From an uncultured Methanosarcinales archaeon (GTDB taxonomy: Archaea; Nanobdellota; Nanobdellia; Woesearchaeales; GW2011-AR9), in contig CAYFMJ010000001.1 in the NCBI GenBank assembly GCA_964344235.1, positions 160,001-224,000 of the forward strand: a stretch of 64,000 bases of DNA. The letters run 5' to 3'. The first letter of the stretch is position 1, and each line of letters begins with the position of its first letter. Both the position numbers and the translations under genes were made by a program. Shown in pieces: positions 1-64,000 of this stretch. The notes under the pieces are model-generated. The model was not told where the DNA came from. It searched no databases and was given only the letters and a program-made list of their open reading frames with translations.

Positions 1-12
1 GCGATTATTCTA

Positions 13-558
13 GTGTTATTGCCGGCAGGATGGATTTATGAGAAAGTTGCTGGTGCTGTTTCCACTCAAGCGACCGACAATTTTTATGAGTTTGGCCAGT
101 TTATTGTTGATTATACTGATACCTCTCCTAATGATTTACCCGACGATTTCGTGTTAATTATGGATAAAGAAACGATGATTGTGTTGTATCCCTGGTCCCT
201 TTCGGAGTTGGAGGGAAAATATGTTACTGTAGATCTGTTGTATCCCAAAACGGTTAAACCGAATACATTTTACGGCCCGATAAAAGCAACTGTTGATTTG
301 CCGTATCCACAAGAATCCTGTAAGGGGGAGCCTTGCTTGGTGCTTTGTGTTGATTATGAAATTGAGGATGAGGGAAGTAACCCCTTGGTCCGATGTGGAG
401 AAATAAAGAAGCCAGTCGTTTTGGAAGGAATTGAAGTTGTTGGTATATGGAGTGTTATTCGTGAAGAAGATGATCCCCGGCGCATTCCTGTTATTGTAGA
501 AGACACCAATAAAGGGTTAGTGATTCATGGTGGAAGTAGTACGCCAGTAAGTGGATGA
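13..558 (+). CDS. Hypothetical protein, probably the C-terminal part of a gene starting before the window; first member of the pilin-like cluster
   Basis: Frame is open at the window edge; stop overlaps the next start (ATGA 555-558). Confidence 0.6.
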   Translation: MLLPAGWIYEKVAGAVSTQATDNFYEFGQFIVDYTDTSPNDLPDDFVLIMDKETMIVLYPWSLSELEGKYVTVDLLYPKTVKPNTFYGPIKATVDLPYPQESCKGEPCLVLCVDYEIEDEGSNPLVRCGEIKKPVVLEGIEVVGIWSVIREEDDPRRIPVIVEDTNKGLVIHGGSSTPVSG

Positions 559-989
559 GGAAGCAGATGAACAAGCGTGGAACGAGTTTAGTATTATTGT
601 TATTTGAAATGGTTGTTGTTGCGCTAGTTATTGGTGGCTTGTTCTTTATGGCGGACCGTTTTGTTGAATCCGAGGCAATTCCTGTAGCAAATTTAGTGCA
701 TGACATGGAGATGATGGTCAATACTCTTGTTGGTACGCCGGGAGATGTAATTATAGCGTATCCCCATGATGTTTCTCAATATACATTTAGTCTACGACAA
801 GAGTCAATTACGGTAGTGGGCGAGGATACTAGAGAGGAAATACAACGATCATTGTTATTCAGACTGCCAGAATGCTATGAGGCGATTGGTTTCGTGGAAA
901 GGGCGGAGAAGGTCTGTTTTGAGAAAAAATCAAGCGTTAAGAACGGCAAGAGGAAAGTGAAAATAACGTTGGAGGAGTGTGGTGCATGA
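555..989 (+). CDS. Class III signal peptide (prepilin-like) protein
   Basis: MNKRG|TSLVLLLFEMVVVALVIGGLFF: basic KRG motif followed by a hydrophobic helix. Confidence 0.65.
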   Translation: MRKQMNKRGTSLVLLLFEMVVVALVIGGLFFMADRFVESEAIPVANLVHDMEMMVNTLVGTPGDVIIAYPHDVSQYTFSLRQESITVVGEDTREEIQRSLLFRLPECYEAIGFVERAEKVCFEKKSSVKNGKRKVKITLEECGA

Positions 990-1468
990 ATCGTAAAGGG
1001 CAAATAAGTGAATATGAATTTACAAAAGAGGCAGTGCATTTACTTATTGCTCTATTTCTCATAGGGTTGATTTTGGGTGCTTTCGTTGCACTGGAAGTGA
1101 AGATGGAGGCACGGTTTACAAATGTTGACCCAGAAATGAAAGCAGAATTTGTGACACTGCGATTTGCGAATATTCCAGAATGCTTTGCGTATGAAGATCC
1201 TGTAACGGGGAGAGTGTACCCTGGTGTTGTAGATATAGAAAAATTTACTGAGGGACAGTTGTTTGATTGTTATCATACTGCCGAGGTAAAGGAAGAAGGG
1301 GTGAAAGAGTTTAATTTTCGGTTGACGTTTTCCGAGCGTGAAGGGGAGTTAATAACAAACCATTATTATCACAATAATGCGTTTGTGTTATCACGGGAAG
1401 TATTGGTGTTAGAAGAGGGTGTTATGAAACCAGACAAATTAATTATATTCGTGCAGGTGAATGTTTAA
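986..1468 (+). CDS. Class III signal peptide (prepilin-like) protein
   Basis: ATG 986 overlaps the previous stop; MNRKG|QISEYEF then hydrophobic LLIALFLIGLILGAFV. Confidence 0.7.
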   Translation: MNRKGQISEYEFTKEAVHLLIALFLIGLILGAFVALEVKMEARFTNVDPEMKAEFVTLRFANIPECFAYEDPVTGRVYPGVVDIEKFTEGQLFDCYHTAEVKEEGVKEFNFRLTFSEREGELITNHYYHNNAFVLSREVLVLEEGVMKPDKLIIFVQVNV

Positions 1469-1470
1469 AG

Positions 1471-1809
1471 ATGTGGTTTACAGGTAAAAAGGGGGATGCA
1501 ACAACGTTTGACACTATTTTTATGATTCTGTTGACGTTTTGGGTACTGTTTGTGTTTGGTTTTCTTATTTTACCTTCGAGTTCGGAGAAAGGGGGAGATG
1601 GAGCTTTAGATAAGGTATTGTCAGTGGATGATTATTTGGTGTTTGAGCGTGGGCAAGTTGAACAAGGGAAAGTGTTAGATAAAGAGAGCGTTGAGAATAA
1701 TATGAAGGTTACCCGGCGAAAAGGTTGTTTGCTAAGTGGAAATTATAACTTATGTAAAGTCGAAGGTAGTGTGCTGCAGGGAACGAAAGATTTTGAAGAT
1801 GATGAATAA
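1471..1809 (+). CDS. Class III signal peptide (prepilin-like) protein
   Basis: MWFTGKKG|DATTFDTIFMILLTFWVLFVFGFLIL. Confidence 0.6.
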   Translation: MWFTGKKGDATTFDTIFMILLTFWVLFVFGFLILPSSSEKGGDGALDKVLSVDDYLVFERGQVEQGKVLDKESVENNMKVTRRKGCLLSGNYNLCKVEGSVLQGTKDFEDDE

Positions 1810-2557
1810 GAAGGGGAGTATCCTGTACTGGATTATGATTGCGGCGCTTATAGCGAGTGCTTTTTTGGTGGCAGTGGTCTTTAAGACAGACTTCACAGCG
1901 CAGCCGAAAGGTGTGTGGCAAGAAAGTTATTTAGGAGTAGTGCAGGAAACAGAGAAAGAGTTGTTATTGATGGACTCTGCAGTGTATGAAGTGAGTAGGG
2001 AAGCTGCTGGAGAAGTTATTGTAGATATTGGTGTTAATGGTTTAGGGTGTGGTGTCGTTGATGGCATTCCTGTGTTGAAATTCTCCGGTTGTTTAGAGAA
2101 TATTGATGAGAAGTTTGTTGATGTATTTAGTACGAAGGTTTTGGGGTATTCAGAAATACTTATTGATGGAAATGATGTTGTAGGAATTAGCGAGGAGAAG
2201 AAGTTCATTGGCTCAGCATTGGAAACAATCCCAACGGAAGAAAGTGGTCTGGGTGCACCGGATTATGATTTCTTTTTAACGAAGCCGTTTTACGTTAGCT
2301 ATAAATATCAACCGCATTTTAGAATTGCGTTGGATGAACGGATTGTTGAACTAGAGAGTGTAGTGAAGACTGCAGATGATTTAGTGTTTTTCTGCCATAA
2401 GGAAGAGAAATTACGGGCATGCCTGGATGATTTGAAGCCAGAAGAGTGGCGATATGGGCCGTGCCATGCGCCAGATTATGGTGATGCGGGCAGAGAAGTG
2501 GCGTTCTGTGTTGGGTTAGGAGATGAAGATTTCTCATTTGCAGTGGATTTTTCGTGA
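1799..2557 (+). CDS. Class III signal peptide (prepilin-like) secreted protein, Cys-containing
   Basis: Start re-set to ATG 1799/1802; MMNKKG|SILYWIMIAALIASAFLVAVVF. Confidence 0.65.
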   Translation: MMNKKGSILYWIMIAALIASAFLVAVVFKTDFTAQPKGVWQESYLGVVQETEKELLLMDSAVYEVSREAAGEVIVDIGVNGLGCGVVDGIPVLKFSGCLENIDEKFVDVFSTKVLGYSEILIDGNDVVGISEEKKFIGSALETIPTEESGLGAPDYDFFLTKPFYVSYKYQPHFRIALDERIVELESVVKTADDLVFFCHKEEKLRACLDDLKPEEWRYGPCHAPDYGDAGREVAFCVGLGDEDFSFAVDFS

Positions 2558-2683
2558 ATTAATAGCCTACTTCAGATACCATAATCCTACACTTCGTATA
2601 GGAACATGGTATCTTGCGCCTGGCCATGCCATCACTATCTTCGACATTGATGACAATGATGGCACAGACGGCTATTAATTCAC
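2554..2683. ncRNA. Candidate structured RNA, three-way junction, identity unknown
   Basis: 14-bp perfect terminal inverted repeat GTGAATTAATAGCC/GGCTATTAATTCAC enclosing two 8-bp arms AGATACCA/TGGTATCT and TGCCATCA/TGATGGCA. Confidence 0.55.
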
Positions 2684-2712
2684 TTGTTGTATAGCTTTAA
2701 TTATCTAAAATC

Positions 2713-2719
2713 TTATAAA
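2713..2719 (+). promoter_or_regulatory. Archaeal TATA box upstream of rpa
   Basis: TTATAAA ending 22 nt before ATG 2742; the complement also reads as TATA-like on the minus strand. Confidence 0.5.
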
Positions 2720-2741
2720 CAAGATCGGTTGTTATTTTTGT

Positions 2742-3734
2742 ATGTTTAAGATTCCTTTTGCTGATATTAAAGAGAAGATTGTTGCTAGTGGTAAACTCGG
2801 CAGGGAAGAGTTTGAGAATAAGGTCAAAGCGAAGATTAGCGAACTTTCTGGTTTAATCAGTGAAGAGGGAGCAGCCCACATTATTGCTAATGAATTGGGA
2901 GTGGAGTTAGTGCCGCAGAATGGTAATAAGTTAAAGATTAAGGAAGTCTATGCGGGTATGAAAAATATTTCTACACTGGGGAAAGTTGTGAGGAAGTTTG
3001 ATGTGCGAGAATTTGCGAAAGGAGATAGCACCGGAAAAGTGTGTTCTATTGTTCTTGGCGATGAAACGGGAACGATGCGAGTGGTGTTCTGGAATGATCA
3101 AGTTGATTTATTAAAAGAGGTTAAAGAGGATGATGTGTTGCAGGTTGTTAATGCGTATGTGAGGGATAATCGAGGCACTGCAGAAATCCATTTAGGGGAT
3201 AAAGGGGATATTGTCGTGAATCCGGAAGGAGAAACGGTGAATGTGGTCAGGAGTACGTTGACTGCAGCGCGTAAGAGTATTAAAGAGTTAGCAGGAGGGG
3301 AGCAGGGAGTTGAGTTGCTGGGAACAGTCGTTCAGGTCTTTGATCCTCGTTTCTGGAATGTTTGCCCTCGGTGTAATCGAAAAGTTATGCCGGAAGGAGA
3401 AGTGTACAAGTGTAATGATCATGGGGAAGTTACGCCAGGGTTTTCGTATGTGATGAATGTAGTGTTAGATGATAGCAGTGGCACAATCCGTGGTGTGTTT
3501 TGGAAGAACCAAACACTTACGTTGTTAGGGAAAAGCGATGATGATTTAGTTGCGTATAAGGATAACCCTGCATCGTTTGAAGATGTGAAGACTGATCTGT
3601 TAGGGGAGCAGTTTAAGTTAACGGGAAGAGTGCAGAAGAATCAGATGTTTGATCGGTTAGAATTTGTCGCGCAAGTGGTAGAGAAAGCGGATCCAGCGGC
3701 AGAGATTAGTCGGTTGGAAAGTAATTCTGGATAG
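2742..3734 (+). CDS. rpa: Replication protein A (OB-fold ssDNA-binding protein with Zn finger)
   Basis: OB motifs (LGDETGTMRVVFW, LDDSSGTIRGVFW) and CPRC...CNDH Zn finger. Confidence 0.9.
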   Translation: MFKIPFADIKEKIVASGKLGREEFENKVKAKISELSGLISEEGAAHIIANELGVELVPQNGNKLKIKEVYAGMKNISTLGKVVRKFDVREFAKGDSTGKVCSIVLGDETGTMRVVFWNDQVDLLKEVKEDDVLQVVNAYVRDNRGTAEIHLGDKGDIVVNPEGETVNVVRSTLTAARKSIKELAGGEQGVELLGTVVQVFDPRFWNVCPRCNRKVMPEGEVYKCNDHGEVTPGFSYVMNVVLDDSSGTIRGVFWKNQTLTLLGKSDDDLVAYKDNPASFEDVKTDLLGEQFKLTGRVQKNQMFDRLEFVAQVVEKADPAAEISRLESNSG

Positions 3735-3948
3735 TTTTTTCATATTCTGGGAAGTAATTGTTTATTATTTTGAGGTTGAATGTTTTGAGTATTGCAGAAA
3801 GTGGCTCTCGGTCAAGCAGGAATTTGAAGGATGCTTTAAGTAAGGGGATTCTTTCGTATTGTGAGAGGTAGTTTGGATCTATAGTAACAGCGAATTGTTT
3901 GTTTTCTATAATTACTGTGAATGTATTGTTATTTTGTGTTATTTGCAT
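3706..3948 (-). CDS. Small conserved hypothetical protein
   Basis: Motif ASFKFLLDREPLSAILKTFNLKIINNYFPEYE looks like a conserved family; ATG 3948 preferred. Confidence 0.6.
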   Translation of the reverse strand: MQITQNNNTFTVIIENKQFAVTIDPNYLSQYERIPLLKASFKFLLDREPLSAILKTFNLKIINNYFPEYEKTIQNYFPTD

Positions 3949-3998
3949 GAATGAGAGGTAGTGTAAAGACATAAATATTTTTTGTTATTCTTTTGTGT

Positions 3999-4454
3999 AT
4001 GTTATTTCACACGCATATTTTGTTGGGGATTGTGTTGTTTTTGTTGATTGAACCGTTTTTAGTAGGGAATTATGTGGTGTTCTTTTTGTTAGTGTTGTTA
4101 GGTGCTGTGTTACCGGATATTGATTCTGCGAATAGTAAGATTAACCGGTGGAGTGGGATAATTGGGATTGTGATTGCGTTTTTCTTTAAACATCGAGGGC
4201 TGTTTCATTCGTTGTTCTTGCATGTCGTATTGTTTTTTATTGTGGGATCTGTGTTTTCGTTCTATTATGCAACTGCATTATTTATCGGGTATGTCGCGCA
4301 TATGATTGGTGATGGAGTTACTCTACGAGGAGTAGAGTTGTTTTATCCGTTCTCTAAATTTAAAATTAGAGGCCCTGTTCGGGTAGGTGGATTCTTTGAG
4401 GGAGTTGTATTTATTGGATTGGTGGTTGTGATAGTGATGAAAGTGTTTGGGTAA
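3999..4454 (+). CDS. Membrane-bound metal-dependent hydrolase (YdjM/DUF457-like)
   Basis: H-x-H N-terminus, GAVLPDID, HRGLFHSL, AHMIGD motifs; hydrophobic. Confidence 0.85.
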   Translation: MLFHTHILLGIVLFLLIEPFLVGNYVVFFLLVLLGAVLPDIDSANSKINRWSGIIGIVIAFFFKHRGLFHSLFLHVVLFFIVGSVFSFYYATALFIGYVAHMIGDGVTLRGVELFYPFSKFKIRGPVRVGGFFEGVVFIGLVVVIVMKVFG

Positions 4455-4502
4455 ACACCGTTTTTTGGAAAAGTTTATGAAACACCACTCGACAGTGGTC
4501 AT

Positions 4503-4925
4503 ATGGGAAGATATTTGCCGGAACGGATTGTGGATGGAAATCGCTTAGTCTATACTACGACTCTTGTTGGAACTGAAGGGCGATTGGATGACCTAGTTGG
4601 TATTCTGTGTGAGAGACTAAATTATTATGATGGGAATCCACAAATTCATTTGAGAAGAGGAAATCGCGCCCGTGATCGTTCAGAACTCGTGTATGTGTAC
4701 TGGACGGTAAAAGATCCTTCTGTCGTTGAATTTGATGTATATAGTGTACCTGACTCAACTCCAAAACGTAAAAAAGACCATAGGAAAGAATGGATGCGTA
4801 CCCTCGGCTTGTTAAATGTGTTGCTTGGACAAGCAGGGTATACAATGAAATTTGTTGATAATGAAGAAGTTCGTGCTCGATTTAGTAGTGTTGTTTCAGA
4901 ACATGGTCCACGAAGAGATTTCTGA
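4503..4925 (+). CDS. Hypothetical protein
   Basis: 140-aa ORF with ATG just downstream of an AT-rich promoter-like stretch; no recognisable motif. Confidence 0.55.
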   Translation: MGRYLPERIVDGNRLVYTTTLVGTEGRLDDLVGILCERLNYYDGNPQIHLRRGNRARDRSELVYVYWTVKDPSVVEFDVYSVPDSTPKRKKDHRKEWMRTLGLLNVLLGQAGYTMKFVDNEEVRARFSSVVSEHGPRRDF

Positions 4926-4982
4926 TTTTTAGTTGGTTGTTTTAAGTAAAGTTTAATAAATGGATTTTTCTTATTTTGAACT

Positions 4983-5677
4983 ATGAGGAAAAAAGAGAAA
5001 ATAATTATTGAATTTTTGAGGAAGAGGTATCAAGCAAAAGTTATCATTATTGTTGGGTCAAGGGTTGTCGGTGACTTTAAACCGAATAGTGATTGGGACA
5101 TTTACATATTTACCAATAAAAAGCTGCCTAAAGAGACACTCAAACAATTCTATAATGCTTTACCAAAAGGGATTAAAGATGAAGATTTAGATGTTTACAA
5201 GAATTCAATGAAGAGTAGTAGTTATCCTGCTAAGTTGTGGAGGGATTTAAGGAATTCTAAAATTGTGTTGGATACTAAAGCTGGTTTTGGAAGGAAGCTA
5301 AGAAAGAGAGCTTTAGAAATTTATAGAAAAGGTCCTAAGAAGTGGACGAAATCTTATGCGCAGGGAAGGGAGTATAAAGCTAGAAGGTATGAGAAGAAGT
5401 TTGAGGATAACCTGAAGGATAAAAAGTATGGCGAGTTATTTTTAAGAATTTCTTGGCATTATACTGAGAACATTGTTGATTGGTGGTTTGGCATTAGGCA
5501 AGAGTTTTTGCTAAGGCCACAGCAAGCTTTTCCCTACATAAGGAAGATCCAAAATTTTACAGACAGTTACAAAGAGTATTTTCTGATAAAAGTAGTTATG
5601 CAAGTAAGATAGATGCATTCAAGAAAATGCATAAAATACTGTTTGAGTCTAAAGAGTTTAAGAAACTGGTTACATAA
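4983..5677 (+). pseudogene. Pol-beta-type nucleotidyltransferase, frameshifted near 5546
   Basis: GSRVVGDFKPNSDWDIY (GS...DxD) motif; the shifted frame continues DPKFYRQLQRVFSDKSSYASKIDAFKKMHKILFESKEFKKLVT to TAA 5677. Confidence 0.7.
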
Positions 5678-5820
5678 AGTGCAGCCACTCCCCACTGGAC
5701 AACCACAGGTAGAGTATATAAGTGACTAGGGGTATTAAGTATATTGTAGTCGTAATGGCTGCCCCTCGCACATTGAATGATGTGTTGAAATAAGAAGGGA
5801 ATACCAACGAGGTGATATAT

Positions 5821-6078
5821 ATGAAAAAAACAACTGTAGCGCAAGCTATGACAAATATGCCGGAACGGAAGTTTCGGGCAGGAGCTATTTCTGCAACTGT
5901 TTGGAAGAATCAAGCAGAAAATGGAGAATATAGAACGATTTCTTTGGAAAGAAGTTACACGGATAAAGATGGTGCGTGGAAATCTACAAATTCCATGCGT
6001 TTGAATGATTTGCCGAAAGCGAAACTTGTGTTAGAAAAAGCGTACGAGTTTCTTGTACTTGCAGAGGTATCTGCATAA
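5821..6078 (+). CDS. Small PC4/whirly-like putative nucleic-acid-binding protein
   Basis: FRAGAISATVWKN...ISLERSYTDKDGAWKST beta-hairpin pattern plus C-terminal helix; SD GAGGTGA upstream. Confidence 0.55.
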   Translation: MKKTTVAQAMTNMPERKFRAGAISATVWKNQAENGEYRTISLERSYTDKDGAWKSTNSMRLNDLPKAKLVLEKAYEFLVLAEVSA

Positions 6079-6108
6079 GACTTAAAAAATGGAAGAGGTA
6101 TGATAAAA

Positions 6109-7116
6109 ATGTCAGAGTTGGAATTACAAATGGAAGAATTACAAGAAGAACCAAAGATTGAGGAACCACAAGTTGAGGAGGCAAAGCCACGTATTGTGGA
6201 TTTACCGGGCGTTGGAGCGGCAACGGCGGAGAAGCTAGAAAGTGCTGGATATCATGATATGATGGCTGTAGCAGTTGCTTCTATTGGGCAATTATGTGAA
6301 ACGGCTGGTGTTTCTGAGTCAGTTGCGAGGAAGATGATTAATGCTGCTCGTGATAGCATGAAAATGGGTTTTGTGACAGGAGCAGATGTTCTAAAGAAGC
6401 GAGAGCAAGTGTTGAAATTATCTACTGGGGCTGCGAATTTTGATGAGTTAATGGGTGGCGGTTTTGAGACTGGAGCAATCACTGAATGTTTCGGAGAATT
6501 CGGTTCGGGGAAAACGCAGGTTGGTCATATTCTTGCTGTGAATACATTACACGCTGATCCGACAGCTTCTGCAGTATATATTGATACAGAGAATACCTTC
6601 CGGCCAGAGAGAATCATTCAGTTAGCAAACGGTGTGGGGGCGAATCCAGATGATATTTTAAGCCGAATCATGGTTGCTCGTGCCTATAATTCAGACCACC
6701 AAATGTTGTTAGCTGAAAAGGTTGATGGGTTAATCACAGAGCAGGGGAAGAAGATTAAATTGGTTGTTGTTGATTCCTTAACAAGTCATTTCCGAGCTGA
6801 GTTTATTGGTAGGGGTACGTTGGCAGAAAGACAGCAGAAGTTGAATAGACATATGCATGCACTGGCGAAGATTGCAGGCTCACATAATGTGTGTGTGTAC
6901 GTTACCAACCAAGTGATGGCGAAGCCGGACCAATTTTTCGGTGATCCGACTGCTTCTATTGGTGGGCATATTGTGGCGCATGCGTCGACGTTTCGAATTT
7001 ACTTGCGAAAAGGTCGGAAAGGTTCGAGAGTAGCAAAGTTAATTGACGCTCCTAATTTAGCTGATGGTGAAGCGTGCTTTATGGTTGAAGAAGGTGGGTT
7101 GAGAGATATTAATTAG
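6109..7116 (+). CDS. radA: DNA repair and recombination protein RadA
   Basis: N-terminal HhH, Walker A GEFGSGKTQ, YIDTENTFRPER, VVVDSLTSHFRAE; start 6100 or 6109. Confidence 0.97.
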   Translation: MSELELQMEELQEEPKIEEPQVEEAKPRIVDLPGVGAATAEKLESAGYHDMMAVAVASIGQLCETAGVSESVARKMINAARDSMKMGFVTGADVLKKREQVLKLSTGAANFDELMGGGFETGAITECFGEFGSGKTQVGHILAVNTLHADPTASAVYIDTENTFRPERIIQLANGVGANPDDILSRIMVARAYNSDHQMLLAEKVDGLITEQGKKIKLVVVDSLTSHFRAEFIGRGTLAERQQKLNRHMHALAKIAGSHNVCVYVTNQVMAKPDQFFGDPTASIGGHIVAHASTFRIYLRKGRKGSRVAKLIDAPNLADGEACFMVEEGGLRDIN

Positions 7117-8703
7117 TTTTATTTTTTTTACTTTTTTTCCATAGTTCGCTGAAATTTATTTTAAATGACTCGACGACCTCTTTATTTTTAAGGACAACGG
7201 TAGTTGGTTTGCTGCTGGAAGCAGTGCATAATAATACTCTGTCAGGAAATATTTCAAAATTTGTAGGAGTCGTGGTATAGGGAATAAATCGGATGTCCGC
7301 TAAAGGATTGAACTTTTCTTGTGCAGATCGTGTGGTTGTGGATTTCTTTGCTTTTAGATTGAATAGAATTTGTAAACCAACATTTTTCTCTGCTCTCTTT
7401 TTATTGTACTCTAAAAAGACTTTATCTGCTTCTTTTGATGTTGTTGAAGCGCCATAGACATAGGTCATTTCTCCTTTTGGAGTAGCCTCTAGTGCTTCTA
7501 AATATGCAACCCGCATACCCGCGACACCCTCGTATTTCTCTGTCTCTTGGTTCCAGAGGGAATCAAATTGTTTCTGAAATGATTGGGCGATAGTTTTATT
7601 GTTAATTGTGATTATTGTTGGTTCTTTCTCTTGGATGGTAATGTGGGCTTTGTCTTTCTCGATAAAAATCTCTACTGGTGATTCTTCTTGGTATGGAAGG
7701 AACTTTATGTCAGCGAATTTATTGTAGTTGTTGGGGTATTTTTGGATAATCTTTTTACTATTTTGCTCGAATAATAACTTTGCATTCACTTTTTTCTTTA
7801 TTCTATGTTTGCTTATGTTGTCAAAGAATTCTTCGTATGCTTTGGCGTATTGATTTTGAGCAACTCCTGCGCCGAGCACAGAGTAGCTTTCACCGGGCTT
7901 AAGATTATTATGGATTGAGGCAATAATTTCTTCAAACTTTTGGAACCCTTTTACGATAGCGGTATCCTGGTTCCATTGGATCTCAAACTGGACTCGAAAG
8001 GACTCTGCAACTTCTTTGCTATCGATGACAATCAGTAGTGGTTCTTTGGTCTCGGGGAAGATTATAACTCGGTTGTTAAAGATATTGACTGCTGATGGTG
8101 TTGTTTGAGGGATATATTTGATTTCTGCACGTGGGTTATTTTCTGGGAGAGATTGTGCCTCTCCTCTTGCGATCTCGTTGAAAATTGCCCTATCTTTATT
8201 CCTCTTTTGGCACGTTCTTTCCCAAACTTCACAAAAAAATTGTTTACTTGTTTTGATCTTGAAGGGATGCCAGTGACGAGCATTTCGTCTTCTCGTGACA
8301 ATAAGTCCAGCGCGTTATAGAATGCAGTCTCTAATCCACGCAGTCCTTTGTAGACTGTTGTCTCTGATTTGTATTTTGATAATGTACGTTTTAGTTCAAG
8401 TTCTGGGAGAATTTTGCTGAGCTCCTTTTCTTGCTGTTTGATTTTAGCTTCTTTTTCTTTCATGTAATCCAGTAGTCGTTTTGGGTCAGCTGCCTCAAAG
8501 TGTTTTGTTCCTCGCTTGATGACGAAGCTAGCGAGACCTTTCTGCATGAGCTTCTCGAGAATTTCATAGATTTTGGAGGAAGGCGCTTTGGATTTTTCAA
8601 CAATTGGGCCTGTTGAGGAGGAACCGAGCTCTAAGAGGGCCAAGTAGACGTTGATTTCCGATTTTGTTAGTCCGATGTCTTCAAGTATTGTTTTTAGGGC
8701 CAT
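7109..8703 (-). pseudogene. TrmB-family transcriptional regulator (HTH plus three tandem effector-type domains), split by a 1-nt frameshift near 8190
   Basis: GLTKSEINVYLALLELG HTH; after RGIKI the shifted frame reads RAIFNEIARGE...FEIQWNQ...SVLGAGVAQ and joins ORF 7109-7879 without a stop. Confidence 0.85.
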
Positions 8704-8816
8704 TCCTCCCCCTTTTGGGGTAGGCAATACTTATAAGTGTTTTGTGTTGTTAGGGTAATAGGTGCGTTCTTAGGTGTTTGTAATAGTAATAATAGCGTGA
8801 GCTATGGAGAAATACA

Positions 8817-9524
8817 ATGAGATTCAGAAAAACATTAGGAAGTTTACTTATTGGGGCAGCTATGCAGTTTATGCCAAGTTACGCTTTAGCGGAAGAGCCA
8901 GTGGTGGCCGAACCAACTGAAGAAGCTGAACCGGAGCAACAAAGAGAATTGCGAGATCCATTTGGAGCAATCGAATTAATGGCAGGTGATGAATCAGCTA
9001 CACTTGATTGGAAATTATTTGTTCCCCTAAGTGAGGAGTTAACATTGTTTAACCGATTACGGAGTACTGCGGTCTATGAAGATGCGCAAAAGTCAGCAAT
9101 TAACGTAACATCATTGGGGTATAACGTTGCTGTGCCAGGGTTAGATTTGTTCGTGGAATCAGACTTGATAACTGGAAAAGGAATTGATCTACGAGCAGGA
9201 GTTCAGTACTTTGGAAAGTTTGATGACTTTAGTGTCTTCCAACTTTTCTCAATTGGTTTGCAGGGAGACCCAGATTTCAACAGTATTACAAACCTTAACT
9301 ATGCTCCATCACTGACAGAGGATGTTGGTTTGTATTTTAATATTGAAAACTTTACTAATTTTGGTTTGGATGGACATAGCTTCAGTACACAACGACTCCG
9401 CGCAGGTTTTGCATTAGAAGATGTGCAATTTGGTGTGGCAATGGATCTTTTTGAAGTTGGTGAGGATGTTGCACTTGAAGACGTTACATATAATGCTGGT
9501 GGCTTCGTTCGGGTTGGGTATTGA
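8817..9524 (+). CDS. Secreted protein with beta-barrel (outer-membrane-protein-like) pattern
   Basis: Sec signal ending YALA|EE; alternating hydrophobic strands; C-terminus GGFVRVGY. Confidence 0.5.
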   Translation: MRFRKTLGSLLIGAAMQFMPSYALAEEPVVAEPTEEAEPEQQRELRDPFGAIELMAGDESATLDWKLFVPLSEELTLFNRLRSTAVYEDAQKSAINVTSLGYNVAVPGLDLFVESDLITGKGIDLRAGVQYFGKFDDFSVFQLFSIGLQGDPDFNSITNLNYAPSLTEDVGLYFNIENFTNFGLDGHSFSTQRLRAGFALEDVQFGVAMDLFEVGEDVALEDVTYNAGGFVRVGY

Positions 9525-9661
9525 TTTTTTCTTTTTTTTTCCAAAACATTTATAATAAGTTTTTTCTTTTTTGTGAGTACGTGAAACATACAATACAACG
9601 AGTTGTCTTATTCTATGATTATTAGAAATAGTAGTGTTGTGGAATTTGGAGGAAATATTAA

Positions 9662-9988
9662 ATGACAGAACAAGAAGCGCCTGTACGAGAAGGCGAAGAA
9701 CATACGGTAAGTATTAGTGCAGTTGGCGAAAAGGGAGATGGAATTGCTCGCGTGAGCGGTTTTGTGCTATTTGTGGCTGGTGTGAAGAAAGGAGATTATG
9801 TAAAAATCAAGATTACGAAAGTCCTTAAGAATGTTGGATTCGCACAGGTTGTTGAGAAATTAGAACGACCCAAGAAAGAATCGAAATTTGCAACGGTAAC
9901 AGAAGATGAGTTGCAAGAGATGGAAGATGAACCCGAAAGTCAATATGAAGAAACGGATGATTTCGGTGAGGATTTAGAGGACGAATGA
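9662..9988 (+). CDS. Single TRAM-domain RNA-binding protein with acidic tail
   Basis: PVREGEEHTVSISAVGEKGDGIARVSGFVLFV...VKIKITKV...GFA; SD GGAGG upstream. Confidence 0.9.
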   Translation: MTEQEAPVREGEEHTVSISAVGEKGDGIARVSGFVLFVAGVKKGDYVKIKITKVLKNVGFAQVVEKLERPKKESKFATVTEDELQEMEDEPESQYEETDDFGEDLEDE

Positions 9989-10290
9989 GACTTTGTATTG
10001 TAGAGGCGCAGGAGAAACCAGTTGGCCTCGATTTTGGAAGTTATGCTTGTTTTGTATACGACCAACCAGAATTTAGAGCGTTAGGAATTGATTCTGCTGT
10101 TTCTGTTTTTGGAGAGATCTATCGGGTTTGGGGTGTAAACATGACGCGTCATGGTCGAGTTACTGGGTTTAGACTACGGCCTTTACAGAGTAGTGATATT
10201 AGAACGAGAATTTATGGAGAGGATTCGCCGGATTGTGAAGCGAGAGATCTCAAAATATATTCTTTGGATCATTTATTCTCGCTTTCTTAA
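9985..10290 (+). CDS. Hypothetical protein
   Basis: ATGA overlap with the TRAM gene stop; no motif recognised. Confidence 0.5.
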   Translation: MRLCIVEAQEKPVGLDFGSYACFVYDQPEFRALGIDSAVSVFGEIYRVWGVNMTRHGRVTGFRLRPLQSSDIRTRIYGEDSPDCEARDLKIYSLDHLFSLS

Positions 10291-10332
10291 CAAGATTTAA
10301 ATACGTCAAGTTTCTTTTTTTGTAAGAGGTGT

Positions 10333-13300
10333 ATGATGTACGTTGCATGGTTTAAAGATTTGAATAAAGATTCTATTCCCGTAGCTGGTGGGAAAGGTGC
10401 TAATTTAGGAGAGATGTTTAATCTTGGCTTGCCCGTTCCAGGGGGATTTGCGGTTACGGCACAAACGTATAAAGAATTTATTGAGAAAACAGGTTTGAAG
10501 CAGAAGATTTCTGGTTTGTTAACGGGGTTGGATGTGAATGATACAAAGAAGTTACAGCACACTGCAACGGCTATTCAGAAAGTAATTTTAGATACTCCTT
10601 TGCCAGAAGAGATGGCGGAGGAGATTAAAGATAGTTATGAGTTGTTAGGTTCTGGAAAGGAAGCGCATTCTCTTGTTGAAGGAGAAGAAGTGTTTGTGGC
10701 AGTACGAAGTAGTGCAACAGCGGAAGATTTGCCAAATGCATCTTTTGCAGGGCAGCAAGCGACGTATTTGAATATTAAAGGAAAGGATAATGTCGTAGCA
10801 GCTGTGCATGCATGTTGGGCTTCGTTGTTTACAGCGAGAGCTATTTATTACCGGGAAAAGAATGGGTTTGATCATAGTAAAGTGTTAATTTCTGCGATTG
10901 TACAGAGAATGGTGAATTCTGAACAATCGGGTATTATGTTTACAGTGAATCCTGCAACTAACAATGCTAAGGAAGTTGTGATTGAAGCAGTCTATGGTTT
11001 AGGAGAAATGATTGTTGGTGGGCAAGTGAATCCAGATTTGTATGTGGTGAATAAGGAAAGTCGAAAGATTGAGAAGATTGAAGTTCGAAAGCAGGAGATT
11101 GGTTTATTTCGAACGGAAGATGGGAAGAATGAGAAACGGGAAGTTCCTAAAGAGTTGCAGGAGAAACAAGTGATTCACCAGAAGCATATTAGGGAATTAG
11201 CTCGGTTAGGGTTGAAGATTGAGGAACATTATGGTAAACCGCAAGATATTGAATGGGCGGTTGAGAAGGGAGAAGCGTATATTGTGCAGTCTCGAGCGGT
11301 AACAACGTTCAAAGAGCAGAAGCAGGAAGAAATTGTTGTTGTGGATGGCAAGATATTATTGAAGGGGGAGACTGCTTCTTCTGGTGTTGCAGCAGGAGCG
11401 GTTAAAGTTGTTCATGATCCATCTGAATTAGATAAAGTGGAAGAGGGAGATGTCATGGTTGCTTCAATGACAACACCCGACATGGTGCCGGCAATGCAGA
11501 GAGCGTCTGCTATTGTGACGAATGAAGGGGGGATGACTTGTTTTGGTGGTAGTACAAAAATTTTGACAACAAAAGGTTTTATGTCTATGGAAGAAGTTTG
11601 TGGCAAATTAGTGGAAGAAGAGCTGAAAGTATTCTCATTTAACCCCAAAACAATGAAAACAGAGTGGAAGAGGGCGCTTAATCCTCAGAAGAGGAAAGCT
11701 ACACTTTGGAAAGTGGCATTTTCTCAGACAGGGAGATCGCAAATAAATTCACTTAAAGTAACACCGGATCATAAAATGGTGACTTTAGAAAATAGAAAAA
11801 TAGTTGAGCGGAAACTAAAAGACCTTCTCAATAATAATGAGATGGCTTGTGTGGCAGATTTTTTGCCAGCTAATCAAAACCCTCATGTATTTGACCAACC
11901 AGATAAAGCTTATGTCTGTGGTGCAATTTTTACAGATGGTTACGTTAATTATAATGGTAAGAAGGGGTATACTACATTTATTCAGAAAGAGACTCCTGAG
12001 AAAAAACAATTTATTAATACAGTTAAAGAAAAATTTCATGGCGTTTTTGATGCAAGGATGGATTATAAGAGAGTTCGCTCAAGCGTTGGGAGAACTATAC
12101 GTGGGAAAGAGATTAGTGGTTCTGCATCCGATTTCATTAACTTTAGAGCAGCTCCTGCGAAAGAATTGGAGGAGATTAAAGGAAATATTGTTGATTGGGT
12201 GTTACACCTTAATGAAAATTCTTTAAAACAGTTCTTGGCAGGGGCGATTGATGGTGACGGGTCTTTTAATGTAACTCATGAAAGCGGAAGAATTCATATT
12301 TATGCTTCTAAAGAGTATTTAGCTCAGGGAGTTATCTTGGCTTGCTTACGGTTGGGAATTTTGCCGCAAGTTAGCAAGAATCGCGAGAAGTGTTACAATA
12401 TTCAGATTGTTGATAAAATTGATGAGCTGTTAGAACACACCACTCGTGTTAAAGGATTTTCTCGAACAAAAAAGTTAGGAACAAAATTATTGGGTGCGAA
12501 GCAAGTTTTTAGTGATATTGTTGATGAAGTTAACCCCAAAGGCAGGTTGAAACCGTATGTTGGTGGGAATTTACTTATTGATTCTCGCAAAATAGTAAGA
12601 GACATTTTACCTCTTGTGAAGAAGGACAACATTCGTGAACAATTAGAGATGATTGTCACTTCCGACTTTAGAATGCAGCGAGTTCGTTTGATCGAAGAGT
12701 TGGGGGACGATACTGTCTATAACTTTGAAGTGGAAGATAACCATACATATGTGGTTTTTACTGAAAATTATACTCCTGTTATTGTATGGAACTGTCACGC
12801 TGCGATTGTTTCGAGAGAAATGGGCGCACCATGTATTGTCGGAACGGAACATGCGACAGAAGTGTTGGAAGATGGACAGATGGTTACGGTGCATGCGACG
12901 CAAGGAGTTGTATATGCAGGGAAGTTAGAGATTAAAGGTTCTGGTAAAAAGGAGTTGAGAGATAGTTCTGATATTAAGACAAAGACGCATGTGAAAGTGA
13001 TTATGGATCTGCCTGATTTAGCTGATAGAGCTGCTAGTACTGGAGCAGATGGCGTTGGGTTGGTTAGATTAGAGATTATGATTGCCAATGGCGGTGTACA
13101 TCCAGCGGAGTATGTTAGACGTGGAAAGGTAGATGAGTATGTTGCGTTGTTGAAAGACGGTATTGGAAAAATTGCTACAGCGTTTAAAGATAAACCTGTG
13201 TGGGTTCGGTGCAGTGATTTACGAACGGATGAGTATCGGAATTTAGAAGGCGGTGATAAAGAGCCTAAAGAAACAGACCCGATGATTGGCTGGCATGCTA

Positions 13301-13848
13301 TCCGCCGCTTGTTAGATGAGCCAGAGATTTTGAAAGCAGAGTTTCAAGCTATTAGAGAATTGCATTATGCTGGACATAAGAATGTGGGAGTGATGTTGCC
13401 GTTTGTGATTACGGTTGAAGAGGTTAAGAAAGCGAAGAAAATTATGCAGGAAGTTGGGTTAGAACCGGGGAAAGCGGTAGATTTCGGTGTGATGATTGAA
13501 ACGCCTGCATCGTGTTGGATTATTGAAGAGTTGTGTAAGGAAGGAATTAGTTTTGTATCGTTTGGAACAAATGATTTGACGCAGTTAACGTTGGGAATAG
13601 ATAGGAATAATAGTAAGATTGCAGGGTTATTTGATGAGATGCACCCTGCTGTGTTGGGAGAGATGGCTAAAGTGATTAAGACGTGTAAGAAGTATGATGT
13701 GGAAACGTCGATTTGTGGTCAGGCTGGCTCGCGTCCAGAGATGGCGGAATTTTTAGTGCATCAGGGTGTTGATAGTATTAGTGCGAATGCAGATGCAGTT
13801 GAGAAGATTCGGGAAACGGTTGCTGCAACTGAGAAAAAATTGGGTTAA
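10333..13848 (+). CDS. ppsA: Phosphoenolpyruvate synthase (pyruvate, water dikinase), intein-containing
   Basis: GGKGANLGE, VAVRSSATAED, PQDIEW, phospho-His T-C-H-A-A, C-terminal PEP-binding barrel. Confidence 0.97.
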   Translation: MMYVAWFKDLNKDSIPVAGGKGANLGEMFNLGLPVPGGFAVTAQTYKEFIEKTGLKQKISGLLTGLDVNDTKKLQHTATAIQKVILDTPLPEEMAEEIKDSYELLGSGKEAHSLVEGEEVFVAVRSSATAEDLPNASFAGQQATYLNIKGKDNVVAAVHACWASLFTARAIYYREKNGFDHSKVLISAIVQRMVNSEQSGIMFTVNPATNNAKEVVIEAVYGLGEMIVGGQVNPDLYVVNKESRKIEKIEVRKQEIGLFRTEDGKNEKREVPKELQEKQVIHQKHIRELARLGLKIEEHYGKPQDIEWAVEKGEAYIVQSRAVTTFKEQKQEEIVVVDGKILLKGETASSGVAAGAVKVVHDPSELDKVEEGDVMVASMTTPDMVPAMQRASAIVTNEGGMTCFGGSTKILTTKGFMSMEEVCGKLVEEELKVFSFNPKTMKTEWKRALNPQKRKATLWKVAFSQTGRSQINSLKVTPDHKMVTLENRKIVERKLKDLLNNNEMACVADFLPANQNPHVFDQPDKAYVCGAIFTDGYVNYNGKKGYTTFIQKETPEKKQFINTVKEKFHGVFDARMDYKRVRSSVGRTIRGKEISGSASDFINFRAAPAKELEEIKGNIVDWVLHLNENSLKQFLAGAIDGDGSFNVTHESGRIHIYASKEYLAQGVILACLRLGILPQVSKNREKCYNIQIVDKIDELLEHTTRVKGFSRTKKLGTKLLGAKQVFSDIVDEVNPKGRLKPYVGGNLLIDSRKIVRDILPLVKKDNIREQLEMIVTSDFRMQRVRLIEELGDDTVYNFEVEDNHTYVVFTENYTPVIVWNCHAAIVSREMGAPCIVGTEHATEVLEDGQMVTVHATQGVVYAGKLEIKGSGKKELRDSSDIKTKTHVKVIMDLPDLADRAASTGADGVGLVRLEIMIANGGVHPAEYVRRGKVDEYVALLKDGIGKIATAFKDKPVWVRCSDLRTDEYRNLEGGDKEPKETDPMIGWHAIRRLLDEPEILKAEFQAIRELHYAGHKNVGVMLPFVITVEEVKKAKKIMQEVGLEPGKAVDFGVMIETPASCWIIEELCKEGISFVSFGTNDLTQLTLGIDRNNSKIAGLFDEMHPAVLGEMAKVIKTCKKYDVETSICGQAGSRPEMAEFLVHQGVDSISANADAVEKIRETVAATEKKLG
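11539..12792 (+). mobile_element. Intein (418 aa) with LAGLIDADG homing endonuclease in ppsA
   Basis: GGMT|CFGGSTKI...VTPDH...GAIFTDGY...LAGAIDGDGS...VIVWN|CHAAIVSRE; removal restores GGMTCHAAIV. Confidence 0.95.
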
Positions 13849-14243
13849 GCAGCGTCTTTGAGTTCCAATTTTTTCAGTGATTCGCCAATAAGTTGTACCA
13901 TTGCTCGGACTAACTTTATGTTGTCTTGAATGGATTTTTTTCTTGCCTTGAATTCTGTTGCAGTAATGCTATATTTTGTTTTATCTAATTTTGTAATGCC
14001 TGCTTCAATGACATTGAAAAGCTGTGTTGCAGAAGCACAGCGCTCCCGTAGCGTTTTATCGCTTGACTCATTGTATTTTGCTTGCACGTCACTTCGTAAT
14101 ATGTCTACCGCTTCGATTGCAGGTTTGAAATCCTCTTCATTTTGCTTAAAGCCGTTGAAGTCTTGTATTAACCCGCGCCATACTGTGTAGAAATCTTTAG
14201 AAATTCTATTGAATGTTTCTTTTGAACCGTAAATGATTATCAT
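13845..14243 (-). CDS. Hypothetical helical protein
   Basis: 132-aa ORF convergent with ppsA; amphipathic helical composition. Confidence 0.55.
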   Translation of the reverse strand: MIIIYGSKETFNRISKDFYTVWRGLIQDFNGFKQNEEDFKPAIEAVDILRSDVQAKYNESSDKTLRERCASATQLFNVIEAGITKLDKTKYSITATEFKARKKSIQDNIKLVRAMVQLIGESLKKLELKDAA

Positions 14244-14264
14244 AGTTTTCAGTGGTTGTCTTAA

Positions 14265-14585
14265 CTATTTAAGTTTTTTCGTTATGGGTATTCTTGTAAA
14301 CTTTTTACATTCGAAGCAGGAAATGATAACTTTACCATTCTGCGTGCGAACTCTGGCGTTGTTTCCAGGTTGTAAGTATTTGTAACAGTGTTTACAGTAG
14401 CGCCGTTTAAGTTCACGAGGCATGCGCATGCGTAATTTCATTGCTACCTTTCGTGCGAGGGTGACGTAGCGATTAGCAAGCGATTTATTGTTAGGAAACT
14501 GTACTGCTGCTTGTTCGAAGAGTTGTTTAATGCGTTGTTTGGCAATCTCTTTCTGTTTCCGTTTTGGGATTACGGGTTTGACCAT
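14265..14585 (-). CDS. rnp4: RNase P protein component 4 (Rpp21/Rpr2)
   Basis: IAKQRIKQLF...ANRYVTLARK...RRYCKHC...SCFEC; ATG 14585. Confidence 0.93.
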   Translation of the reverse strand: MVKPVIPKRKQKEIAKQRIKQLFEQAAVQFPNNKSLANRYVTLARKVAMKLRMRMPRELKRRYCKHCYKYLQPGNNARVRTQNGKVIISCFECKKFTRIPITKKLK

Positions 14586-14640
14586 TGGCTGTTGTAGTAT
14601 AGGAAAGGATATAAACTTATTTCTTTTCAATACTGAAAGA

Positions 14641-14982
14641 ATGGCGAGAGGCAGACCAACAAAAAGTGTGATTCGGCAGAATGTCATTGAGATATTACAC
14701 TTTGTGGGAAAAGGGTATGGGTATGATGTTGCGAAGATTTATAATGAAATCTTTCCTCCGGTAACACAACGAAGTATTTACTATCACTTGCGGAAAGGCG
14801 TGCAGTTGGGTGAATTAGAAGTGCATGAGATTAAAGAAGAGAAAGGAAATTATTCCTGGGGGGGTGTGGTAGAGAAAATTTATTATACTCTGGGCTCAGA
14901 AGCAGAACCAAAAGGCGATGGGAAAGTGAAGGAATATTTGGAGAAAAAGAATGGTGACAGAATTTCAAAAGGAAGTCTATGA
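14641..14982 (+). CDS. Winged-helix DNA-binding protein
   Basis: MARGRPTKS...TQRSIYYHLRKGVQLG...KIYYTL; ATG 14641. Confidence 0.7.
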   Translation: MARGRPTKSVIRQNVIEILHFVGKGYGYDVAKIYNEIFPPVTQRSIYYHLRKGVQLGELEVHEIKEEKGNYSWGGVVEKIYYTLGSEAEPKGDGKVKEYLEKKNGDRISKGSL

Positions 14983-15268
14983 CTTAATTTGTAGCGTACC
15001 TAAGGGTAAAGTGACGACGTACAAAGGAGTTGCCGAACAATTAGGTATTAGATCTGCGCAAGCTATTGGGCAAGCTTTGAAGTGTAATCCATATGCACCT
15101 GACGTGCCGTGTCATAGGGTGATTGCTTCTTCCGGCAGGATTGGTGGGTTTAAAGGCCAGAAAACAGGGAAAGAAGTTAATGAGAAAATTGCGCTGCTGA
15201 GGAAAGAAGGTGTTGTGGTAAAAGAAAATGGTATTGATTTAGAGAAATATGGTTTTTTCTTTTCATAG
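14951..15268 (+). CDS. ogt: Methylated-DNA-protein-cysteine methyltransferase (MGMT), DNA-binding domain type
   Basis: VPKGKVTTY...AQAIGQAL...VPCHRVI active-site motif. Confidence 0.92.
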   Translation: MVTEFQKEVYDLICSVPKGKVTTYKGVAEQLGIRSAQAIGQALKCNPYAPDVPCHRVIASSGRIGGFKGQKTGKEVNEKIALLRKEGVVVKENGIDLEKYGFFFS

Positions 15269-15300
15269 ATCTTTTAAAGAGTTGTTGTGGTGTTAGGGAA

Positions 15301-15990
15301 ATGGTTGAGACTTTCAAAGGAACGGTTATCGAGAAAAAGCAATTAACAGAAGATGTTATTTTGTTATCGTTAGAAGTGCCAGAAGGTTTTGAGTTTAAAG
15401 CAGGGCAGTTTGTTTCACTCGTTATGTTTAATGAAGCGGGAGAGAAGAAGTTGAAATCGTATTCTATTTTGAATTCTCCTTCGCAGAGAGGAAGATTGGA
15501 TTTATGCATTAAAATAATTGATGGAGGTTTTGCATCAGATATTTTTTGTGCGTGTGAAGTGGGGAAGGAGTTTGAAATTAAAGGGCCAATGGGGCATTTT
15601 GTATTTGAAGACGATGGCAATGGTGAGTATTGGTTTTTGGGTGCTGGAACTGGAGTAGCGCCGTTACATAGCATGATCTCAGAATTTGTGGGCAAGATGC
15701 CAGAGAAGAAATTTGTATTATTATTTGGTGTGCGTGAAAAGAAGTGTTTATTTCTGCATGAAGAGTTCTTGAAGTTAGCGGAAGAACATGATAATTTTGA
15801 ATACAAACCTGTGTTAAGCAGGGAAGAATGGGGCGGTTGTCAGGGGCATGTGCAGGATAATCTTCCGGAAGATCTAAAAAACAAAACTTTTTATATTTGT
15901 GGATTAAAGGAATTGGTGCTTGAGACAAAGGAGTTATTGGTGGAACGAGGTGTTAGTCCTTCTGATATCAAGTCTGAGCGATACAGTTAA
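15301..15990 (+). CDS. FAD/NAD(P)-binding oxidoreductase (ferredoxin-NADP reductase family)
   Basis: FKAGQF, KSYSI, GPMGHF, GAGTGVAP, YICG motifs. Confidence 0.9.
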   Translation: MVETFKGTVIEKKQLTEDVILLSLEVPEGFEFKAGQFVSLVMFNEAGEKKLKSYSILNSPSQRGRLDLCIKIIDGGFASDIFCACEVGKEFEIKGPMGHFVFEDDGNGEYWFLGAGTGVAPLHSMISEFVGKMPEKKFVLLFGVREKKCLFLHEEFLKLAEEHDNFEYKPVLSREEWGGCQGHVQDNLPEDLKNKTFYICGLKELVLETKELLVERGVSPSDIKSERYS

Positions 15991-16018
15991 GCCACGTCGT
16001 AAGGAGGTTTCCAGAAAA

Positions 16019-17503
16019 ATGAAATTATTGGTACAGTCAGGATTAGATACAAAGCAAGATATTTGCGTGTTAGGGGTGTTTGAAGGCGATTCTCTCAGTT
16101 CTATTAGTAAAACGTTAGCGAAAGACGTTGCGTTAGCTGTGAAGAGTAAACGATTTCGTCCTGAGTTTGGTCAGATGTATAGTACTAAAGTAAGTGGTAT
16201 GCCGTATGAGCGAGTGATTGTTGCTGGTTTAGGGAAGAAGAAGGAGATGACCCTTGAGCGGGCACGGCGTGTGTTAGGGAAGGCAGTGAAATCTACGAAA
16301 AGTATGAAATTATCTGGTTTAACCACTAATTTGCCAATGGTGTTAAGCGGAATGTTTGATGATATGCTGTTAGGAAGAGCGCTGGCGGAAGCTGCGTTGT
16401 TAGGGAATTATAAATTTACGAAATATTTTGCGCCAAAGCGGAAAGAGAAGTACAAATCTCTTACTGCAGTGAGTTTGCAGTGGAAGAAAAGTAAAGCCGG
16501 TTTTGGTAAGGGGTTGAAGCAAGGGAAAATTATTGCTGATGCGACGATGCTGGCAAGAGATTTAGTGAATGAGCCAGCAAATGTGATGAACTCTCATTTG
16601 ATGGAGAAAATGGCACGGCAAGTTGCTCGACATCCGAAGGTTAAATTGAAAGTGCTGGGTAAGGCTCAATTGGAAAAGCTAGGGATGCATTCAATGTTGG
16701 GAGTCAATTTAGGAAGTGCGAATCCTCCCAAGTTGATTATTTTGGAGTATAACGGTGGGAGTGGTAAACCAGTAGCGTTTCTCGGGAAAGGAATAACGTT
16801 TGATTCTGGTGGATATAACATTAAGCCATCTGGGTATATGGAAGATATGAAAACGGACATGGGTGGTTCTGCTGCGGTTTTAGGAACGATAAAAGCTGCG
16901 TCTGAGTTAGGTGTCAAGAAAAATCTTATTGGCGTAATGGGGATGTGTGAAAACATGGTTAGTGCTGATGCGCAAAGACCGGGAGATATTGTGAAAGCGT
17001 ATAATGGTAAGACAATTGAAATTGGTAACACTGATGCAGAAGGAAGATTAGTGTTAGCGGATGCTCTTGCGTATACTGAGAAGAAGTACAAACCGGCAGT
17101 GATGGTTGATCTTGCAACTCTTACGGGAGCATGTGTTGTTGCACTTGGTTTACATACAGCTGCTGTAATGGGAAGACATGATGATTTGAATGAGGAGTTA
17201 AAGGAAGCAGGATTGGTGAGTGGGGATAAGGTGTGGCCTTTGCCGTTCTTTGAAGATTACCAAGATGCGATGGATGGTAGTATTAGCGACTTGAATAATA
17301 TTTGTACTAAAGGTCGTCGTTATGGTGCTGGTTCGATAACTGCGGGAGTGTTCTTGTCGAAGTTCGTTACTGAGAAGACTCGGTGGGCACATTTAGATAT
17401 TGCTGGTTCAGCGTATTGGGATGTAATTGAAGGTGATTACACCCCGAAAGGTGGGACTGGTTCAGGAGTTAGAGTGTTGAGTTATTGGCTTCTTGGAAAG
17501 TAA
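16019..17503 (+). CDS. pepA: Leucyl aminopeptidase (M17)
   Basis: GKGITFDSGG, MKTDMGGSA, NTDAEGRL, WAHLDIAG; ATG 16019. Confidence 0.96.
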   Translation: MKLLVQSGLDTKQDICVLGVFEGDSLSSISKTLAKDVALAVKSKRFRPEFGQMYSTKVSGMPYERVIVAGLGKKKEMTLERARRVLGKAVKSTKSMKLSGLTTNLPMVLSGMFDDMLLGRALAEAALLGNYKFTKYFAPKRKEKYKSLTAVSLQWKKSKAGFGKGLKQGKIIADATMLARDLVNEPANVMNSHLMEKMARQVARHPKVKLKVLGKAQLEKLGMHSMLGVNLGSANPPKLIILEYNGGSGKPVAFLGKGITFDSGGYNIKPSGYMEDMKTDMGGSAAVLGTIKAASELGVKKNLIGVMGMCENMVSADAQRPGDIVKAYNGKTIEIGNTDAEGRLVLADALAYTEKKYKPAVMVDLATLTGACVVALGLHTAAVMGRHDDLNEELKEAGLVSGDKVWPLPFFEDYQDAMDGSISDLNNICTKGRRYGAGSITAGVFLSKFVTEKTRWAHLDIAGSAYWDVIEGDYTPKGGTGSGVRVLSYWLLGK

Positions 17504-17545
17504 AGGATAGACAACTTTTTAAAGAAGCATTTCTCTGGGGAAAAT

Positions 17546-18466
17546 ATGGAAGATGTAATTATTCTTGGAACTGGTATTGCGGGATGTACTGCGGCGATTT
17601 ATGCAGCACGGGCTAACTTGAAACCGTTATTAATTTCCGGTATGGAAGATGGTGGGCAATTGATGTTAACGACGGATGTTGAGAACTTCCCTGGTTTCCC
17701 AGAAGGTGTGCAGGGACCTGAGTTAGTTGAGAGATGTAAGAAGCAGGCAGAACGATTTGGTGCACGGTTTAAGACAGATATCGTTACTACAGTTGCTTCA
17801 GTCGAGGGAGGATTTGAGTTATCGTTAATGAGCGAGGAGAAAGTGCAATGTAAAACGCTGATTGTTGCTACAGGTGCATCGGCTCGATGGTTGGGTTTTG
17901 AGAGTGAGAAGAAGTATAAGGGAAGGGGTGTTACAACGTGTGCGACGTGTGATGGTGCGTTCTTTAAAGATAAAGAAGTTATTGTTGTCGGAGGAGGAGA
18001 TAGTGCAATGGAAGAAGCGTTATTTCTCACGAAATTTGCGACGAAAGTTACGGTCATTCATCGACGTGAGGAGTTGAGAGCATCTAAGGTCATGCAGGAT
18101 AAAGCGAAGAAGCATGAGAAAATTTCGTTTATCTGGAATTCTGAAGTGAAAGAGATTCTCGGTGATGAGAAGAGAGTAACAGGAGTGAAGTTATTGAATA
18201 ATAAAACGCAGGAAGAAAGTGAGTTTACGTGTGACGGCGTGTTCTTAGCGATTGGACATATCCCTAATACAAAGTTTTTAACTGGATTTTTGGATTTGGA
18301 TGATCATGGTTATTTAGTTGCGTCGAAGGAGATGCATACGTCTGTCGAGGGGATCTTTGCGGCAGGTGATGTGCAAGATACTCGATTTAGACAAGCGATT
18401 ACTGCTGCTGGAAGTGGATGTATGGCAGCAATGGAAGCTGAGAAGTATTTAGCTGAGAGAGAATAA
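17546..18466 (+). CDS. trxB: Thioredoxin reductase
   Basis: GTGIAG, CATCDG, GGGDSAMEEA, FAAGDV. Confidence 0.97.
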   Translation: MEDVIILGTGIAGCTAAIYAARANLKPLLISGMEDGGQLMLTTDVENFPGFPEGVQGPELVERCKKQAERFGARFKTDIVTTVASVEGGFELSLMSEEKVQCKTLIVATGASARWLGFESEKKYKGRGVTTCATCDGAFFKDKEVIVVGGGDSAMEEALFLTKFATKVTVIHRREELRASKVMQDKAKKHEKISFIWNSEVKEILGDEKRVTGVKLLNNKTQEESEFTCDGVFLAIGHIPNTKFLTGFLDLDDHGYLVASKEMHTSVEGIFAAGDVQDTRFRQAITAAGSGCMAAMEAEKYLAERE

Positions 18467-18468
18467 TT

Positions 18469-19650
18469 CTAGAACAATTTAACCAGTAACGGGAAAAATA
18501 AGTTTAGTAATAAAATTAGTAAAACGAATAAACTGACTTTTCTATATGTCGTTTCTCCTTTCTTTGAACCACGTAACTTGTGTAAAAAGACTTGTGCCAT
18601 TCTCCCTCCGTCAACAATTGGTAGTGGAAGGAGGTTGAATAGTCCAATACCTAAACTTAGAAGGAATAGCCACCGTAGGAAACCGTTGAACCAATCGAGT
18701 GAGTAGTAAATTGGATTCCAGATACCTTCTTGATATTGTGACTTCACTTCGAATTTGTTGTGGATGTTTTGAATCCCTAAAAATGGTTTCTTTGCGTTAT
18801 CTGGATTAGCTGCTAATGTTAAAGAAGTCGTTCCTTCAGGAGTTCCGATATCTATGACCTCTCCTGGCTTGAATGTTTGTAATTCATCATTAAATTCTTG
18901 GAAGCTGATTATTGGGACGCCGTTAATGGAATTGATAAGTGTTCCTGGTGCGATGTCTGCTTCAGCAAATGGTAGATTCTCATCAACATACGAATCAAAT
19001 GTAAATCCAGTTGGATCCACCATTGTTTGCTGTAATGGCATGAATGCGAAGTTGAGTAGGAGAAGGGCGATAAGTGCTAGTATAACGTTAGAGAATGCTC
19101 CTGCAGCGAGAACAGAGTATTGTTTGATATCACTTTGTTTGCGCAATTGCTTTTCGTGTGGCTCTACAAATGCTCCGATGATTGGACCGAAGAACACAAT
19201 CCCTGTGTTTTTCACTTTAACATTATGTGCTCTTGCGACAATTCCATGAGAGAACTCATGCACTACGGCAATAATGAAGATAGCAATTAACCAGTACCAG
19301 AATGGTAGAACACCTAACCCTGGAACGTTGATACCAGGAAGTACTAATGACACTCCAGAAACTGCTTCGGGGGAGATAATTAAATCGACGAGGTTTTTGA
19401 TTAAGACGTAGGAGATAAATGCTAAACCAATAAAGCCAATTCCTGCACCAATGTAACCAAGAAGAATTACCCATTCCCTATATCGGGTGGAGAACTTATC
19501 CATCCACTTTAGACCCAACTTCATCCGGTAGAGGAAAATGATTTTCGCTTGCACTTCAATCTTTTTTCTTTTAACAAATAGGAAAATGATTGCTACAACG
19601 TAGAACAGAATAACCCACTTGAAACGAATGATGAAGTCGAGAATTTCCAT
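18469..19650 (-). CDS. Site-2 protease (M50) with PDZ-like insert
   Basis: HEFSHG and FNLLPLPIVDGG motifs; multiple TM helices. Confidence 0.93.
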   Translation of the reverse strand: MEILDFIIRFKWVILFYVVAIIFLFVKRKKIEVQAKIIFLYRMKLGLKWMDKFSTRYREWVILLGYIGAGIGFIGLAFISYVLIKNLVDLIISPEAVSGVSLVLPGINVPGLGVLPFWYWLIAIFIIAVVHEFSHGIVARAHNVKVKNTGIVFFGPIIGAFVEPHEKQLRKQSDIKQYSVLAAGAFSNVILALIALLLLNFAFMPLQQTMVDPTGFTFDSYVDENLPFAEADIAPGTLINSINGVPIISFQEFNDELQTFKPGEVIDIGTPEGTTSLTLAANPDNAKKPFLGIQNIHNKFEVKSQYQEGIWNPIYYSLDWFNGFLRWLFLLSLGIGLFNLLPLPIVDGGRMAQVFLHKLRGSKKGETTYRKVSLFVLLILLLNLFFPLLVKLF

Positions 19651-19707
19651 GGTAAGAAGAACTTTCTAGCGGTTTTTAATTGTTTCCAAAAAATAAACAA
19701 AAAATCT

Positions 19708-19875
19708 CTATTTCTTTCGCTTTGGTCGGAGACTCTTGGTTCCCTGCTTGCCTCGTCCGCGGATCTTTCCTTGGGAAACTTTAAGCGGGTTTGCTCTAAT
19801 TTTCCGTTTGGTTTTCCGATCTACGAAAATGTTTTTCAGTAAGCGTGCTTCTGCTTCTTTGAATTTGGTTGCCAT
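19708..19875 (-). CDS. rpl40e: Ribosomal protein eL40 (L40e), cysteine-free variant; missed by the ORF track
   Basis: MATKFKEAEARLLKNIFVDRKTKRKIRANPLKVSQGKIRGRGKQGTKSLRPKRKK; EAEARL and LRPK termini match L40e. Confidence 0.8.
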   Translation of the reverse strand: MATKFKEAEARLLKNIFVDRKTKRKIRANPLKVSQGKIRGRGKQGTKSLRPKRKK

Positions 19876-19876
19876 G

Positions 19877-20269
19877 TTATTTTACCTGTCTAATTACGCG
19901 TGTTCCCACAAGTGTCCAGTATAATACTTCTGAACCTTCGTGGATTTGATCTTTGAATTCTGCCGGGATATCGATGTCAAATGTTTCATACGATTCCATG
20001 TCCATGACATTTGCTGTGTTGCCAGCAACGGAAAGGACTTGCGCAGTTTTCTTTTCAATGATTGGAACTTCAACTTTATCATGACCCGGCATGACTAATT
20101 GTCGTTTTTTACCATCAAGCATGCCCACAGCCATTAAGTTTACCTTCGCATGGCCGTGTTTTCCCGGTCGGGACGTACTCATGTCTGAGATTTTACAGGG
20201 AGCGTTATCGATGATGATTGTGTCTCCTTTCTTTAAACTTCCAATACTTACTAGTTTTCGTTCGTCCAT
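19877..20269 (-). CDS. eif5a: Translation factor aIF-5A
   Basis: GKHGHAK hypusine motif. Confidence 0.97.
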   Translation of the reverse strand: MDERKLVSIGSLKKGDTIIIDNAPCKISDMSTSRPGKHGHAKVNLMAVGMLDGKKRQLVMPGHDKVEVPIIEKKTAQVLSVAGNTANVMDMESYETFDIDIPAEFKDQIHEGSEVLYWTLVGTRVIRQVK

Positions 20270-20289
20270 TTCAAAACCACCTATGATTA

Positions 20290-20499
20290 TTATTTGACAG
20301 CTAAGCGGATATCTTTTTCCGTCACTGTTTTCCTGCCAGCATGTTCAGCAAAGCGTTTCGCTTCAGCGGAAATTTCAAGAGCTTTCTTCTCAAGTTCTTC
20401 CGCCAATGCAGCTTTTGCATCGTCACTTACTCGCAGAGCACCCGCATCGCGCATGATTTTGTCCATTGCGTTATGGGATAAAAACCTCTTTTTCACCAT
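20290..20499 (-). CDS. Archaeal histone (HMf-like)
   Basis: IMRDAGALRVSDDAK...AEHAGRKTVTEKDI histone fold. Confidence 0.95.
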   Translation of the reverse strand: MVKKRFLSHNAMDKIMRDAGALRVSDDAKAALAEELEKKALEISAEAKRFAEHAGRKTVTEKDIRLAVK

Positions 20500-20540
20500 T
20501 TAGAGCTAATATTGGGGGTTGTTTTTAAATGTTCCGTTGT

Positions 20541-21206
20541 TTAGAAGAAGTGATCCCAAAAGCCACGTGGCTTCTTTTTTTGTCTAATGATTTGAGAAAT
20601 CTGTTTTTCAATTAACTGGTGATTGGGATATCGCCGCTCATCTTGTCGGAATTCTCGTGAATGATAGGAACTTCGGCCGTTTTTTTGCTTAAATTTATGG
20701 TGTTTATGCAGCATTTCATGGTATATAATGTAATCAAGTACTTCCTGTGGGGCATCTTGAAAGATAGAGGAAACGAGAATGGTATCGTTGTGAAAGTTGT
20801 AATGAGCCAATTTTCTAAAAGCGGCTTTTCCCCATTCTAAATTGGGTTTTTCTAACTGGTTATCGAGGAATTGCTCGTTCATACGATTGAATGAGGCTTC
20901 TAATACTGGATGAGTTTTAGTTTTTGGAGTTAAAATAGGAATGTTTTTGATGAAATTGTTGTATAATTCAATGTTTTGTGTATGGCGTTTTGATTTGAAC
21001 AGACGTGTTAGGAGGTGTTGGATCAAGCCAATCTTAATTTCTTCATCAATGTCCTTCCATTGGAGGTTAAGGTTAACTTGAATGGTGTGATTTCTCAAAG
21101 AAATGTTGGCGTTAAATGGCCCTAACCGTCTGTTGTATTCTAATTTTGTTTGGTAGGTAGAAGGTTTTTGGAAGAGTTGCTCATAAGATTTGGTGATGAG
21201 GGGCAT
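20541..21206 (-). CDS. SprT-like/DUF45 zinc metallopeptidase domain protein
   Basis: DYIIYHEMLH (HExxH) and YHSREF. Confidence 0.8.
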   Translation of the reverse strand: MPLITKSYEQLFQKPSTYQTKLEYNRRLGPFNANISLRNHTIQVNLNLQWKDIDEEIKIGLIQHLLTRLFKSKRHTQNIELYNNFIKNIPILTPKTKTHPVLEASFNRMNEQFLDNQLEKPNLEWGKAAFRKLAHYNFHNDTILVSSIFQDAPQEVLDYIIYHEMLHKHHKFKQKNGRSSYHSREFRQDERRYPNHQLIEKQISQIIRQKKKPRGFWDHFF

Positions 21207-22306
21207 TATTCTACTTCATACCTCAGAATAGCAGCAATCTTTCCTAAATCACGCAGTTGAACTCCTTCCCGTGTTTCTGTAGAAATAATCTTAACAGTTG
21301 CTCCACTTTCTTCTGCTTTCTCTTCTAATTCAAAGATGATATCTTCATCCAATTCTTCTGATAAGAGAAGTGTATCGACAGCGGCCATGTCAAGCGCTTT
21401 CCGTGTTTCAGCATCTCCGTATGTTACTTTCTTTGGAGTGTCGCGGAAGGTGTTGAAGAATTTGTTCATCATTTGTTTTTCCTGGGCAATCTCTTCTTCT
21501 GCGAGTAAATCGGAAGATTTGTCAAGCAGTTCTTGTAAACCAAATTCTCCAGTATAAGAGAGGTCTTTTGTCCCAATAATTTTTTTCTTTAGATCTCCCG
21601 TAAGGTATTCTTTATTCATGAAGTCTCCTACAGTCGTTCCGGGACCGCCAATGATGATACCTTTCAAATGGTTGCCTAAATGGAGAAATTGTTCTTTCAT
21701 ATGTTCAGCGATTTTTTTGAAGTGTTCTTTATACGCTCCCTCTCGTTGTCTGGCGAACCTCTGAGCGGATTGACCTCCCGCTTTGAATTTTCCAGGGACT
21801 TCGGAGTGAGTTTTCTTTAGTGGAATGATTGTTTTTCCCTTGAGTAGGGCGATGTTTGCGTCACGTCTGTCAAGAACGACTAAACCGTATGCGTCGTGTT
21901 CGACAAGCATTTCTTCCAGGGCATCTGTGACGAAGATTTTGTCACACCGATAAATACGTTGGTTTAAGGCGATAGGTGGTTCAATGCTCCAGACGCGCAT
22001 GTCTTGCTTTCCTTCTGCTGCTGCAACGTTTCCTGCGAATGCGATAAGACCGTGAGGTGGTGTTTTGCCGACAGTACGGAGATGTTGAATCATTTTTTCT
22101 AATGCTCCTTGTACATTTTTCCTCGTAACAGCTGATTTGATGTTTGATGCAGTTCCTTGTTCCTCAGCTAAGTGTTGGATAATCTTTGTGAGGTCATATC
22201 CTGCTGGAACATAGACTGTTACAAACTCTGTGTGAGGCGCTCTGTGGCTCTTCACGTCCTTAAGCATTTTCTTCATTTGAAGTTTCTGCTGTGCTGTTAA
22301 TGCCAT
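21206..22306 (-). CDS. prf1: Peptide chain release factor aRF1
   Basis: NIKS and GGQ motifs, YRCD. Confidence 0.97.
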   Translation of the reverse strand: MALTAQQKLQMKKMLKDVKSHRAPHTEFVTVYVPAGYDLTKIIQHLAEEQGTASNIKSAVTRKNVQGALEKMIQHLRTVGKTPPHGLIAFAGNVAAAEGKQDMRVWSIEPPIALNQRIYRCDKIFVTDALEEMLVEHDAYGLVVLDRRDANIALLKGKTIIPLKKTHSEVPGKFKAGGQSAQRFARQREGAYKEHFKKIAEHMKEQFLHLGNHLKGIIIGGPGTTVGDFMNKEYLTGDLKKKIIGTKDLSYTGEFGLQELLDKSSDLLAEEEIAQEKQMMNKFFNTFRDTPKKVTYGDAETRKALDMAAVDTLLLSEELDEDIIFELEEKAEESGATVKIISTETREGVQLRDLGKIAAILRYEVE

Positions 22307-22377
22307 ACGAATCCGTTGTTGGGGGTGTTTTAAAAGGTTTGTGTTGATACAGAATGAAATAAAGAAAAATAAAAAAC

Positions 22378-22827
22378 TTACATGAAGCTGTTAACCATGT
22401 CTAGAAGTTTCTGATGGTTTTCCTGGTCTTGCATGATCTTACTTCGTGCGTCAGCTAAATTCCCTAGTAAGCCATCTGTATCGGACATGATATTGTACTT
22501 TTGTAGGTCAGCAGCATTTTCCGTTGTGAAGGCTTCAAATGCTTCTAGATCAGCAATGAATTGATCGAGATCAGCGATGTAGACTTCAAGTTCTGCTGCC
22601 AGTGCTGTAAGTGTTTCATCAGAAATTTCATCTTCTTCCTCAAATGTTTGTTTGAGTGTTGCTAGTTCTGTGTAATCGTTCTCAATCGCGTTATCCCATG
22701 CTTGGAATGTTTGGTGGTGGTTGTTAAATGCTGCTTGTAGTTCTGGGTTTGTTTCAGTGCTACCACAGCCAGCTACAATGAGACTTAAAGCAATTGTTAC
22801 AATTATTACAATGTGTGTTCTGTTCAT
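22378..22827 (-). CDS. Putative lipoprotein, acidic helical
   Basis: Lipobox LIVAG|CGS after a hydrophobic stretch. Confidence 0.7.
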   Translation of the reverse strand: MNRTHIVIIVTIALSLIVAGCGSTETNPELQAAFNNHHQTFQAWDNAIENDYTELATLKQTFEEEDEISDETLTALAAELEVYIADLDQFIADLEAFEAFTTENAADLQKYNIMSDTDGLLGNLADARSKIMQDQENHQKLLDMVNSFM

Positions 22828-22838
22828 GTATATTCCTC

Positions 22839-23876
22839 CTATTGTGTATCTATCGCAGTTTTTGTTGCGATGCGATCGTCAAGTTCGTCTTGTGAAATGG
22901 TAATGAGTTTTTCCATGTCGGCAGCGTAGCCATCAATCTCAGTTGCGCCAAGCTGTTTAATTTCTGCGTTATTTTGGTCAATGAATGATTTGAATTCTTG
23001 TAAATGGTCGATGTAACCTTCAAGGTCGTTGATTCTTGTGTCAAGAAGTTGTTTGAATAATTCTGCGTCTTCGTTTGCAGGATCTTCATTTACTTTGTTG
23101 ATATAATCTGCAAGATCGTTGAGACTTGATTTAACTATGTCTGCCCATTCGTCGGACTGTTCTAGGTAATTCGTGTACGTATCTTGGATGTCTGCGAGTT
23201 CTTCGTTAGAATATTGGTCATCAGCGTCTGTGGGTAGGGAAGGTGGTGTGCCTGAAGCAACCGGCTGTTGCGGTTCTGTTGAGAATTGGCAGTCGTCTTT
23301 TACTTTCACTGCTAACCCTAGGCCTTTGATGTCATCCGCAATACTGTCTTCGTTATTAATGATGTCGCCTTCCCAACCAAGTTGTTGCCATGTTTGATCG
23401 TAAGGGTTCCAGACAAATGTTTTGAGGACATCACAGGTTCCCTCGTTTAATCTCCCCTGAGAGAATTCAGGAAGCGTTGTAATAAGATTCCACCCTTGTG
23501 AGAGTTTAATTATGTCTGGGATAGCCATGGTGTAGGAAACTTTTGCACCTGTTGACTTTCTAAGGTATACCCAGGAAGGAGAAATGTGTACGTAATCTGT
23601 TGCTGAGATTGAAGAGTCGTCTGTTAATTCTTTGTAGCTGTTCTTGTTAGACTCATAGAGGTATCGTGTTTTACCCCAATATTTCGGTGTGTTGTGAATA
23701 CTCTTACTGTAATCGTCAATGTCTTCTTCGTTTATTGCAATATGCGGAAGTGCATGTTCAGGAAGGAGGTTCCATCCTCGTTGAATATCCATGGTGAATG
23801 TTGTTGTTTCCGCCAATGCAGTTGTTGTGAGAAAAATTGTTGCAAGAAGTAGGGAAGTAAATAATTTTGAATTCAT
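22839..23876 (-). CDS. Secreted/cell-surface protein with GWNL repeats and an acidic helical C-terminal domain
   Basis: Signal TTTALA|E; QRGWNLL and SQGWNLI; Pro-rich linker. Confidence 0.65.
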   Translation of the reverse strand: MNSKLFTSLLLATIFLTTTALAETTTFTMDIQRGWNLLPEHALPHIAINEEDIDDYSKSIHNTPKYWGKTRYLYESNKNSYKELTDDSSISATDYVHISPSWVYLRKSTGAKVSYTMAIPDIIKLSQGWNLITTLPEFSQGRLNEGTCDVLKTFVWNPYDQTWQQLGWEGDIINNEDSIADDIKGLGLAVKVKDDCQFSTEPQQPVASGTPPSLPTDADDQYSNEELADIQDTYTNYLEQSDEWADIVKSSLNDLADYINKVNEDPANEDAELFKQLLDTRINDLEGYIDHLQEFKSFIDQNNAEIKQLGATEIDGYAADMEKLITISQDELDDRIATKTAIDTQ

Positions 23877-23878
23877 GG

Positions 23879-24067
23879 CTAGTCCTCCGGTAACGGTGGC
23901 GGCGCGCTTGGTTCAGGAAGAAGGTCGGAATCATCGCTGCTTTCTCCGTACTCTGTGTTAGAGTTGTCAGATGTTGCGGGTTGATCAGTTGTGATGTCAC
24001 CGCAACCTGTAATAAATGTCAAGAGAACCAGTGCAAGTATTGTAACTGTTGCAATTTTGTGTACCAT
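23879..24067 (-). CDS. Small putative lipoprotein with disordered acidic/Pro tail
   Basis: LVLLTFITG|CGD; APPPLPED C-terminus. Confidence 0.6.
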   Translation of the reverse strand: MVHKIATVTILALVLLTFITGCGDITTDQPATSDNSNTEYGESSDDSDLLPEPSAPPPLPED

Positions 24068-24109
24068 GGGCACAGGCGATAGAACACGAAGGAGTATAAA
24101 AAGGTTGTG

Positions 24110-24589
24110 TTACAACACTTTCTGTATTTTGGAAAGAAATCCCTTTTGTGTAATGCGTTTTGCAGTGTCAAATGTGATTGTGTTTTTGTGTTTCTGTTGT
24201 GCTTCCAGTAAGCAGACTTGAAAGATTTCTGCATCGAGATTCTCTCGTATCTTCTTTTTTGAGTATTTACGTTCTTTAAGCCTTTTTTCTAGTTTTTTAA
24301 GATTAGAGCAAGTGAGGATAACGCAAAGATTAACAAGTTTTTTAGGTAGTAAATGGGAGATGTGTGAGTCAAGAACGATGTGTTTGTGTCGCTTTTGGGT
24401 TTTCTTGAGGAGAGCTTCTACTTTTTTCATATCAAGATCGTAGCATTGTTTTTTTCTGTTGTAATGTGTTGAGAGTTGTTTATAATGTGGGTGAAGATCT
24501 AAATGGAAGGATTGTAGTTTTTTTTCTATTAATTTTGCGAGTGTTGTTTTTCCAGTTCCGGGAGTGCCAGTAATAATGATTGTGGCCAT
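24110..24589 (-). CDS. Adenylate kinase, AK6/Fap7-type
   Basis: GTPGTGKTT, VLDSH, RLKERKYSKKKIRENLDAEI. Confidence 0.9.
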   Translation of the reverse strand: MATIIITGTPGTGKTTLAKLIEKKLQSFHLDLHPHYKQLSTHYNRKKQCYDLDMKKVEALLKKTQKRHKHIVLDSHISHLLPKKLVNLCVILTCSNLKKLEKRLKERKYSKKKIRENLDAEIFQVCLLEAQQKHKNTITFDTAKRITQKGFLSKIQKVL

Positions 24590-24619
24590 AGTTGGGAAAT
24601 AGAAAAGAGAATTATAAAC

Positions 24620-26356
24620 TTATGCTTCGTTTCGTTTGCGCTTTTTATCTTTCTGGCGATGTTTTCGATGATGGTGGCGTAAGAATTTCTCCATTAAATG
24701 TTTGTGCATGACGCTTTCAATAATTAAGATAATGACAAAGAGAACGACCGCATATCCTAACAGGTAACTGAGGTTGACCCAGACATCCACTAATGATGCT
24801 TTGAAAATGAATACTTCTCTAATGAGTGTTTCTGCGATCACGAAAGGATTGAATTTGACGATGTCTTGAACGAATGGAGCGATTCCTTCGAGTGGAAGAA
24901 TAACACCTGATAGGAACAGATGGATACTTCCAAGTGAAATAGAAGCGAGGATACCTGTTTCTTCCGATGAGAAGATATAGCCAACGGCCATTCCGAAGAA
25001 GATGAAGACGGATGAAGTGATGAATAAAATCAATGCAATCGCGGGGAATTGTGCAAGAGAATCTTGCAGGAAGAATAAAGAGATGCCGAGAATCACAGCA
25101 AGTTGGATTAGTGTAAGGATAATGTTGGTTAGGTAGACAGATGTAATGAACGTGACTTTGCGTACCGGGACAAAGAAGTTTCGTAAGAACGCAGGACTAT
25201 GTCGCTCCATGAGTACTAGAGTTGTTCCAAGTAGGAGTGAGGAGAACATAACAACGAGGATTAAGATTGCTGGGAAGAGATAGTTAAGGTAGGTACTCTC
25301 TTCACTTACTGTTTCGACTCTGGAGATTAAAGGAGCTGAGATTGTACTGGAGTCAGTTACTTTTTGTGATTCTAAATTTGCTTGGATGGTTTGTAGTGCA
25401 GCTTCCACAGCTGAGAGGTGGCCACTTGTTTCAGCGAGTGCAGCGTTAACTGCGTCGAGATTTTCGTTCGTTGTGCCGATTGCAGCGGAGGCTGCTGAAA
25501 GTTTTTCCCGTGTTTGGGTAAGGTCTTCTTTAAGACTGCCAATTAAACTTCCTACGCTATCTGTGCCGTTTCCACTCAAAGTGTCAAGAACGCCATCAAG
25601 TTTACTGTTGGCATCGTTTAAGAGGTCTTTAATTTCTTTCTGTTGTTCTTTGTCATCAACAGCCGCGTTGATAGAACCGATTACAGTGTCAATCAGACCT
25701 TGGGCTTCTTCAACGTCTTCATCGATGTTGTCAACGACTGAAGTGTTATAGTCTTCGCCTGATGTTGAAGTGTCAACGCTGGCAAGTGTGGTTTGTGAAG
25801 AAGAAGTTGCATCTGTTGCTGCCGCTGCTTGTTCTTTTGCTGCGGTAATGTCTGCTTGCTTTTCAGCAATGGTGTTTTTAGTGTCAACAAGTTGTGTTAC
25901 GATATTGCCTGTTAATTCTTCGGAGATTTCTTGCGCTTTAATGTTGAATTTTTTTTGTACAGTGTCCTGAATGGAACCAACAATATTAACTCGGCTTGGG
26001 TCAACATGGAAGACAATTTCTTTTGGACTATTTTCTTCTATTGCAAAACTGCTGGGGAGCTCTACACATGTATTGACGGTGTTACTTTTAATGTGGTTGA
26101 CACAATCATCAATTGAATCGGCATATCTTGTAATGGTAAATTCTTCCTCTTCTAGTAACGTGATGAAGGACTCTACATCGTCGCTGAATTCTGGAGCATG
26201 TACACCAATATTAAGACTAAATTGCGAGGATGTGTTAAATGAAAGCCCTAATAGGAGAATGATTAACAACGGTGCGAAGATAACTATCAGTGCTGATCCT
26301 TTCGCTCGCACTAGTAAGCGGAGGTTTTTGATGGTCAATAACCAAAGTGATGCCAT
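24620..26356 (-). CDS. ABC-2 type permease with long extracellular coiled coil (YhgE/Pip-like)
   Basis: One N-terminal TM, A/T/S-rich heptad region, six C-terminal TMs with FLSGVILPLE. Confidence 0.85.
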   Translation of the reverse strand: MASLWLLTIKNLRLLVRAKGSALIVIFAPLLIILLLGLSFNTSSQFSLNIGVHAPEFSDDVESFITLLEEEEFTITRYADSIDDCVNHIKSNTVNTCVELPSSFAIEENSPKEIVFHVDPSRVNIVGSIQDTVQKKFNIKAQEISEELTGNIVTQLVDTKNTIAEKQADITAAKEQAAAATDATSSSQTTLASVDTSTSGEDYNTSVVDNIDEDVEEAQGLIDTVIGSINAAVDDKEQQKEIKDLLNDANSKLDGVLDTLSGNGTDSVGSLIGSLKEDLTQTREKLSAASAAIGTTNENLDAVNAALAETSGHLSAVEAALQTIQANLESQKVTDSSTISAPLISRVETVSEESTYLNYLFPAILILVVMFSSLLLGTTLVLMERHSPAFLRNFFVPVRKVTFITSVYLTNIILTLIQLAVILGISLFFLQDSLAQFPAIALILFITSSVFIFFGMAVGYIFSSEETGILASISLGSIHLFLSGVILPLEGIAPFVQDIVKFNPFVIAETLIREVFIFKASLVDVWVNLSYLLGYAVVLFVIILIIESVMHKHLMEKFLRHHHRKHRQKDKKRKRNEA

Positions 26357-26376
26357 TGTGATAGATGTTTTTTTGT

Positions 26377-27324
26377 TTATTTTTTTGCTAATACTATTTT
26401 TTCAAACACTTCGTTTAACGAAGGACGACGCATGTCCATTTCATGTAAATAGAGGTTCTCTTCTTTGATAATCGTGATAAGATCGGTGATGGTTTTTTCA
26501 ACATGTTTTGGGTAGACTACTAATTTTCTTCCTTTGTCCACAATTTTTTTAATAGGTAGTGTTTTAAGTCTCTCAATAAGATGCTCTTTTTCCTCTCCTG
26601 GATGAACATTAATGGTGATGTGGTCTTTGAAGAATGGTTTCTGCACTTCTTTCATCGCGCCACTGGTGTGAACTTGACCATTATGGACAATTGCTACCTT
26701 ATTACAGAGATGTTCAATACTGTCTAAATGGTGGGATGCGATAACAATGGAAATCCCCTGTTTGTTTACTTCTTTTAGTAAGTGAATGATTTCTTTCTGT
26801 AAAATTGGATCTAAATCGGCAGTTGGCTCGTCTAGTACAAGGATTTTTGGTTTGTGAATTAAGCTACAAGAAATATCAAGCCGCTTTTGCATTCCTCCTG
26901 AGAGGTTGTCTGCTAACATGTCTTTAAAATCAATTAAACGGGTGAAGTTAAGTAGGTTTTTGATGTTCGTTTTTAATCTGTCCATTGGGACTTTGTACAA
27001 TCTGCCGAAATGTAACAAGTTTTCTTCTACTGTTAATTTGTGATAGAATGAATTATGTTGCGGCGTGAAGCCAATGTGGCTTTTAATTTTGCTAAGGTGT
27101 TTGTGTAAATCTTTTGGTTCATCTGTTGGTTTCAATTTTACGTTAATGGTTCCGTCTGTTGGTTCGATGAATCCAGCGAAAAGATTGAGGAGTGTTGTTT
27201 TTCCACTACCTGATTGACCAATGATGCCAAGAATGTCGCCTTCGTTTAATGTGAGGTTAACGTTATCGAGAATCTTACGTTTACCGTACTCTTTCGTCAC
27301 CTCTTTTAAGTCCAGTAATTTCAC
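26377..27324 (-). CDS. ABC transporter ATP-binding protein
   Basis: GQSGSGKTT, LSGGMQKR, LDEPT, SHH; GTG start. Confidence 0.95.
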   Translation of the reverse strand: MKLLDLKEVTKEYGKRKILDNVNLTLNEGDILGIIGQSGSGKTTLLNLFAGFIEPTDGTINVKLKPTDEPKDLHKHLSKIKSHIGFTPQHNSFYHKLTVEENLLHFGRLYKVPMDRLKTNIKNLLNFTRLIDFKDMLADNLSGGMQKRLDISCSLIHKPKILVLDEPTADLDPILQKEIIHLLKEVNKQGISIVIASHHLDSIEHLCNKVAIVHNGQVHTSGAMKEVQKPFFKDHITINVHPGEEKEHLIERLKTLPIKKIVDKGRKLVVYPKHVEKTITDLITIIKEENLYLHEMDMRRPSLNEVFEKIVLAKK

Positions 27325-27432
27325 GTCTTTTGTAAATCAGAAATAGTTTATAAATGTTTGGGGGTAATGGTGTTTCTATCTTTTGGCTTTAGTTCCTAAA
27401 TTCTTTTAAAGTTGTTCGCTCTTTCTTACCTC

Positions 27433-27848
27433 ATGAGAATTGGTGTTATTGGAAGTATGCAATTTACTGAAAAAATGCTTGAGGCCTGTGAAACGTTGAG
27501 GTCTTTTGGCCATGATGCGTTTGTTACAGACCTACATACTCCTTTTATTGGAAAATCGGATGAAGAAAAAGAAGAAATTAAACTTCATCAGAAGAACAAC
27601 ATGGATGCAATCAGGGAATTTTGGCATAAAATGCACAAGGTGCTGATGCAGTTCTTGTTCTGAATTATGATAAGCATGGCGTCCCAAACTATATTGGGGG
27701 TAACACTTTAATGGAGATTGGTTTTGCGCATGTTCTGAATCAGAAAATCTTTTTATTAAATCCAATACCGGACATTAGGTTCTATAAGACCGAAATTGAG
27801 GCAGTTAAGCCAGTGATCTTACATGGTGATTTATCTAAAATAGAATAA
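27433..27848 (+). pseudogene. Nucleoside 2-deoxyribosyltransferase-like protein, frameshifted near 27636
   Basis: MRIGVIGSMQF...; the shifted frame continues QGADAVLVLNYDKHGVPNYIGGNTLMEIGFAHVLNQKIFLLNPIP...GDLSKIE to TAA 27848. Confidence 0.75.
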
Positions 27849-27896
27849 CGAACCTGATCACAATCTTTAAATAAGAAGGGTAGTAGGAGAGATAGA

Positions 27897-28778
27897 ATGA
27901 GTATCAAGCGTATCTATGAGACGAAGTATAAACTACTTCTGTGGATTCCGATTGTGTTAGTAGTACTTGCATTTGCACAAATTGGTATGCAGTATTCTCA
28001 GACGGGCGATTTTGTGAACAAAGGAATTAGCCTGAAAGGTGGTTCAACGTTTACGTTAGAAGAATTACCAGCAATGAGCGGGGAGGAGTTGGAGCTTTTG
28101 TTACAAGAGCAATTTCCCGGAGGAGATATTACTGTACGTAGTTTGAGTTCTGGAGGAAGTATTGTTGGGTTATCTGTTGATTCCGATGCGCAGGAACAGG
28201 CTGAGATTGATGTGGTGTTAAACGCGATTGTACAGCAAACAGGTATTGGTAAAGAAAAAATTAGTGTTGAAGTGACTGGTTCTTCATTGGGAGAGAATTT
28301 CTTCAAGCAAACGTTCTGGGCGTTGATTTTTGCTTTCTTACTGATGGGCTTTGTGGTTTCCATTTATTTCAGAAAATTGGTGCCAAGTTTGACGGTTGTT
28401 GCTTCAGCGTTCTCAGATATTGTGATCACATTGGCTATTTTTAATTTAACGAATATTCCGTTAAGCTCGGCAGGGGTTGCGGCTTTCTTAATGATTATTG
28501 GTTATAGTGTAGATACAGATATTTTATTGAATACTCGATTATTGAAACGTAAGGAAGGAACGCAAGTGGAGCGGGTGTATAGCTCTATGAAAACCGGGTT
28601 AACGATGACCGCTACAACATTAATGGCGGTTGTTGTGAGTATTATTTTTGTGCAGAGTGAAGTGATTAAACAAATTATGATTATTTTAGCAATTGGTTTG
28701 GTGGTTGATACGTTAATGACGTATATCTTTAACGTAGGAATATTACGATTATACTTGGAGAAGAAGAGGCGACGATGA
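27897..28778 (+). CDS. secF: Protein-export membrane protein SecF (archaeal type)
   Basis: GISLKGG, IIGYSVDTDILL; TATA TTTAAATA at 27866-27873. Confidence 0.93.
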   Translation: MSIKRIYETKYKLLLWIPIVLVVLAFAQIGMQYSQTGDFVNKGISLKGGSTFTLEELPAMSGEELELLLQEQFPGGDITVRSLSSGGSIVGLSVDSDAQEQAEIDVVLNAIVQQTGIGKEKISVEVTGSSLGENFFKQTFWALIFAFLLMGFVVSIYFRKLVPSLTVVASAFSDIVITLAIFNLTNIPLSSAGVAAFLMIIGYSVDTDILLNTRLLKRKEGTQVERVYSSMKTGLTMTATTLMAVVVSIIFVQSEVIKQIMIILAIGLVVDTLMTYIFNVGILRLYLEKKRRR

Positions 28779-30346
28779 CGTTGAAAGAAGTGTTTAAGAG
28801 TTGGAAAGTGATTTTGCTAGTTGCATTTCTGTTACTTTCTTTACTTACAATTAAACCGCAATTATTCGGTACGGATGGCGTGATGATTCAATCCGTTGCA
28901 GCCAATTCTTCTGCGGCAAATGGTGGTATGCAAACTCCACCTTCTTCACTGCCGCCATTAGCAAAGGAACGAATTATCTCGGTTGATGGGCAGGGTGTTA
29001 ATTCTGTTGATGAATATTATGCGGCCGTTACTGCGTTACAACCAGGTGAACCGGTGACTATTGAAACGAGTAACGGGATGATTTATTCGTTGCTTGCACG
29101 CGATGATGTTGATTTAGGAATTCGAGTAAAAGAAGCACCAACATCTAATCTACGAAAAGGGCTAGATTTAGCAGGTGGGACAAGAGTGTTACTGGCACCG
29201 GAGACGCAAATTTCCGAGGAAGATTTAGAGTTAGTTATTGGAAATTTACAACAGCGGCTTAATGTCTATGGTTTGGGGGATGTGACAGTACAAGCTGCAG
29301 CTGATTTGGCGGGAAACAGTTTTATTTTGGTTGAAATGGCGGGAGTTACTGAGGAAGAGGTTAAGCAGTTATTGGCAAGCCAGGGAAAGTTTGAAGCAAA
29401 GATTGGTAATGAGACTGTCTTTTATGGCGGGGATAAAGATGTTACGTATGTTTGTCGGAGTGCGGAATGTTCTGGATTAGACGCATCACGAGGGTGTGTC
29501 ACGGGAGAGGATGGACATTCTTCGTATTGCAGTTTCTTCTTTGCGATTACGTTAAGTCCTGAAGCAGCTGAGCGGCAGTCGGAAGCGACGAAGAATCTGG
29601 ACGTCTTACCGGATGGATATTTGAGTGAAGACATTACGCTATTCTTAGATGATGTTCAGGTAGATAGCCTACGAATCGGGCAAGATTTACAGGGAAGACC
29701 AGTGACAAACATCCAAATTTCTGGTTCTGGAAGTGGGCCAAATCAAGAAGCAGCGATTGATGATACGTTACAGAGTATGAAGCGATTGCAAACGATTTTA
29801 ATTACAGGAAGTTTACCTGTGAAGTTGGATATTGTAAAGCTTGATACGGTTTCTCCAACGCTTGGTCAAGAATTTTTGAATAACATCTGGTTTGTTGGGT
29901 TGTTGGTGATTATAGTAGTTAGTGTTGTTGTGTTTTTGAGGTATCGTAAAGTTAAAGTTAAAGTTATTGTGCCGATGGTTCTTACATTATTATCGGAATT
30001 AGTGCTGATTTTGGGATTTGCAGCACTCGTTGGTTGGAATTTAGATTTGGCGGGAATTGCTGGTATTTTGATTGTTGTAGGAACGGGAGTGGATCATTTG
30101 ATCGTTATTACGGATGAAACGTTGCGGGGAGAACATATTTCAAATTGGAAGACTAAAATTAAGAATGCGATGTTTATTGTGATGGGTGCATACTTTACCA
30201 CGTTTGCCGGTATGTTGCCGTTATTATGGGCAGGTGCAGGATTGTTGAAAGGGTTTGCGTTAACAACGATTGCGGGTATTTCGTTTGGTGTGTTAATTGC
30301 ACGGCCCGCATATGCAGTGATTATTGAGAAGTTGTTGAAGGATTAG
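28775..30346 (+). CDS. secD: Protein-export membrane protein SecD (archaeal type)
   Basis: GLDLAGG, RLNVYGL, SPTLG, GTGVD, LKGFALTT. Confidence 0.93.
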   Translation: MTLKEVFKSWKVILLVAFLLLSLLTIKPQLFGTDGVMIQSVAANSSAANGGMQTPPSSLPPLAKERIISVDGQGVNSVDEYYAAVTALQPGEPVTIETSNGMIYSLLARDDVDLGIRVKEAPTSNLRKGLDLAGGTRVLLAPETQISEEDLELVIGNLQQRLNVYGLGDVTVQAAADLAGNSFILVEMAGVTEEEVKQLLASQGKFEAKIGNETVFYGGDKDVTYVCRSAECSGLDASRGCVTGEDGHSSYCSFFFAITLSPEAAERQSEATKNLDVLPDGYLSEDITLFLDDVQVDSLRIGQDLQGRPVTNIQISGSGSGPNQEAAIDDTLQSMKRLQTILITGSLPVKLDIVKLDTVSPTLGQEFLNNIWFVGLLVIIVVSVVVFLRYRKVKVKVIVPMVLTLLSELVLILGFAALVGWNLDLAGIAGILIVVGTGVDHLIVITDETLRGEHISNWKTKIKNAMFIVMGAYFTTFAGMLPLLWAGAGLLKGFALTTIAGISFGVLIARPAYAVIIEKLLKD

Positions 30347-30974
30347 TTCCATTTTCAACAATTATTACTTCGCCATCTCGTAGGGTTTTGAAGGGGATTT
30401 TGTGTTTCTTACAATACTCAACTTCTTTGTCAATGTCTGCAGACTCTGGGTGATTTGATTTGTAATGTGGTAAAATAATATAATCTAATATCTCTAAGCC
30501 GTCCCAAATTACGACTTTTAACCCTTCATAAGGCATGTCTGTTGCGTCGTCAACAATTTGAAGTGAATGTAGGTCTGGGGCAAGAACACAGATTCCTGCA
30601 CTATATCCCGAATAAAGAAAATCATCCCTGTTCTCTAAACTTTTAATAATTTCGTCAAAACCACTAAGTTTCATTGCTTGGCGCAATACAAAAGTGTTAC
30701 CCCCTCTCACGAAAACACCACCTAGTTGATCTAATTTTCTTTTTAATTTATCACTTTTGCCGAAATAATTCTGCAAATCAATTACCTCAACATCAAAACC
30801 AAGATCTCTTAACAGGTCGACTTCTTTCTTAATTGATAGTTCCCTTCGAGCAGGGTCTGCTCCAGAAAAATCTAAAGCGTTAGGGATATAACCAAGAATT
30901 TTGCCCGAGGGCATCATTTCCTTTAACTTGTCGACTTTTTCTCCAAGTTTGTATGATGATAAATAGAGTTTCAT
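30321..30974 (-). CDS. Peptidase E (S51, class I glutamine amidotransferase-like)
   Basis: VRGGNTFVL, GYSAG nucleophile, LPHY. Confidence 0.88.
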   Translation of the reverse strand: MKLYLSSYKLGEKVDKLKEMMPSGKILGYIPNALDFSGADPARRELSIKKEVDLLRDLGFDVEVIDLQNYFGKSDKLKRKLDQLGGVFVRGGNTFVLRQAMKLSGFDEIIKSLENRDDFLYSGYSAGICVLAPDLHSLQIVDDATDMPYEGLKVVIWDGLEILDYIILPHYKSNHPESADIDKEVEYCKKHKIPFKTLRDGEVIIVENGTNPSTTSQ

Positions 30975-30976
30975 CC

Positions 30977-31495
30977 TTAATGAACCAACGCTTTTCGCAT
31001 GTTTTTTCTGTAGCCAAATAATCTGCTAAAAACATAGGGGAGAATAAATGCTACCGCAAACACGATACCAACGATTAATGGATTGTGTGTTGGATTGGTC
31101 AGAGTTAATTCTTTAATGAAGTTGTTTGAAACAAAGACGACAATAACCATGTTAGTAATAGCAAGCACGGGAATAATAATGCTGGCAAGTACGTGGTGTT
31201 TTCGTTGTAAGTGACCGATGTCCATAATCAATAAGTTGTAAAGAAAACCTAAAGCTCCTGCAAGTAAAATAGTAATGCTGTAGAGAATGTATTGATTAAA
31301 GACAATAAGAAACGGAATTAAAATGAGGGAGAGAACGACGTTGCCAAAGATGATAACGATGAGAGCACTCCAAAAGACGATTTTAGAAAAATGAACATCT
31401 TGTTTCTCAGCTCGTTCTAATGAAGCTTCTGCTTCTCTAATTTCTTTTTCTGTCCAGCCTTTTTGTAGTAGTTCTCTTTTTTTTGCAAGATTCAT
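30977..31495 (-). CDS. Hypothetical membrane protein (about 4 TM)
   Basis: KGWTEKEI N-terminus followed by hydrophobic helices; overlaps the minD stop. Confidence 0.7.
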   Translation of the reverse strand: MNLAKKRELLQKGWTEKEIREAEASLERAEKQDVHFSKIVFWSALIVIIFGNVVLSLILIPFLIVFNQYILYSITILLAGALGFLYNLLIMDIGHLQRKHHVLASIIIPVLAITNMVIVVFVSNNFIKELTLTNPTHNPLIVGIVFAVAFILPYVFSRLFGYRKNMRKALVH

Positions 31496-32208
31496 TGTGG
31501 AAAGTCCATACTTAGGTGCTGTGCTACTCTGCCAAATTCACGTGCGGATCTGCAGCGAGGGTACTTGTAATTAAGGGGAAGTTGTTTGTGCAATGCTTTG
31601 CGCATTTTTTTATCAGAACGGATATTTGCGAGGATTGGGTGGCCAAGAATTTCTGCCACTTCCGCTTCTGATAATTCGTACCTGCCTTTGTTGGTCATGT
31701 TAAGAATAACTCCTGTGACTAACGTGTTATTGGTCCGTGCTAGCTCGATTGTTTTTAATGCGTCCATGACGGAGCTTAAAGTAGGGTTGGCAACGATAAT
31801 TGTTTCGTTACTGTGTTTCATGATTTGCTCTACCTCATATCCTAATCCACTTGGTGAGTCTATCAAAACGAAATCGGCCGTGTTGTTTAAGTGGTCAAAT
31901 ACTTTACTCAGGTTTTGTGAATTGGTTTTTTGAAATTCTGAGTATGAAGGGGAAGAGGGGATGATCGAAATACCACTCTCATGAAGATAAGTTATCTCTT
32001 TCAGACTCTTCTCTTTTCGTAAGAATTTGTTGAGTGTCCCTTCCGGATTCATTAAGCCAAGTTGGATAGCAATGTTAGGAGTAACGAGGTTGGCATCAAG
32101 TAAGACGACTTTCTTTCCTCTTTCAGAAAGAGCATGTCCTATGTTTAATGTTGTTGTGGTTTTACCAACGCCACCTTTTCCAGAAGCAATTGCAATAAAT
32201 TTAGTCAT
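31492..32208 (-). CDS. minD: MinD/ParA-family ATPase
   Basis: ASGKGGVGKTT, LLDAN, IDSP. Confidence 0.88.
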   Translation of the reverse strand: MTKFIAIASGKGGVGKTTTTLNIGHALSERGKKVVLLDANLVTPNIAIQLGLMNPEGTLNKFLRKEKSLKEITYLHESGISIIPSSPSYSEFQKTNSQNLSKVFDHLNNTADFVLIDSPSGLGYEVEQIMKHSNETIIVANPTLSSVMDALKTIELARTNNTLVTGVILNMTNKGRYELSEAEVAEILGHPILANIRSDKKMRKALHKQLPLNYKYPRCRSAREFGRVAQHLSMDFPQ

Positions 32209-32268
32209 CCTATCTCCTCAGTACTGTATTGGGAAGAAGGAGTTTTTAATGTTTTTGTTCTTGTACCA

Positions 32269-32365
32269 GTAATATGTCTGCTTGCACGGCACGATTACGG
32301 CGACAACATCGAGTTGCTTAATTTTACGTCGCCGTGTGCCTCCATTGGCAAAGCTGACATATTAC
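32269..32365. ncRNA. Candidate structured RNA, long hairpin, identity unknown
   Basis: GTAATATGTC/GACATATTAC, GGCAC/GTGCC, ACGGCGAC/GTCGCCGT nested stems. Confidence 0.55.
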
Positions 32366-32371
32366 ATAGAA

Positions 32372-32845
32372 TTATAGATCTTCCTCAGCGGGTTTGCCAA
32401 CGAGAGAATTCCACGCATGATCGTAGAAGCGGTGAATGAATTTTTCAGAATTTAGAAGGTTATCAATTTTGATTTCAGATGTTGCGTGATCCATTTTAGT
32501 AATTAATGTCACGTGACGACGGAATTCTTCCCGTTTTTGATGCGGTGATTTGAGAATGGTTTTAAGGAATGTGTAGAATTTGAGATGTTTTTGTAGCTCT
32601 GCATCGTCTGGATAGAGTTGGGAAACTTTCGTTGCTCGTAGAGCAGGGCTCTTCGGGAGACTATCAATTTTGCCTTCTTCTCTTGCATGTTCCAGGTATG
32701 CTTCGATGATCATATCAAACGTGCTTACTAACCTGTTAAGAGCATTGAGAATTACATCAACAGTCCGAGTATACTTCAGACTTACATATATAATGTGTTC
32801 GAGGCGTTTGAGTTCCTCCCGTGCTTCAAGTAAGAATTCTTCCAT
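32372..32845 (-). CDS. Conserved hypothetical helical-bundle protein (possibly HEPN-like)
   Basis: EAREELKRLEHIIYVSLKYTRTVDVI...EEFRRHVTLI. Confidence 0.6.
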   Translation of the reverse strand: MEEFLLEAREELKRLEHIIYVSLKYTRTVDVILNALNRLVSTFDMIIEAYLEHAREEGKIDSLPKSPALRATKVSQLYPDDAELQKHLKFYTFLKTILKSPHQKREEFRRHVTLITKMDHATSEIKIDNLLNSEKFIHRFYDHAWNSLVGKPAEEDL

Positions 32846-32884
32846 TCGTATATACTCCCGCTGAGTAAAAAAATCCCTCTCTTT

Positions 32885-33361
32885 TTATTCTTTTCTGTTA
32901 ATAATGACTGAGATTTTGTCAAGAAATGCTTTGTTGTAGTCTAAGTATTCTCTGATATCTGCTGCAGAGAGTTGTTGAAGGTGGTAATCTTTACTGCAAA
33001 TGACTAATCTGTCGTGGCGCTTGAACTCCATTGGACTTACTTTGTGTAGATTGAGAATTTCTTTAATAGTGGTGAGGGTTTGTGTATGTTCGGGGAGAAT
33101 GTTGTTTCTGCGAGATGATTTTAAGCGAAATGTGTTGAGTTTCTCTAAAAATGTTGAGCCATAGTTAGGCACTAGCTGTAATTGCTTCTCGTACTGTAGG
33201 AGGGAGTCCATGGCATGTTCCATTGATGCGAGGATATTGTTGAGGATTCCCAAAAGAAGTTTGGGATCTTTGACTAATGGATGAGTTACAGTAAGAAGAT
33301 GGAACGCTGCGTCGTATTGGAATTGTGCTTTTTCTAGAGATTGTTGATAGTCTTCGGGCAT
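32885..33361 (-). CDS. Conserved hypothetical helical-bundle protein (possibly HEPN-like), apparent distant paralogue of the neighbour
   Basis: EKAQFQYDAAFHLLTVTHPLVKDPKLLL...SPMEFKRHDRLVI. Confidence 0.6.
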   Translation of the reverse strand: MPEDYQQSLEKAQFQYDAAFHLLTVTHPLVKDPKLLLGILNNILASMEHAMDSLLQYEKQLQLVPNYGSTFLEKLNTFRLKSSRRNNILPEHTQTLTTIKEILNLHKVSPMEFKRHDRLVICSKDYHLQQLSAADIREYLDYNKAFLDKISVIINRKE

Positions 33362-33391
33362 TCTAATAGTGAGGGGAGAGAATTATAAAAA

Positions 33392-33733
33392 TTATTCGTC
33401 AGAAAGTTTCATAATTGCTTCCGCCAAGTCCCCTTTGGTTTCTGCCAGAGCTTGTTTCACAGTTGCTTCGTCTTTGCCCGTTTGCTCCATCACAGTTTTG
33501 ATGTCGTCTTCAGAAATTTCAGGCGTTGCGTCACGTTCTTGTTCGTGGATCTCTCCTGAAATTTGAAAGTTTTCATTGCCCATCATATTAACTTTCTGAA
33601 CAGAAGGGTTGGTGATGATAATATCTTTCTCAGCAGTTTTAATGATTACTTCAACCGCAGGAATGTCTTCTTGACGAATTCCCATCTGCTTCATCATTTG
33701 CTGCATTTTCCGAGGATTCATTCCAGGTAGCAT
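33392..33733 (-). CDS. nac: Nascent polypeptide-associated complex protein (aNAC)
   Basis: MNPRKMQQMMKQMGI...EDDIKTVMEQTG...GDLAEAIM; ATG 33733. Confidence 0.93.
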   Translation of the reverse strand: MLPGMNPRKMQQMMKQMGIRQEDIPAVEVIIKTAEKDIIITNPSVQKVNMMGNENFQISGEIHEQERDATPEISEDDIKTVMEQTGKDEATVKQALAETKGDLAEAIMKLSDE

Positions 33734-33734
33734 T

Positions 33735-33893
33735 TTAGTTGATAAAGTGCATGGCAATAACGACGACCATGACAATGATTGAGAGAATAATAACAGTCAT
33801 TGGTGAGAATTCAATTTTCGCTTCTGATTCATCAAAGTAGCGTGTTAGGCCGCCTTGTCCTGATGGTAATCGAATTTTGTTGTCTTTTGCCAT
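33735..33893 (-). CDS. secG: Preprotein translocase subunit Sec61beta/SecG; missed by the ORF track
   Basis: MAKDNKIRLPSGQGGLTRYFDESEAKIEFSP plus a C-terminal TM helix. Confidence 0.9.
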   Translation of the reverse strand: MAKDNKIRLPSGQGGLTRYFDESEAKIEFSPMTVIILSIIVMVVVIAMHFIN

Positions 33894-33901
33894 ATAAACC
33901 G

Positions 33902-33971
33902 TACCGCTTTATCATGCCTGTGGTGCCACGTGCGCTTACTCTGTAAGCTTAGTGCCACAGTCTTTGCGGTA
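33902..33971 (-). promoter_or_regulatory. Structured leader upstream of secG-nac with a kink-turn-like motif
   Basis: TACCGC/GCGGTA, CTGTGG/CCACAG, GCTTAC/GTAAGC stems; opposed GA/GA next to a bulge. Confidence 0.45.
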
Positions 33972-34007
33972 ATTTAGTATTTTTATCTATATTTTATGTG
34001 CTTGTTT

Positions 34008-34676
34008 TTAAGGTTTTCTAATGCCTGGAGCTCCAAATAATGTTCCATTTGCAGGGTTACCTGGGCTAATGTATGTTGCTGTTCTTTCTTCTCCTCTACT
34101 GGATGGAGTGATAAGTGTGGGAATGGTGATTAAAAGTGGTCGGACTGCTTCATAGACCATTTCATTACGGGTTTGCTTGCCTTCTGGAGTGCTCGTATCA
34201 ATGACTTCTTCTGCTTTTTCACTGTGTAGCTTTACTTTTCTGACTCTTTCAGCTGCATTCCTCTCTGCTTCAACCGATGACTCGCTCAAATAGTGAGACA
34301 CAACCCATCCAGCATCGTCGAGTTCACCGATGATAACAAAACCTCCCTCGTAACCGCCGTGGATAAGACTTTGAACGACGTTAGTACAAGAGCCTGACCC
34401 TGGGCCCCTTGTTGGATGGTCCTGAATGTAACCATGACATGTTCTATCTGAAAGTATAACGGCTTTGTAGGCTGGTGCTGCCTCTATTAAGCCAGTAAGG
34501 TCCCTATTTCCTGGAGCTCTACGGCCACCGGGAAAGTGGGGCACTCCTCTTTGGCTCCCTTCGAAACCTTCAAAGAAATCATCGACCCCAATACCTTTGC
34601 CTATCAGGAAGTCGTATAATGATCTTCTTGCGGTTGGGTCGTGGTCAACAAGTAAGGCTCTCGTGTTTAGTGGCAT
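34008..34676 (-). CDS. Hypothetical protein with a receiver-like N-terminus
   Basis: ATG 34676 (upstream part of the track ORF lies inside rnpB); ALLVDHDPTARRSLYDFL. Confidence 0.5.
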   Translation of the reverse strand: MPLNTRALLVDHDPTARRSLYDFLIGKGIGVDDFFEGFEGSQRGVPHFPGGRRAPGNRDLTGLIEAAPAYKAVILSDRTCHGYIQDHPTRGPGSGSCTNVVQSLIHGGYEGGFVIIGELDDAGWVVSHYLSESSVEAERNAAERVRKVKLHSEKAEEVIDTSTPEGKQTRNEMVYEAVRPLLITIPTLITPSSRGEERTATYISPGNPANGTLFGAPGIRKP

Positions 34677-34691
34677 TGTATTTTGTAAGTA

Positions 34692-35010
34692 GGTAGAGTG
34701 GCATAAGCCGCCTTTTGTCAGTCTCCGGTTGGAAAGACTGTGAGAGCATTCTACTAAGCGTGTTAGACACTTGCACCATCTGGGATTCGCCGTTTCATCG
34801 GTTCCCATGGAGACGTCAGCAGGTTAACTCGCATGCTTTGCAGCATACTTCGCCATTATACCAAAGGTTGCATCATTCCATTCCATGGGGCGTGTCGTTT
34901 CTGAGCCAGAGCCGTTCATTTCTGAACCCCTCAAAGAGGGCAGTAGGTTGATACTTAGTGGGCGGACTTTCCTCAGTCAGGTGACCGTAAGCTCTCTGCC
35001 ACCACTACCT
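34692..35010 (-). ncRNA. rnpB: RNase P RNA
   Basis: Minus strand has GAGGAAAGTCC (34974-34964) and ACAAAAGGCGGCTTA (34718-34704) P4 signatures; 5' GGTAGTGGTGGGCA pairs with 3' TGCCACTCTACC. Confidence 0.93.
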
Positions 35011-35049
35011 ATCGTCTTTGTGGAGTGATTACTTTATAAGCTTTTTGTA

Positions 35050-35736
35050 CTAAATAACGTCAACTTTGAGAAGTAGTTTTTGCATGCCTTCTACATGACC
35101 TGCTCCAACGACAGCAAGAATGTTTTTCTCCGGATATTTTCGTAGTAACTGGATGAGTTTTTTCACCATGTATTTATTTCTGTCTTCAACAAGTGTTTGG
35201 TAGATGGAGGGATAACGGTTCTTCAAGGGTTTCATCATTTGTGTTATGACATCTTGCTCTGGTACGGAACGGAGATCGAACGTTGTTAATCCTAATTCTT
35301 TCAGTTGTTTTTTAGGAGTGAAGATACCCTTGAAGATGTCTGCAATGAATCTGCCTCGTTCTTTCCACGTTAAGCCTTTAGAGAATTTTTTCAGTGTAAT
35401 CTGAATTGGTTGGTCGATTAAAGCGATTTGCAGTTTGTTCTTTTTTGCTAGATCGAGAGCTGCTCTCATATCAGCACCAGGGGTGATGCCCACTTTCGCC
35501 CCCAATTTTTGCTGGACTATTTGGCCGATTTTCGCAAAGAGATACCCTTTGAAACCGAGTTGAGGAATAGCTGCAGCAGAGATTTTTGTTTTCTGTTTCT
35601 GATAGAGTGCATTAGCTCGTTGGAGATCGAGTTCTACTGCAATGATATCTGGCTTTTTCTGGTTAATTGTTTGTTCAATCTCTTTGATGCTCTGTTCGGC
35701 GATGTGTGACGTGCCAATAAGAGTGAGTCGCTCCAT
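35050..35736 (-). CDS. TraB/PrgY/GumN-family protein
   Basis: LIGTSHI, AVELD, PGADM, EDRNKYM, VVGAGHVEG. Confidence 0.88.
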   Translation of the reverse strand: MERLTLIGTSHIAEQSIKEIEQTINQKKPDIIAVELDLQRANALYQKQKTKISAAAIPQLGFKGYLFAKIGQIVQQKLGAKVGITPGADMRAALDLAKKNKLQIALIDQPIQITLKKFSKGLTWKERGRFIADIFKGIFTPKKQLKELGLTTFDLRSVPEQDVITQMMKPLKNRYPSIYQTLVEDRNKYMVKKLIQLLRKYPEKNILAVVGAGHVEGMQKLLLKVDVI

Positions 35737-35826
35737 GAGTTGTTTGTTGTTAGGGGTGGTTATAAGTGTTTCTGAACAGAAAAGTATTTAAACTTCATTT
35801 GTCTTGATGCCAAGAGGTGGTTTATA

Positions 35827-36102
35827 ATGTTAAAGATGAAGAAAGTTTCTGATACATACGATTTACGGGTTTTTACTGATTCCGGAGATTATTTTGGTGA
35901 TATTGAAGACAGTATTGTGGCGAGTAATAAGATTTCTGGATGGAAAATTAAAGCAACGAAAAATTCGTTCTTAAGTAAAGTGTTGGGTAGTGCGAAGGGA
36001 GTTATTGTGCCGCATCAGTTAGTGAAAGCTGTTGGTGATATTCTGATCATTTCCCGGAATGCCGTACCAAGTCCAAGTGCTTCTGAAGAGGCAGAGGAAT
36101 AA
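35827..36102 (+). CDS. PRC-barrel domain protein
   Basis: VFTDSGDYFGDIED...VPHQLVKAVGDILII. Confidence 0.85.
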   Translation: MLKMKKVSDTYDLRVFTDSGDYFGDIEDSIVASNKISGWKIKATKNSFLSKVLGSAKGVIVPHQLVKAVGDILIISRNAVPSPSASEEAEE

Positions 36103-36183
36103 AATTGAATTACCGTAAACATATGCAAGATCTATTGCACTATCACTATGTGCAGGGAGAATCTGAAGAAGTTGAGGATTTAG

Positions 36184-37572
36184 TTATCGTTGCTGCGTGA
36201 GTTTTGGCATTTTCTTTTTTTTGTTCTGGAATTGTTTCTTTGATATTTTCTTTACGAAGCCTCTCTCTGCGTCAACTTCAATGTAATCTCCATCTTTTAG
36301 GATTGTGGTTGCTAATTTGGTACCAACAACGCAAGGAATTCTAAACTCTCTACTTACGATTGCAGCGTGGCTTAATATCCCCCCTTCATCCGTAACTATT
36401 GCCCCTGCTTTTTCACAAGCAATAATTAGATTTGGACGGGTCATCTCAGTTACTATAATGCTTCCTTTTTTCATATCCTTAATTTTTTTAGCATGATTCT
36501 CAGATTTACGATAAGATAACAACACCACTTTTCCAATAGCAAAACCTTCCGAAGCTACCTCTCCAACTAACTTTTCAACTTCTTTTGGATTTTCTTTGAT
36601 CTCTTTAATAAATAAAATTGCTTTATCTCCGTCAAAAGTCTCAATATTCTCATTGGTTAAAACTTTAACAAACCCCCTGCTGCGATTTTTCAACCTAGTC
36701 GGTGAAAGCTTTTGATTCATCTCTATCAAAGCGTTTAATTCAAATGCATCGTACATTCTTAAATCCTTTTTAGAAACTTTGAATCTTCTTTTTAACTCTA
36801 TTAGAAATAGCTCATTGTAATAGAGTGCCTGCATCCACAACGATCTCATTCGAAACCTTTCTTCAGATAGACGTCTCAAGACTTTGGTAATGTGTTCTAT
36901 TTTTTTTGGCAATTCTAGTTCCTTAACTAAATTTTTTCTTTTGATTTGACTATGTCTTTTTTCTATCCAATCTTTTTTTTTAAATAAGGAAAGGTCAATT
37001 TTGGCTTTCTCTTTCTTTAATACTTCACTGAATGAGTTGGATAAAGGACCACCTCTTTTAGTAAAAACAAACCTAGTCTCTGGAGATGTTAAGATGGAAA
37101 TTGTTTTTTGTAAATCTTTAACTTTTCTCTTTTTTAAAAATGCAGTCAATTCTTCCTCTAATTTAATGACTTTGTGTGGCTGAGTCATTGAGTAACAAAC
37201 AAAAATATTCCCTAGCGCAAGACCATATAAATCATAGACCGCCCAGAATTCTTTTTTACTCAATTCCTCCAATTTTATATCTATAAGCTTCCCTATCCTT
37301 TTATTTAGCATCTTAGAATTCTTTTTTATTTCACTTAATAAAAATTCAAATTTTTTCTTATTCATTAGGAATTTGTATCCTGCAATGCTACTTCTTTCTA
37401 TCTCTTCTTCAGACAGATAAAATTTACCATAGAATCCCTTCCCAAACATAATGCCATCAGTTATTCCATACCCAAATTTTTTCTTTGATTTTATCCCAAA
37501 GTTGCGAAGTGCTGGTTCAAAATCAAAAAAATTGTGGTTCTCTTCAACCCACATTAGTTTGTAATTGGTCAT
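36184..37572 (-). CDS. PEP-utilising enzyme mobile (phospho-His) domain protein lacking the ATP-grasp domain
   Basis: C-terminal GAIVTDEGGILSHAAIVSREFRIPCVVGT...VDAERG; very AT-rich. Confidence 0.85.
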   Translation of the reverse strand: MTNYKLMWVEENHNFFDFEPALRNFGIKSKKKFGYGITDGIMFGKGFYGKFYLSEEEIERSSIAGYKFLMNKKKFEFLLSEIKKNSKMLNKRIGKLIDIKLEELSKKEFWAVYDLYGLALGNIFVCYSMTQPHKVIKLEEELTAFLKKRKVKDLQKTISILTSPETRFVFTKRGGPLSNSFSEVLKKEKAKIDLSLFKKKDWIEKRHSQIKRKNLVKELELPKKIEHITKVLRRLSEERFRMRSLWMQALYYNELFLIELKRRFKVSKKDLRMYDAFELNALIEMNQKLSPTRLKNRSRGFVKVLTNENIETFDGDKAILFIKEIKENPKEVEKLVGEVASEGFAIGKVVLLSYRKSENHAKKIKDMKKGSIIVTEMTRPNLIIACEKAGAIVTDEGGILSHAAIVSREFRIPCVVGTKLATTILKDGDYIEVDAERGFVKKISKKQFQNKKKKMPKLTQQR

Positions 37573-37726
37573 CTTGATTATTTCTCTTTTTTCCAGTTAA
37601 AATGACACGTTATAGATTTCTAAATAATTTAAAACTTTCTTGAAATCTCTTTAAACATTGAAGAAGTATTTTTAAAACCTCTTCATTTTTTAGGAATATT
37701 TTTAAACGTCACTTAATTGGTAGAGA

Positions 37727-38956
37727 ATGATGGATGTTGTAGTAATTTTACTGGCAATTGGTTTGATTTTATTCTTTGGGCAGTTTGCAGAATTTATTTT
37801 TAGAAAGTTAAGCATTCCGGATGTTTTGTTTTTGATACTGTTAGGGTTTATTTTAGGTCCGAATGTGTTAGGATATGTTTCGCCAGGAAGTTTAGCGGTT
37901 ATCGCGCCAGTGTTTACAACATTTACGCTATTGTTTTTGATTTTTGACGGTGCGTTTAATATTCATTTAGCTTCGTTAATTAGAGAATTGTCACATAGTT
38001 TAGTTTTAACGTTATTCAACTTCTTTATTTCATCCGCAATTATTATGGCAGTACTTGTCATTGCCGGTTTCCCGTGGTTAATTTCATTGTTGGCTGGTTT
38101 CATATTGGGAGGGGTTTCATCATCGTTTGTCATTCCGATTTTGAAGGAGATTAAAATTTCAGAGAGATTATTTTCGTTGTTAACGTTGGAATCAGCGTTG
38201 ACGGACGTGTTTTGTATCGTATTTTCGTTAACTGTGATTGAAATTATCCGGTTTGGTTCTTTCGGAGTAAAAGCAATGGTTGGTCAGTTGATTTCATTGT
38301 TTGCAGTTGCTGGTTTTATCGGGATGTTGGCAGGTGTTATTTGGATTGTGTTAAGTGTTAAGGTTTTTAAAAATCCAAATTATATGATTACTATTGCGTA
38401 TTTATTGATTGTTTACGCTCTTACGGACTTCTTAGGTGGGAATGGGGCAATCGCGGCTTTATTCTTTGGTTTAATGTTGAAGAACTCCAAGCAATTAACT
38501 GCTATTTTGCATGGGATTACAAAGAAAGTTAAAAGTCGGAAGAAAAAAATCCCGATACATTCGGTTATCAGGCCGTCAGAGGAGTTTTTCTATCATCAAG
38601 TTTCTTTCTTACTGAAAACATTCTTCTTTGTGTATATCGGAATTTTGATTGATATCCAAGATTGGAAGGCTTTGTTGATTGGAGTGTTAATCTCATTTGT
38701 GTTAATGGGCTCACGGATTGCCTCTTCATTGTTAACTAAGAAGATGGAACCGGATAACAGAAGTTTAGTGAACGCGATTTTTGCAAGAGGTTTAGCAGCG
38801 GCGGTTATTGTACAGTTAGTGATTGAAGCGGGGATCATGCATGCTGATTTCATTGCGAAAGTAACGTACGTGGTGATTACTGGGACGATTGTGCTAAGTT
38901 CAGTGAGAGTATTCTTAGTAAAGCGAAAAATGCCTGTTGCTGTGGTTAAAAAATGA
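37727..38956 (+). CDS. Cation/proton antiporter (CPA, NhaP-like)
   Basis: GFILGP, LESALTD, ARGLAAA; about 12 TM. Confidence 0.88.
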   Translation: MMDVVVILLAIGLILFFGQFAEFIFRKLSIPDVLFLILLGFILGPNVLGYVSPGSLAVIAPVFTTFTLLFLIFDGAFNIHLASLIRELSHSLVLTLFNFFISSAIIMAVLVIAGFPWLISLLAGFILGGVSSSFVIPILKEIKISERLFSLLTLESALTDVFCIVFSLTVIEIIRFGSFGVKAMVGQLISLFAVAGFIGMLAGVIWIVLSVKVFKNPNYMITIAYLLIVYALTDFLGGNGAIAALFFGLMLKNSKQLTAILHGITKKVKSRKKKIPIHSVIRPSEEFFYHQVSFLLKTFFFVYIGILIDIQDWKALLIGVLISFVLMGSRIASSLLTKKMEPDNRSLVNAIFARGLAAAVIVQLVIEAGIMHADFIAKVTYVVITGTIVLSSVRVFLVKRKMPVAVVKK

Positions 38957-39996
38957 TACAAGAATGGTTTGCGGCATTAGGGGTGCCGTGGTTACTGAAT
39001 AAGTATGTGCAGGCAGCAGTGATTATTGTTGTTGCTATTGTTCTGGCTAAACTGGTGTTATTCGTGTTTAGTCGATATTTGCAAAGAATTGCAGGTAAAA
39101 CGAAAACAAAAGTTGATGATTTAATTTTTGAAAATACAAAACGGCCGTTATTTTATTTAGTGTTAGTGTATGGAGTTAAGTTTGCATTAGTGCCGTTGGG
39201 AATTAACGGAGTGGTTGACAAGATTATTAATTCGTTATTGGCAGTGGTGTTTGTGTTCATTCTCTCTCGAAGTTTAGATGTGATTATTGAAACGTGGGGT
39301 ACTTCTTTTGCTAAAAAAACAAAGACGAAGATTGATGAAGTATTATTGCCATTATTCCATAAAGCGTCGAAAGTTATTTTCGTTATTATTGCAGTGTTAT
39401 GGGTGTTAGCAATTTGGGAGATTGACATTACGCCGTACCTAGCGGGTGCAGGGATTATTGGGTTGGTGTTGGGAATGGCGTTACAGGACTCATTAAAGAA
39501 TGTCTTTGGTGGTGTCAGTTTATTGTTGGATAAGAATTTTCATATCGGTGATCCCATTCAACTTGAGTCAGGAGAGCTGGGAAGTGTGAACGAGATCGGG
39601 TTGCGAAGTACGAAAATTTTGACGTTTGATAATGAAGTTATCTTTATTCCGAATGGGCAGTTAGCGAATATGCGGATTAGGAACTATGTGAAGCCGAATA
39701 CGAAAATTCGGAAGATTGTGGAGTTTGGTGTGGCCTATGGCTCTGATGTTGAAAACGTGAAGAAAGTAGTGTTGGGAGCGATGAAGAAGGTGAAAGATAT
39801 TTCTGACGATCCGTATATGGATGTTATTTTTACCTCCATGGGTGATTCTGCGTTGTTGTTTAAGGCGCGGTTTTGGGTGGATTGGGAGGTAGCGTATAGT
39901 AAGTGGTTAGAAGTTACACAAGCGATTTATTCTGTGCTTGAGAAAGAGGGAATTGAGATTCCATTCCCGCAGATGGATGTGCATATGAAGAAGTGA
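38953..39996 (+). CDS. mscS: Small-conductance mechanosensitive channel
   Basis: LGMALQDSLKNVFGG, IGLRSTKI, IPNGQL, GIEIPFPQ. Confidence 0.93.
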   Translation: MIQEWFAALGVPWLLNKYVQAAVIIVVAIVLAKLVLFVFSRYLQRIAGKTKTKVDDLIFENTKRPLFYLVLVYGVKFALVPLGINGVVDKIINSLLAVVFVFILSRSLDVIIETWGTSFAKKTKTKIDEVLLPLFHKASKVIFVIIAVLWVLAIWEIDITPYLAGAGIIGLVLGMALQDSLKNVFGGVSLLLDKNFHIGDPIQLESGELGSVNEIGLRSTKILTFDNEVIFIPNGQLANMRIRNYVKPNTKIRKIVEFGVAYGSDVENVKKVVLGAMKKVKDISDDPYMDVIFTSMGDSALLFKARFWVDWEVAYSKWLEVTQAIYSVLEKEGIEIPFPQMDVHMKK

Positions 39997-39998
39997 TT

Positions 39999-40799
39999 TT
40001 ATTCAAAATACTCCACTGCATTTTTGAAAATTTGTAATCCTGGACCTTCTTCTGGAATCTCTTGTCCTTCTCGTTTATACTGTTCTCTTAGTAACGTCCA
40101 ATGTGGAAGATGAGTAAAAGCAATAGCACGTTCAGGGTGGGGCATCATACCAATGAGCCTGCCTGTCTCATCAGTGATCGCTGCAATGTCATCTAGGGAA
40201 CCGTTCGGATTTGCTGGAAGATCTTGATATGCACAGATTTCTCCTGCAACGTATTTAGCTGCAACTAAACCTTTCTCATGTAGCCGTGTTAGTGTTTCAC
40301 TATCTGTGTAGAACCTGCCTTCACCATGTGCAATTGGCACACTTATTCTTTCAATGCCTTGTGTCCAGGGGCTGCCTCTCTGAAATTGTAGGTCCACCCA
40401 CCGATCTATATATCGGGCAGAATCATTATGAGTGAGAGCGACACTTCTCTTGCCATAGTTTCCATCTAAAGCAGGAAGAAGCCCCAAGTTTACCATCACC
40501 TGAAACCCGTTACAAATTCCGATCGCGAGATGATCTTCTTCGACAAAGCGTAGTACTTCGTCCGATAAATGGTTCTGAATCTTGTTGGCAAGAGCATTTC
40601 CAGAACCAGTGTCATCTCCGTAGGAGAAACCACCAGGGAATGCAAGTATTTGGTACCTGTTGAGTTTAGCAGGGTCAGCAATTAAGTCATTAATGTGGAC
40701 AATGTCAACGCGTGCGCCTGCTTGTCTGAACGCGAATGCTGTTTCTTCATCACAATTAATTCCATATCCTGTAAGTGCTAAAACGTGTGGTGTTGCCAT
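39999..40799 (-). CDS. purQ: FGAM synthase glutaminase subunit
   Basis: GGFSYGD, GICNGFQ, AHGEG, MMPHPER. Confidence 0.95.
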   Translation of the reverse strand: MATPHVLALTGYGINCDEETAFAFRQAGARVDIVHINDLIADPAKLNRYQILAFPGGFSYGDDTGSGNALANKIQNHLSDEVLRFVEEDHLAIGICNGFQVMVNLGLLPALDGNYGKRSVALTHNDSARYIDRWVDLQFQRGSPWTQGIERISVPIAHGEGRFYTDSETLTRLHEKGLVAAKYVAGEICAYQDLPANPNGSLDDIAAITDETGRLIGMMPHPERAIAFTHLPHWTLLREQYKREGQEIPEEGPGLQIFKNAVEYFE

Positions 40800-40800
40800 A

Positions 40801-43776
40801 TTAATATTCTCCCAGTGTTGATTTGTACGGTTCTAACAAGGCGCTAGCCGTTGTGTCGATTATTTTGGTGCCTCCCACTCCTGTTACCGTAAAAGAGCCA
40901 TCATTTGTAATTTCCCCGATATGAGCATGTTGCTGCTCAGCCATAATTGCTTCGAACCGTTCTTTGTTTTGAGGGGCAATTGTTACAAGAATTCTACCCT
41001 GGCTTTCGGAGTATAACTTACAGTCATTACGCGAAGCTGTTCCAGGAAGGTTTTCTAATGAAACGTCTACACCCAACATACCACCCATGGCTGTTTTAGC
41101 TAACGCAATAGCAAGACCACCCCGATGGACGCTTTTGGCAGAGGCTATAATGCCTTCCTCTACGGCTTGCTCATATGCTTGATAGACTGCTTTGTTTCTT
41201 GTAGCATTAACTTGTGGAACGCTGTTACCAATATACGCCTCGCCACATTGTTCCTCACCAACCATGGCGAAGTATTCAGAAGCGCCGAGTTCGTCATGTG
41301 TTTCTCCGAGTACGTACACTAAATCTCCCGCAAACTTTGCATCAAGCGATACTGCTTTGCGAGCATCTTGCATTACCCCAATAGAAGAGACGAGCAATGT
41401 TGGAGGAACAGAAACTTTCATGGGATTACCCTCTTCATCAAATCCTTTAAAGTCATTAAACATGCTGTCTTTGCCCGAGATGAAAGGGGTACCAAACGCA
41501 ACAGCTGTATCATAACAAGCTCTCACAGCTTCTTTAAGCTGTCCTAAACGTTCTGGTTCGTTAGAGCTACACCAACAAAAGTTGTCCATAAGAGCTAAGT
41601 GGTTCAGTGGGGCTCCTGCGACGACTGCATTTCTGATTGCAGTGTCGATTGCAGCAGCAGCCATATGATATGTATCAATGTCACTATAGCTTGGATTAAT
41701 GCCCTGTGATGTAACGACTGCTTTTTGTGAATCTAGAATTGGCCTTGTTACGGATGCATCTCCGTTGACTCTGCCTCGGCCCTGTAATGGTTTTATGACG
41801 GAACCACCCTGCACTTCGTGGTCGTATTGTCGTGAGATAAACTCGAAGCTTGTGATGTTTAGTCTTCCCAGCATGGAATGAAGAGAATCAGTTAAGTCCC
41901 CTAATTCGGCAATCTCTGGCTCTTCGTGCGTAGGTCTGGTATATGTTGTGTGCATCGGTCGTGGTGGGAGACCGTCGTGCAGAAAGTCTAAATCAAGCTC
42001 CGCTACTTTTTCTCCATGAAAGTAGGTGATACTTTTTCCTGAGTCTGTGAACTCCCCGATTACTGTTGCCTCGACGCCTCTACGTTGCATTAACGATTGA
42101 AAAGCAGGCCATTTCTCTGGTGGGACTGCGAGAGTCATACGTTCCTGTGCTTCAGAGATGTCGATTTCGTACGGAGCAAGTCCGGGATATTTTGAAGGTA
42201 CTCTATCAAGATGGTAAACACAACCCCCACTTGCTTTTGCCATTTCGTTAACAGAACAAGATAAACCTCCAGCACCGTTGTCAGTAATGTCGTTATACAA
42301 TGCTTGATCTCTCGCTTCTTTAACAACGGCATCACTTAATTTCTTTTGTGTAATTGGGTCACCAATTTGCACAGCTGTTGCCGGGCTACCGGAATCCATG
42401 GCTTCTGAAGAGAAAGTTGCTCCATGAATGCCATCTTTTCCTACCCTCCCTCCGATCATAACAATGTAATCCCCTGGCTGGGCTTGTTTTTCATGTGAAG
42501 GTCTGCCTGCACTCTCTCGTGGGATAAGACCAACGGTTCCTACAAACACTAGCGGCTTGCCTTTGTATCGTGCGTCGAATGTGACAAAACCTTGTGGGGT
42601 TGGTATGCCAGAACAATTTCCCCCTACATTAACTCCTGCAACAACACCCTCCATGATTTGGCGTGGTAAGAGCATCTCTTGTGTGAACTCTGGGCCTTTG
42701 TAGAGCGGGGTTGTATCACGGGGGTCAGCGAAGCAAAAACCGTACCTATTGATGATTGGTTTAGCACCTAAACCAAAACCAATCGTGTCCCGGTTAACTC
42801 CAACAATTCCCGTAATAGATCCTCCAAATGGATCGAGAGCAGAGGGGCTGTTATGCGTTTCTGCTTTATCTGTTACGAGAAAATCGTCATCGAAAATAAT
42901 TGCTCCGGAATTGTCCGTAAAAACTGACACACAGAAGTCTTCATTTCCTTTTTCTGCGCGTATTCTTTGTGTTGCCGCTTTGATGAACGTTCTGTATAGG
43001 CCGTCTGTAACCTCATCCATTGGATCAGCGAAAATTGTATGTTTACAATGTTCTGACCATGTTTGAGCAATTCTTTCAAGTTCAACATCAGTTGGGTTTC
43101 TGCCTTGTTCTCTAAAATAAGAGCGTATTGCATGCATGTATGTTAAGTCTAGCGCGAGTGGGCCTCTGCGAGTCCCATCCCCGTTAGAGATGCCTTTCTT
43201 TCCAATAAGTGTTAGTTCATCATCGCTGGCGTTGAGAATATCAACAATACTGGCAGAGGGTGCTGGACCTAGCCGCACTTCAGGAATAATGAGCCCCATG
43301 CCGCCCTCTCTTTGGAATTCGTTGTAGTTTCTAATGGTAATTCTTTGGATCAGCGGATTGGCGAGCGAATTTGCAATAAATGTAACATCACTTTCTGTTA
43401 AATCTCCCGAAAGAAACGTTATTTGTGAAGTATATGCTTCTGCAATGTGTTTGTTTCCAAGTAAGTCTTCGATCCCTTCTCTAGTTGTAGTACCGACGTT
43501 ATCCGTTACGCCTGGCAAGAATCCAACCTCAATTGCCCACTGGAAATCATCAGGAGCTTGAGGTGTGTCTACGGTTGCGTGTTGTGTTACAGGATTGGTA
43601 AGCATTGATGCGACAGAGTCTAGAGTATCCTCTTGTAGTGCCGAACCAATAGTGTACACGTCAACGATGTGTGTATCAGTGATCCTTTCAGAAAAACCAA
43701 GTGTTTCAATACGGCGCCTTCGTATTGCGGCCCTTGTATCTGGAATAATGGATCTTACCTCAATCCTATGGGCCAT
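40801..43776 (-). CDS. purL: FGAM synthase synthetase subunit with N-terminal PurS-like extension
   Basis: WSEHCKH, ETHNSPS, DNGAGG, SEAQERM, GKDSM. Confidence 0.95.
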   Translation of the reverse strand: MAHRIEVRSIIPDTRAAIRRRRIETLGFSERITDTHIVDVYTIGSALQEDTLDSVASMLTNPVTQHATVDTPQAPDDFQWAIEVGFLPGVTDNVGTTTREGIEDLLGNKHIAEAYTSQITFLSGDLTESDVTFIANSLANPLIQRITIRNYNEFQREGGMGLIIPEVRLGPAPSASIVDILNASDDELTLIGKKGISNGDGTRRGPLALDLTYMHAIRSYFREQGRNPTDVELERIAQTWSEHCKHTIFADPMDEVTDGLYRTFIKAATQRIRAEKGNEDFCVSVFTDNSGAIIFDDDFLVTDKAETHNSPSALDPFGGSITGIVGVNRDTIGFGLGAKPIINRYGFCFADPRDTTPLYKGPEFTQEMLLPRQIMEGVVAGVNVGGNCSGIPTPQGFVTFDARYKGKPLVFVGTVGLIPRESAGRPSHEKQAQPGDYIVMIGGRVGKDGIHGATFSSEAMDSGSPATAVQIGDPITQKKLSDAVVKEARDQALYNDITDNGAGGLSCSVNEMAKASGGCVYHLDRVPSKYPGLAPYEIDISEAQERMTLAVPPEKWPAFQSLMQRRGVEATVIGEFTDSGKSITYFHGEKVAELDLDFLHDGLPPRPMHTTYTRPTHEEPEIAELGDLTDSLHSMLGRLNITSFEFISRQYDHEVQGGSVIKPLQGRGRVNGDASVTRPILDSQKAVVTSQGINPSYSDIDTYHMAAAAIDTAIRNAVVAGAPLNHLALMDNFCWCSSNEPERLGQLKEAVRACYDTAVAFGTPFISGKDSMFNDFKGFDEEGNPMKVSVPPTLLVSSIGVMQDARKAVSLDAKFAGDLVYVLGETHDELGASEYFAMVGEEQCGEAYIGNSVPQVNATRNKAVYQAYEQAVEEGIIASAKSVHRGGLAIALAKTAMGGMLGVDVSLENLPGTASRNDCKLYSESQGRILVTIAPQNKERFEAIMAEQQHAHIGEITNDGSFTVTGVGGTKIIDTTASALLEPYKSTLGEY

Positions 43777-43884
43777 GTTTTTGTAAAATGAATTTATGTT
43801 ATAAAGTTTAGTGTTCTTGAATATATTGTTAGGAGATCCTCTACTTCAGAAATCATTAAATAGTTTGTTTTCTCTTTGTGATGC

Positions 43885-44076
43885 ATGGAACCGCTTTCAA
43901 TTGTTGGAATAATGATTCTGATTATCGTGGCGTTATTTCTGGGAAAAATTTTATCGATTTTGGGGAGAATTGTGTTTGTGGCTTTAATCATCGCATTGGT
44001 GTTGGTGTTTGCGTTTGGTATTTCGTTAAATCAAGTGGTTGATTGGGGTTTACAAGTTATTTTATTAGCGTTTTGA
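43885..44076 (+). CDS. Small hydrophobic membrane protein
   Basis: 63 aa, two hydrophobic helices. Confidence 0.6.
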   Translation: MEPLSIVGIMILIIVALFLGKILSILGRIVFVALIIALVLVFAFGISLNQVVDWGLQVILLAF

Positions 44077-44557
44077 ATGTTCTTTCTTCAGTTCTTTTTT
44101 GTTCTTGCATACCAATAACTGTTTCTAGCGTTCGCCTATATTCTGGTTGCCAGAACTCACAGTAATATTCTCTTAGATCGTCGTCTGGCCGTTCACTGAA
44201 TCTACGGCCTTCGGGCTGTTGGCTTTCCATGGAGCAATGGGATGCAGCTTTCCTTCTAAGAAATAATGCCCTTTCACGATGGACACACGATAGGCAACCT
44301 CCCTCCGACCGCTCTCTGTACGCCTCGACATAATTTCTTACACTTGACAAATCGAGATAGGTGCTTGTCCCTTCGTTTGTGTGGGAACCATTTTCAATAA
44401 TTCTCAATACTTCGGTGAGTTCTGTATCTTTAAGAGAGGGGTCTATAGATGAAAGAGATCTTCCTACATCTTGCAACAGGCCAAGAACTTTATGTATTGA
44501 TCTGGCATCCGAGAAGCGCGTAGGAACTTGGTATACTACTGTTCCTTCTTGTGACAT
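44057..44557 (-). CDS. Hypothetical protein with a Cys/His cluster
   Basis: CLSCVH...HC...YYCEFW. Confidence 0.5.
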   Translation of the reverse strand: MSQEGTVVYQVPTRFSDARSIHKVLGLLQDVGRSLSSIDPSLKDTELTEVLRIIENGSHTNEGTSTYLDLSSVRNYVEAYRERSEGGCLSCVHRERALFLRRKAASHCSMESQQPEGRRFSERPDDDLREYYCEFWQPEYRRTLETVIGMQEQKRTEERTFKTLIK

Positions 44558-44672
44558 AAAATACTTCTTTCTTTGTCTTATATAAAAAATTTACTACTAA
44601 AAAGGCGTGTTTTTCTGAAGGGGGCTTTTTAGCTACAACAAACTATATAAACTGGTTCTCTCCTGAAAGATT

Positions 44673-45629
44673 ATGAGTTCTACAATATGGACGGAGAAGT
44701 ATCGGCCGCAAACGTTTGATGAAGTAAAAGGACAGCAGGAAATTGTTGCCAAAGTAAAAGCGTTTGTTTCTTCTGGTTCGATGCCACATCTCATGTTCTC
44801 TGGCCCGGCAGGTGTGGGGAAGACGACGTTAGCGTTAGTTATTGCAAAGCAATTATTTGGCGAAGAGTGGCGGCAAAATACGTTGGAGTTAAATGCGTCT
44901 GATGAGCGAGGAATTGATGTTGTTAGGGTGAAAGTGAAAGACTTTGCACGGACTAGGGCGTTAGGAGATGTGCCGTTTAAGTTGATTTATTTAGATGAGT
45001 GTGATGCTCTGACGAAAGAAGCGCAACAGGCTTTACGTCGGACAATGGAGAATTATACGAAGACCTGTCGGTTTGTGTTAAGCTGTAATTATAGTTCTAA
45101 AATTATTGACCCGATTCAATCGAGATGCGCTATTTTCCGATTTAAACCGTTACCTGAGGATGAGATTTACAAAGTGATTGACCGAATTACTGCGGAAGAA
45201 GGATTGGTGTTAGGAGAGGGTGTAAAAGAAGCACTGTTTGAAGTTTCAGGCGGCGATTGTCGAAGATTAGAGAATGTGATGCAGTCATGTGCTGTTATCA
45301 AAAAAGAGTTAGATGCTGAGTTGGTGTATTCCATGGCTTCGGTTGCTCGCCCTAAAGAAGTGCATGAAGTGTTGCGGATTGCAGCTGCTGGGGATTTTCT
45401 TGCTAGTCGGAAGAAGTTATTGGATTTAATGTTAAATTATGGTTTATCTGGATTGGATGTGGTTAAACAGATTCAGCGAGAGATTTGGAATTTAGAGTTA
45501 GAGGATAGGAAGAAGGTTGAGTTAATTGATCAATGTGGTGAAGTAGAATTTAGAATGGTTGAAGGTTCTGATGAGTATGTACAATTGGAAAGTTTTTTAG
45601 CGTTTGTTGTGTTGGTAGGGAGTAGATGA
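44673..45629 (+). CDS. rfcS: Replication factor C small subunit (no intein)
   Basis: WTEKYRP, GPAGVGKTT, ELNASDERG, DECD, SRC; TATA TATATAAA at 44644-44651. Confidence 0.96.
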   Translation: MSSTIWTEKYRPQTFDEVKGQQEIVAKVKAFVSSGSMPHLMFSGPAGVGKTTLALVIAKQLFGEEWRQNTLELNASDERGIDVVRVKVKDFARTRALGDVPFKLIYLDECDALTKEAQQALRRTMENYTKTCRFVLSCNYSSKIIDPIQSRCAIFRFKPLPEDEIYKVIDRITAEEGLVLGEGVKEALFEVSGGDCRRLENVMQSCAVIKKELDAELVYSMASVARPKEVHEVLRIAAAGDFLASRKKLLDLMLNYGLSGLDVVKQIQREIWNLELEDRKKVELIDQCGEVEFRMVEGSDEYVQLESFLAFVVLVGSR

Positions 45630-46981
45630 CGTTAAGAGAAGAACTTGATCAAGCAGCGGGTGTTAGGGTAATCCCTGATGATGATCTTTGGTTTACAGGG
45701 TACGAACACATTGCTTTTGATGAAGATGATGTAGAATACCACGCTCTGCGACGGAGAAACTGTTATACACATGACAGACTTGGTCGTCCTTTTCCCGTTT
45801 TTGACGCACGCCATGGTCTCACTGGCGCAGGGCATCACTATTTGATTGACAACTTACCAGGGCCAGGGAATGACTTAAGTTTCTTTAAAAGTTATCCTGG
45901 ACCAATTCTTGCGCCTAACTCTCGAGGACATGGAAGAGGAGATTATGAATCTGCCATCCTTCCGGGTGGTTCTGGGGGGTCACGGGCGTTATTGGTGAGA
46001 GATTCAATTGCTTTTGATCGAATTGTCAGAAAACTGTACCCCGGTGCGAAGATAGCAAAGGTTGGCAGCTCTTTGGGAGGGATGCAACACAAGGTATTTG
46101 CAGCAGGTGGTGTCGAAAGAGATGGTGAATTGGTCTTTGATGATGAGGTGCGTCGAGAAAGGGATAAAAATATTGCTTTTGTTTCTACTCTAGCTAGTCC
46201 GGCGGCGGCAGAGTTTACTGTCTCTTCGTTCTATAAGGATCTAGCCGACAAAGGTCGGAGATATATTATGATTATGAGGGCACTTGGTGTTGATCGCCTA
46301 TATCCTGGTTCGCTTACCCCAGAAGAGGGCTCATTCCGTGATAGAATCGTTGATCGTGTTCTTGGGACAGAAACATTTAGAGAAATTGCGGCAGCGTTTA
46401 TGCCTACGTTCTTCATTAATGAAGAGTACTTATTTAGGGGAAGTAATGCTCTGTCAATCTTAGCAAATGAAGGGAGCTCCAACCCACCGTTGGATTTAAT
46501 AGATGACATCTTTTACATGTTTCAGCAAGGGAGACAGGTAACTCCAGATGGTGACGATTATACATCTGTTGCAGAACACCTAAGCGAGGGTACAGCGCCG
46601 TTTCTTTTTGTTTCAGGAGGCGGCGATGGCCTTACTCCTCCTGATACCATTGATCGGCTCGCTTTACAGATTCAGCGGGCTAGAACTGCAAGAAGTGGCT
46701 GGGTGAAGAATATCTGTGTCGAAAATGGAGGGCATGGACCGTTTATTGGAAGACCTGCGGAATCAATCTTTGCTTTTTATTGGGAGGCTCTGAAACAGGC
46801 AATGGAAGAGACCGAGCGAGTGTCTCCTGAACTGATTGGTCCCGGAATGAAGGCACCTTATGACGGCGTGAAATTCTTTGAACAAAAACTGGCGCAAGCA
46901 AAAGAAAAATATCCTACATTACCTCTCGATCGAGTTTCAAGCGCCGAGAGGATCACTTTAGATGCCAGTGTTTTTGGGTAA
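45626..46981 (+). CDS. Alpha/beta-hydrolase fold protein
   Basis: PNSRGHG, nucleophile elbow GSSLGG, GGGDGL, GGHG. Confidence 0.7.
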   Translation: MTLREELDQAAGVRVIPDDDLWFTGYEHIAFDEDDVEYHALRRRNCYTHDRLGRPFPVFDARHGLTGAGHHYLIDNLPGPGNDLSFFKSYPGPILAPNSRGHGRGDYESAILPGGSGGSRALLVRDSIAFDRIVRKLYPGAKIAKVGSSLGGMQHKVFAAGGVERDGELVFDDEVRRERDKNIAFVSTLASPAAAEFTVSSFYKDLADKGRRYIMIMRALGVDRLYPGSLTPEEGSFRDRIVDRVLGTETFREIAAAFMPTFFINEEYLFRGSNALSILANEGSSNPPLDLIDDIFYMFQQGRQVTPDGDDYTSVAEHLSEGTAPFLFVSGGGDGLTPPDTIDRLALQIQRARTARSGWVKNICVENGGHGPFIGRPAESIFAFYWEALKQAMEETERVSPELIGPGMKAPYDGVKFFEQKLAQAKEKYPTLPLDRVSSAERITLDASVFG

Positions 46982-46987
46982 AAAAAT

Positions 46988-47890
46988 CTATTCAGCACTT
47001 TCTTTGATACGTAGAGTTTCTTGTACGATATCTCTGTATTTGTACTGAAGTGTTAATTTGATTTGCTTGGTGGAAAGATGGTCTTCCGCAAGAGCTGTCT
47101 TTAATTTACAAACAATTTCTGCAGTACCATCATTTAACCGAGCTTCGTTGACTTTACCACTAGATTTACATTCCCACGCATCATCATCAATGACATAGGC
47201 AATTTCATCCCTAATGCCGAAATCTTCATTTGGTTTTGCTAAGTCGCCCGTACCTGCTTTTTCAATGGCGATCTTTAGGGCCATGATGCCTTTACCAGCA
47301 GTATCCTCTACAACACTTTTTACAGTTACTGGAGCACCAGATACGAAGAATGTCTTCGCTTCATTAACATCACAAATTCTCTCATCAGTTAAGTCCTCTT
47401 TTAGACATACTTCTGGAATTAGTAATTCTGTCTCGTAATAAAATTCAATGTTTGCAAACCAGTCTCTTTCAACAAAGTTATTGACATCTTCTTCATACTT
47501 TACATCATCACCGAAGGAGATTGTCTCTTCTCCTCCATCTGGAACTAAATCGGAGATTGCATCTAATTCGTCAGAATTTTGTAAGGTGTAGGAAGCAATG
47601 CCGCTAAATTCACTCTGGGAAGGACCAAGTAATTCTACTGTGATGTCCCCTGGTTGGATGTCGTATTCACCTTTGTTAATCACAGTAACTTCTAATGGAA
47701 ATGTTTCAGTATCAAAGATGGTAAATGTTCCATCTTCTTCAACGCCTAGTGGTTCGAAGGAACCAGTTACTCCTAATGTACCGCCAATGTAGGGGCCATC
47801 TTGCACTGCAACACCATCTTCGGTGGAACATGCTGCTAGGAATACCGTTAAGACTAGAATGAATGATAGAATAATTTTTGTATGTTTCAT
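46988..47890 (-). CDS. Putative lipoprotein with Ig-like beta-sandwich domains
   Basis: VFLAA|CS lipobox; VTVINKGEYD, PEVC, TLQYKY. Confidence 0.7.
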   Translation of the reverse strand: MKHTKIILSFILVLTVFLAACSTEDGVAVQDGPYIGGTLGVTGSFEPLGVEEDGTFTIFDTETFPLEVTVINKGEYDIQPGDITVELLGPSQSEFSGIASYTLQNSDELDAISDLVPDGGEETISFGDDVKYEEDVNNFVERDWFANIEFYYETELLIPEVCLKEDLTDERICDVNEAKTFFVSGAPVTVKSVVEDTAGKGIMALKIAIEKAGTGDLAKPNEDFGIRDEIAYVIDDDAWECKSSGKVNEARLNDGTAEIVCKLKTALAEDHLSTKQIKLTLQYKYRDIVQETLRIKESAE

Positions 47891-47943
47891 CGTAACGCCT
47901 CTTTTAGTTGTTGTTTCTATAAAAGAGAAATGGTATATAAAGT

Positions 47944-48906
47944 TTACCTCGGCGTGGCGACGATTTTAACTTGTTTTTGTTCCGATTCGATGTAATTATA
48001 ATCTAACTCTATACGTAGTGGGGTTTTGAAAGCAGCAGTTCCTGGTATTAAGAATTGACATTGAATTTTTCCTTGGTCATTATGTAATCTTACAAGCCCA
48101 TCAAACGGTTTACAGCTGATTAAACTTCCACCACTAAGATGAACATTGTAGAGAACTTTATCAACATCATCAAAGCCTAACGATGCTTGACCGCAACCGA
48201 GAATGTCAGAGAATGGGGAAAGTACTCTACCACTCCCAAAGTTTCGTACGGTAATGTCAAAGATTGCTCTTTCGCCAACCATATCCATGCCTACATAGCT
48301 AATTCCTACTGGGCCCCCTTGGCCCCCGCCAACAGAAACGCTTTGTCTGTAATCACAGGCTTTCTGTTCAGACGTTACTTGGTAGCGTTGCGTGTCAACA
48401 CAGACTTCTGGGTTAGCAGTAGTTTGATAATTGTAACATGTCAGGAAGTTTAGTGTTGGATTGTATTCAAACACACCGTCATCTAGTAACATTTGGCCGG
48501 AATGGAATTCAATTTGGTTAATGCCACCTTGGGTGTTGTAGACATTTTTTCCTTCTAGTACACCAATATTTTCAGCGCATGATCTGGGGGAGCCAAACGC
48601 GCCAGTAATAATGCTCGGATCGTGGCCGGTAACTTCAACGAAACATGCTTCCGCTGCTAAGTCGTGGTTTCCTTTGTTGTTAATTTCGACAATGGCAATT
48701 AATTCGTCTTGATCGTAGATAGTTTTCGGTGGGAAGTCGTTAATGAATTCTAACTCGACTCCCTGTGTGCCTGATTGTACTTCCCGTAGCACTGCAGCAG
48801 TGTCGCGTGGTGTTTCACCAGCGTTTACTTGCCCTGAGCACGCTGATAAAAGAAATGTAGTTAAGAGAATGAGAACTATCAGTACTAACCTGCCCCTTTT
48901 TTGCAT
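47944..48906 (-). CDS. Putative lipoprotein with Ig-like domains, paralogue of 46988-47890
   Basis: FLLSA|CS; VEINNKGNHD, PEVC, ELDYNY; ATG 48906. Confidence 0.7.
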   Translation of the reverse strand: MQKRGRLVLIVLILLTTFLLSACSGQVNAGETPRDTAAVLREVQSGTQGVELEFINDFPPKTIYDQDELIAIVEINNKGNHDLAAEACFVEVTGHDPSIITGAFGSPRSCAENIGVLEGKNVYNTQGGINQIEFHSGQMLLDDGVFEYNPTLNFLTCYNYQTTANPEVCVDTQRYQVTSEQKACDYRQSVSVGGGQGGPVGISYVGMDMVGERAIFDITVRNFGSGRVLSPFSDILGCGQASLGFDDVDKVLYNVHLSGGSLISCKPFDGLVRLHNDQGKIQCQFLIPGTAAFKTPLRIELDYNYIESEQKQVKIVATPR

Positions 48907-48982
48907 AGTTGGACTAATCAAAAAGCGTATTTAAGCTTTTCTATGAGGAAGAATTAAAAATAGAGTGGGGTTTTGTTGGGGG

Positions 48983-49213
48983 ATGGCAAAGAAAGTTGTG
49001 CATTTCAAGAAGGATTGTATTAGTTGTGGCGCGTGTGCAGCTATTAATCCAGAGCACTGGGAAATGGATCCAGAAGGGTTAGCGCAGCTGAAAGGAAGTT
49101 CTTTGAAGGGTGAGAAGTGGGAGTTAGATATTTCTGATGCTGAGGTTGAGGCGAACCAAGAAGCATCAGAAGTGTGTCCCGTCAATATTATTCATGTTGA
49201 GGACAAAGATTAG
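48983..49213 (+). CDS. Ferredoxin (single Fe-S cluster type)
   Basis: CISCGAC...EVCPVNII; ATG 48983. Confidence 0.9.
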   Translation: MAKKVVHFKKDCISCGACAAINPEHWEMDPEGLAQLKGSSLKGEKWELDISDAEVEANQEASEVCPVNIIHVEDKD

Positions 49214-49488
49214 ATTTTGTGTTCTTTCTTTAGTGAGTGGGCGAAGCCAACATAGTGTTTTTTGAGTCTTGTAATAATTCTGTTATGTTCTTTCTGTAAT
49301 TTTTTAATTTCATCGACCAATTCCGTGTGTTTGATTTTAATAGAGAGTTGTTCCTCGATCGTTTTTGCACCGTTATGTTTGTTAGTTGTTTTTTCTAATT
49401 GTTTAGAAGCACGTTGCAATTTTTTGTTAATTCGTTTGAGTGCTTTAGAATACACATAGAGGTAGGCAGATTCTTTGGTAATGGACAT
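49210..49488 (-). CDS. Hypothetical basic coiled-coil protein
   Basis: 92-aa helical, K-rich. Confidence 0.5.
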   Translation of the reverse strand: MSITKESAYLYVYSKALKRINKKLQRASKQLEKTTNKHNGAKTIEEQLSIKIKHTELVDEIKKLQKEHNRIITRLKKHYVGFAHSLKKEHKI

Positions 49489-49516
49489 GGGGTAAGGAAG
49501 AAATTAGTGTATATAA

Positions 49517-50263
49517 TTATTTTGTTTCACATTCTACCACAAACGCAGGGTGATCGCTGGGGTAGAAGTCAGGAGCAATTTGCGTTGTTATACATCTTGG
49601 TTCGGCAGTTGGTTGAATTCTTGGGCTGCCAAAGACGTGGTCAACTTGGCCGTCGTAGCGCCAGAATGGTTCTGGGAGTGTAACTTCTGCAGTAAGTTCT
49701 TCAAAGTGTCTGGTGCCGTTATTGACACTCGGAAGAAGTTTGACGCCATTGAAATCTCCGCCGGCGAGGATTGGAATGCCCGTTCCTCGTAGCTCCAGTA
49801 AGTATGTGGCTAATGTTGCTTTCTGTTCGTCGATTGTTGGATCGGTTCTTAGGCCTAGCTGTGATGTCGGTGCGTTAGAATCGAGACATGCTAAGTGGGT
49901 GTTGACTAAGTGATAGGGGCCTTCTTCTGTGTCAATTTCAACATGAGCTAGGCGTTTCCCGCCGAGTTTCTCTCCAACGTAATCGACGACGCCTCTTGGG
50001 GTTAATCGTTGTAATGCGGGAGAGGCGTAGGCTTTGTGGGCAGTTGTTCTCACAGCTTTAAGAACTTGTTTTTTTACTAGTGTGGCTAGGCCACCTCCTT
50101 GTTTGAAACGGTGGTAACCGCGTGGTTTGAGAATTCCTGGCCAATCTTCTTGCACAAATGCGATGTCTGGTGCCATCTCTTCAAACATTGCCCGAATGGC
50201 TTTGACTCGTCTAAAGTAGCCTCTCACGGGCAGTCCATAAATGTTCCACGTCATCACCCTCAT
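49517..50263 (-). CDS. Endonuclease/exonuclease/phosphatase family protein
   Basis: VMTWNI, QED, NTHL, GDFN, VDHV, SDHPA. Confidence 0.88.
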   Translation of the reverse strand: MRVMTWNIYGLPVRGYFRRVKAIRAMFEEMAPDIAFVQEDWPGILKPRGYHRFKQGGGLATLVKKQVLKAVRTTAHKAYASPALQRLTPRGVVDYVGEKLGGKRLAHVEIDTEEGPYHLVNTHLACLDSNAPTSQLGLRTDPTIDEQKATLATYLLELRGTGIPILAGGDFNGVKLLPSVNNGTRHFEELTAEVTLPEPFWRYDGQVDHVFGSPRIQPTAEPRCITTQIAPDFYPSDHPAFVVECETK

Positions 50264-50931
50264 TTTTTAATTATAATCATACAATGGTCTTTTTGTAACG
50301 GATCAAGTTTTTTATAATCAATTACTGTAAATATTGTATCCAATTGTTTTCGTATTTCTTCAAAGATTTGTTTCGGTTTTTTTGTAATGTCAATGCTTCT
50401 CGCTTTGACTGCTAATAGGCCATAACCTCCTTTCTTCAGGAAGAGTTGGCAGTTTTTAATGAAGATCTCTGCTTGGTTTCGTTGTGCAATGTCTTGATAC
50501 ACAATATCGGCAGCAGCGATTTTATCTTGATACTGTTCTGGATGATTTGCGTCTGCTAAGATTGGGCAGATGTTGGTGCGTTTTTCTGCAATGAATACTA
50601 AGTCCCTCACAACTCTTGGTGCAGGATCGATGCCAAAAATGAAACCGTTCTTTCCCACAATATCTGAAACGAAGGAAGCGGTGTAGCCGTGTGAAACGCC
50701 AAGGTAGAGAACTATGTTGTCCTTTCTGATACCGATGTTAGTGCAACCTTTAGCGATCATCGCTCCCAATTTACTTCTTGTTGGATCGAGTTCTCTAAAT
50801 GTTGTGCCACCCTCTTTGGTTGTCTTTTCGTTAAATGGTGTGAAGTTAGGGAGGATACTTTTTGTGTAGATACGTTTACGTTTATCTGTATAGAGTTCAA
50901 AGAGTTTATGTGGTTGGATTTTATTTCCCAT
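50260..50931 (-). CDS. flpA: Fibrillarin-like rRNA/tRNA 2'-O-methyltransferase
   Basis: RSKLGAMI, VLYLG, VYQDIAQ, KARSID. Confidence 0.95.
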   Translation of the reverse strand: MGNKIQPHKLFELYTDKRKRIYTKSILPNFTPFNEKTTKEGGTTFRELDPTRSKLGAMIAKGCTNIGIRKDNIVLYLGVSHGYTASFVSDIVGKNGFIFGIDPAPRVVRDLVFIAEKRTNICPILADANHPEQYQDKIAAADIVYQDIAQRNQAEIFIKNCQLFLKKGGYGLLAVKARSIDITKKPKQIFEEIRKQLDTIFTVIDYKKLDPLQKDHCMIIIKK

Positions 50932-51430
50932 ATTGTTTTTTGATCTCTCTTGCTGATTTGTTAGTTGTTTGTTCCATTGTGTACCCTAATGATTCAACAG
51001 CTTCTTGCACTTCTTTCTCGGTTTGTGCTTCAATTTCAACAAAGGTGGGGATGTCGGGGAATGTATCAATTTCAAATCTCGCATTTTTCAGCTTGTATGA
51101 CTCTCGCTTTTTTGTTCCTTCATAAAAACGTTTGAAACCTAATTTGTCAAAAATTGTTACGGTGTCTTCAAAGCTCTCAGTCGTTGTTTCAATCTCTTCT
51201 CTCACTTTGAGTTTGCTGTTTTCTTTTTTTCCTTTGAAACATAATTCAACTTGTTCTCCTACTTTTCTCACACGTAATGTTTTTCCTTCTTTTTTGAGGT
51301 CTTCTGTTGGATAATCGAAGCAAACCATTTTAATTTCGCCGTCAAAGATTTTTTCAGCTTTTAGATTTTGGAGTTTTTTTCTGACTTCACCTACGTTGAT
51401 GTCTAATATCTTAACTTCGATCTCTTTCAT
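50921..51430 (-). CDS. cyaB: CYTH domain protein (class IV adenylate cyclase-like)
   Basis: EIEVK, LRVRK, REEIET, FVEIEA. Confidence 0.88.
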   Translation of the reverse strand: MKEIEVKILDINVGEVRKKLQNLKAEKIFDGEIKMVCFDYPTEDLKKEGKTLRVRKVGEQVELCFKGKKENSKLKVREEIETTTESFEDTVTIFDKLGFKRFYEGTKKRESYKLKNARFEIDTFPDIPTFVEIEAQTEKEVQEAVESLGYTMEQTTNKSAREIKKQYGK

Positions 51431-52269
51431 TTCAACTTCCTCTCTAATTCTTTACGATATTCTTTTGCTTTGAATTCTCCTTTGAAGTAGTCTAACCTGC
51501 AGCATAATGATAATTTGTCGGCTAACATTCTTGCCGCTTTCCCGCGATCTTTTCGCTGTGCTTTTTGGATTAATTGGTGGGCAAAAATAACACCATATTT
51601 CGGTGAACGTGCACCTGTTTTCAAGTGCCTAAAGAGTGCTTTCTCTGCTCCTAGTAATTGGATGGTAGAAGCTGGGAACACCGCTAGTCTTTTGAGGCTT
51701 TTTCCATGTTCTAATAAGTCCGCGCCAATGGTTGGGCCGGCAAGTTCTAGCAGATTCGGACAATAAGATCTCATGACTTTGGTTAAGTATTCTTCATGTT
51801 GCTTGCGTAATTCAATGATGTTAAGAATTGTTTTGGAAAGTAGTTGCATTTCTTTCACGTGGAATGATTTAAGATCTGCACCCATCTCGCTGTGCTTGCG
51901 TTGTTTTAATGTTAATTTGGTAAAGTGTTCGTGGTTTTCCATAGAATTAGATAATTCTGGATAGTACAAACTGTACCACTCCCGTAGTCGCTTTGTATGG
52001 AGATTAATGGTCTTATCTAACTCGTTAATATTGGCAATTGTTTGGATAATGAGTTGGTCTTCTGTGACAGATTCTTTGATCGCTTTTTTTGTTATCTGAA
52101 GATTTTTTTTATGTAATTGTTGTAATGATTTTTTATCGGTGAAAGGTTCTAATGCTTGGAGAAGTTTCTTCTCAGGTAGAGTTTGCTTCGTTTTTTTGTT
52201 TGTTTTATGGAGATTATTGTTATTATCCACAATGAAGTTTCCTAATAGGTGCTTGAAGAAATATTTCAT
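51427..52269 (-). CDS. nop5: Nop5 (Nop56/58) C/D sRNP protein, short form
   Basis: LREWYSLYYPEL, PASTIQLLGAEKALFRHL, SPKYG, RGKAAR. Confidence 0.93.
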   Translation of the reverse strand: MKYFFKHLLGNFIVDNNNNLHKTNKKTKQTLPEKKLLQALEPFTDKKSLQQLHKKNLQITKKAIKESVTEDQLIIQTIANINELDKTINLHTKRLREWYSLYYPELSNSMENHEHFTKLTLKQRKHSEMGADLKSFHVKEMQLLSKTILNIIELRKQHEEYLTKVMRSYCPNLLELAGPTIGADLLEHGKSLKRLAVFPASTIQLLGAEKALFRHLKTGARSPKYGVIFAHQLIQKAQRKDRGKAARMLADKLSLCCRLDYFKGEFKAKEYRKELERKLK

Positions 52270-52303
52270 AAAACTGGGTAGACCATAAGGTATATAAACT
52301 TTA

Positions 52304-52564
52304 TTGGATCGGCTTGTGGAAGATATTCTGCGAGGCGTTGATTCTGTACGGTGTAATTATTGTCCGCATATTTTGGAGAAGGAATGGTTGGATTCTGAAT
52401 GGGACGAGGAGAAGCATTATAAAATTGTAAATTGTTGGGAATGTGGTAAGAAGAATTGGGTGAAAGCAGAGTTTGAGGGCTCAGGTCATGATCATGATTT
52501 ACATGGAAAAGGGTCGATAGAGTCAATGGTAAGGAAAGTGCAGTTTCGGGATATTAGAGATTAG
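52304..52564 (+). CDS. Zn-ribbon hypothetical protein
   Basis: CNYC...CWEC and GSGHDHDLH. Confidence 0.65.
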   Translation: MDRLVEDILRGVDSVRCNYCPHILEKEWLDSEWDEEKHYKIVNCWECGKKNWVKAEFEGSGHDHDLHGKGSIESMVRKVQFRDIRD

Positions 52565-52608
52565 GTATCGCTACAAAACTTATATAAAGTTTGATTACTG
52601 TTAATTCT

Positions 52609-52842
52609 ATGAAGTTTGTGTATTCACATCATTGGTTGCTTAAGAAACAATATCGTCCTGAGATTACTGATGATTTGATTGCCTATGCGATTGAGAATTC
52701 AAATGAACTTCGTGACAAACATTGGGTGAATGCTTCCAATGCAGTTTGCAGAGTTCCTCCAATGGGAAGAATCTTAAAAGTCGTGTATCGGAGAATTGGA
52801 AAGAACACAATAAAAATAATAACAGCGTTTTGGCTTGATTGA
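52609..52842 (+). CDS. DUF4258/RelE-like putative toxin
   Basis: YSHHW...ILKVVYRR...IKIITAFW; overlaps the DUF2283 gene start. Confidence 0.7.
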   Translation: MKFVYSHHWLLKKQYRPEITDDLIAYAIENSNELRDKHWVNASNAVCRVPPMGRILKVVYRRIGKNTIKIITAFWLD

Positions 52843-53057
52843 CAATGGAAAACACTTGGTATGATAAAGAAGAGGACATTCTGAATATTGAACTGAAGAA
52901 AGGAGAATATTGGAAGAGTGTTGAACTGCCAAATGGTGTGGTGATTGATATTGCCAAAGATGGTTCAATTACAGGGATAGAAATTTTGAGAGCGAGTAAA
53001 GTCTTTTCTGGAGATGTGAAAAAAGTGATTGAGCAAGCGAAACCAGCGGTGACTTGA
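52839..53057 (+). CDS. DUF2283 putative antitoxin
   Basis: YDKEEDILNI...GVVIDIAKDGSITGIEILRAS. Confidence 0.8.
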   Translation: MTMENTWYDKEEDILNIELKKGEYWKSVELPNGVVIDIAKDGSITGIEILRASKVFSGDVKKVIEQAKPAVT

Positions 53058-53522
53058 ATGATACAGGAAGGAATGGATGCACCGGATTTTGTGGCAGTGG
53101 ATCAAGGTAATAAAGAGGTAGCGTTGAGTGGTTTTGCAGGGAAATGGGTAGTATTATATTTCTACCCAAAAGATAATACTCCTGGTTGTACAATTGAGGC
53201 AGTGAATTTTAGTGCTAAGAAAGCAGAGTTTGAGGCTTTGGGAGCAGTTATTTTGGGTGTTTCACCAGATTCTGTGGAAAGTCACTGCAAATTTATAGAT
53301 AAGAAGAAGCTTACTATTACCTTGTTATCTGATGAGTCGAAGGAGTTATGTGAGAAATATGGTGTTTGGCAGTTGAAGAAGTTTATGGGGAGAGAGTATA
53401 TGGGTGTTGTTCGTTCAACGTTTTTGATATCTCCTGACGGGAAGATTGCAGCTGTATGGAGCCCTGTTAAGGTTAAGGGTCATGTTGATGATGTGTTGGA
53501 GAAAGTTAAAGGGTTGCAGTAG
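53058..53522 (+). CDS. bcp: Peroxiredoxin Bcp
   Basis: YFYPKDNTPGCTIEA, VRSTFLI. Confidence 0.95.
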   Translation: MIQEGMDAPDFVAVDQGNKEVALSGFAGKWVVLYFYPKDNTPGCTIEAVNFSAKKAEFEALGAVILGVSPDSVESHCKFIDKKKLTITLLSDESKELCEKYGVWQLKKFMGREYMGVVRSTFLISPDGKIAAVWSPVKVKGHVDDVLEKVKGLQ

Positions 53523-53549
53523 GAACAATATACTTATTTCACCGATATC

Positions 53550-53557
53550 TTTATAAA
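53550..53557 (+). promoter_or_regulatory. TATA box of the ribosomal protein operon
   Basis: TTTATAAA about 22 nt before the structured leader. Confidence 0.55.
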
Positions 53558-53579
53558 CAAATCACATTCTCAAGCGAAT

Positions 53580-53796
53580 ACTTTAACCAAAATCGATTAA
53601 AGTGCGGTAATTACACTGCTTTTCACGAAAAGTAAATAATTGCGGCAAACTGGCCTGAGAAAGTGATCATCAAAATTCTTGATGTGAACTGGTAGAGGCT
53701 GTTTATCACACGAAATGGAGCAAGAGTATTAGATATACTCTAGATTTAACTATATCAGAAATTGTACGCAATTTCTGGAATATTGAGGAGACTCAA
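53580..53796 (+). promoter_or_regulatory. Multi-hairpin 5' leader of the rpl3 operon
   Basis: Six complementary stems, including CAGAAATTG-TACG-CAATTTCTG and TTGAG-GAGA-CTCAA over the SD. Confidence 0.6.
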
Positions 53797-53797
53797 C

Positions 53798-54763
53798 ATG
53801 CCTAAAGCACATAACCCGCGTCGAGGAAGTATGCAGTTTTGGCCGAGGAAACGGTCACGACATTCGTTAGTTCGAGTTAGAGCGTGGGCTACCAATAATA
53901 AAGCTAAACCATTAGGGTTTATTTGCTATAAAGCTGGGATGACACATGTCATGGCGACTGATAATCGGGCAAAAAGTCTGACGAAAGGTCAAACTGTTTC
54001 CTTGCCGGTGACGATTATTGAATGTCCTGCAATGACTGTTATTGGTGCTGCTTTCTATACAAAATCTTTACGTGGGTTACGAAAAATTTCTTCTGTGTTC
54101 GCTGAAAAATTATCTGATAAACATCTGAAAAAAATGATGACTTTACCTAAAAAACAGGGTAAAAAGTTGGAAGATATTACTGAATTCGATGATGTACGGT
54201 TATTGGTCCATTCAAACCCAAGCAAAACTGGTGTTGGAACAAAGAAACCACATGTATTAGAAGTTGCATTAGGCGGTTCAAAAGATGATAAGATTGCGTA
54301 TGTGAAGGAAATGTTAGGAAAAGAACTTGCTGTGCAAGATGTATTTGAAGCAGGCGAAGTTATTGACGTGCATGGGATTACCAAAGGAAAAGGTTTCCAG
54401 GGAACTGTTAAGAGATATGGTGTCCCTATTAGACAGCACAAGTCCGAGAAAACAAAGAGGGGTATTGGTAACTTGGGTGCGTGGACGCCGAAGAGAGTAG
54501 ATTATCGTGTTCCCCAGCCCGGTAAGATGGGATACCATTTACGAACAGAGTATAATAAACAGATTCTTTCTCTTGGCGAAGAGGGTAAAGACGTTACACC
54601 AAAAGGTGGAATTACGAAGTTTGGTGTTGTGAAAAATAATTATCTTTTAGTTCATGGTTCAGTTGTTGGACCTCGTAAAAGAGCTCTTGTGCTGACGCAA
54701 GCATTACGATTACATAAAAAAATTCAGAAGGATGCATTTACAATTAATGCAGTGACGGTATAA
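53798..54763 (+). CDS. rpl3: 50S ribosomal protein uL3
   Basis: MPKAHNPRRGSMQFWPRKR, YKAGMTH, KGKGFQG; ATG 53798. Confidence 0.97.
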   Translation: MPKAHNPRRGSMQFWPRKRSRHSLVRVRAWATNNKAKPLGFICYKAGMTHVMATDNRAKSLTKGQTVSLPVTIIECPAMTVIGAAFYTKSLRGLRKISSVFAEKLSDKHLKKMMTLPKKQGKKLEDITEFDDVRLLVHSNPSKTGVGTKKPHVLEVALGGSKDDKIAYVKEMLGKELAVQDVFEAGEVIDVHGITKGKGFQGTVKRYGVPIRQHKSEKTKRGIGNLGAWTPKRVDYRVPQPGKMGYHLRTEYNKQILSLGEEGKDVTPKGGITKFGVVKNNYLLVHGSVVGPRKRALVLTQALRLHKKIQKDAFTINAVTV

Positions 54764-54764
54764 A

Positions 54765-55571
54765 ATGAAAGTAGCAGTAGTAGACTTACAAAAGAAGAAA
54801 ACTGGAGAGAAGGATTTACCTAGTCAGTTTACTGAAGAGTTCCGGCCAGGTTTGATTCGGAGGGCTGTGTTAGCGTTACAAAGTAAAGCTCGACAAGCAT
54901 ACGGTGCTCATCCTGACGCAGGACAAAGACATTCTTCTGAATTAAGTAAGAGACGGCGAAAATACCGTGGAAGTTATGGTTTTGGTATTTCACGGGTTAA
55001 TAGAAAGATTCATTCACGTAGAGGAACTCGGTTTTTCTGGGTTGGTGCAACATCTCCTCAAACAAGAGGCGGACGACGAGCACATGCACCGAAAGCAGAG
55101 AAGAGTTTTGTGCAGAATATCAATAAGAAAGAGAATAAGAAAGCGATTCGATCCGCAATTGGAGCAACGGTTGATGCTACTGTTGTTGGTTCACGGGGCC
55201 ATAAAGTTCCTGCAGAATATCCGTTTGTTGTGGCAGCTGCACTTGAGGGTGTAGGAAAAGCAACAGATGTACAAGCAGCGTTAGTTGCGTTAGGATTTAG
55301 TGAGGAATTGCAGAGGACGTTAGTTAAGAAAGTGCGAGCAGGTATTGGAAAGTTACGTGGTAGAAAGTATCGACGTAAGAAAGGAGTATTAATTGTTGTA
55401 AGTGAAAATTGTCCTTTAGTAAAAGCGGGATCAAACATTCCTGGTGTGGATGTTGTTCCGGTAAGTGCGTTGAATGCAGAGGTATTAGCACCAGGGGCAA
55501 TGGCTGGAAGAGTTACGTTATGGACTGAGAAAGCAGTTGATGTGTTAGGAGAGAAAAAGTTATTCGTATAA
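54765..55571 (+). CDS. rpl4: 50S ribosomal protein uL4
   Basis: GGRRAH, INKKE, LAPGAMAGR. Confidence 0.96.
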   Translation: MKVAVVDLQKKKTGEKDLPSQFTEEFRPGLIRRAVLALQSKARQAYGAHPDAGQRHSSELSKRRRKYRGSYGFGISRVNRKIHSRRGTRFFWVGATSPQTRGGRRAHAPKAEKSFVQNINKKENKKAIRSAIGATVDATVVGSRGHKVPAEYPFVVAAALEGVGKATDVQAALVALGFSEELQRTLVKKVRAGIGKLRGRKYRRKKGVLIVVSENCPLVKAGSNIPGVDVVPVSALNAEVLAPGAMAGRVTLWTEKAVDVLGEKKLFV

Positions 55572-55572
55572 A

Positions 55573-55881
55573 ATGGCAGAAGCAAAGAAAACGGAAACTG
55601 TACCGAAGATTGAAGCAGTGTTTGATCCGTATGAAATTATCAAGTATCCTCTGTCAACAGAAAAAAGTATTCGACAAATTGAGTTTGATAACAAATTAGT
55701 GTTTGCAGTACATCCACGAGCAACGAAGCGGGACGTGAAGCGAGCAGTTGAAGAATTATTTAGTGTGAAAGTAGCAAAGGTAACAATGCACAATGCATTT
55801 CAGGGTCAAAAAAGGGCTTTTGTGAAGCTTGGTCCTGAGCATCTAGCAAGCGATGTCAGTGCAGATTTAGGGTTAATCTAA
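55573..55881 (+). CDS. rpl23: 50S ribosomal protein uL23
   Basis: IIKYPLSTEK, NKLVFAV, KRAFVKL. Confidence 0.95.
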   Translation: MAEAKKTETVPKIEAVFDPYEIIKYPLSTEKSIRQIEFDNKLVFAVHPRATKRDVKRAVEELFSVKVAKVTMHNAFQGQKRAFVKLGPEHLASDVSADLGLI

Positions 55882-55882
55882 G

Positions 55883-56587
55883 ATGGGTAAGCGATTAATA
55901 CAACAACGACGAGGACGGGGAACTCACACCTATAAGTCACCTAGCTTCCGCTTTAAGGGAGAAGTAAAACATATGGCTGTTCCGACAACCGGAAAAGTTG
56001 TTGATTTAATCCATTGTGCTGGTCACAGTACACCTCTAATGGAAGTTACCTATTTGACGGGAGAAAAGAAGTTAGCATTCGCACCGGAAGGAATTCAAGT
56101 TGGAGACGAGATTATTGTTGGTGGCGATGCAAATGTACAGAAAGGAAACGTATTATGTTTGGGTGATATCCCAGAAGGAACGTTAGTTCATAATATTGAG
56201 TTACGGCCGGGGGATGGTGGGAAGTTAGTACGAAGTTCCGGCGCTGCTGCGAAAGTCGTTGCGAAAACAGATACAGCGGTTCGAGTAGTATTACCATCAA
56301 AGAAAGAGAAGAAATTCCTCCCAAGTTGTCGGGCAGCGATTGGCGTATTAGCGGGTTCGGGCAGAGTGGATAAGCCGTTCTTGAAAGCAGGAAACAAGTA
56401 TAAGAAAATGCGAGCACGAAACAAGTTATATCCAAAAGTATGTGGTATTTCGATGAACGCAGTGGACCACCCGTTCGGAAGTGGGTGTTCACACCAAAAA
56501 GGAAGACCTACCTTGTCTTCACGACATGCACCGCCTGGACGTAAAGTGGGTAAGATTGCACCGCGGAGAACAGGGAAGAGGAAATAA
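55883..56587 (+). CDS. rpl2: 50S ribosomal protein uL2
   Basis: MGKRLIQQRRGRG, MNAVDHPFG, PPGRKVG. Confidence 0.97.
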   Translation: MGKRLIQQRRGRGTHTYKSPSFRFKGEVKHMAVPTTGKVVDLIHCAGHSTPLMEVTYLTGEKKLAFAPEGIQVGDEIIVGGDANVQKGNVLCLGDIPEGTLVHNIELRPGDGGKLVRSSGAAAKVVAKTDTAVRVVLPSKKEKKFLPSCRAAIGVLAGSGRVDKPFLKAGNKYKKMRARNKLYPKVCGISMNAVDHPFGSGCSHQKGRPTLSSRHAPPGRKVGKIAPRRTGKRK

Positions 56588-56596
56588 GGATACAAA

Positions 56597-56980
56597 ATGG
56601 CAATAAAACAATTCATGTGGCAAGGGAAAACTGTGGAAGAGATTAAAGAGTTAGAACTGAAGCAGTTTATGGAACTCATTCCAACACGAGCACGTCGATC
56701 GTTAAAGCGAGGCTTTGATGACCGTCAGAAGAAATTGGTAGAAGAGTTAGAAGCAGGAAAAGATAATATCAAAACACACTGTCGAAACATGGTTGTATTG
56801 CCAGTTATGTTGGGAAAAACAATTCGAGTGCACACGGGTAAAGATTTCGTACCTATCATGATTCAACCAGAAATGTTGGGACATTTCTTGGGAGAATTTG
56901 CATTAAGTCGAAAAATGGTAACACACAGCTCAGCAGGAGTTGGAGCAACACGATCAAGTAAAGCGGCATCCGCACGATAA
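56597..56980 (+). CDS. rps19: 30S ribosomal protein uS19
   Basis: KTHCRNM, MLGHFLGEFA. Confidence 0.96.
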   Translation: MAIKQFMWQGKTVEEIKELELKQFMELIPTRARRSLKRGFDDRQKKLVEELEAGKDNIKTHCRNMVVLPVMLGKTIRVHTGKDFVPIMIQPEMLGHFLGEFALSRKMVTHSSAGVGATRSSKAASAR

Positions 56981-56985
56981 AGACA

Positions 56986-57993
56986 ATGACACAACAACAA
57001 ACAGACGCAGTACATAGCGCTTCCGCAAAAGCGTTGAACTTAGACATCTCTACTAAGCAGAGCGTTGAGATTAGTCACGTATTGCGGTATCGAAGTACCT
57101 CTTTTGCAAAGAAGTTTTTAGAGGGTGTTGTTGCTGGAAAACAAGCAGTACCAATGAAGAAGTATAATCGAGATACCGGGCATAAAGTAGGTAGAATTGC
57201 TGCGGGGAAATTCCCGCAGAAAGCCGCAGGTAAGTTTTTGAAACTTGTGAAAGCAGTGGAAGCGAATGCACAGAATAAAGGATTAAATGCAGACAGTTTA
57301 AAGATTACAAAATTAGTTGCGAATAAAGCGTCTACGCCTCTTACTGGTGGAAGACATAGACAAGGAACAAAGAGAACACATATTGAGATTGAAGTTAAAG
57401 AAGGTGTTGCAAAGAAGGAAGCTGAGAAGCGAGTTCAGAAAGAGAAGAAGACTGAAGTGAAGAAAGAAACACCTGTAGCGGAGAAAGTTATTGAGAAGAA
57501 AGCTGCTGTTGAAGAAAAGAAGGTAGAAACCAAGGCGGAACCGGTAGTTGAGAAGAAGGAAGACGTTATTGAAGAAGCTGCGCAGCCTGCTGAAGAGAAA
57601 GTTGAACCAGTTGCAGAACCTGTTGTTGAGGAGAAGAAAGAAGAACCAGTACAGGAAGAAAAGCCAGCAGAACCAGTTGCAGAAGTACCTGCTGAAATTC
57701 CGGCTGAGGAGAAACCTGTTGGGGAAGCTCCAGTAGAAGAGAAGCGGGAAGCGGTTGTTGAGAAACCAGCTCCAGTTATGAAAGAAGTCTTACCTGAAGA
57801 AGTAGCTGCACCGGCTGTTGAACCTGCTCCTGTTGAAGAGTTATCTTCGGAAGCATTATTGGCTAGAGCACAAGCAAAGGCAGCAGAGTTAAATAAAGTT
57901 GAGGAAAAAGATAAGAATGTGGAGGAAGTCTCGTCTCTGTTTGAGCAATTACAGAAGAAAGGAACATTACGAGATGATAAGGATAAAAAATGA
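56986..57993 (+). CDS. rpl22: 50S ribosomal protein uL22 with an approximately 195-aa E/A/P/K-rich C-terminal extension
   Basis: DISTKQSVEI, GKFPQKAA, NAQNKGL, THIEIEV, then low-complexity tail. Confidence 0.93.
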   Translation: MTQQQTDAVHSASAKALNLDISTKQSVEISHVLRYRSTSFAKKFLEGVVAGKQAVPMKKYNRDTGHKVGRIAAGKFPQKAAGKFLKLVKAVEANAQNKGLNADSLKITKLVANKASTPLTGGRHRQGTKRTHIEIEVKEGVAKKEAEKRVQKEKKTEVKKETPVAEKVIEKKAAVEEKKVETKAEPVVEKKEDVIEEAAQPAEEKVEPVAEPVVEEKKEEPVQEEKPAEPVAEVPAEIPAEEKPVGEAPVEEKREAVVEKPAPVMKEVLPEEVAAPAVEPAPVEELSSEALLARAQAKAAELNKVEEKDKNVEEVSSLFEQLQKKGTLRDDKDKK

Positions 57994-58823
57994 TTGAGCG
58001 TGAGTTTATTAGCAGAAAAACGAAAGAGTACTACATTAAGAAATACGTAGAGAATAAACTGCACGGCGTTGGTATCTCTAGCATTAAGTTAAAGAAAATT
58101 CCTCTGGGAGAGAAAATTATTATTCACACAAGCAGACCAAGTTTAATCGTTGGTTCGAGAGGATCTAATATTAAAGAATTAACAAAACATCTAAAATCAG
58201 AATTTAAGTTAGAAAATCCACAGATTGAAATTGGGGAAGTCAAAGATATTTTCCTAGATGCGAATATTGTTGCAAACAGAATTGCTTCTTCATTAGAGCG
58301 ATTTGGGTCTGCACGGTTTAAAGGAACTGGTCATAAAGTTATGTCTAATGTCTTAGCAGCGGGCGCGTTAGGAGTAGAGATCATTTTGTCTGGAAAGATT
58401 CCTGGTGCGCGAGCGAAGAGTTGGAGATTCTATCAGGGTTATCTGAAGAAGTGTGGTGACGTTGCATTTAGTGGTGTACGAAAAGCACAGAAAGCTGCAT
58501 TATTGAAAAGTGGAATTATTGGAATTAAAGTTGCGATTATGCCGCCAAATATTGTATTGCCGGATACGGTTGAAGTATTGGATGAACCGATTCAAGTGAT
58601 TGAAGAGGTTACTGAAGAGAAGCCGAAGAAGAAAGCAACGAAGAAGCGAACAAGCAAGAAGAAAGTTGAGAAGAAAGAAGAAGCTGTTGAAGAAGCTGCA
58701 AAGCCTGTGGAAGAACCGAAGCAGGAAGAAGTTGCTGAAGAAAAACCAGCTGCTGAGGAAGCAACTGAAGAACCAGCACAGGAAGAAAAGCCGGCTGAAG
58801 AAGCGAAGGAGGGAGCACAATGA
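57990..58823 (+). CDS. rps3: 30S ribosomal protein uS3 with charged C-terminal tail
   Basis: MIEREFI, RPSLIVG, GALGVEI, GIIGIKV. Confidence 0.96.
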   Translation: MIEREFISRKTKEYYIKKYVENKLHGVGISSIKLKKIPLGEKIIIHTSRPSLIVGSRGSNIKELTKHLKSEFKLENPQIEIGEVKDIFLDANIVANRIASSLERFGSARFKGTGHKVMSNVLAAGALGVEIILSGKIPGARAKSWRFYQGYLKKCGDVAFSGVRKAQKAALLKSGIIGIKVAIMPPNIVLPDTVEVLDEPIQVIEEVTEEKPKKKATKKRTSKKKVEKKEEAVEEAAKPVEEPKQEEVAEEKPAAEEATEEPAQEEKPAEEAKEGAQ

Positions 58824-59023
58824 AAGTGACTAAAGAACTTCGCAATTTATCTCGAGAAGAGTTACAGGCACGGTTACAAGAATTTAAAAAAGAACTATTA
58901 AAATTACAAGGACAAGTAGCATCTGGAGCGCAAGCAGCGAACCCAGGTAAGTTACGGCAGACGAAAAAAAATATTGCAAGAGTATTAACATTATTGCAGG
59001 AGAATGGGGTGGGCTTAGCATAG
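58820..59023 (+). CDS. rpl29: 50S ribosomal protein uL29
   Basis: LRNLSREEL, KKNIARVLT. Confidence 0.95.
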   Translation: MKVTKELRNLSREELQARLQEFKKELLKLQGQVASGAQAANPGKLRQTKKNIARVLTLLQENGVGLA

Positions 59024-59329
59024 ATGGTAGGTGTATGTAATCAATGCGGATTACCTCAAGACCTTTGCGTCTGTGAGACAATTGCTCGTGAACAACAACG
59101 GATCACGGTCAAAATCGAAAAACGAAAATTCGGCAAGAAGTATACTGTCGTCGGCGGTATCAAGAAAGAAGCGAATGTCGATGAAATCGTCAAGAAGCTA
59201 AAGTCAAAGTTTGCTTGCGGCGGAACTGCTAAGGGTGGACAAATTGAACTTCAGGGTGATCATCGGGCGCGGATTAAAGCAGCGCTGGTTGACTTGGGCT
59301 TCCCCGAAGAAACAATTGACGTTGCGTAA
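59024..59329 (+). CDS. sui1: Translation initiation factor SUI1/aIF1
   Basis: CGLPQDLCVCE, KFACGGT, IELQGDH. Confidence 0.95.
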   Translation: MVGVCNQCGLPQDLCVCETIAREQQRITVKIEKRKFGKKYTVVGGIKKEANVDEIVKKLKSKFACGGTAKGGQIELQGDHRARIKAALVDLGFPEETIDVA

Positions 59330-59377
59330 CTGCAACGAAATGCATCAAAACACAAGGTTTTGGTGTGGGAAACAATC

Positions 59378-59629
59378 ATGGCACGAACAAAAGCATTCCC
59401 TCATGAACTGATTGGGGAAGAAGTAGTGGTTGTGGAAGCAACGAATGAGTCTCTGCGAGGAATGCAGGGGGTTGTAGTTGATGAAACAAAAAACATGATC
59501 TCTCTGGAGTTACATGGAGAGAGGAAGAACGTGCTGAAACGTGGCATTGTGTTAAAGCTGCTTCGGACTGGTGAGTTGGTTCGAGGTGAGGAATTGACAC
59601 GGCGCTCAGAAGACCGACTGAAAGGTTAG
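59378..59629 (+). CDS. rnp1: RNase P protein component 1 (Rpp29)
   Basis: HELIG...GVVVDETKN...RSEDRLK; canonical position in the operon. Confidence 0.93.
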   Translation: MARTKAFPHELIGEEVVVVEATNESLRGMQGVVVDETKNMISLELHGERKNVLKRGIVLKLLRTGELVRGEELTRRSEDRLKG

Positions 59630-59637
59630 AAAAACAA

Positions 59638-60015
59638 ATGGCAACAAAAACAACAATCCGAAAGGAAGTACTTGGAATCAAAGCTCCTGCAGGGGCTTCA
59701 GATAGTGCAAACTATGATAAAAATTGTCCGTTCACCGGTGGTTTAGCAGTGAAGAACGAATTACTGAAGGGTAAAGTTATCCGGAAAGACATTCATAAAT
59801 CGGCGACGATTGAATGGGAGAAAGCGTATCGCGTACCAAAGTATGAGCGGTTTGCAGTAAAGAAGTCACGGTTACGGGTTCACAATCCGCCTGCGATTGA
59901 TGCGCAGATTGGTCAGACTGTTTTGGTAGCAAGAACACGGCCATTGAGTAAAACGAAGAATCATGTTATTATCAAAATCTTAAGTGATGAGGAAACAACT
60001 CATGAGAGCAATTAA
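59638..60015 (+). CDS. rps17: 30S ribosomal protein uS17
   Basis: DKNCPFTG, KYERF, RPLSKTK. Confidence 0.96.
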   Translation: MATKTTIRKEVLGIKAPAGASDSANYDKNCPFTGGLAVKNELLKGKVIRKDIHKSATIEWEKAYRVPKYERFAVKKSRLRVHNPPAIDAQIGQTVLVARTRPLSKTKNHVIIKILSDEETTHESN

Positions 60016-60403
60016 AGCACGAATCACAAGAGCCTTGCCGGTACAATCATTCGTTCCAACCTGTGATAACTCTGGAGCAAAGATGTTAAAGATTGTATCT
60101 GTGAAAGGACACAAAACCGTTAAGGGAAGAATCCCTACAGCAGCGGTTGGTGATTTAGTGTTAGCTTCCGTAAAGAAAGGGAAGTTAGAGATGCGGAAAA
60201 CAGTTGTCCCAGCAGTTATTGTGCGGCAACGGAAAGAGTTCCGACGGCCAGATGGAACAAGAGTTATGTTTGAAGATAATGCAGCAGTTGTGCTAAAAGA
60301 TATGAAAGGTAATCCGAAAGGAACCATTTTCAAAGGGCCTATTGCAAAAGAAGTTGCAGAACGATGGCCAGCAATTGCAAAAGTTGCGAGGATTGTAGTA
60401 TAA
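60002..60403 (+). CDS. rpl14: 50S ribosomal protein uL14
   Basis: CDNSGAK, FEDNAAV, GPIAKE; ATG 60002. Confidence 0.96.
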   Translation: MRAIKARITRALPVQSFVPTCDNSGAKMLKIVSVKGHKTVKGRIPTAAVGDLVLASVKKGKLEMRKTVVPAVIVRQRKEFRRPDGTRVMFEDNAAVVLKDMKGNPKGTIFKGPIAKEVAERWPAIAKVARIVV

Positions 60404-60404
60404 G

Positions 60405-60866
60405 ATGAAAGGTAAATTCACAACAAGTTGGAAACGGAGTACACAGCCACGAAGGCAACGTAAGTATAGGTACAACGCTCCACTTCATACGCGAAGAACG
60501 TTTATGGGTGTACATTTGTCTTCAGATCTACGAAAGAAGTACGGTGTTCGGACCATTCCTGTTAGAACAGGCGATAAAGTTCGGGTATTGCGAGGACAGT
60601 ATAAGAAGAAAGAAGGGAAAGTAGAACGAGTGAATGTGAAGAATGAGAAGTTGTTCATCACAGGTATTGAGTTTGTGAAGAATGAGGGTGCAAAGTTATT
60701 AGCTCCAATTAGCGTTTCCAATGTTATGGCTGTGGAGTTAGATATGGGTGATAGAAAGCGGAAAACAAAGTTAACTGGCGGGAACACTGCTGAGAAGAAA
60801 GCTGAAGCTCCTGCGAAAAAGGAAGGAGTGAAAAGAGAAACAAAAGAAGAGAGTAAAAAAGAATAA
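60405..60866 (+). CDS. rpl24: 50S ribosomal protein uL24
   Basis: QPRRQRKY, GDKVRVLRG. Confidence 0.95.
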   Translation: MKGKFTTSWKRSTQPRRQRKYRYNAPLHTRRTFMGVHLSSDLRKKYGVRTIPVRTGDKVRVLRGQYKKKEGKVERVNVKNEKLFITGIEFVKNEGAKLLAPISVSNVMAVELDMGDRKRKTKLTGGNTAEKKAEAPAKKEGVKRETKEESKKE

Positions 60867-60880
60867 GGGAATAATCAAAA

Positions 60881-61576
60881 ATGAAAAATCATCTGAAACG
60901 AATTGCAACACCACGGACTTGGGTTATCAATAGAAAGAGTAACAAGTTTATCGTACGGCCGAATGCTGGCGGACATGCATTTAGTGAAGGAACGGCATTA
61001 GGTGTTATTTTGCGGGATATGTTACACGTTGCAGAAACGATGGCTGAAGTAAAGAAGTTATTACATTCACAAGAAGTATTAGTTGATGGAAAGCGACGGA
61101 AAGAGCACCGGTTTATTGTAGGATTATTTGATGTGATTGCAGTTCCTGCTTTGAAGAAGCAGTGGCGAGTTGTATTAGATAGAAAAGCGCGGTTAGCTGT
61201 TGTTGAGATTCCAGCAGCAGAAGCAGCTATGAAAGTGTGTAAAGTTGTAGGCAAAACAATGTTACCTGGTGGAAAATTACAATTTAACTTACACGATGGG
61301 AAGAACCTTATTGGCGAGCACAAAGCAAATGTGGGGGATAGCGTTGTGTTAAGCTTACCGGATTTAGCAGTGAAAGAAGTATTGCCATTGAAGGAAGGTG
61401 TTTCAGTGTTTTTAACACGAGGAAAGCACGGCGGTGATACCGGACTATTGAAAGAGTTTAAAGGAAGCGATGCAGTGTATACTTCCGCTTCAAGTAAGAG
61501 TGATGTTGAAACAGCAAAAGGGTATTTGTTTGTGGTTGGTGCAAAAAAACCAGCGATGGGGATTAGTGTAGAATAA
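60881..61576 (+). CDS. rps4e: 30S ribosomal protein eS4
   Basis: HLKRIATP, VDGKRR, GLFDVI, QFNLHDG. Confidence 0.95.
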   Translation: MKNHLKRIATPRTWVINRKSNKFIVRPNAGGHAFSEGTALGVILRDMLHVAETMAEVKKLLHSQEVLVDGKRRKEHRFIVGLFDVIAVPALKKQWRVVLDRKARLAVVEIPAAEAAMKVCKVVGKTMLPGGKLQFNLHDGKNLIGEHKANVGDSVVLSLPDLAVKEVLPLKEGVSVFLTRGKHGGDTGLLKEFKGSDAVYTSASSKSDVETAKGYLFVVGAKKPAMGISVE

Positions 61577-61577
61577 A

Positions 61578-62204
61578 ATGACTGAGCAAGAACAACAGAT
61601 GGAAACTGTACAGGAAGCGCCCATGGGCGGTGCGGCAGAGGGGCAGGAGGCCGTTCAAGCAGCTACAGCTGTTGTTGAGAAGGGTAGCAAAGGAAGTACA
61701 AACCCGATGCGTGACATTAAGATTACAAAAGTGACATTAAATATTGGTGTTGGCAAAGACGAACAAATGTTGAAGAAAGGATTAAAGTTATTACAAAAGT
61801 TGTCCCCTCTCAAGCCAGTTACAACAACTACCACAAAAAGAATTCCGACATGGGGTTTACGGCCTGGTTTAGCGATTGGTTGTAAAGTGACTGTGCGGAA
61901 AGAAGTAGAAGCATTGTTGAAGAAGTTATTGGTTGCAAAGGAAAATGTATTACAACAAAAGAACTTTGATAATAATGGAAATGTTGCATTCGGTGTAGCA
62001 GAGTATATTGACATTGAAGGATTAGAGTATGATCCGGAATTGAAAATTATGGGTCTTGAAGTGGCGGTTACATTGGAAAGACCGGGATATAGAGTGAAGA
62101 AACGGAAAGTACGAACTGGAAAAGTTGGAGTGCATCACAGAATTACAAAAGAAGAAGCGATTGCATTTATGAAACAAACGTTTGGTATCGAGGTGGCAGG
62201 ATAA
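61578..62204 (+). CDS. rpl5: 50S ribosomal protein uL5 with N-terminal extension
   Basis: [31 protein letters not shown]. Confidence 0.96.
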
Positions 62205-62205
62205 A

Positions 62206-62436
62206 ATGACAACAAGTAATTGGAAAAAAATGTTTACGCAGCTGAATGCGAAACCTGTTACAAAACAGAAGTATATCAAACATAATAGTCCGAGAGAACG
62301 ATCTTGCGGTATTGCATTACGAAAATGTCGAAACTGTGGGAGAAATCGAGGACATATTAACAAATATGGCTTACATCTCTGCCGGCAGTGTTTCAGAGAA
62401 ATGGCACAAAGGTTGGGGTTCAAGAAGTTTAGTTAG
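62206..62436 (+). CDS. rps14: 30S ribosomal protein uS14 (Zn-binding)
   Basis: CRNCG...LCRQCFRE; ATG 62206. Confidence 0.95.
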
Positions 62437-62447
62437 GTGAATACAAA

Positions 62448-62837
62448 ATGTTAAACGATCCACTTGCAGCAGCATTGTCAAAGATTGTCAATGCAGAACG
62501 AATCGGGAAGAACACAGTAGTTCTACGACCGGCATCAAAGATGATCAAGAAAGTGCTTGATTTAATGAACGAGCATGGATTTATTGGATCATATGAAGAA
62601 GTTGAGAACGGTAGAGGCGGTGAACTTACAGTGAACTTACTGGGAAATATTAACAGATGTGGAGTTATCAAGCCACGATTTTCCACAAAGAAACATGAAT
62701 TTGAGAAGTGGGAAAAACGATACCTCCCTGCGAAGGATTTCGGTATTATCGTTGTTTCAACACCGCATGGGGTTATGACACATAACAATGCAAAAGAAAA
62801 GAATAGCGGAGGGAAGCTGTTAGCGTACTGCTATTAG
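62448..62837 (+). CDS. rps8: 30S ribosomal protein uS8
   Basis: MLNDPLA, GVIKPRF, YLPAKDFG, GGKLLAYCY. Confidence 0.97.
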   Translation: MLNDPLAAALSKIVNAERIGKNTVVLRPASKMIKKVLDLMNEHGFIGSYEEVENGRGGELTVNLLGNINRCGVIKPRFSTKKHEFEKWEKRYLPAKDFGIIVVSTPHGVMTHNNAKEKNSGGKLLAYCY

Positions 62838-62843
62838 AGAATT

Positions 62844-63386
62844 ATGAAAGAAGCAATCACACGGGAAATTGTACTGGGAGACGGCGTTTCAGCTAGTGTA
62901 CAGGATGGTGTGTTAACGGTGAAAGGTCCTAAAGGAGAAGTTGCAAAACCGTTTGTGCACCCGAAAGTAGAGTTACGTGTGGAAGAGGTCAAGATTGTAT
63001 TACATGTTGACAAAGGAACAAAACGTGAGAAAACAATTATTGGGTCATTTGCATCCCATATTACAAATATGGTGCAGGGAGTTCAGGAACCGTTTGAGTA
63101 TAAAGTGAAGATTTGCTCTGGTCATTTCCCGATGAATGTTTCATTATCTGGGCAAGAATTGACGATAAAGAACTTTTTAGGAGAGTCAGTTCCGCGGAAA
63201 GTAACGTTGCCACAAGGTGCAGATGTGAAGATTGATGGAACGGATATTACAATTACCAGTCCAAGTAAAGAAATTGCAGGATTAACCGCAGCGAAGATTG
63301 AAAGTCTCTGTCGGATTACCGATAGAGATCGGCGAATTTTCCAAGACGGTTGTTATATTACACACAAAGCGGGGAAGGAAGTATAG
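62844..63386 (+). CDS. rpl6: 50S ribosomal protein uL6
   Basis: VKGPKG, GHFPM, DRRIFQDG. Confidence 0.96.
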   Translation: MKEAITREIVLGDGVSASVQDGVLTVKGPKGEVAKPFVHPKVELRVEEVKIVLHVDKGTKREKTIIGSFASHITNMVQGVQEPFEYKVKICSGHFPMNVSLSGQELTIKNFLGESVPRKVTLPQGADVKIDGTDITITSPSKEIAGLTAAKIESLCRITDRDRRIFQDGCYITHKAGKEV

Positions 63387-63387
63387 A

Positions 63388-64000
63388 ATGGCAGAAACAA
63401 AAGCATTACTAGAACATCGGAAAAAAGTGAAAGGTGCTAAGCCACGCTTTGTTGTGAAAGAATCAAAGTTTGCAGCTCGTGTAAAGTCACGGTGGAGATA
63501 TCCGCGTGGAAAACATTCCAAAGTACGACAACAGCACCGGGGAAGAGTTGCTTTACCAAATCCTGGATTTGGTTCACCGAAAGCAGTTCGAGGTTTAGAT
63601 AAATCTGGACTTGAGCCGGTATTGGTACGGAGTTTGACTGATGTTGCTGGTGTGAATAAAGAAGCGCAGGGAGTTATTGTAAGTGGTTTGCTTGGTGGCA
63701 GAAAACGAGTAGCGTTATTGAAAGCGATTCAAGAAGCCGGTTTAGTGGTGCTTAATGTAAAAGATGTTACTGCTGTAATCAGCGGTATTGAAGCAGGTGT
63801 GGCAGAGCGGAAGAAGAAACGTGCTGCGAAGAAGTCAGCAAAGAAAGAGAAAGACGAGAAGAAGAAAAAGAAAGCAGCAGAGAAAGAAGCTAAAGATGCG
63901 AAGAAAGATGAAAAGAAGTCTGAGGATGCGTCTGTTGAAGATGCTGTGAAGAAAGAAGAAGCCCAGCGGAAGGAAGCGGAAAAAGTTATGACAAAGAAAC
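63388..64000 (+). CDS. rpl32e: 50S ribosomal protein eL32 with Lys-rich C-terminal extension, truncated by the window end; absent from the ORF track
   Basis: KPRFVVKESK...WRYPRGKHSKVR...GFGSPKAVRGL...GGRKR; frame open to 64000. Confidence 0.9.
   Translation, partial: MAETKALLEHRKKVKGAKPRFVVKESKFAARVKSRWRYPRGKHSKVRQQHRGRVALPNPGFGSPKAVRGLDKSGLEPVLVRSLTDVAGVNKEAQGVIVSGLLGGRKRVALLKAIQEAGLVVLNVKDVTAVISGIEAGVAERKKKRAAKKSAKKEKDEKKKKKAAEKEAKDAKKDEKKSEDASVEDAVKKEEAQRKEAEKVMTKK

Follow-up and report, generated by a model that had tools for sequence, protein, structure and literature searches.

What is the compact, self-complementary piece of DNA that separates a pilin-like gene from rpa in this woesearchaeal genome: an RNA gene, or a mobile element? 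The original prediction for the 64,000-nucleotide stretch analyzed here (the window) placed a 130-nt three-way-junction element at positions 2554 to 2683 and offered a novel archaeal noncoding RNA, a highly diverged SRP- or 5S-like RNA, or a MITE-like element as its identity. The architecture is as described. A perfect 14-bp inverted repeat closes the element, with GTGAATTAATAGCC at 2554 to 2567 and its exact reverse complement GGCTATTAATTCAC at 2670 to 2683, and two hairpins lie within it, formed by inverted repeats at 2574 to 2592/2596 to 2614 (19 nt, 84%) and 2627 to 2642/2649 to 2664 (16 nt, 81%). The position is intergenic, as had been stated, though the stop codon (TGA, 2555 to 2557) of the upstream ORF (1736 to 2557) is part of the left arm. 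The ATG of the downstream gene (2742 to 3734) follows the end of the right arm by 59 nt; its product is an RPA-type protein with an OB fold (Pfam tRNA_anti-codon) and a Rep_fac-A_C domain. The sole ORF inside the element is a 51-amino-acid chance frame, and ARAGORN found no tRNA in the window. The features of this copy are as follows.

2670 to 2683, minus strand: P1 5′ arm, the right terminal inverted repeat, GTGAATTAATAGCC; the fold-competent orientation is the minus strand
2623 to 2669, minus strand: P2 hairpin; the lower stem GUC-U-GUGCC/GGCAU-GGC is conserved, with near-invariant G-U pairs
2652 to 2660, 2643 to 2651, 2640 to 2642, and 2631 to 2639, minus strand: parts of P2, namely arm a, alternative arm a′, the GAA triloop, and arm b
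2620 to 2622, minus strand: junction strand CAG, within 2615 to 2622; family motif CAGRYG
2618 to 2619 and 2569 to 2570, minus strand: 2-bp helix, GC (5′ half) paired with GU (3′ half)
2615 to 2617 and 2571 to 2573, minus strand: 3-by-3 internal loop, GCA (5′ half) and GAA (3′ half)
2574 to 2614, minus strand: P3 hairpin; outer stem AGAUACCAU/AUGGUAUCU with a conserved GUU/AUU wobble motif
2574 to 2614, minus strand: inner part of P3, stem CCUAUAC/GUGUAGG with a GAA triloop
2568 to 2573, minus strand: 3′ junction strand GAAGUA of the conserved GNRARUAGG motif; A2568 is unpaired
2554 to 2567, minus strand: P1 3′ arm, the left terminal inverted repeat; on the plus strand it holds the stop codon of the upstream ORF
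2709 to 2717, no strand assigned: TATA-like box CTTATAAAC of the putative rpa promoter, as read from the sequence

We assessed the stability of this fold by comparison with shuffled sequences, a check that had been suggested at the outset. Both strands lie far beyond their shuffles, and the minus strand folds best: with RNA parameters the plus strand reaches −50.0 kcal/mol (z of −7.85) and the minus strand −68.7 kcal/mol (z of −11.61), with 0 of 200 shuffles as good in either case. With DNA parameters the two strands reach −28.8 and −30.8 kcal/mol, at a z of about −7.6 for both.

The fold does not correspond to a known RNA family. Neither the window copy nor 11 loci representing diverse members matched a family in Rfam 15, which covers SRP, 5S, and tRNA as well as riboswitches and self-cleaving ribozymes, at permissive thresholds (the best match, mir-101, scored 23.6 bits against a gathering threshold of 60), which bears out the original remark that no tRNA, 5S, SRP, or riboswitch could be recognized. 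The suggestion of a diverged SRP or 5S RNA falls, since both genes are elsewhere in the genome (SRP RNA at C2:179688-179957, 5S rRNA at C1:276772-276884) and the element matches neither family. We also considered a hammerhead ribozyme since the three-way junction shows GUC, CAGAUGA-like, and GAA strings. The junction strings are, however, CAGRYGNA and GNRARUAGG and not the CUGANGA ... GAAA ... UH core; the GUC lies in a paired part of P2, a Y-R pair links CAGRYG to RUAGG, and there was no Rfam hammerhead match. Readings as a box C/D or H/ACA RNA, a K-turn, a bulge-helix-bulge intron, or a tRNA-like structure were rejected on the absence of the defining strings or geometries from the sequence. 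A link to the Xer-type cassette array at C1:377.3-381.8 kb, 2 kb from one of the other copies of the element (c2), was likewise rejected: the array has other junction sequences and none of the core motifs.

Those other copies bear directly on the nature of the element. BLAST, nhmmer, and a covariance model (R1) built from six copies of this genome located seven diverged copies in the 1.19-Mb, 37-contig assembly (C1:162554, which is the window copy, and C1:230003, C1:266404, C1:375001, C3:106, C4:30584, and C10:11129). Such dispersed repetition had been named beforehand as an outcome favoring a MITE. The copies share only about 64 to 76% identity with one another, and each is nearer to copies of other genomes than to its own paralogues. 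Common to them, on the minus strand, are three strings, CCGUCUGUG, CAUGRCCAGRYG, and GNRARUAGG. All four copies on contig C1 have the same orientation, and GC skew is positive throughout that contig; four copies are too few to interpret.

Is the three-way junction itself conserved among such diverged sequences? A structure-blind MAFFT alignment of six full copies, folded with RNAalifold, yielded the three-way junction with compensatory double changes in 22 of 47 pairs. The sequence of the closing stem is different in every copy of this genome and its complementarity is retained, and the modeled pairs are 89 to 100% intact in these copies (47 of 47 in the window copy). We then used an independent set of 54 distinct sequences from other genomes, none of which had served for model building. 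In these sequences 93.3% of paired cells are complementary, compared with 33 to 41% when partners are slid by 1 to 3 columns, although alignments A2 and A3 were fitted to the covariance model and thereby favor its structure, a bias limited by the de novo alignment and the slid controls. Double changes occur in 37 of the 47 pairs, and the covariation score is 0.437, against at most 0.077 in the slid controls, a value reached by 0 of 500 shuffles.

Across the family, P1 covaries at 10 of 11 pairs, the closing stem is almost purely Watson-Crick, and P3 has compensatory changes at 15 of 17 pairs. The 2-bp helix also covaries: among the 53 sequences with letters at that position, 33 have C-G, 18 have U-A, 1 has a G-U-type pair, and 1 is unpaired. 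CAGACG co-occurs with AGUAGG and CAGAUG with AAUAGG; this helix joins two motifs that otherwise appear unpaired. Beneath P3 the family has a 3-by-3 loop of G-N-A over G-R-A. An alternative pairing of CCGUCUG with CAGAYGG also fits the sequences, but leaves the covariation of Y with the R of RUAGG unexplained and is at most a possible second state. P2 is unusual in that two tandem 5′ arms, a and a′, are both complementary to a single 3′ arm, b; in the window copy these are ATCATTGTC (a) and ATCAATGTC (a′), followed by GAA and then GATAGTGAT (b). At least 7 of the 9 positions of a′ pair with b in 39 of the 56 distinct sequences compared, as against 3.3% of shuffles. Both hairpins are usually capped by a C-GNA-G triloop.

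Conservation is concentrated in the interior. The outermost bases of the repeat vary greatly between subfamilies, and, although flanks and repeat tips diverge, the core persists in more than 20 families of the order. P3 behaves as a replaceable arm, short in some subfamilies and carrying insertions in the genome G015, and in G014 and CAYJVI01, which are unrelated lineages, a complete second element, inverted, lies within it, the composite itself being multicopy.

The fold is also asymmetric between strands. Wobble pairs of the family are present only on the strand corresponding to the minus strand of the window, where 14 representatives have 87 G-U pairs against 8 A-C pairs, and four G-U positions are nearly invariant across the family; these and the pairing counts above are somewhat inflated, as the sequences were aligned and oriented using a model built in the minus-sense orientation. 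Among 86 distinct copies, RNA parameters give the minus-sense strand the greater stability in 82 (mean difference, −8.6 kcal/mol), and DNA parameters do so in 81 (mean difference, −2.8 kcal/mol).

These asymmetries speak to a rival explanation, namely, that the element is inert palindromic DNA: a decaying MITE whose arms are kept complementary by template switching at quasi-palindromes, the fold having no function. The whole element is indeed self-complementary, its closing stem is nearly pure Watson-Crick, and template switching could in principle explain how arms a, a′, and b track one another. Correction of one arm by the other would, however, erase both wobble and strand bias, contrary to the excess of G-U over A-C pairs and the near invariance of four of them. 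The conservation of the unpaired strings CAGRYG and GNRARUAGG, the covariation of the helix between them, and the persistence of the core while flanks and tips diverge also run against it, and we regard an inert palindrome as highly improbable. Covariation preserves the fold, and one strand is preferred, neither of which is expected of a plain MITE. A fold that is structured, strand specific, and covarying leaves room for a role as RNA.

Evidence that the element moves comes from its younger copies. The element is 105 to 165 nt long and noncoding, and near-identical copies are present in the genomes G014, G015, and G065. In at least seven genomes, young copies have terminal inverted repeats of 19 to 25 bp, the tip of which is often near GGCTCTGT; the G015 unit, for example, has a 19-bp terminal inverted repeat, GGCTYWGTAGAAARAGTCC. 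Target duplications of 8 to 12 bp, mostly 9 bp, flank copies in G015, G065, G092, G109, G164, and G176 and the copy L139. The direct repeats are CTAACTTCA, CCAGAAAAA, TTTTTGCCA, GGTATAAAT, GCTGAATT, and AAACCYAAG in G015 and TATTCTTAC, TATCAAAAC, AATGCTATA, and AGGGCTAAT in G065, and that of L139, a copy from a metagenome-assembled genome (MAG) labeled uncultured Methanosarcinales, is GCAAGAAT. The terminal inverted repeats and target duplications of the young copies mark the family as a MITE-type transposon, and inverted repeats combined with duplications of 8 to 12 bp indicate that it spreads by staggered-cut insertion catalyzed in trans. Sites lacking the element are also apparent: copies in G002, G010, and G015 lie between orthologues of genes that are adjacent, with no element between them, in the present genome, and one of these empty sites is inside the window, at about 32209 to 32395. 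No exact empty-site alignment with G002 was obtained, the intergenic DNA being too diverged at the genus level.

Against this background, the closing stem of the window copy is the inner part of the family's terminal inverted repeat. Among the copies in this genome, c2, c3, c5, and c6 retain imperfect 18- to 20-bp repeats with tip-like strings, while c1 and c4 have a sharp 14-bp boundary with nothing beyond it; the boundary of the window copy is of this sharp kind. No clean target duplication was found at the seven copies of this genome, the window copy and five of the six others showing none that qualifies, in accordance with the earlier observation that the window element lacks one. Because it has neither a duplication nor a repeat tip left, the window copy is probably old. 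Had stems decayed as fast as duplications, most duplications should still be visible; either the fold has been under selection since insertion, it would seem, or the flanks were trimmed by later deletions.

The distribution of the family is patchy and, in the genomes scanned, confined to one group of archaea. R1 detected it in 8 of 61 close relatives, with 1 to 13 copies each, and in 26 of 151 genomes sampled evenly across the order, with 1 to 23 copies each (25 of 150 without G167, an unpublished genome with a single weak match). The 13 genomes that were positive in a sample of the whole phylum are all members of this order. When 185,579 species genomes were scanned for the exact pattern and the matches were scored with R1, 56 copies were confirmed. 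The MAGs that carry them are all labeled Woesearchaeota, Nanoarchaeota, Nanobdellati, “Euryarchaeota SM23-78,” or “uncultured Methanosarcinales,” of which the last is probably a loose name. Bacterial loci with chance matches to the pattern served as a negative control, and none scored with R1; one pattern match on a viral contig also failed with R1. In MITE density, one woesearchaeal genome is reported to rank with the highest of the archaea (PMC11602168). With seven copies here, a patchy multicopy distribution, and young copies bearing inverted repeats and 9-bp duplications, the MITE-like identity proposed originally is supported.

What, then, of a role beside rpa? Copies of the element in sister genera are at other loci, and it was present at 0 of 39 metagenomic rpa loci (42 to 65% identity), so the idea of a noncoding RNA kept next to this gene is not sustained. 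The structural side of the original proposal holds, in that the fold is covarying and strand specific. These results can be set against the view that the host keeps the element as a small-RNA gene of its own, read divergently from the promoter region of rpa and one of seven paralogous structured RNAs with a cellular function, the MITE-like copies elsewhere being secondary captures. The strong covariation with RNA-like motifs (the conserved G-U pairs and the 3-by-3 G-A type loop) agrees with this view, as do folds that are intact despite decayed transposon hallmarks.

The context of the copies could also be taken to favor such a gene. The TATA-like sequence CTTATAAAC is 26 to 34 nt outside the element, close to the 30 nt first reported, and precedes the rpa ATG (2742) by about 25 nt; judged by its sequence, it could in principle fire both ways, including a divergent transcript. 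A similar box occurs 15 to 28 nt upstream of the minus-sense 5′ end in 5 of the 7 copies of this genome. When we classified 100 copies by their flanking genes, 26 were between divergent genes, 2 between convergent genes, and 41 between codirectional genes; the gene on the element's 5′ side is divergent in 52 of 69 classifiable copies. These TATA boxes, however, belong to the neighboring genes, and that of rpa is not part of the mobile unit. The distance from a copy to the next gene start is typically about 45 to 75 nt, whichever side the start lies on; since copies are equally close to gene starts on the 3′ side (about 50 to 75 nt), promoter proximity is not orientation specific. Added to this, the element is absent from the 39 rpa loci, lacks synteny between genera, went undetected in 125 of the 151 genomes sampled from the order, and is plainly transposing in its young copies. 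A dedicated host RNA gene is in our view improbable.

The orientation data are relevant to any role as RNA. The codirectional set comprises 26 copies antisense and 15 sense to the genes, a difference that is not significant, and the lack of a significant orientation bias fits an RNA role poorly. Neither an internal promoter nor a consistent T-run terminator was apparent. We considered whether the fold might act as single-stranded DNA during mobilization of the same family: it would bring the ends together, an enzyme would read the shape of the junction, and no RNA would be needed. Integron attC sites, the ends of IS200/IS605 elements, and the T-shaped hairpins of parvoviruses are all recognized by shape. 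The absence of orientation bias and of an internal promoter or terminator is in line with this model, and closing stems that differ even within one genome and yet stay complementary are what shape recognition would produce. C-GNA-G triloops are especially stable in DNA, where they form a classic mini-hairpin, and their presence on both hairpins favors a single-stranded DNA fold. The strand asymmetry holds with DNA parameters in 81 of 86 copies, the nested composites stay mobile even though the tip of P3 carries an entire inserted element, and the architecture resembles T-shaped viral hairpins.

The mode of insertion points elsewhere. Target duplications of 9 bp together with terminal inverted repeats are hallmarks of double-strand, DDE-type insertion, and single-strand (HUH) transposons are not known to make either. 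Y1_Tnp was found in 2 of 5 carrier genomes (G014 and G015) and was absent from G000, G002, and G056. Where present, these Y1 HUH genes are ordinary IS200/IS605: the G014 locus L209, read in detail, has hairpins of that type unrelated to the element, which led us to reject Y1 HUH as the mobilizer, and the other Y1_Tnp loci had no significant match with the element model. Moreover, wobble adds little stability in DNA (−2.8 versus −8.6 kcal/mol), yet four wobble positions are nearly invariant, and old copies without duplications keep the fold, which selection for mobility alone does not explain. Action of the fold as single-stranded DNA is in our view a less likely but credible reading.

Other mobilizing enzymes were sought as well. 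No transposase with matching ends was found in the carrier genomes searched, where MAGs are often without assembled insertion sequences. The ends of a DDE_Tnp_1 insertion sequence in G014 are unrelated to the element, and IS256 and ISL3 had no match in the carrier genomes searched; a connection to ISL3 through ends starting GGCTCTT was accordingly not borne out. A TnpB zinc-ribbon model gave sub-threshold matches only. No copy longer than about 350 bp was seen: a search for long, gene-carrying versions by 12-nt partners returned only variants of 214 to 302 bp, the G015 repeat tips pair only 140 to 330 bp apart, and downstream of the truncated copy L137 there is no transposase-like ORF.

Comparison with described systems places the element near, but not within, several of them. 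Prokaryotic MITEs with the potential to form hairpins over their whole length include Correia/NEMIS in Neisseria, ERIC/IRU in enterobacteria, RUP and BOX in pneumococci, and the SM MITEs of Sulfolobus. Like these, the element is short (about 105 to 165 bp), noncoding, intergenic, multicopy, patchy, and without its own transposase, and its young copies have terminal inverted repeats and target duplications, which here are mostly of 9 bp. It departs from textbook MITEs in having a conserved interior and variable ends. The three-way junction and unpaired motifs are kept by covariation across an order, with wobble on one strand, which is also not MITE-like; nor are repeat arms that differ between copies and remain complementary, two alternative 5′ arms in one hairpin, and the want of any parent insertion sequence among those found. 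The element is a MITE by behavior, with a conserved, strand-specific, possibly two-state core that is atypical of MITEs.

The REP/REPIN sequences associated with RAYT, a Y1 HUH protein, are likewise short, selfish intergenic hairpins with stems kept by compensatory change, and the element has a G-T-A-G-like string (GUAGG) near one end. In contrast to them, its young copies make 9-bp duplications and have long terminal inverted repeats, it forms a three-way junction rather than a simple hairpin, and no Y1 HUH gene flanked by the element was found in five carrier genomes, three of which lack Y1 genes. Integron attC sites are of similar size and also have a strand-specific fold in which, over part of the site, shape rather than sequence is conserved. 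In attC the ends (the R″/L″ and L′/R′ boxes) are conserved, the center is variable, and the sites form arrays next to an integrase gene, whereas the element has variable ends, a conserved center, and solitary copies that are not in arrays and have target duplications. With the T-shaped hairpins at the ends of parvovirus genomes (the AAV ITR), the element shares a long closing stem capped by two small hairpins in a single-strand three-way junction. The element differs in being chromosomal and dispersed, not at the end of a linear genome, and without a linked Rep gene; the likeness proposed is one of architecture.

Taken together, these results lead us to favor, on balance and with moderate confidence, a reading in which the window element is an old member of a family of MITE-type foldback transposons in Woesearchaeota (DPANN) and its modeled minus-strand fold acts as RNA. 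Three considerations favor RNA over DNA: the large gain in stability from wobble pairs is obtained only in RNA (−8.6 versus −2.8 kcal/mol), G-U positions are conserved, as are G-A type loops, and old copies retain the fold. Under this reading, the insertion that gave the window copy would have occurred in the space separating the rpa promoter from the stop codon of the pilin-like gene, and the fold would be the selected feature, most likely acting as RNA from the minus strand. Transcription of that strand could come from read-through or from the rpa TATA box, if it is two faced, and the RNA could serve the element itself or have been co-opted by the host.

A further proposal, which we hold to be doubtful, goes beyond the RNA-bearing transposon that we prefer. 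Here, the folded single strand would itself be the selected, replicating unit, one with two states, either read by its shape by an undescribed archaeal enzyme or kept as a small regulatory or catalytic RNA after decay of the transposon. The two states would correspond to the two 5′ arms that compete for one 3′ arm and to the two competing pairings of CCGUCUG. If true, this would define a structure-based class of mobile RNA/DNA elements in DPANN archaea without a described counterpart.

The family is undescribed in Rfam and in the searchable literature, and annotation and RNA discovery screens will keep flagging its copies as novel noncoding RNA genes. They can be recognized as one mobile family by means of the covariance model together with the motifs CCGUCUGUG ... 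CAUGRCCAGRYG ... GNRARUAGG. DPANN genomes are very small, yet about one-sixth of the woesearchaeal genomes sampled carry the element, in up to 23 copies. Should the fold work as RNA, as we favor, archaea would have a widespread and so far undescribed RNA that is carried by a transposon; a fold working as single-stranded DNA would point to a shape-reading mobilization system in archaea.

The element's target duplication varies in size. In the record CAXGTL01, one copy (L075:4270-4540) lies between direct repeats of about 20 bp (TTATATATAATATAAAATCA) rather than 9 bp, and duplications of 11-12 bp also occur in genomes G176 and G164; therefore, the duplication length is not strictly fixed. Its occupancy varies as well. 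The intergenic gap at window positions ~32209-32395 lacks the element, whereas the orthologous gap in the sister genus, represented by G002, contains a copy (L028:1501-1623), and thus presence or absence of the element differs between genera. On contig C1 of the source genome, all four copies have the same orientation, and GC skew is positive (0.04-0.39) over the entire 413 kb irrespective of gene strand.

Copies of the element were also observed inside one another. In these nested composites, a whole element is inserted in inverted orientation exactly at the P3 hairpin tip of an outer element:

L029:1440-1731 (genome G014), nested composite
Flanks of L072, L090 and L092 (record CAYJVI01), nested composites

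The composite is about 290 bp long, is itself present in approximately seven near-identical copies, and originated separately in two unrelated lineages.

The window copy overlaps the end of an upstream open reading frame (1736-2557; 273 aa), for which no Pfam match was found:

Window 2555-2557, stop codon of the 273-aa reading frame, within the left arm of the element

It seems that insertion of the element supplied or replaced the original end of this reading frame.

Structured RNA genes were located in the source genome at these positions:

Window 34692-35009, minus strand, archaeal RNase P RNA (Rfam RF00373, 150.3 bits)
Contig C2 179688-179957, minus strand, SRP RNA (96.1 bits; Rfam gathering score 96.5)

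Because the SRP RNA scores just below the gathering score, threshold-based annotation would overlook it. In G056, a tRNA gene (L053:373-443) lies 58 nt from an element copy lacking P2.

The element is elsewhere confined to Woesearchaeota, yet many copies of it are found in MAGs named “uncultured Methanosarcinales archaeon” (CAZJZJ01, CAYJVI01, CAZOXR01, and others), and these labels look doubtful. A different element of about 115 nt, which shares this architecture of a long closing stem and two hairpins (-48 kcal/mol), occurs in G014 (contig C38; L209:2020-2140), immediately next to an IS200/IS605 copy. Its presence suggests that the three-way-junction foldback repeats of these genomes fall into several families that are unrelated to one another.
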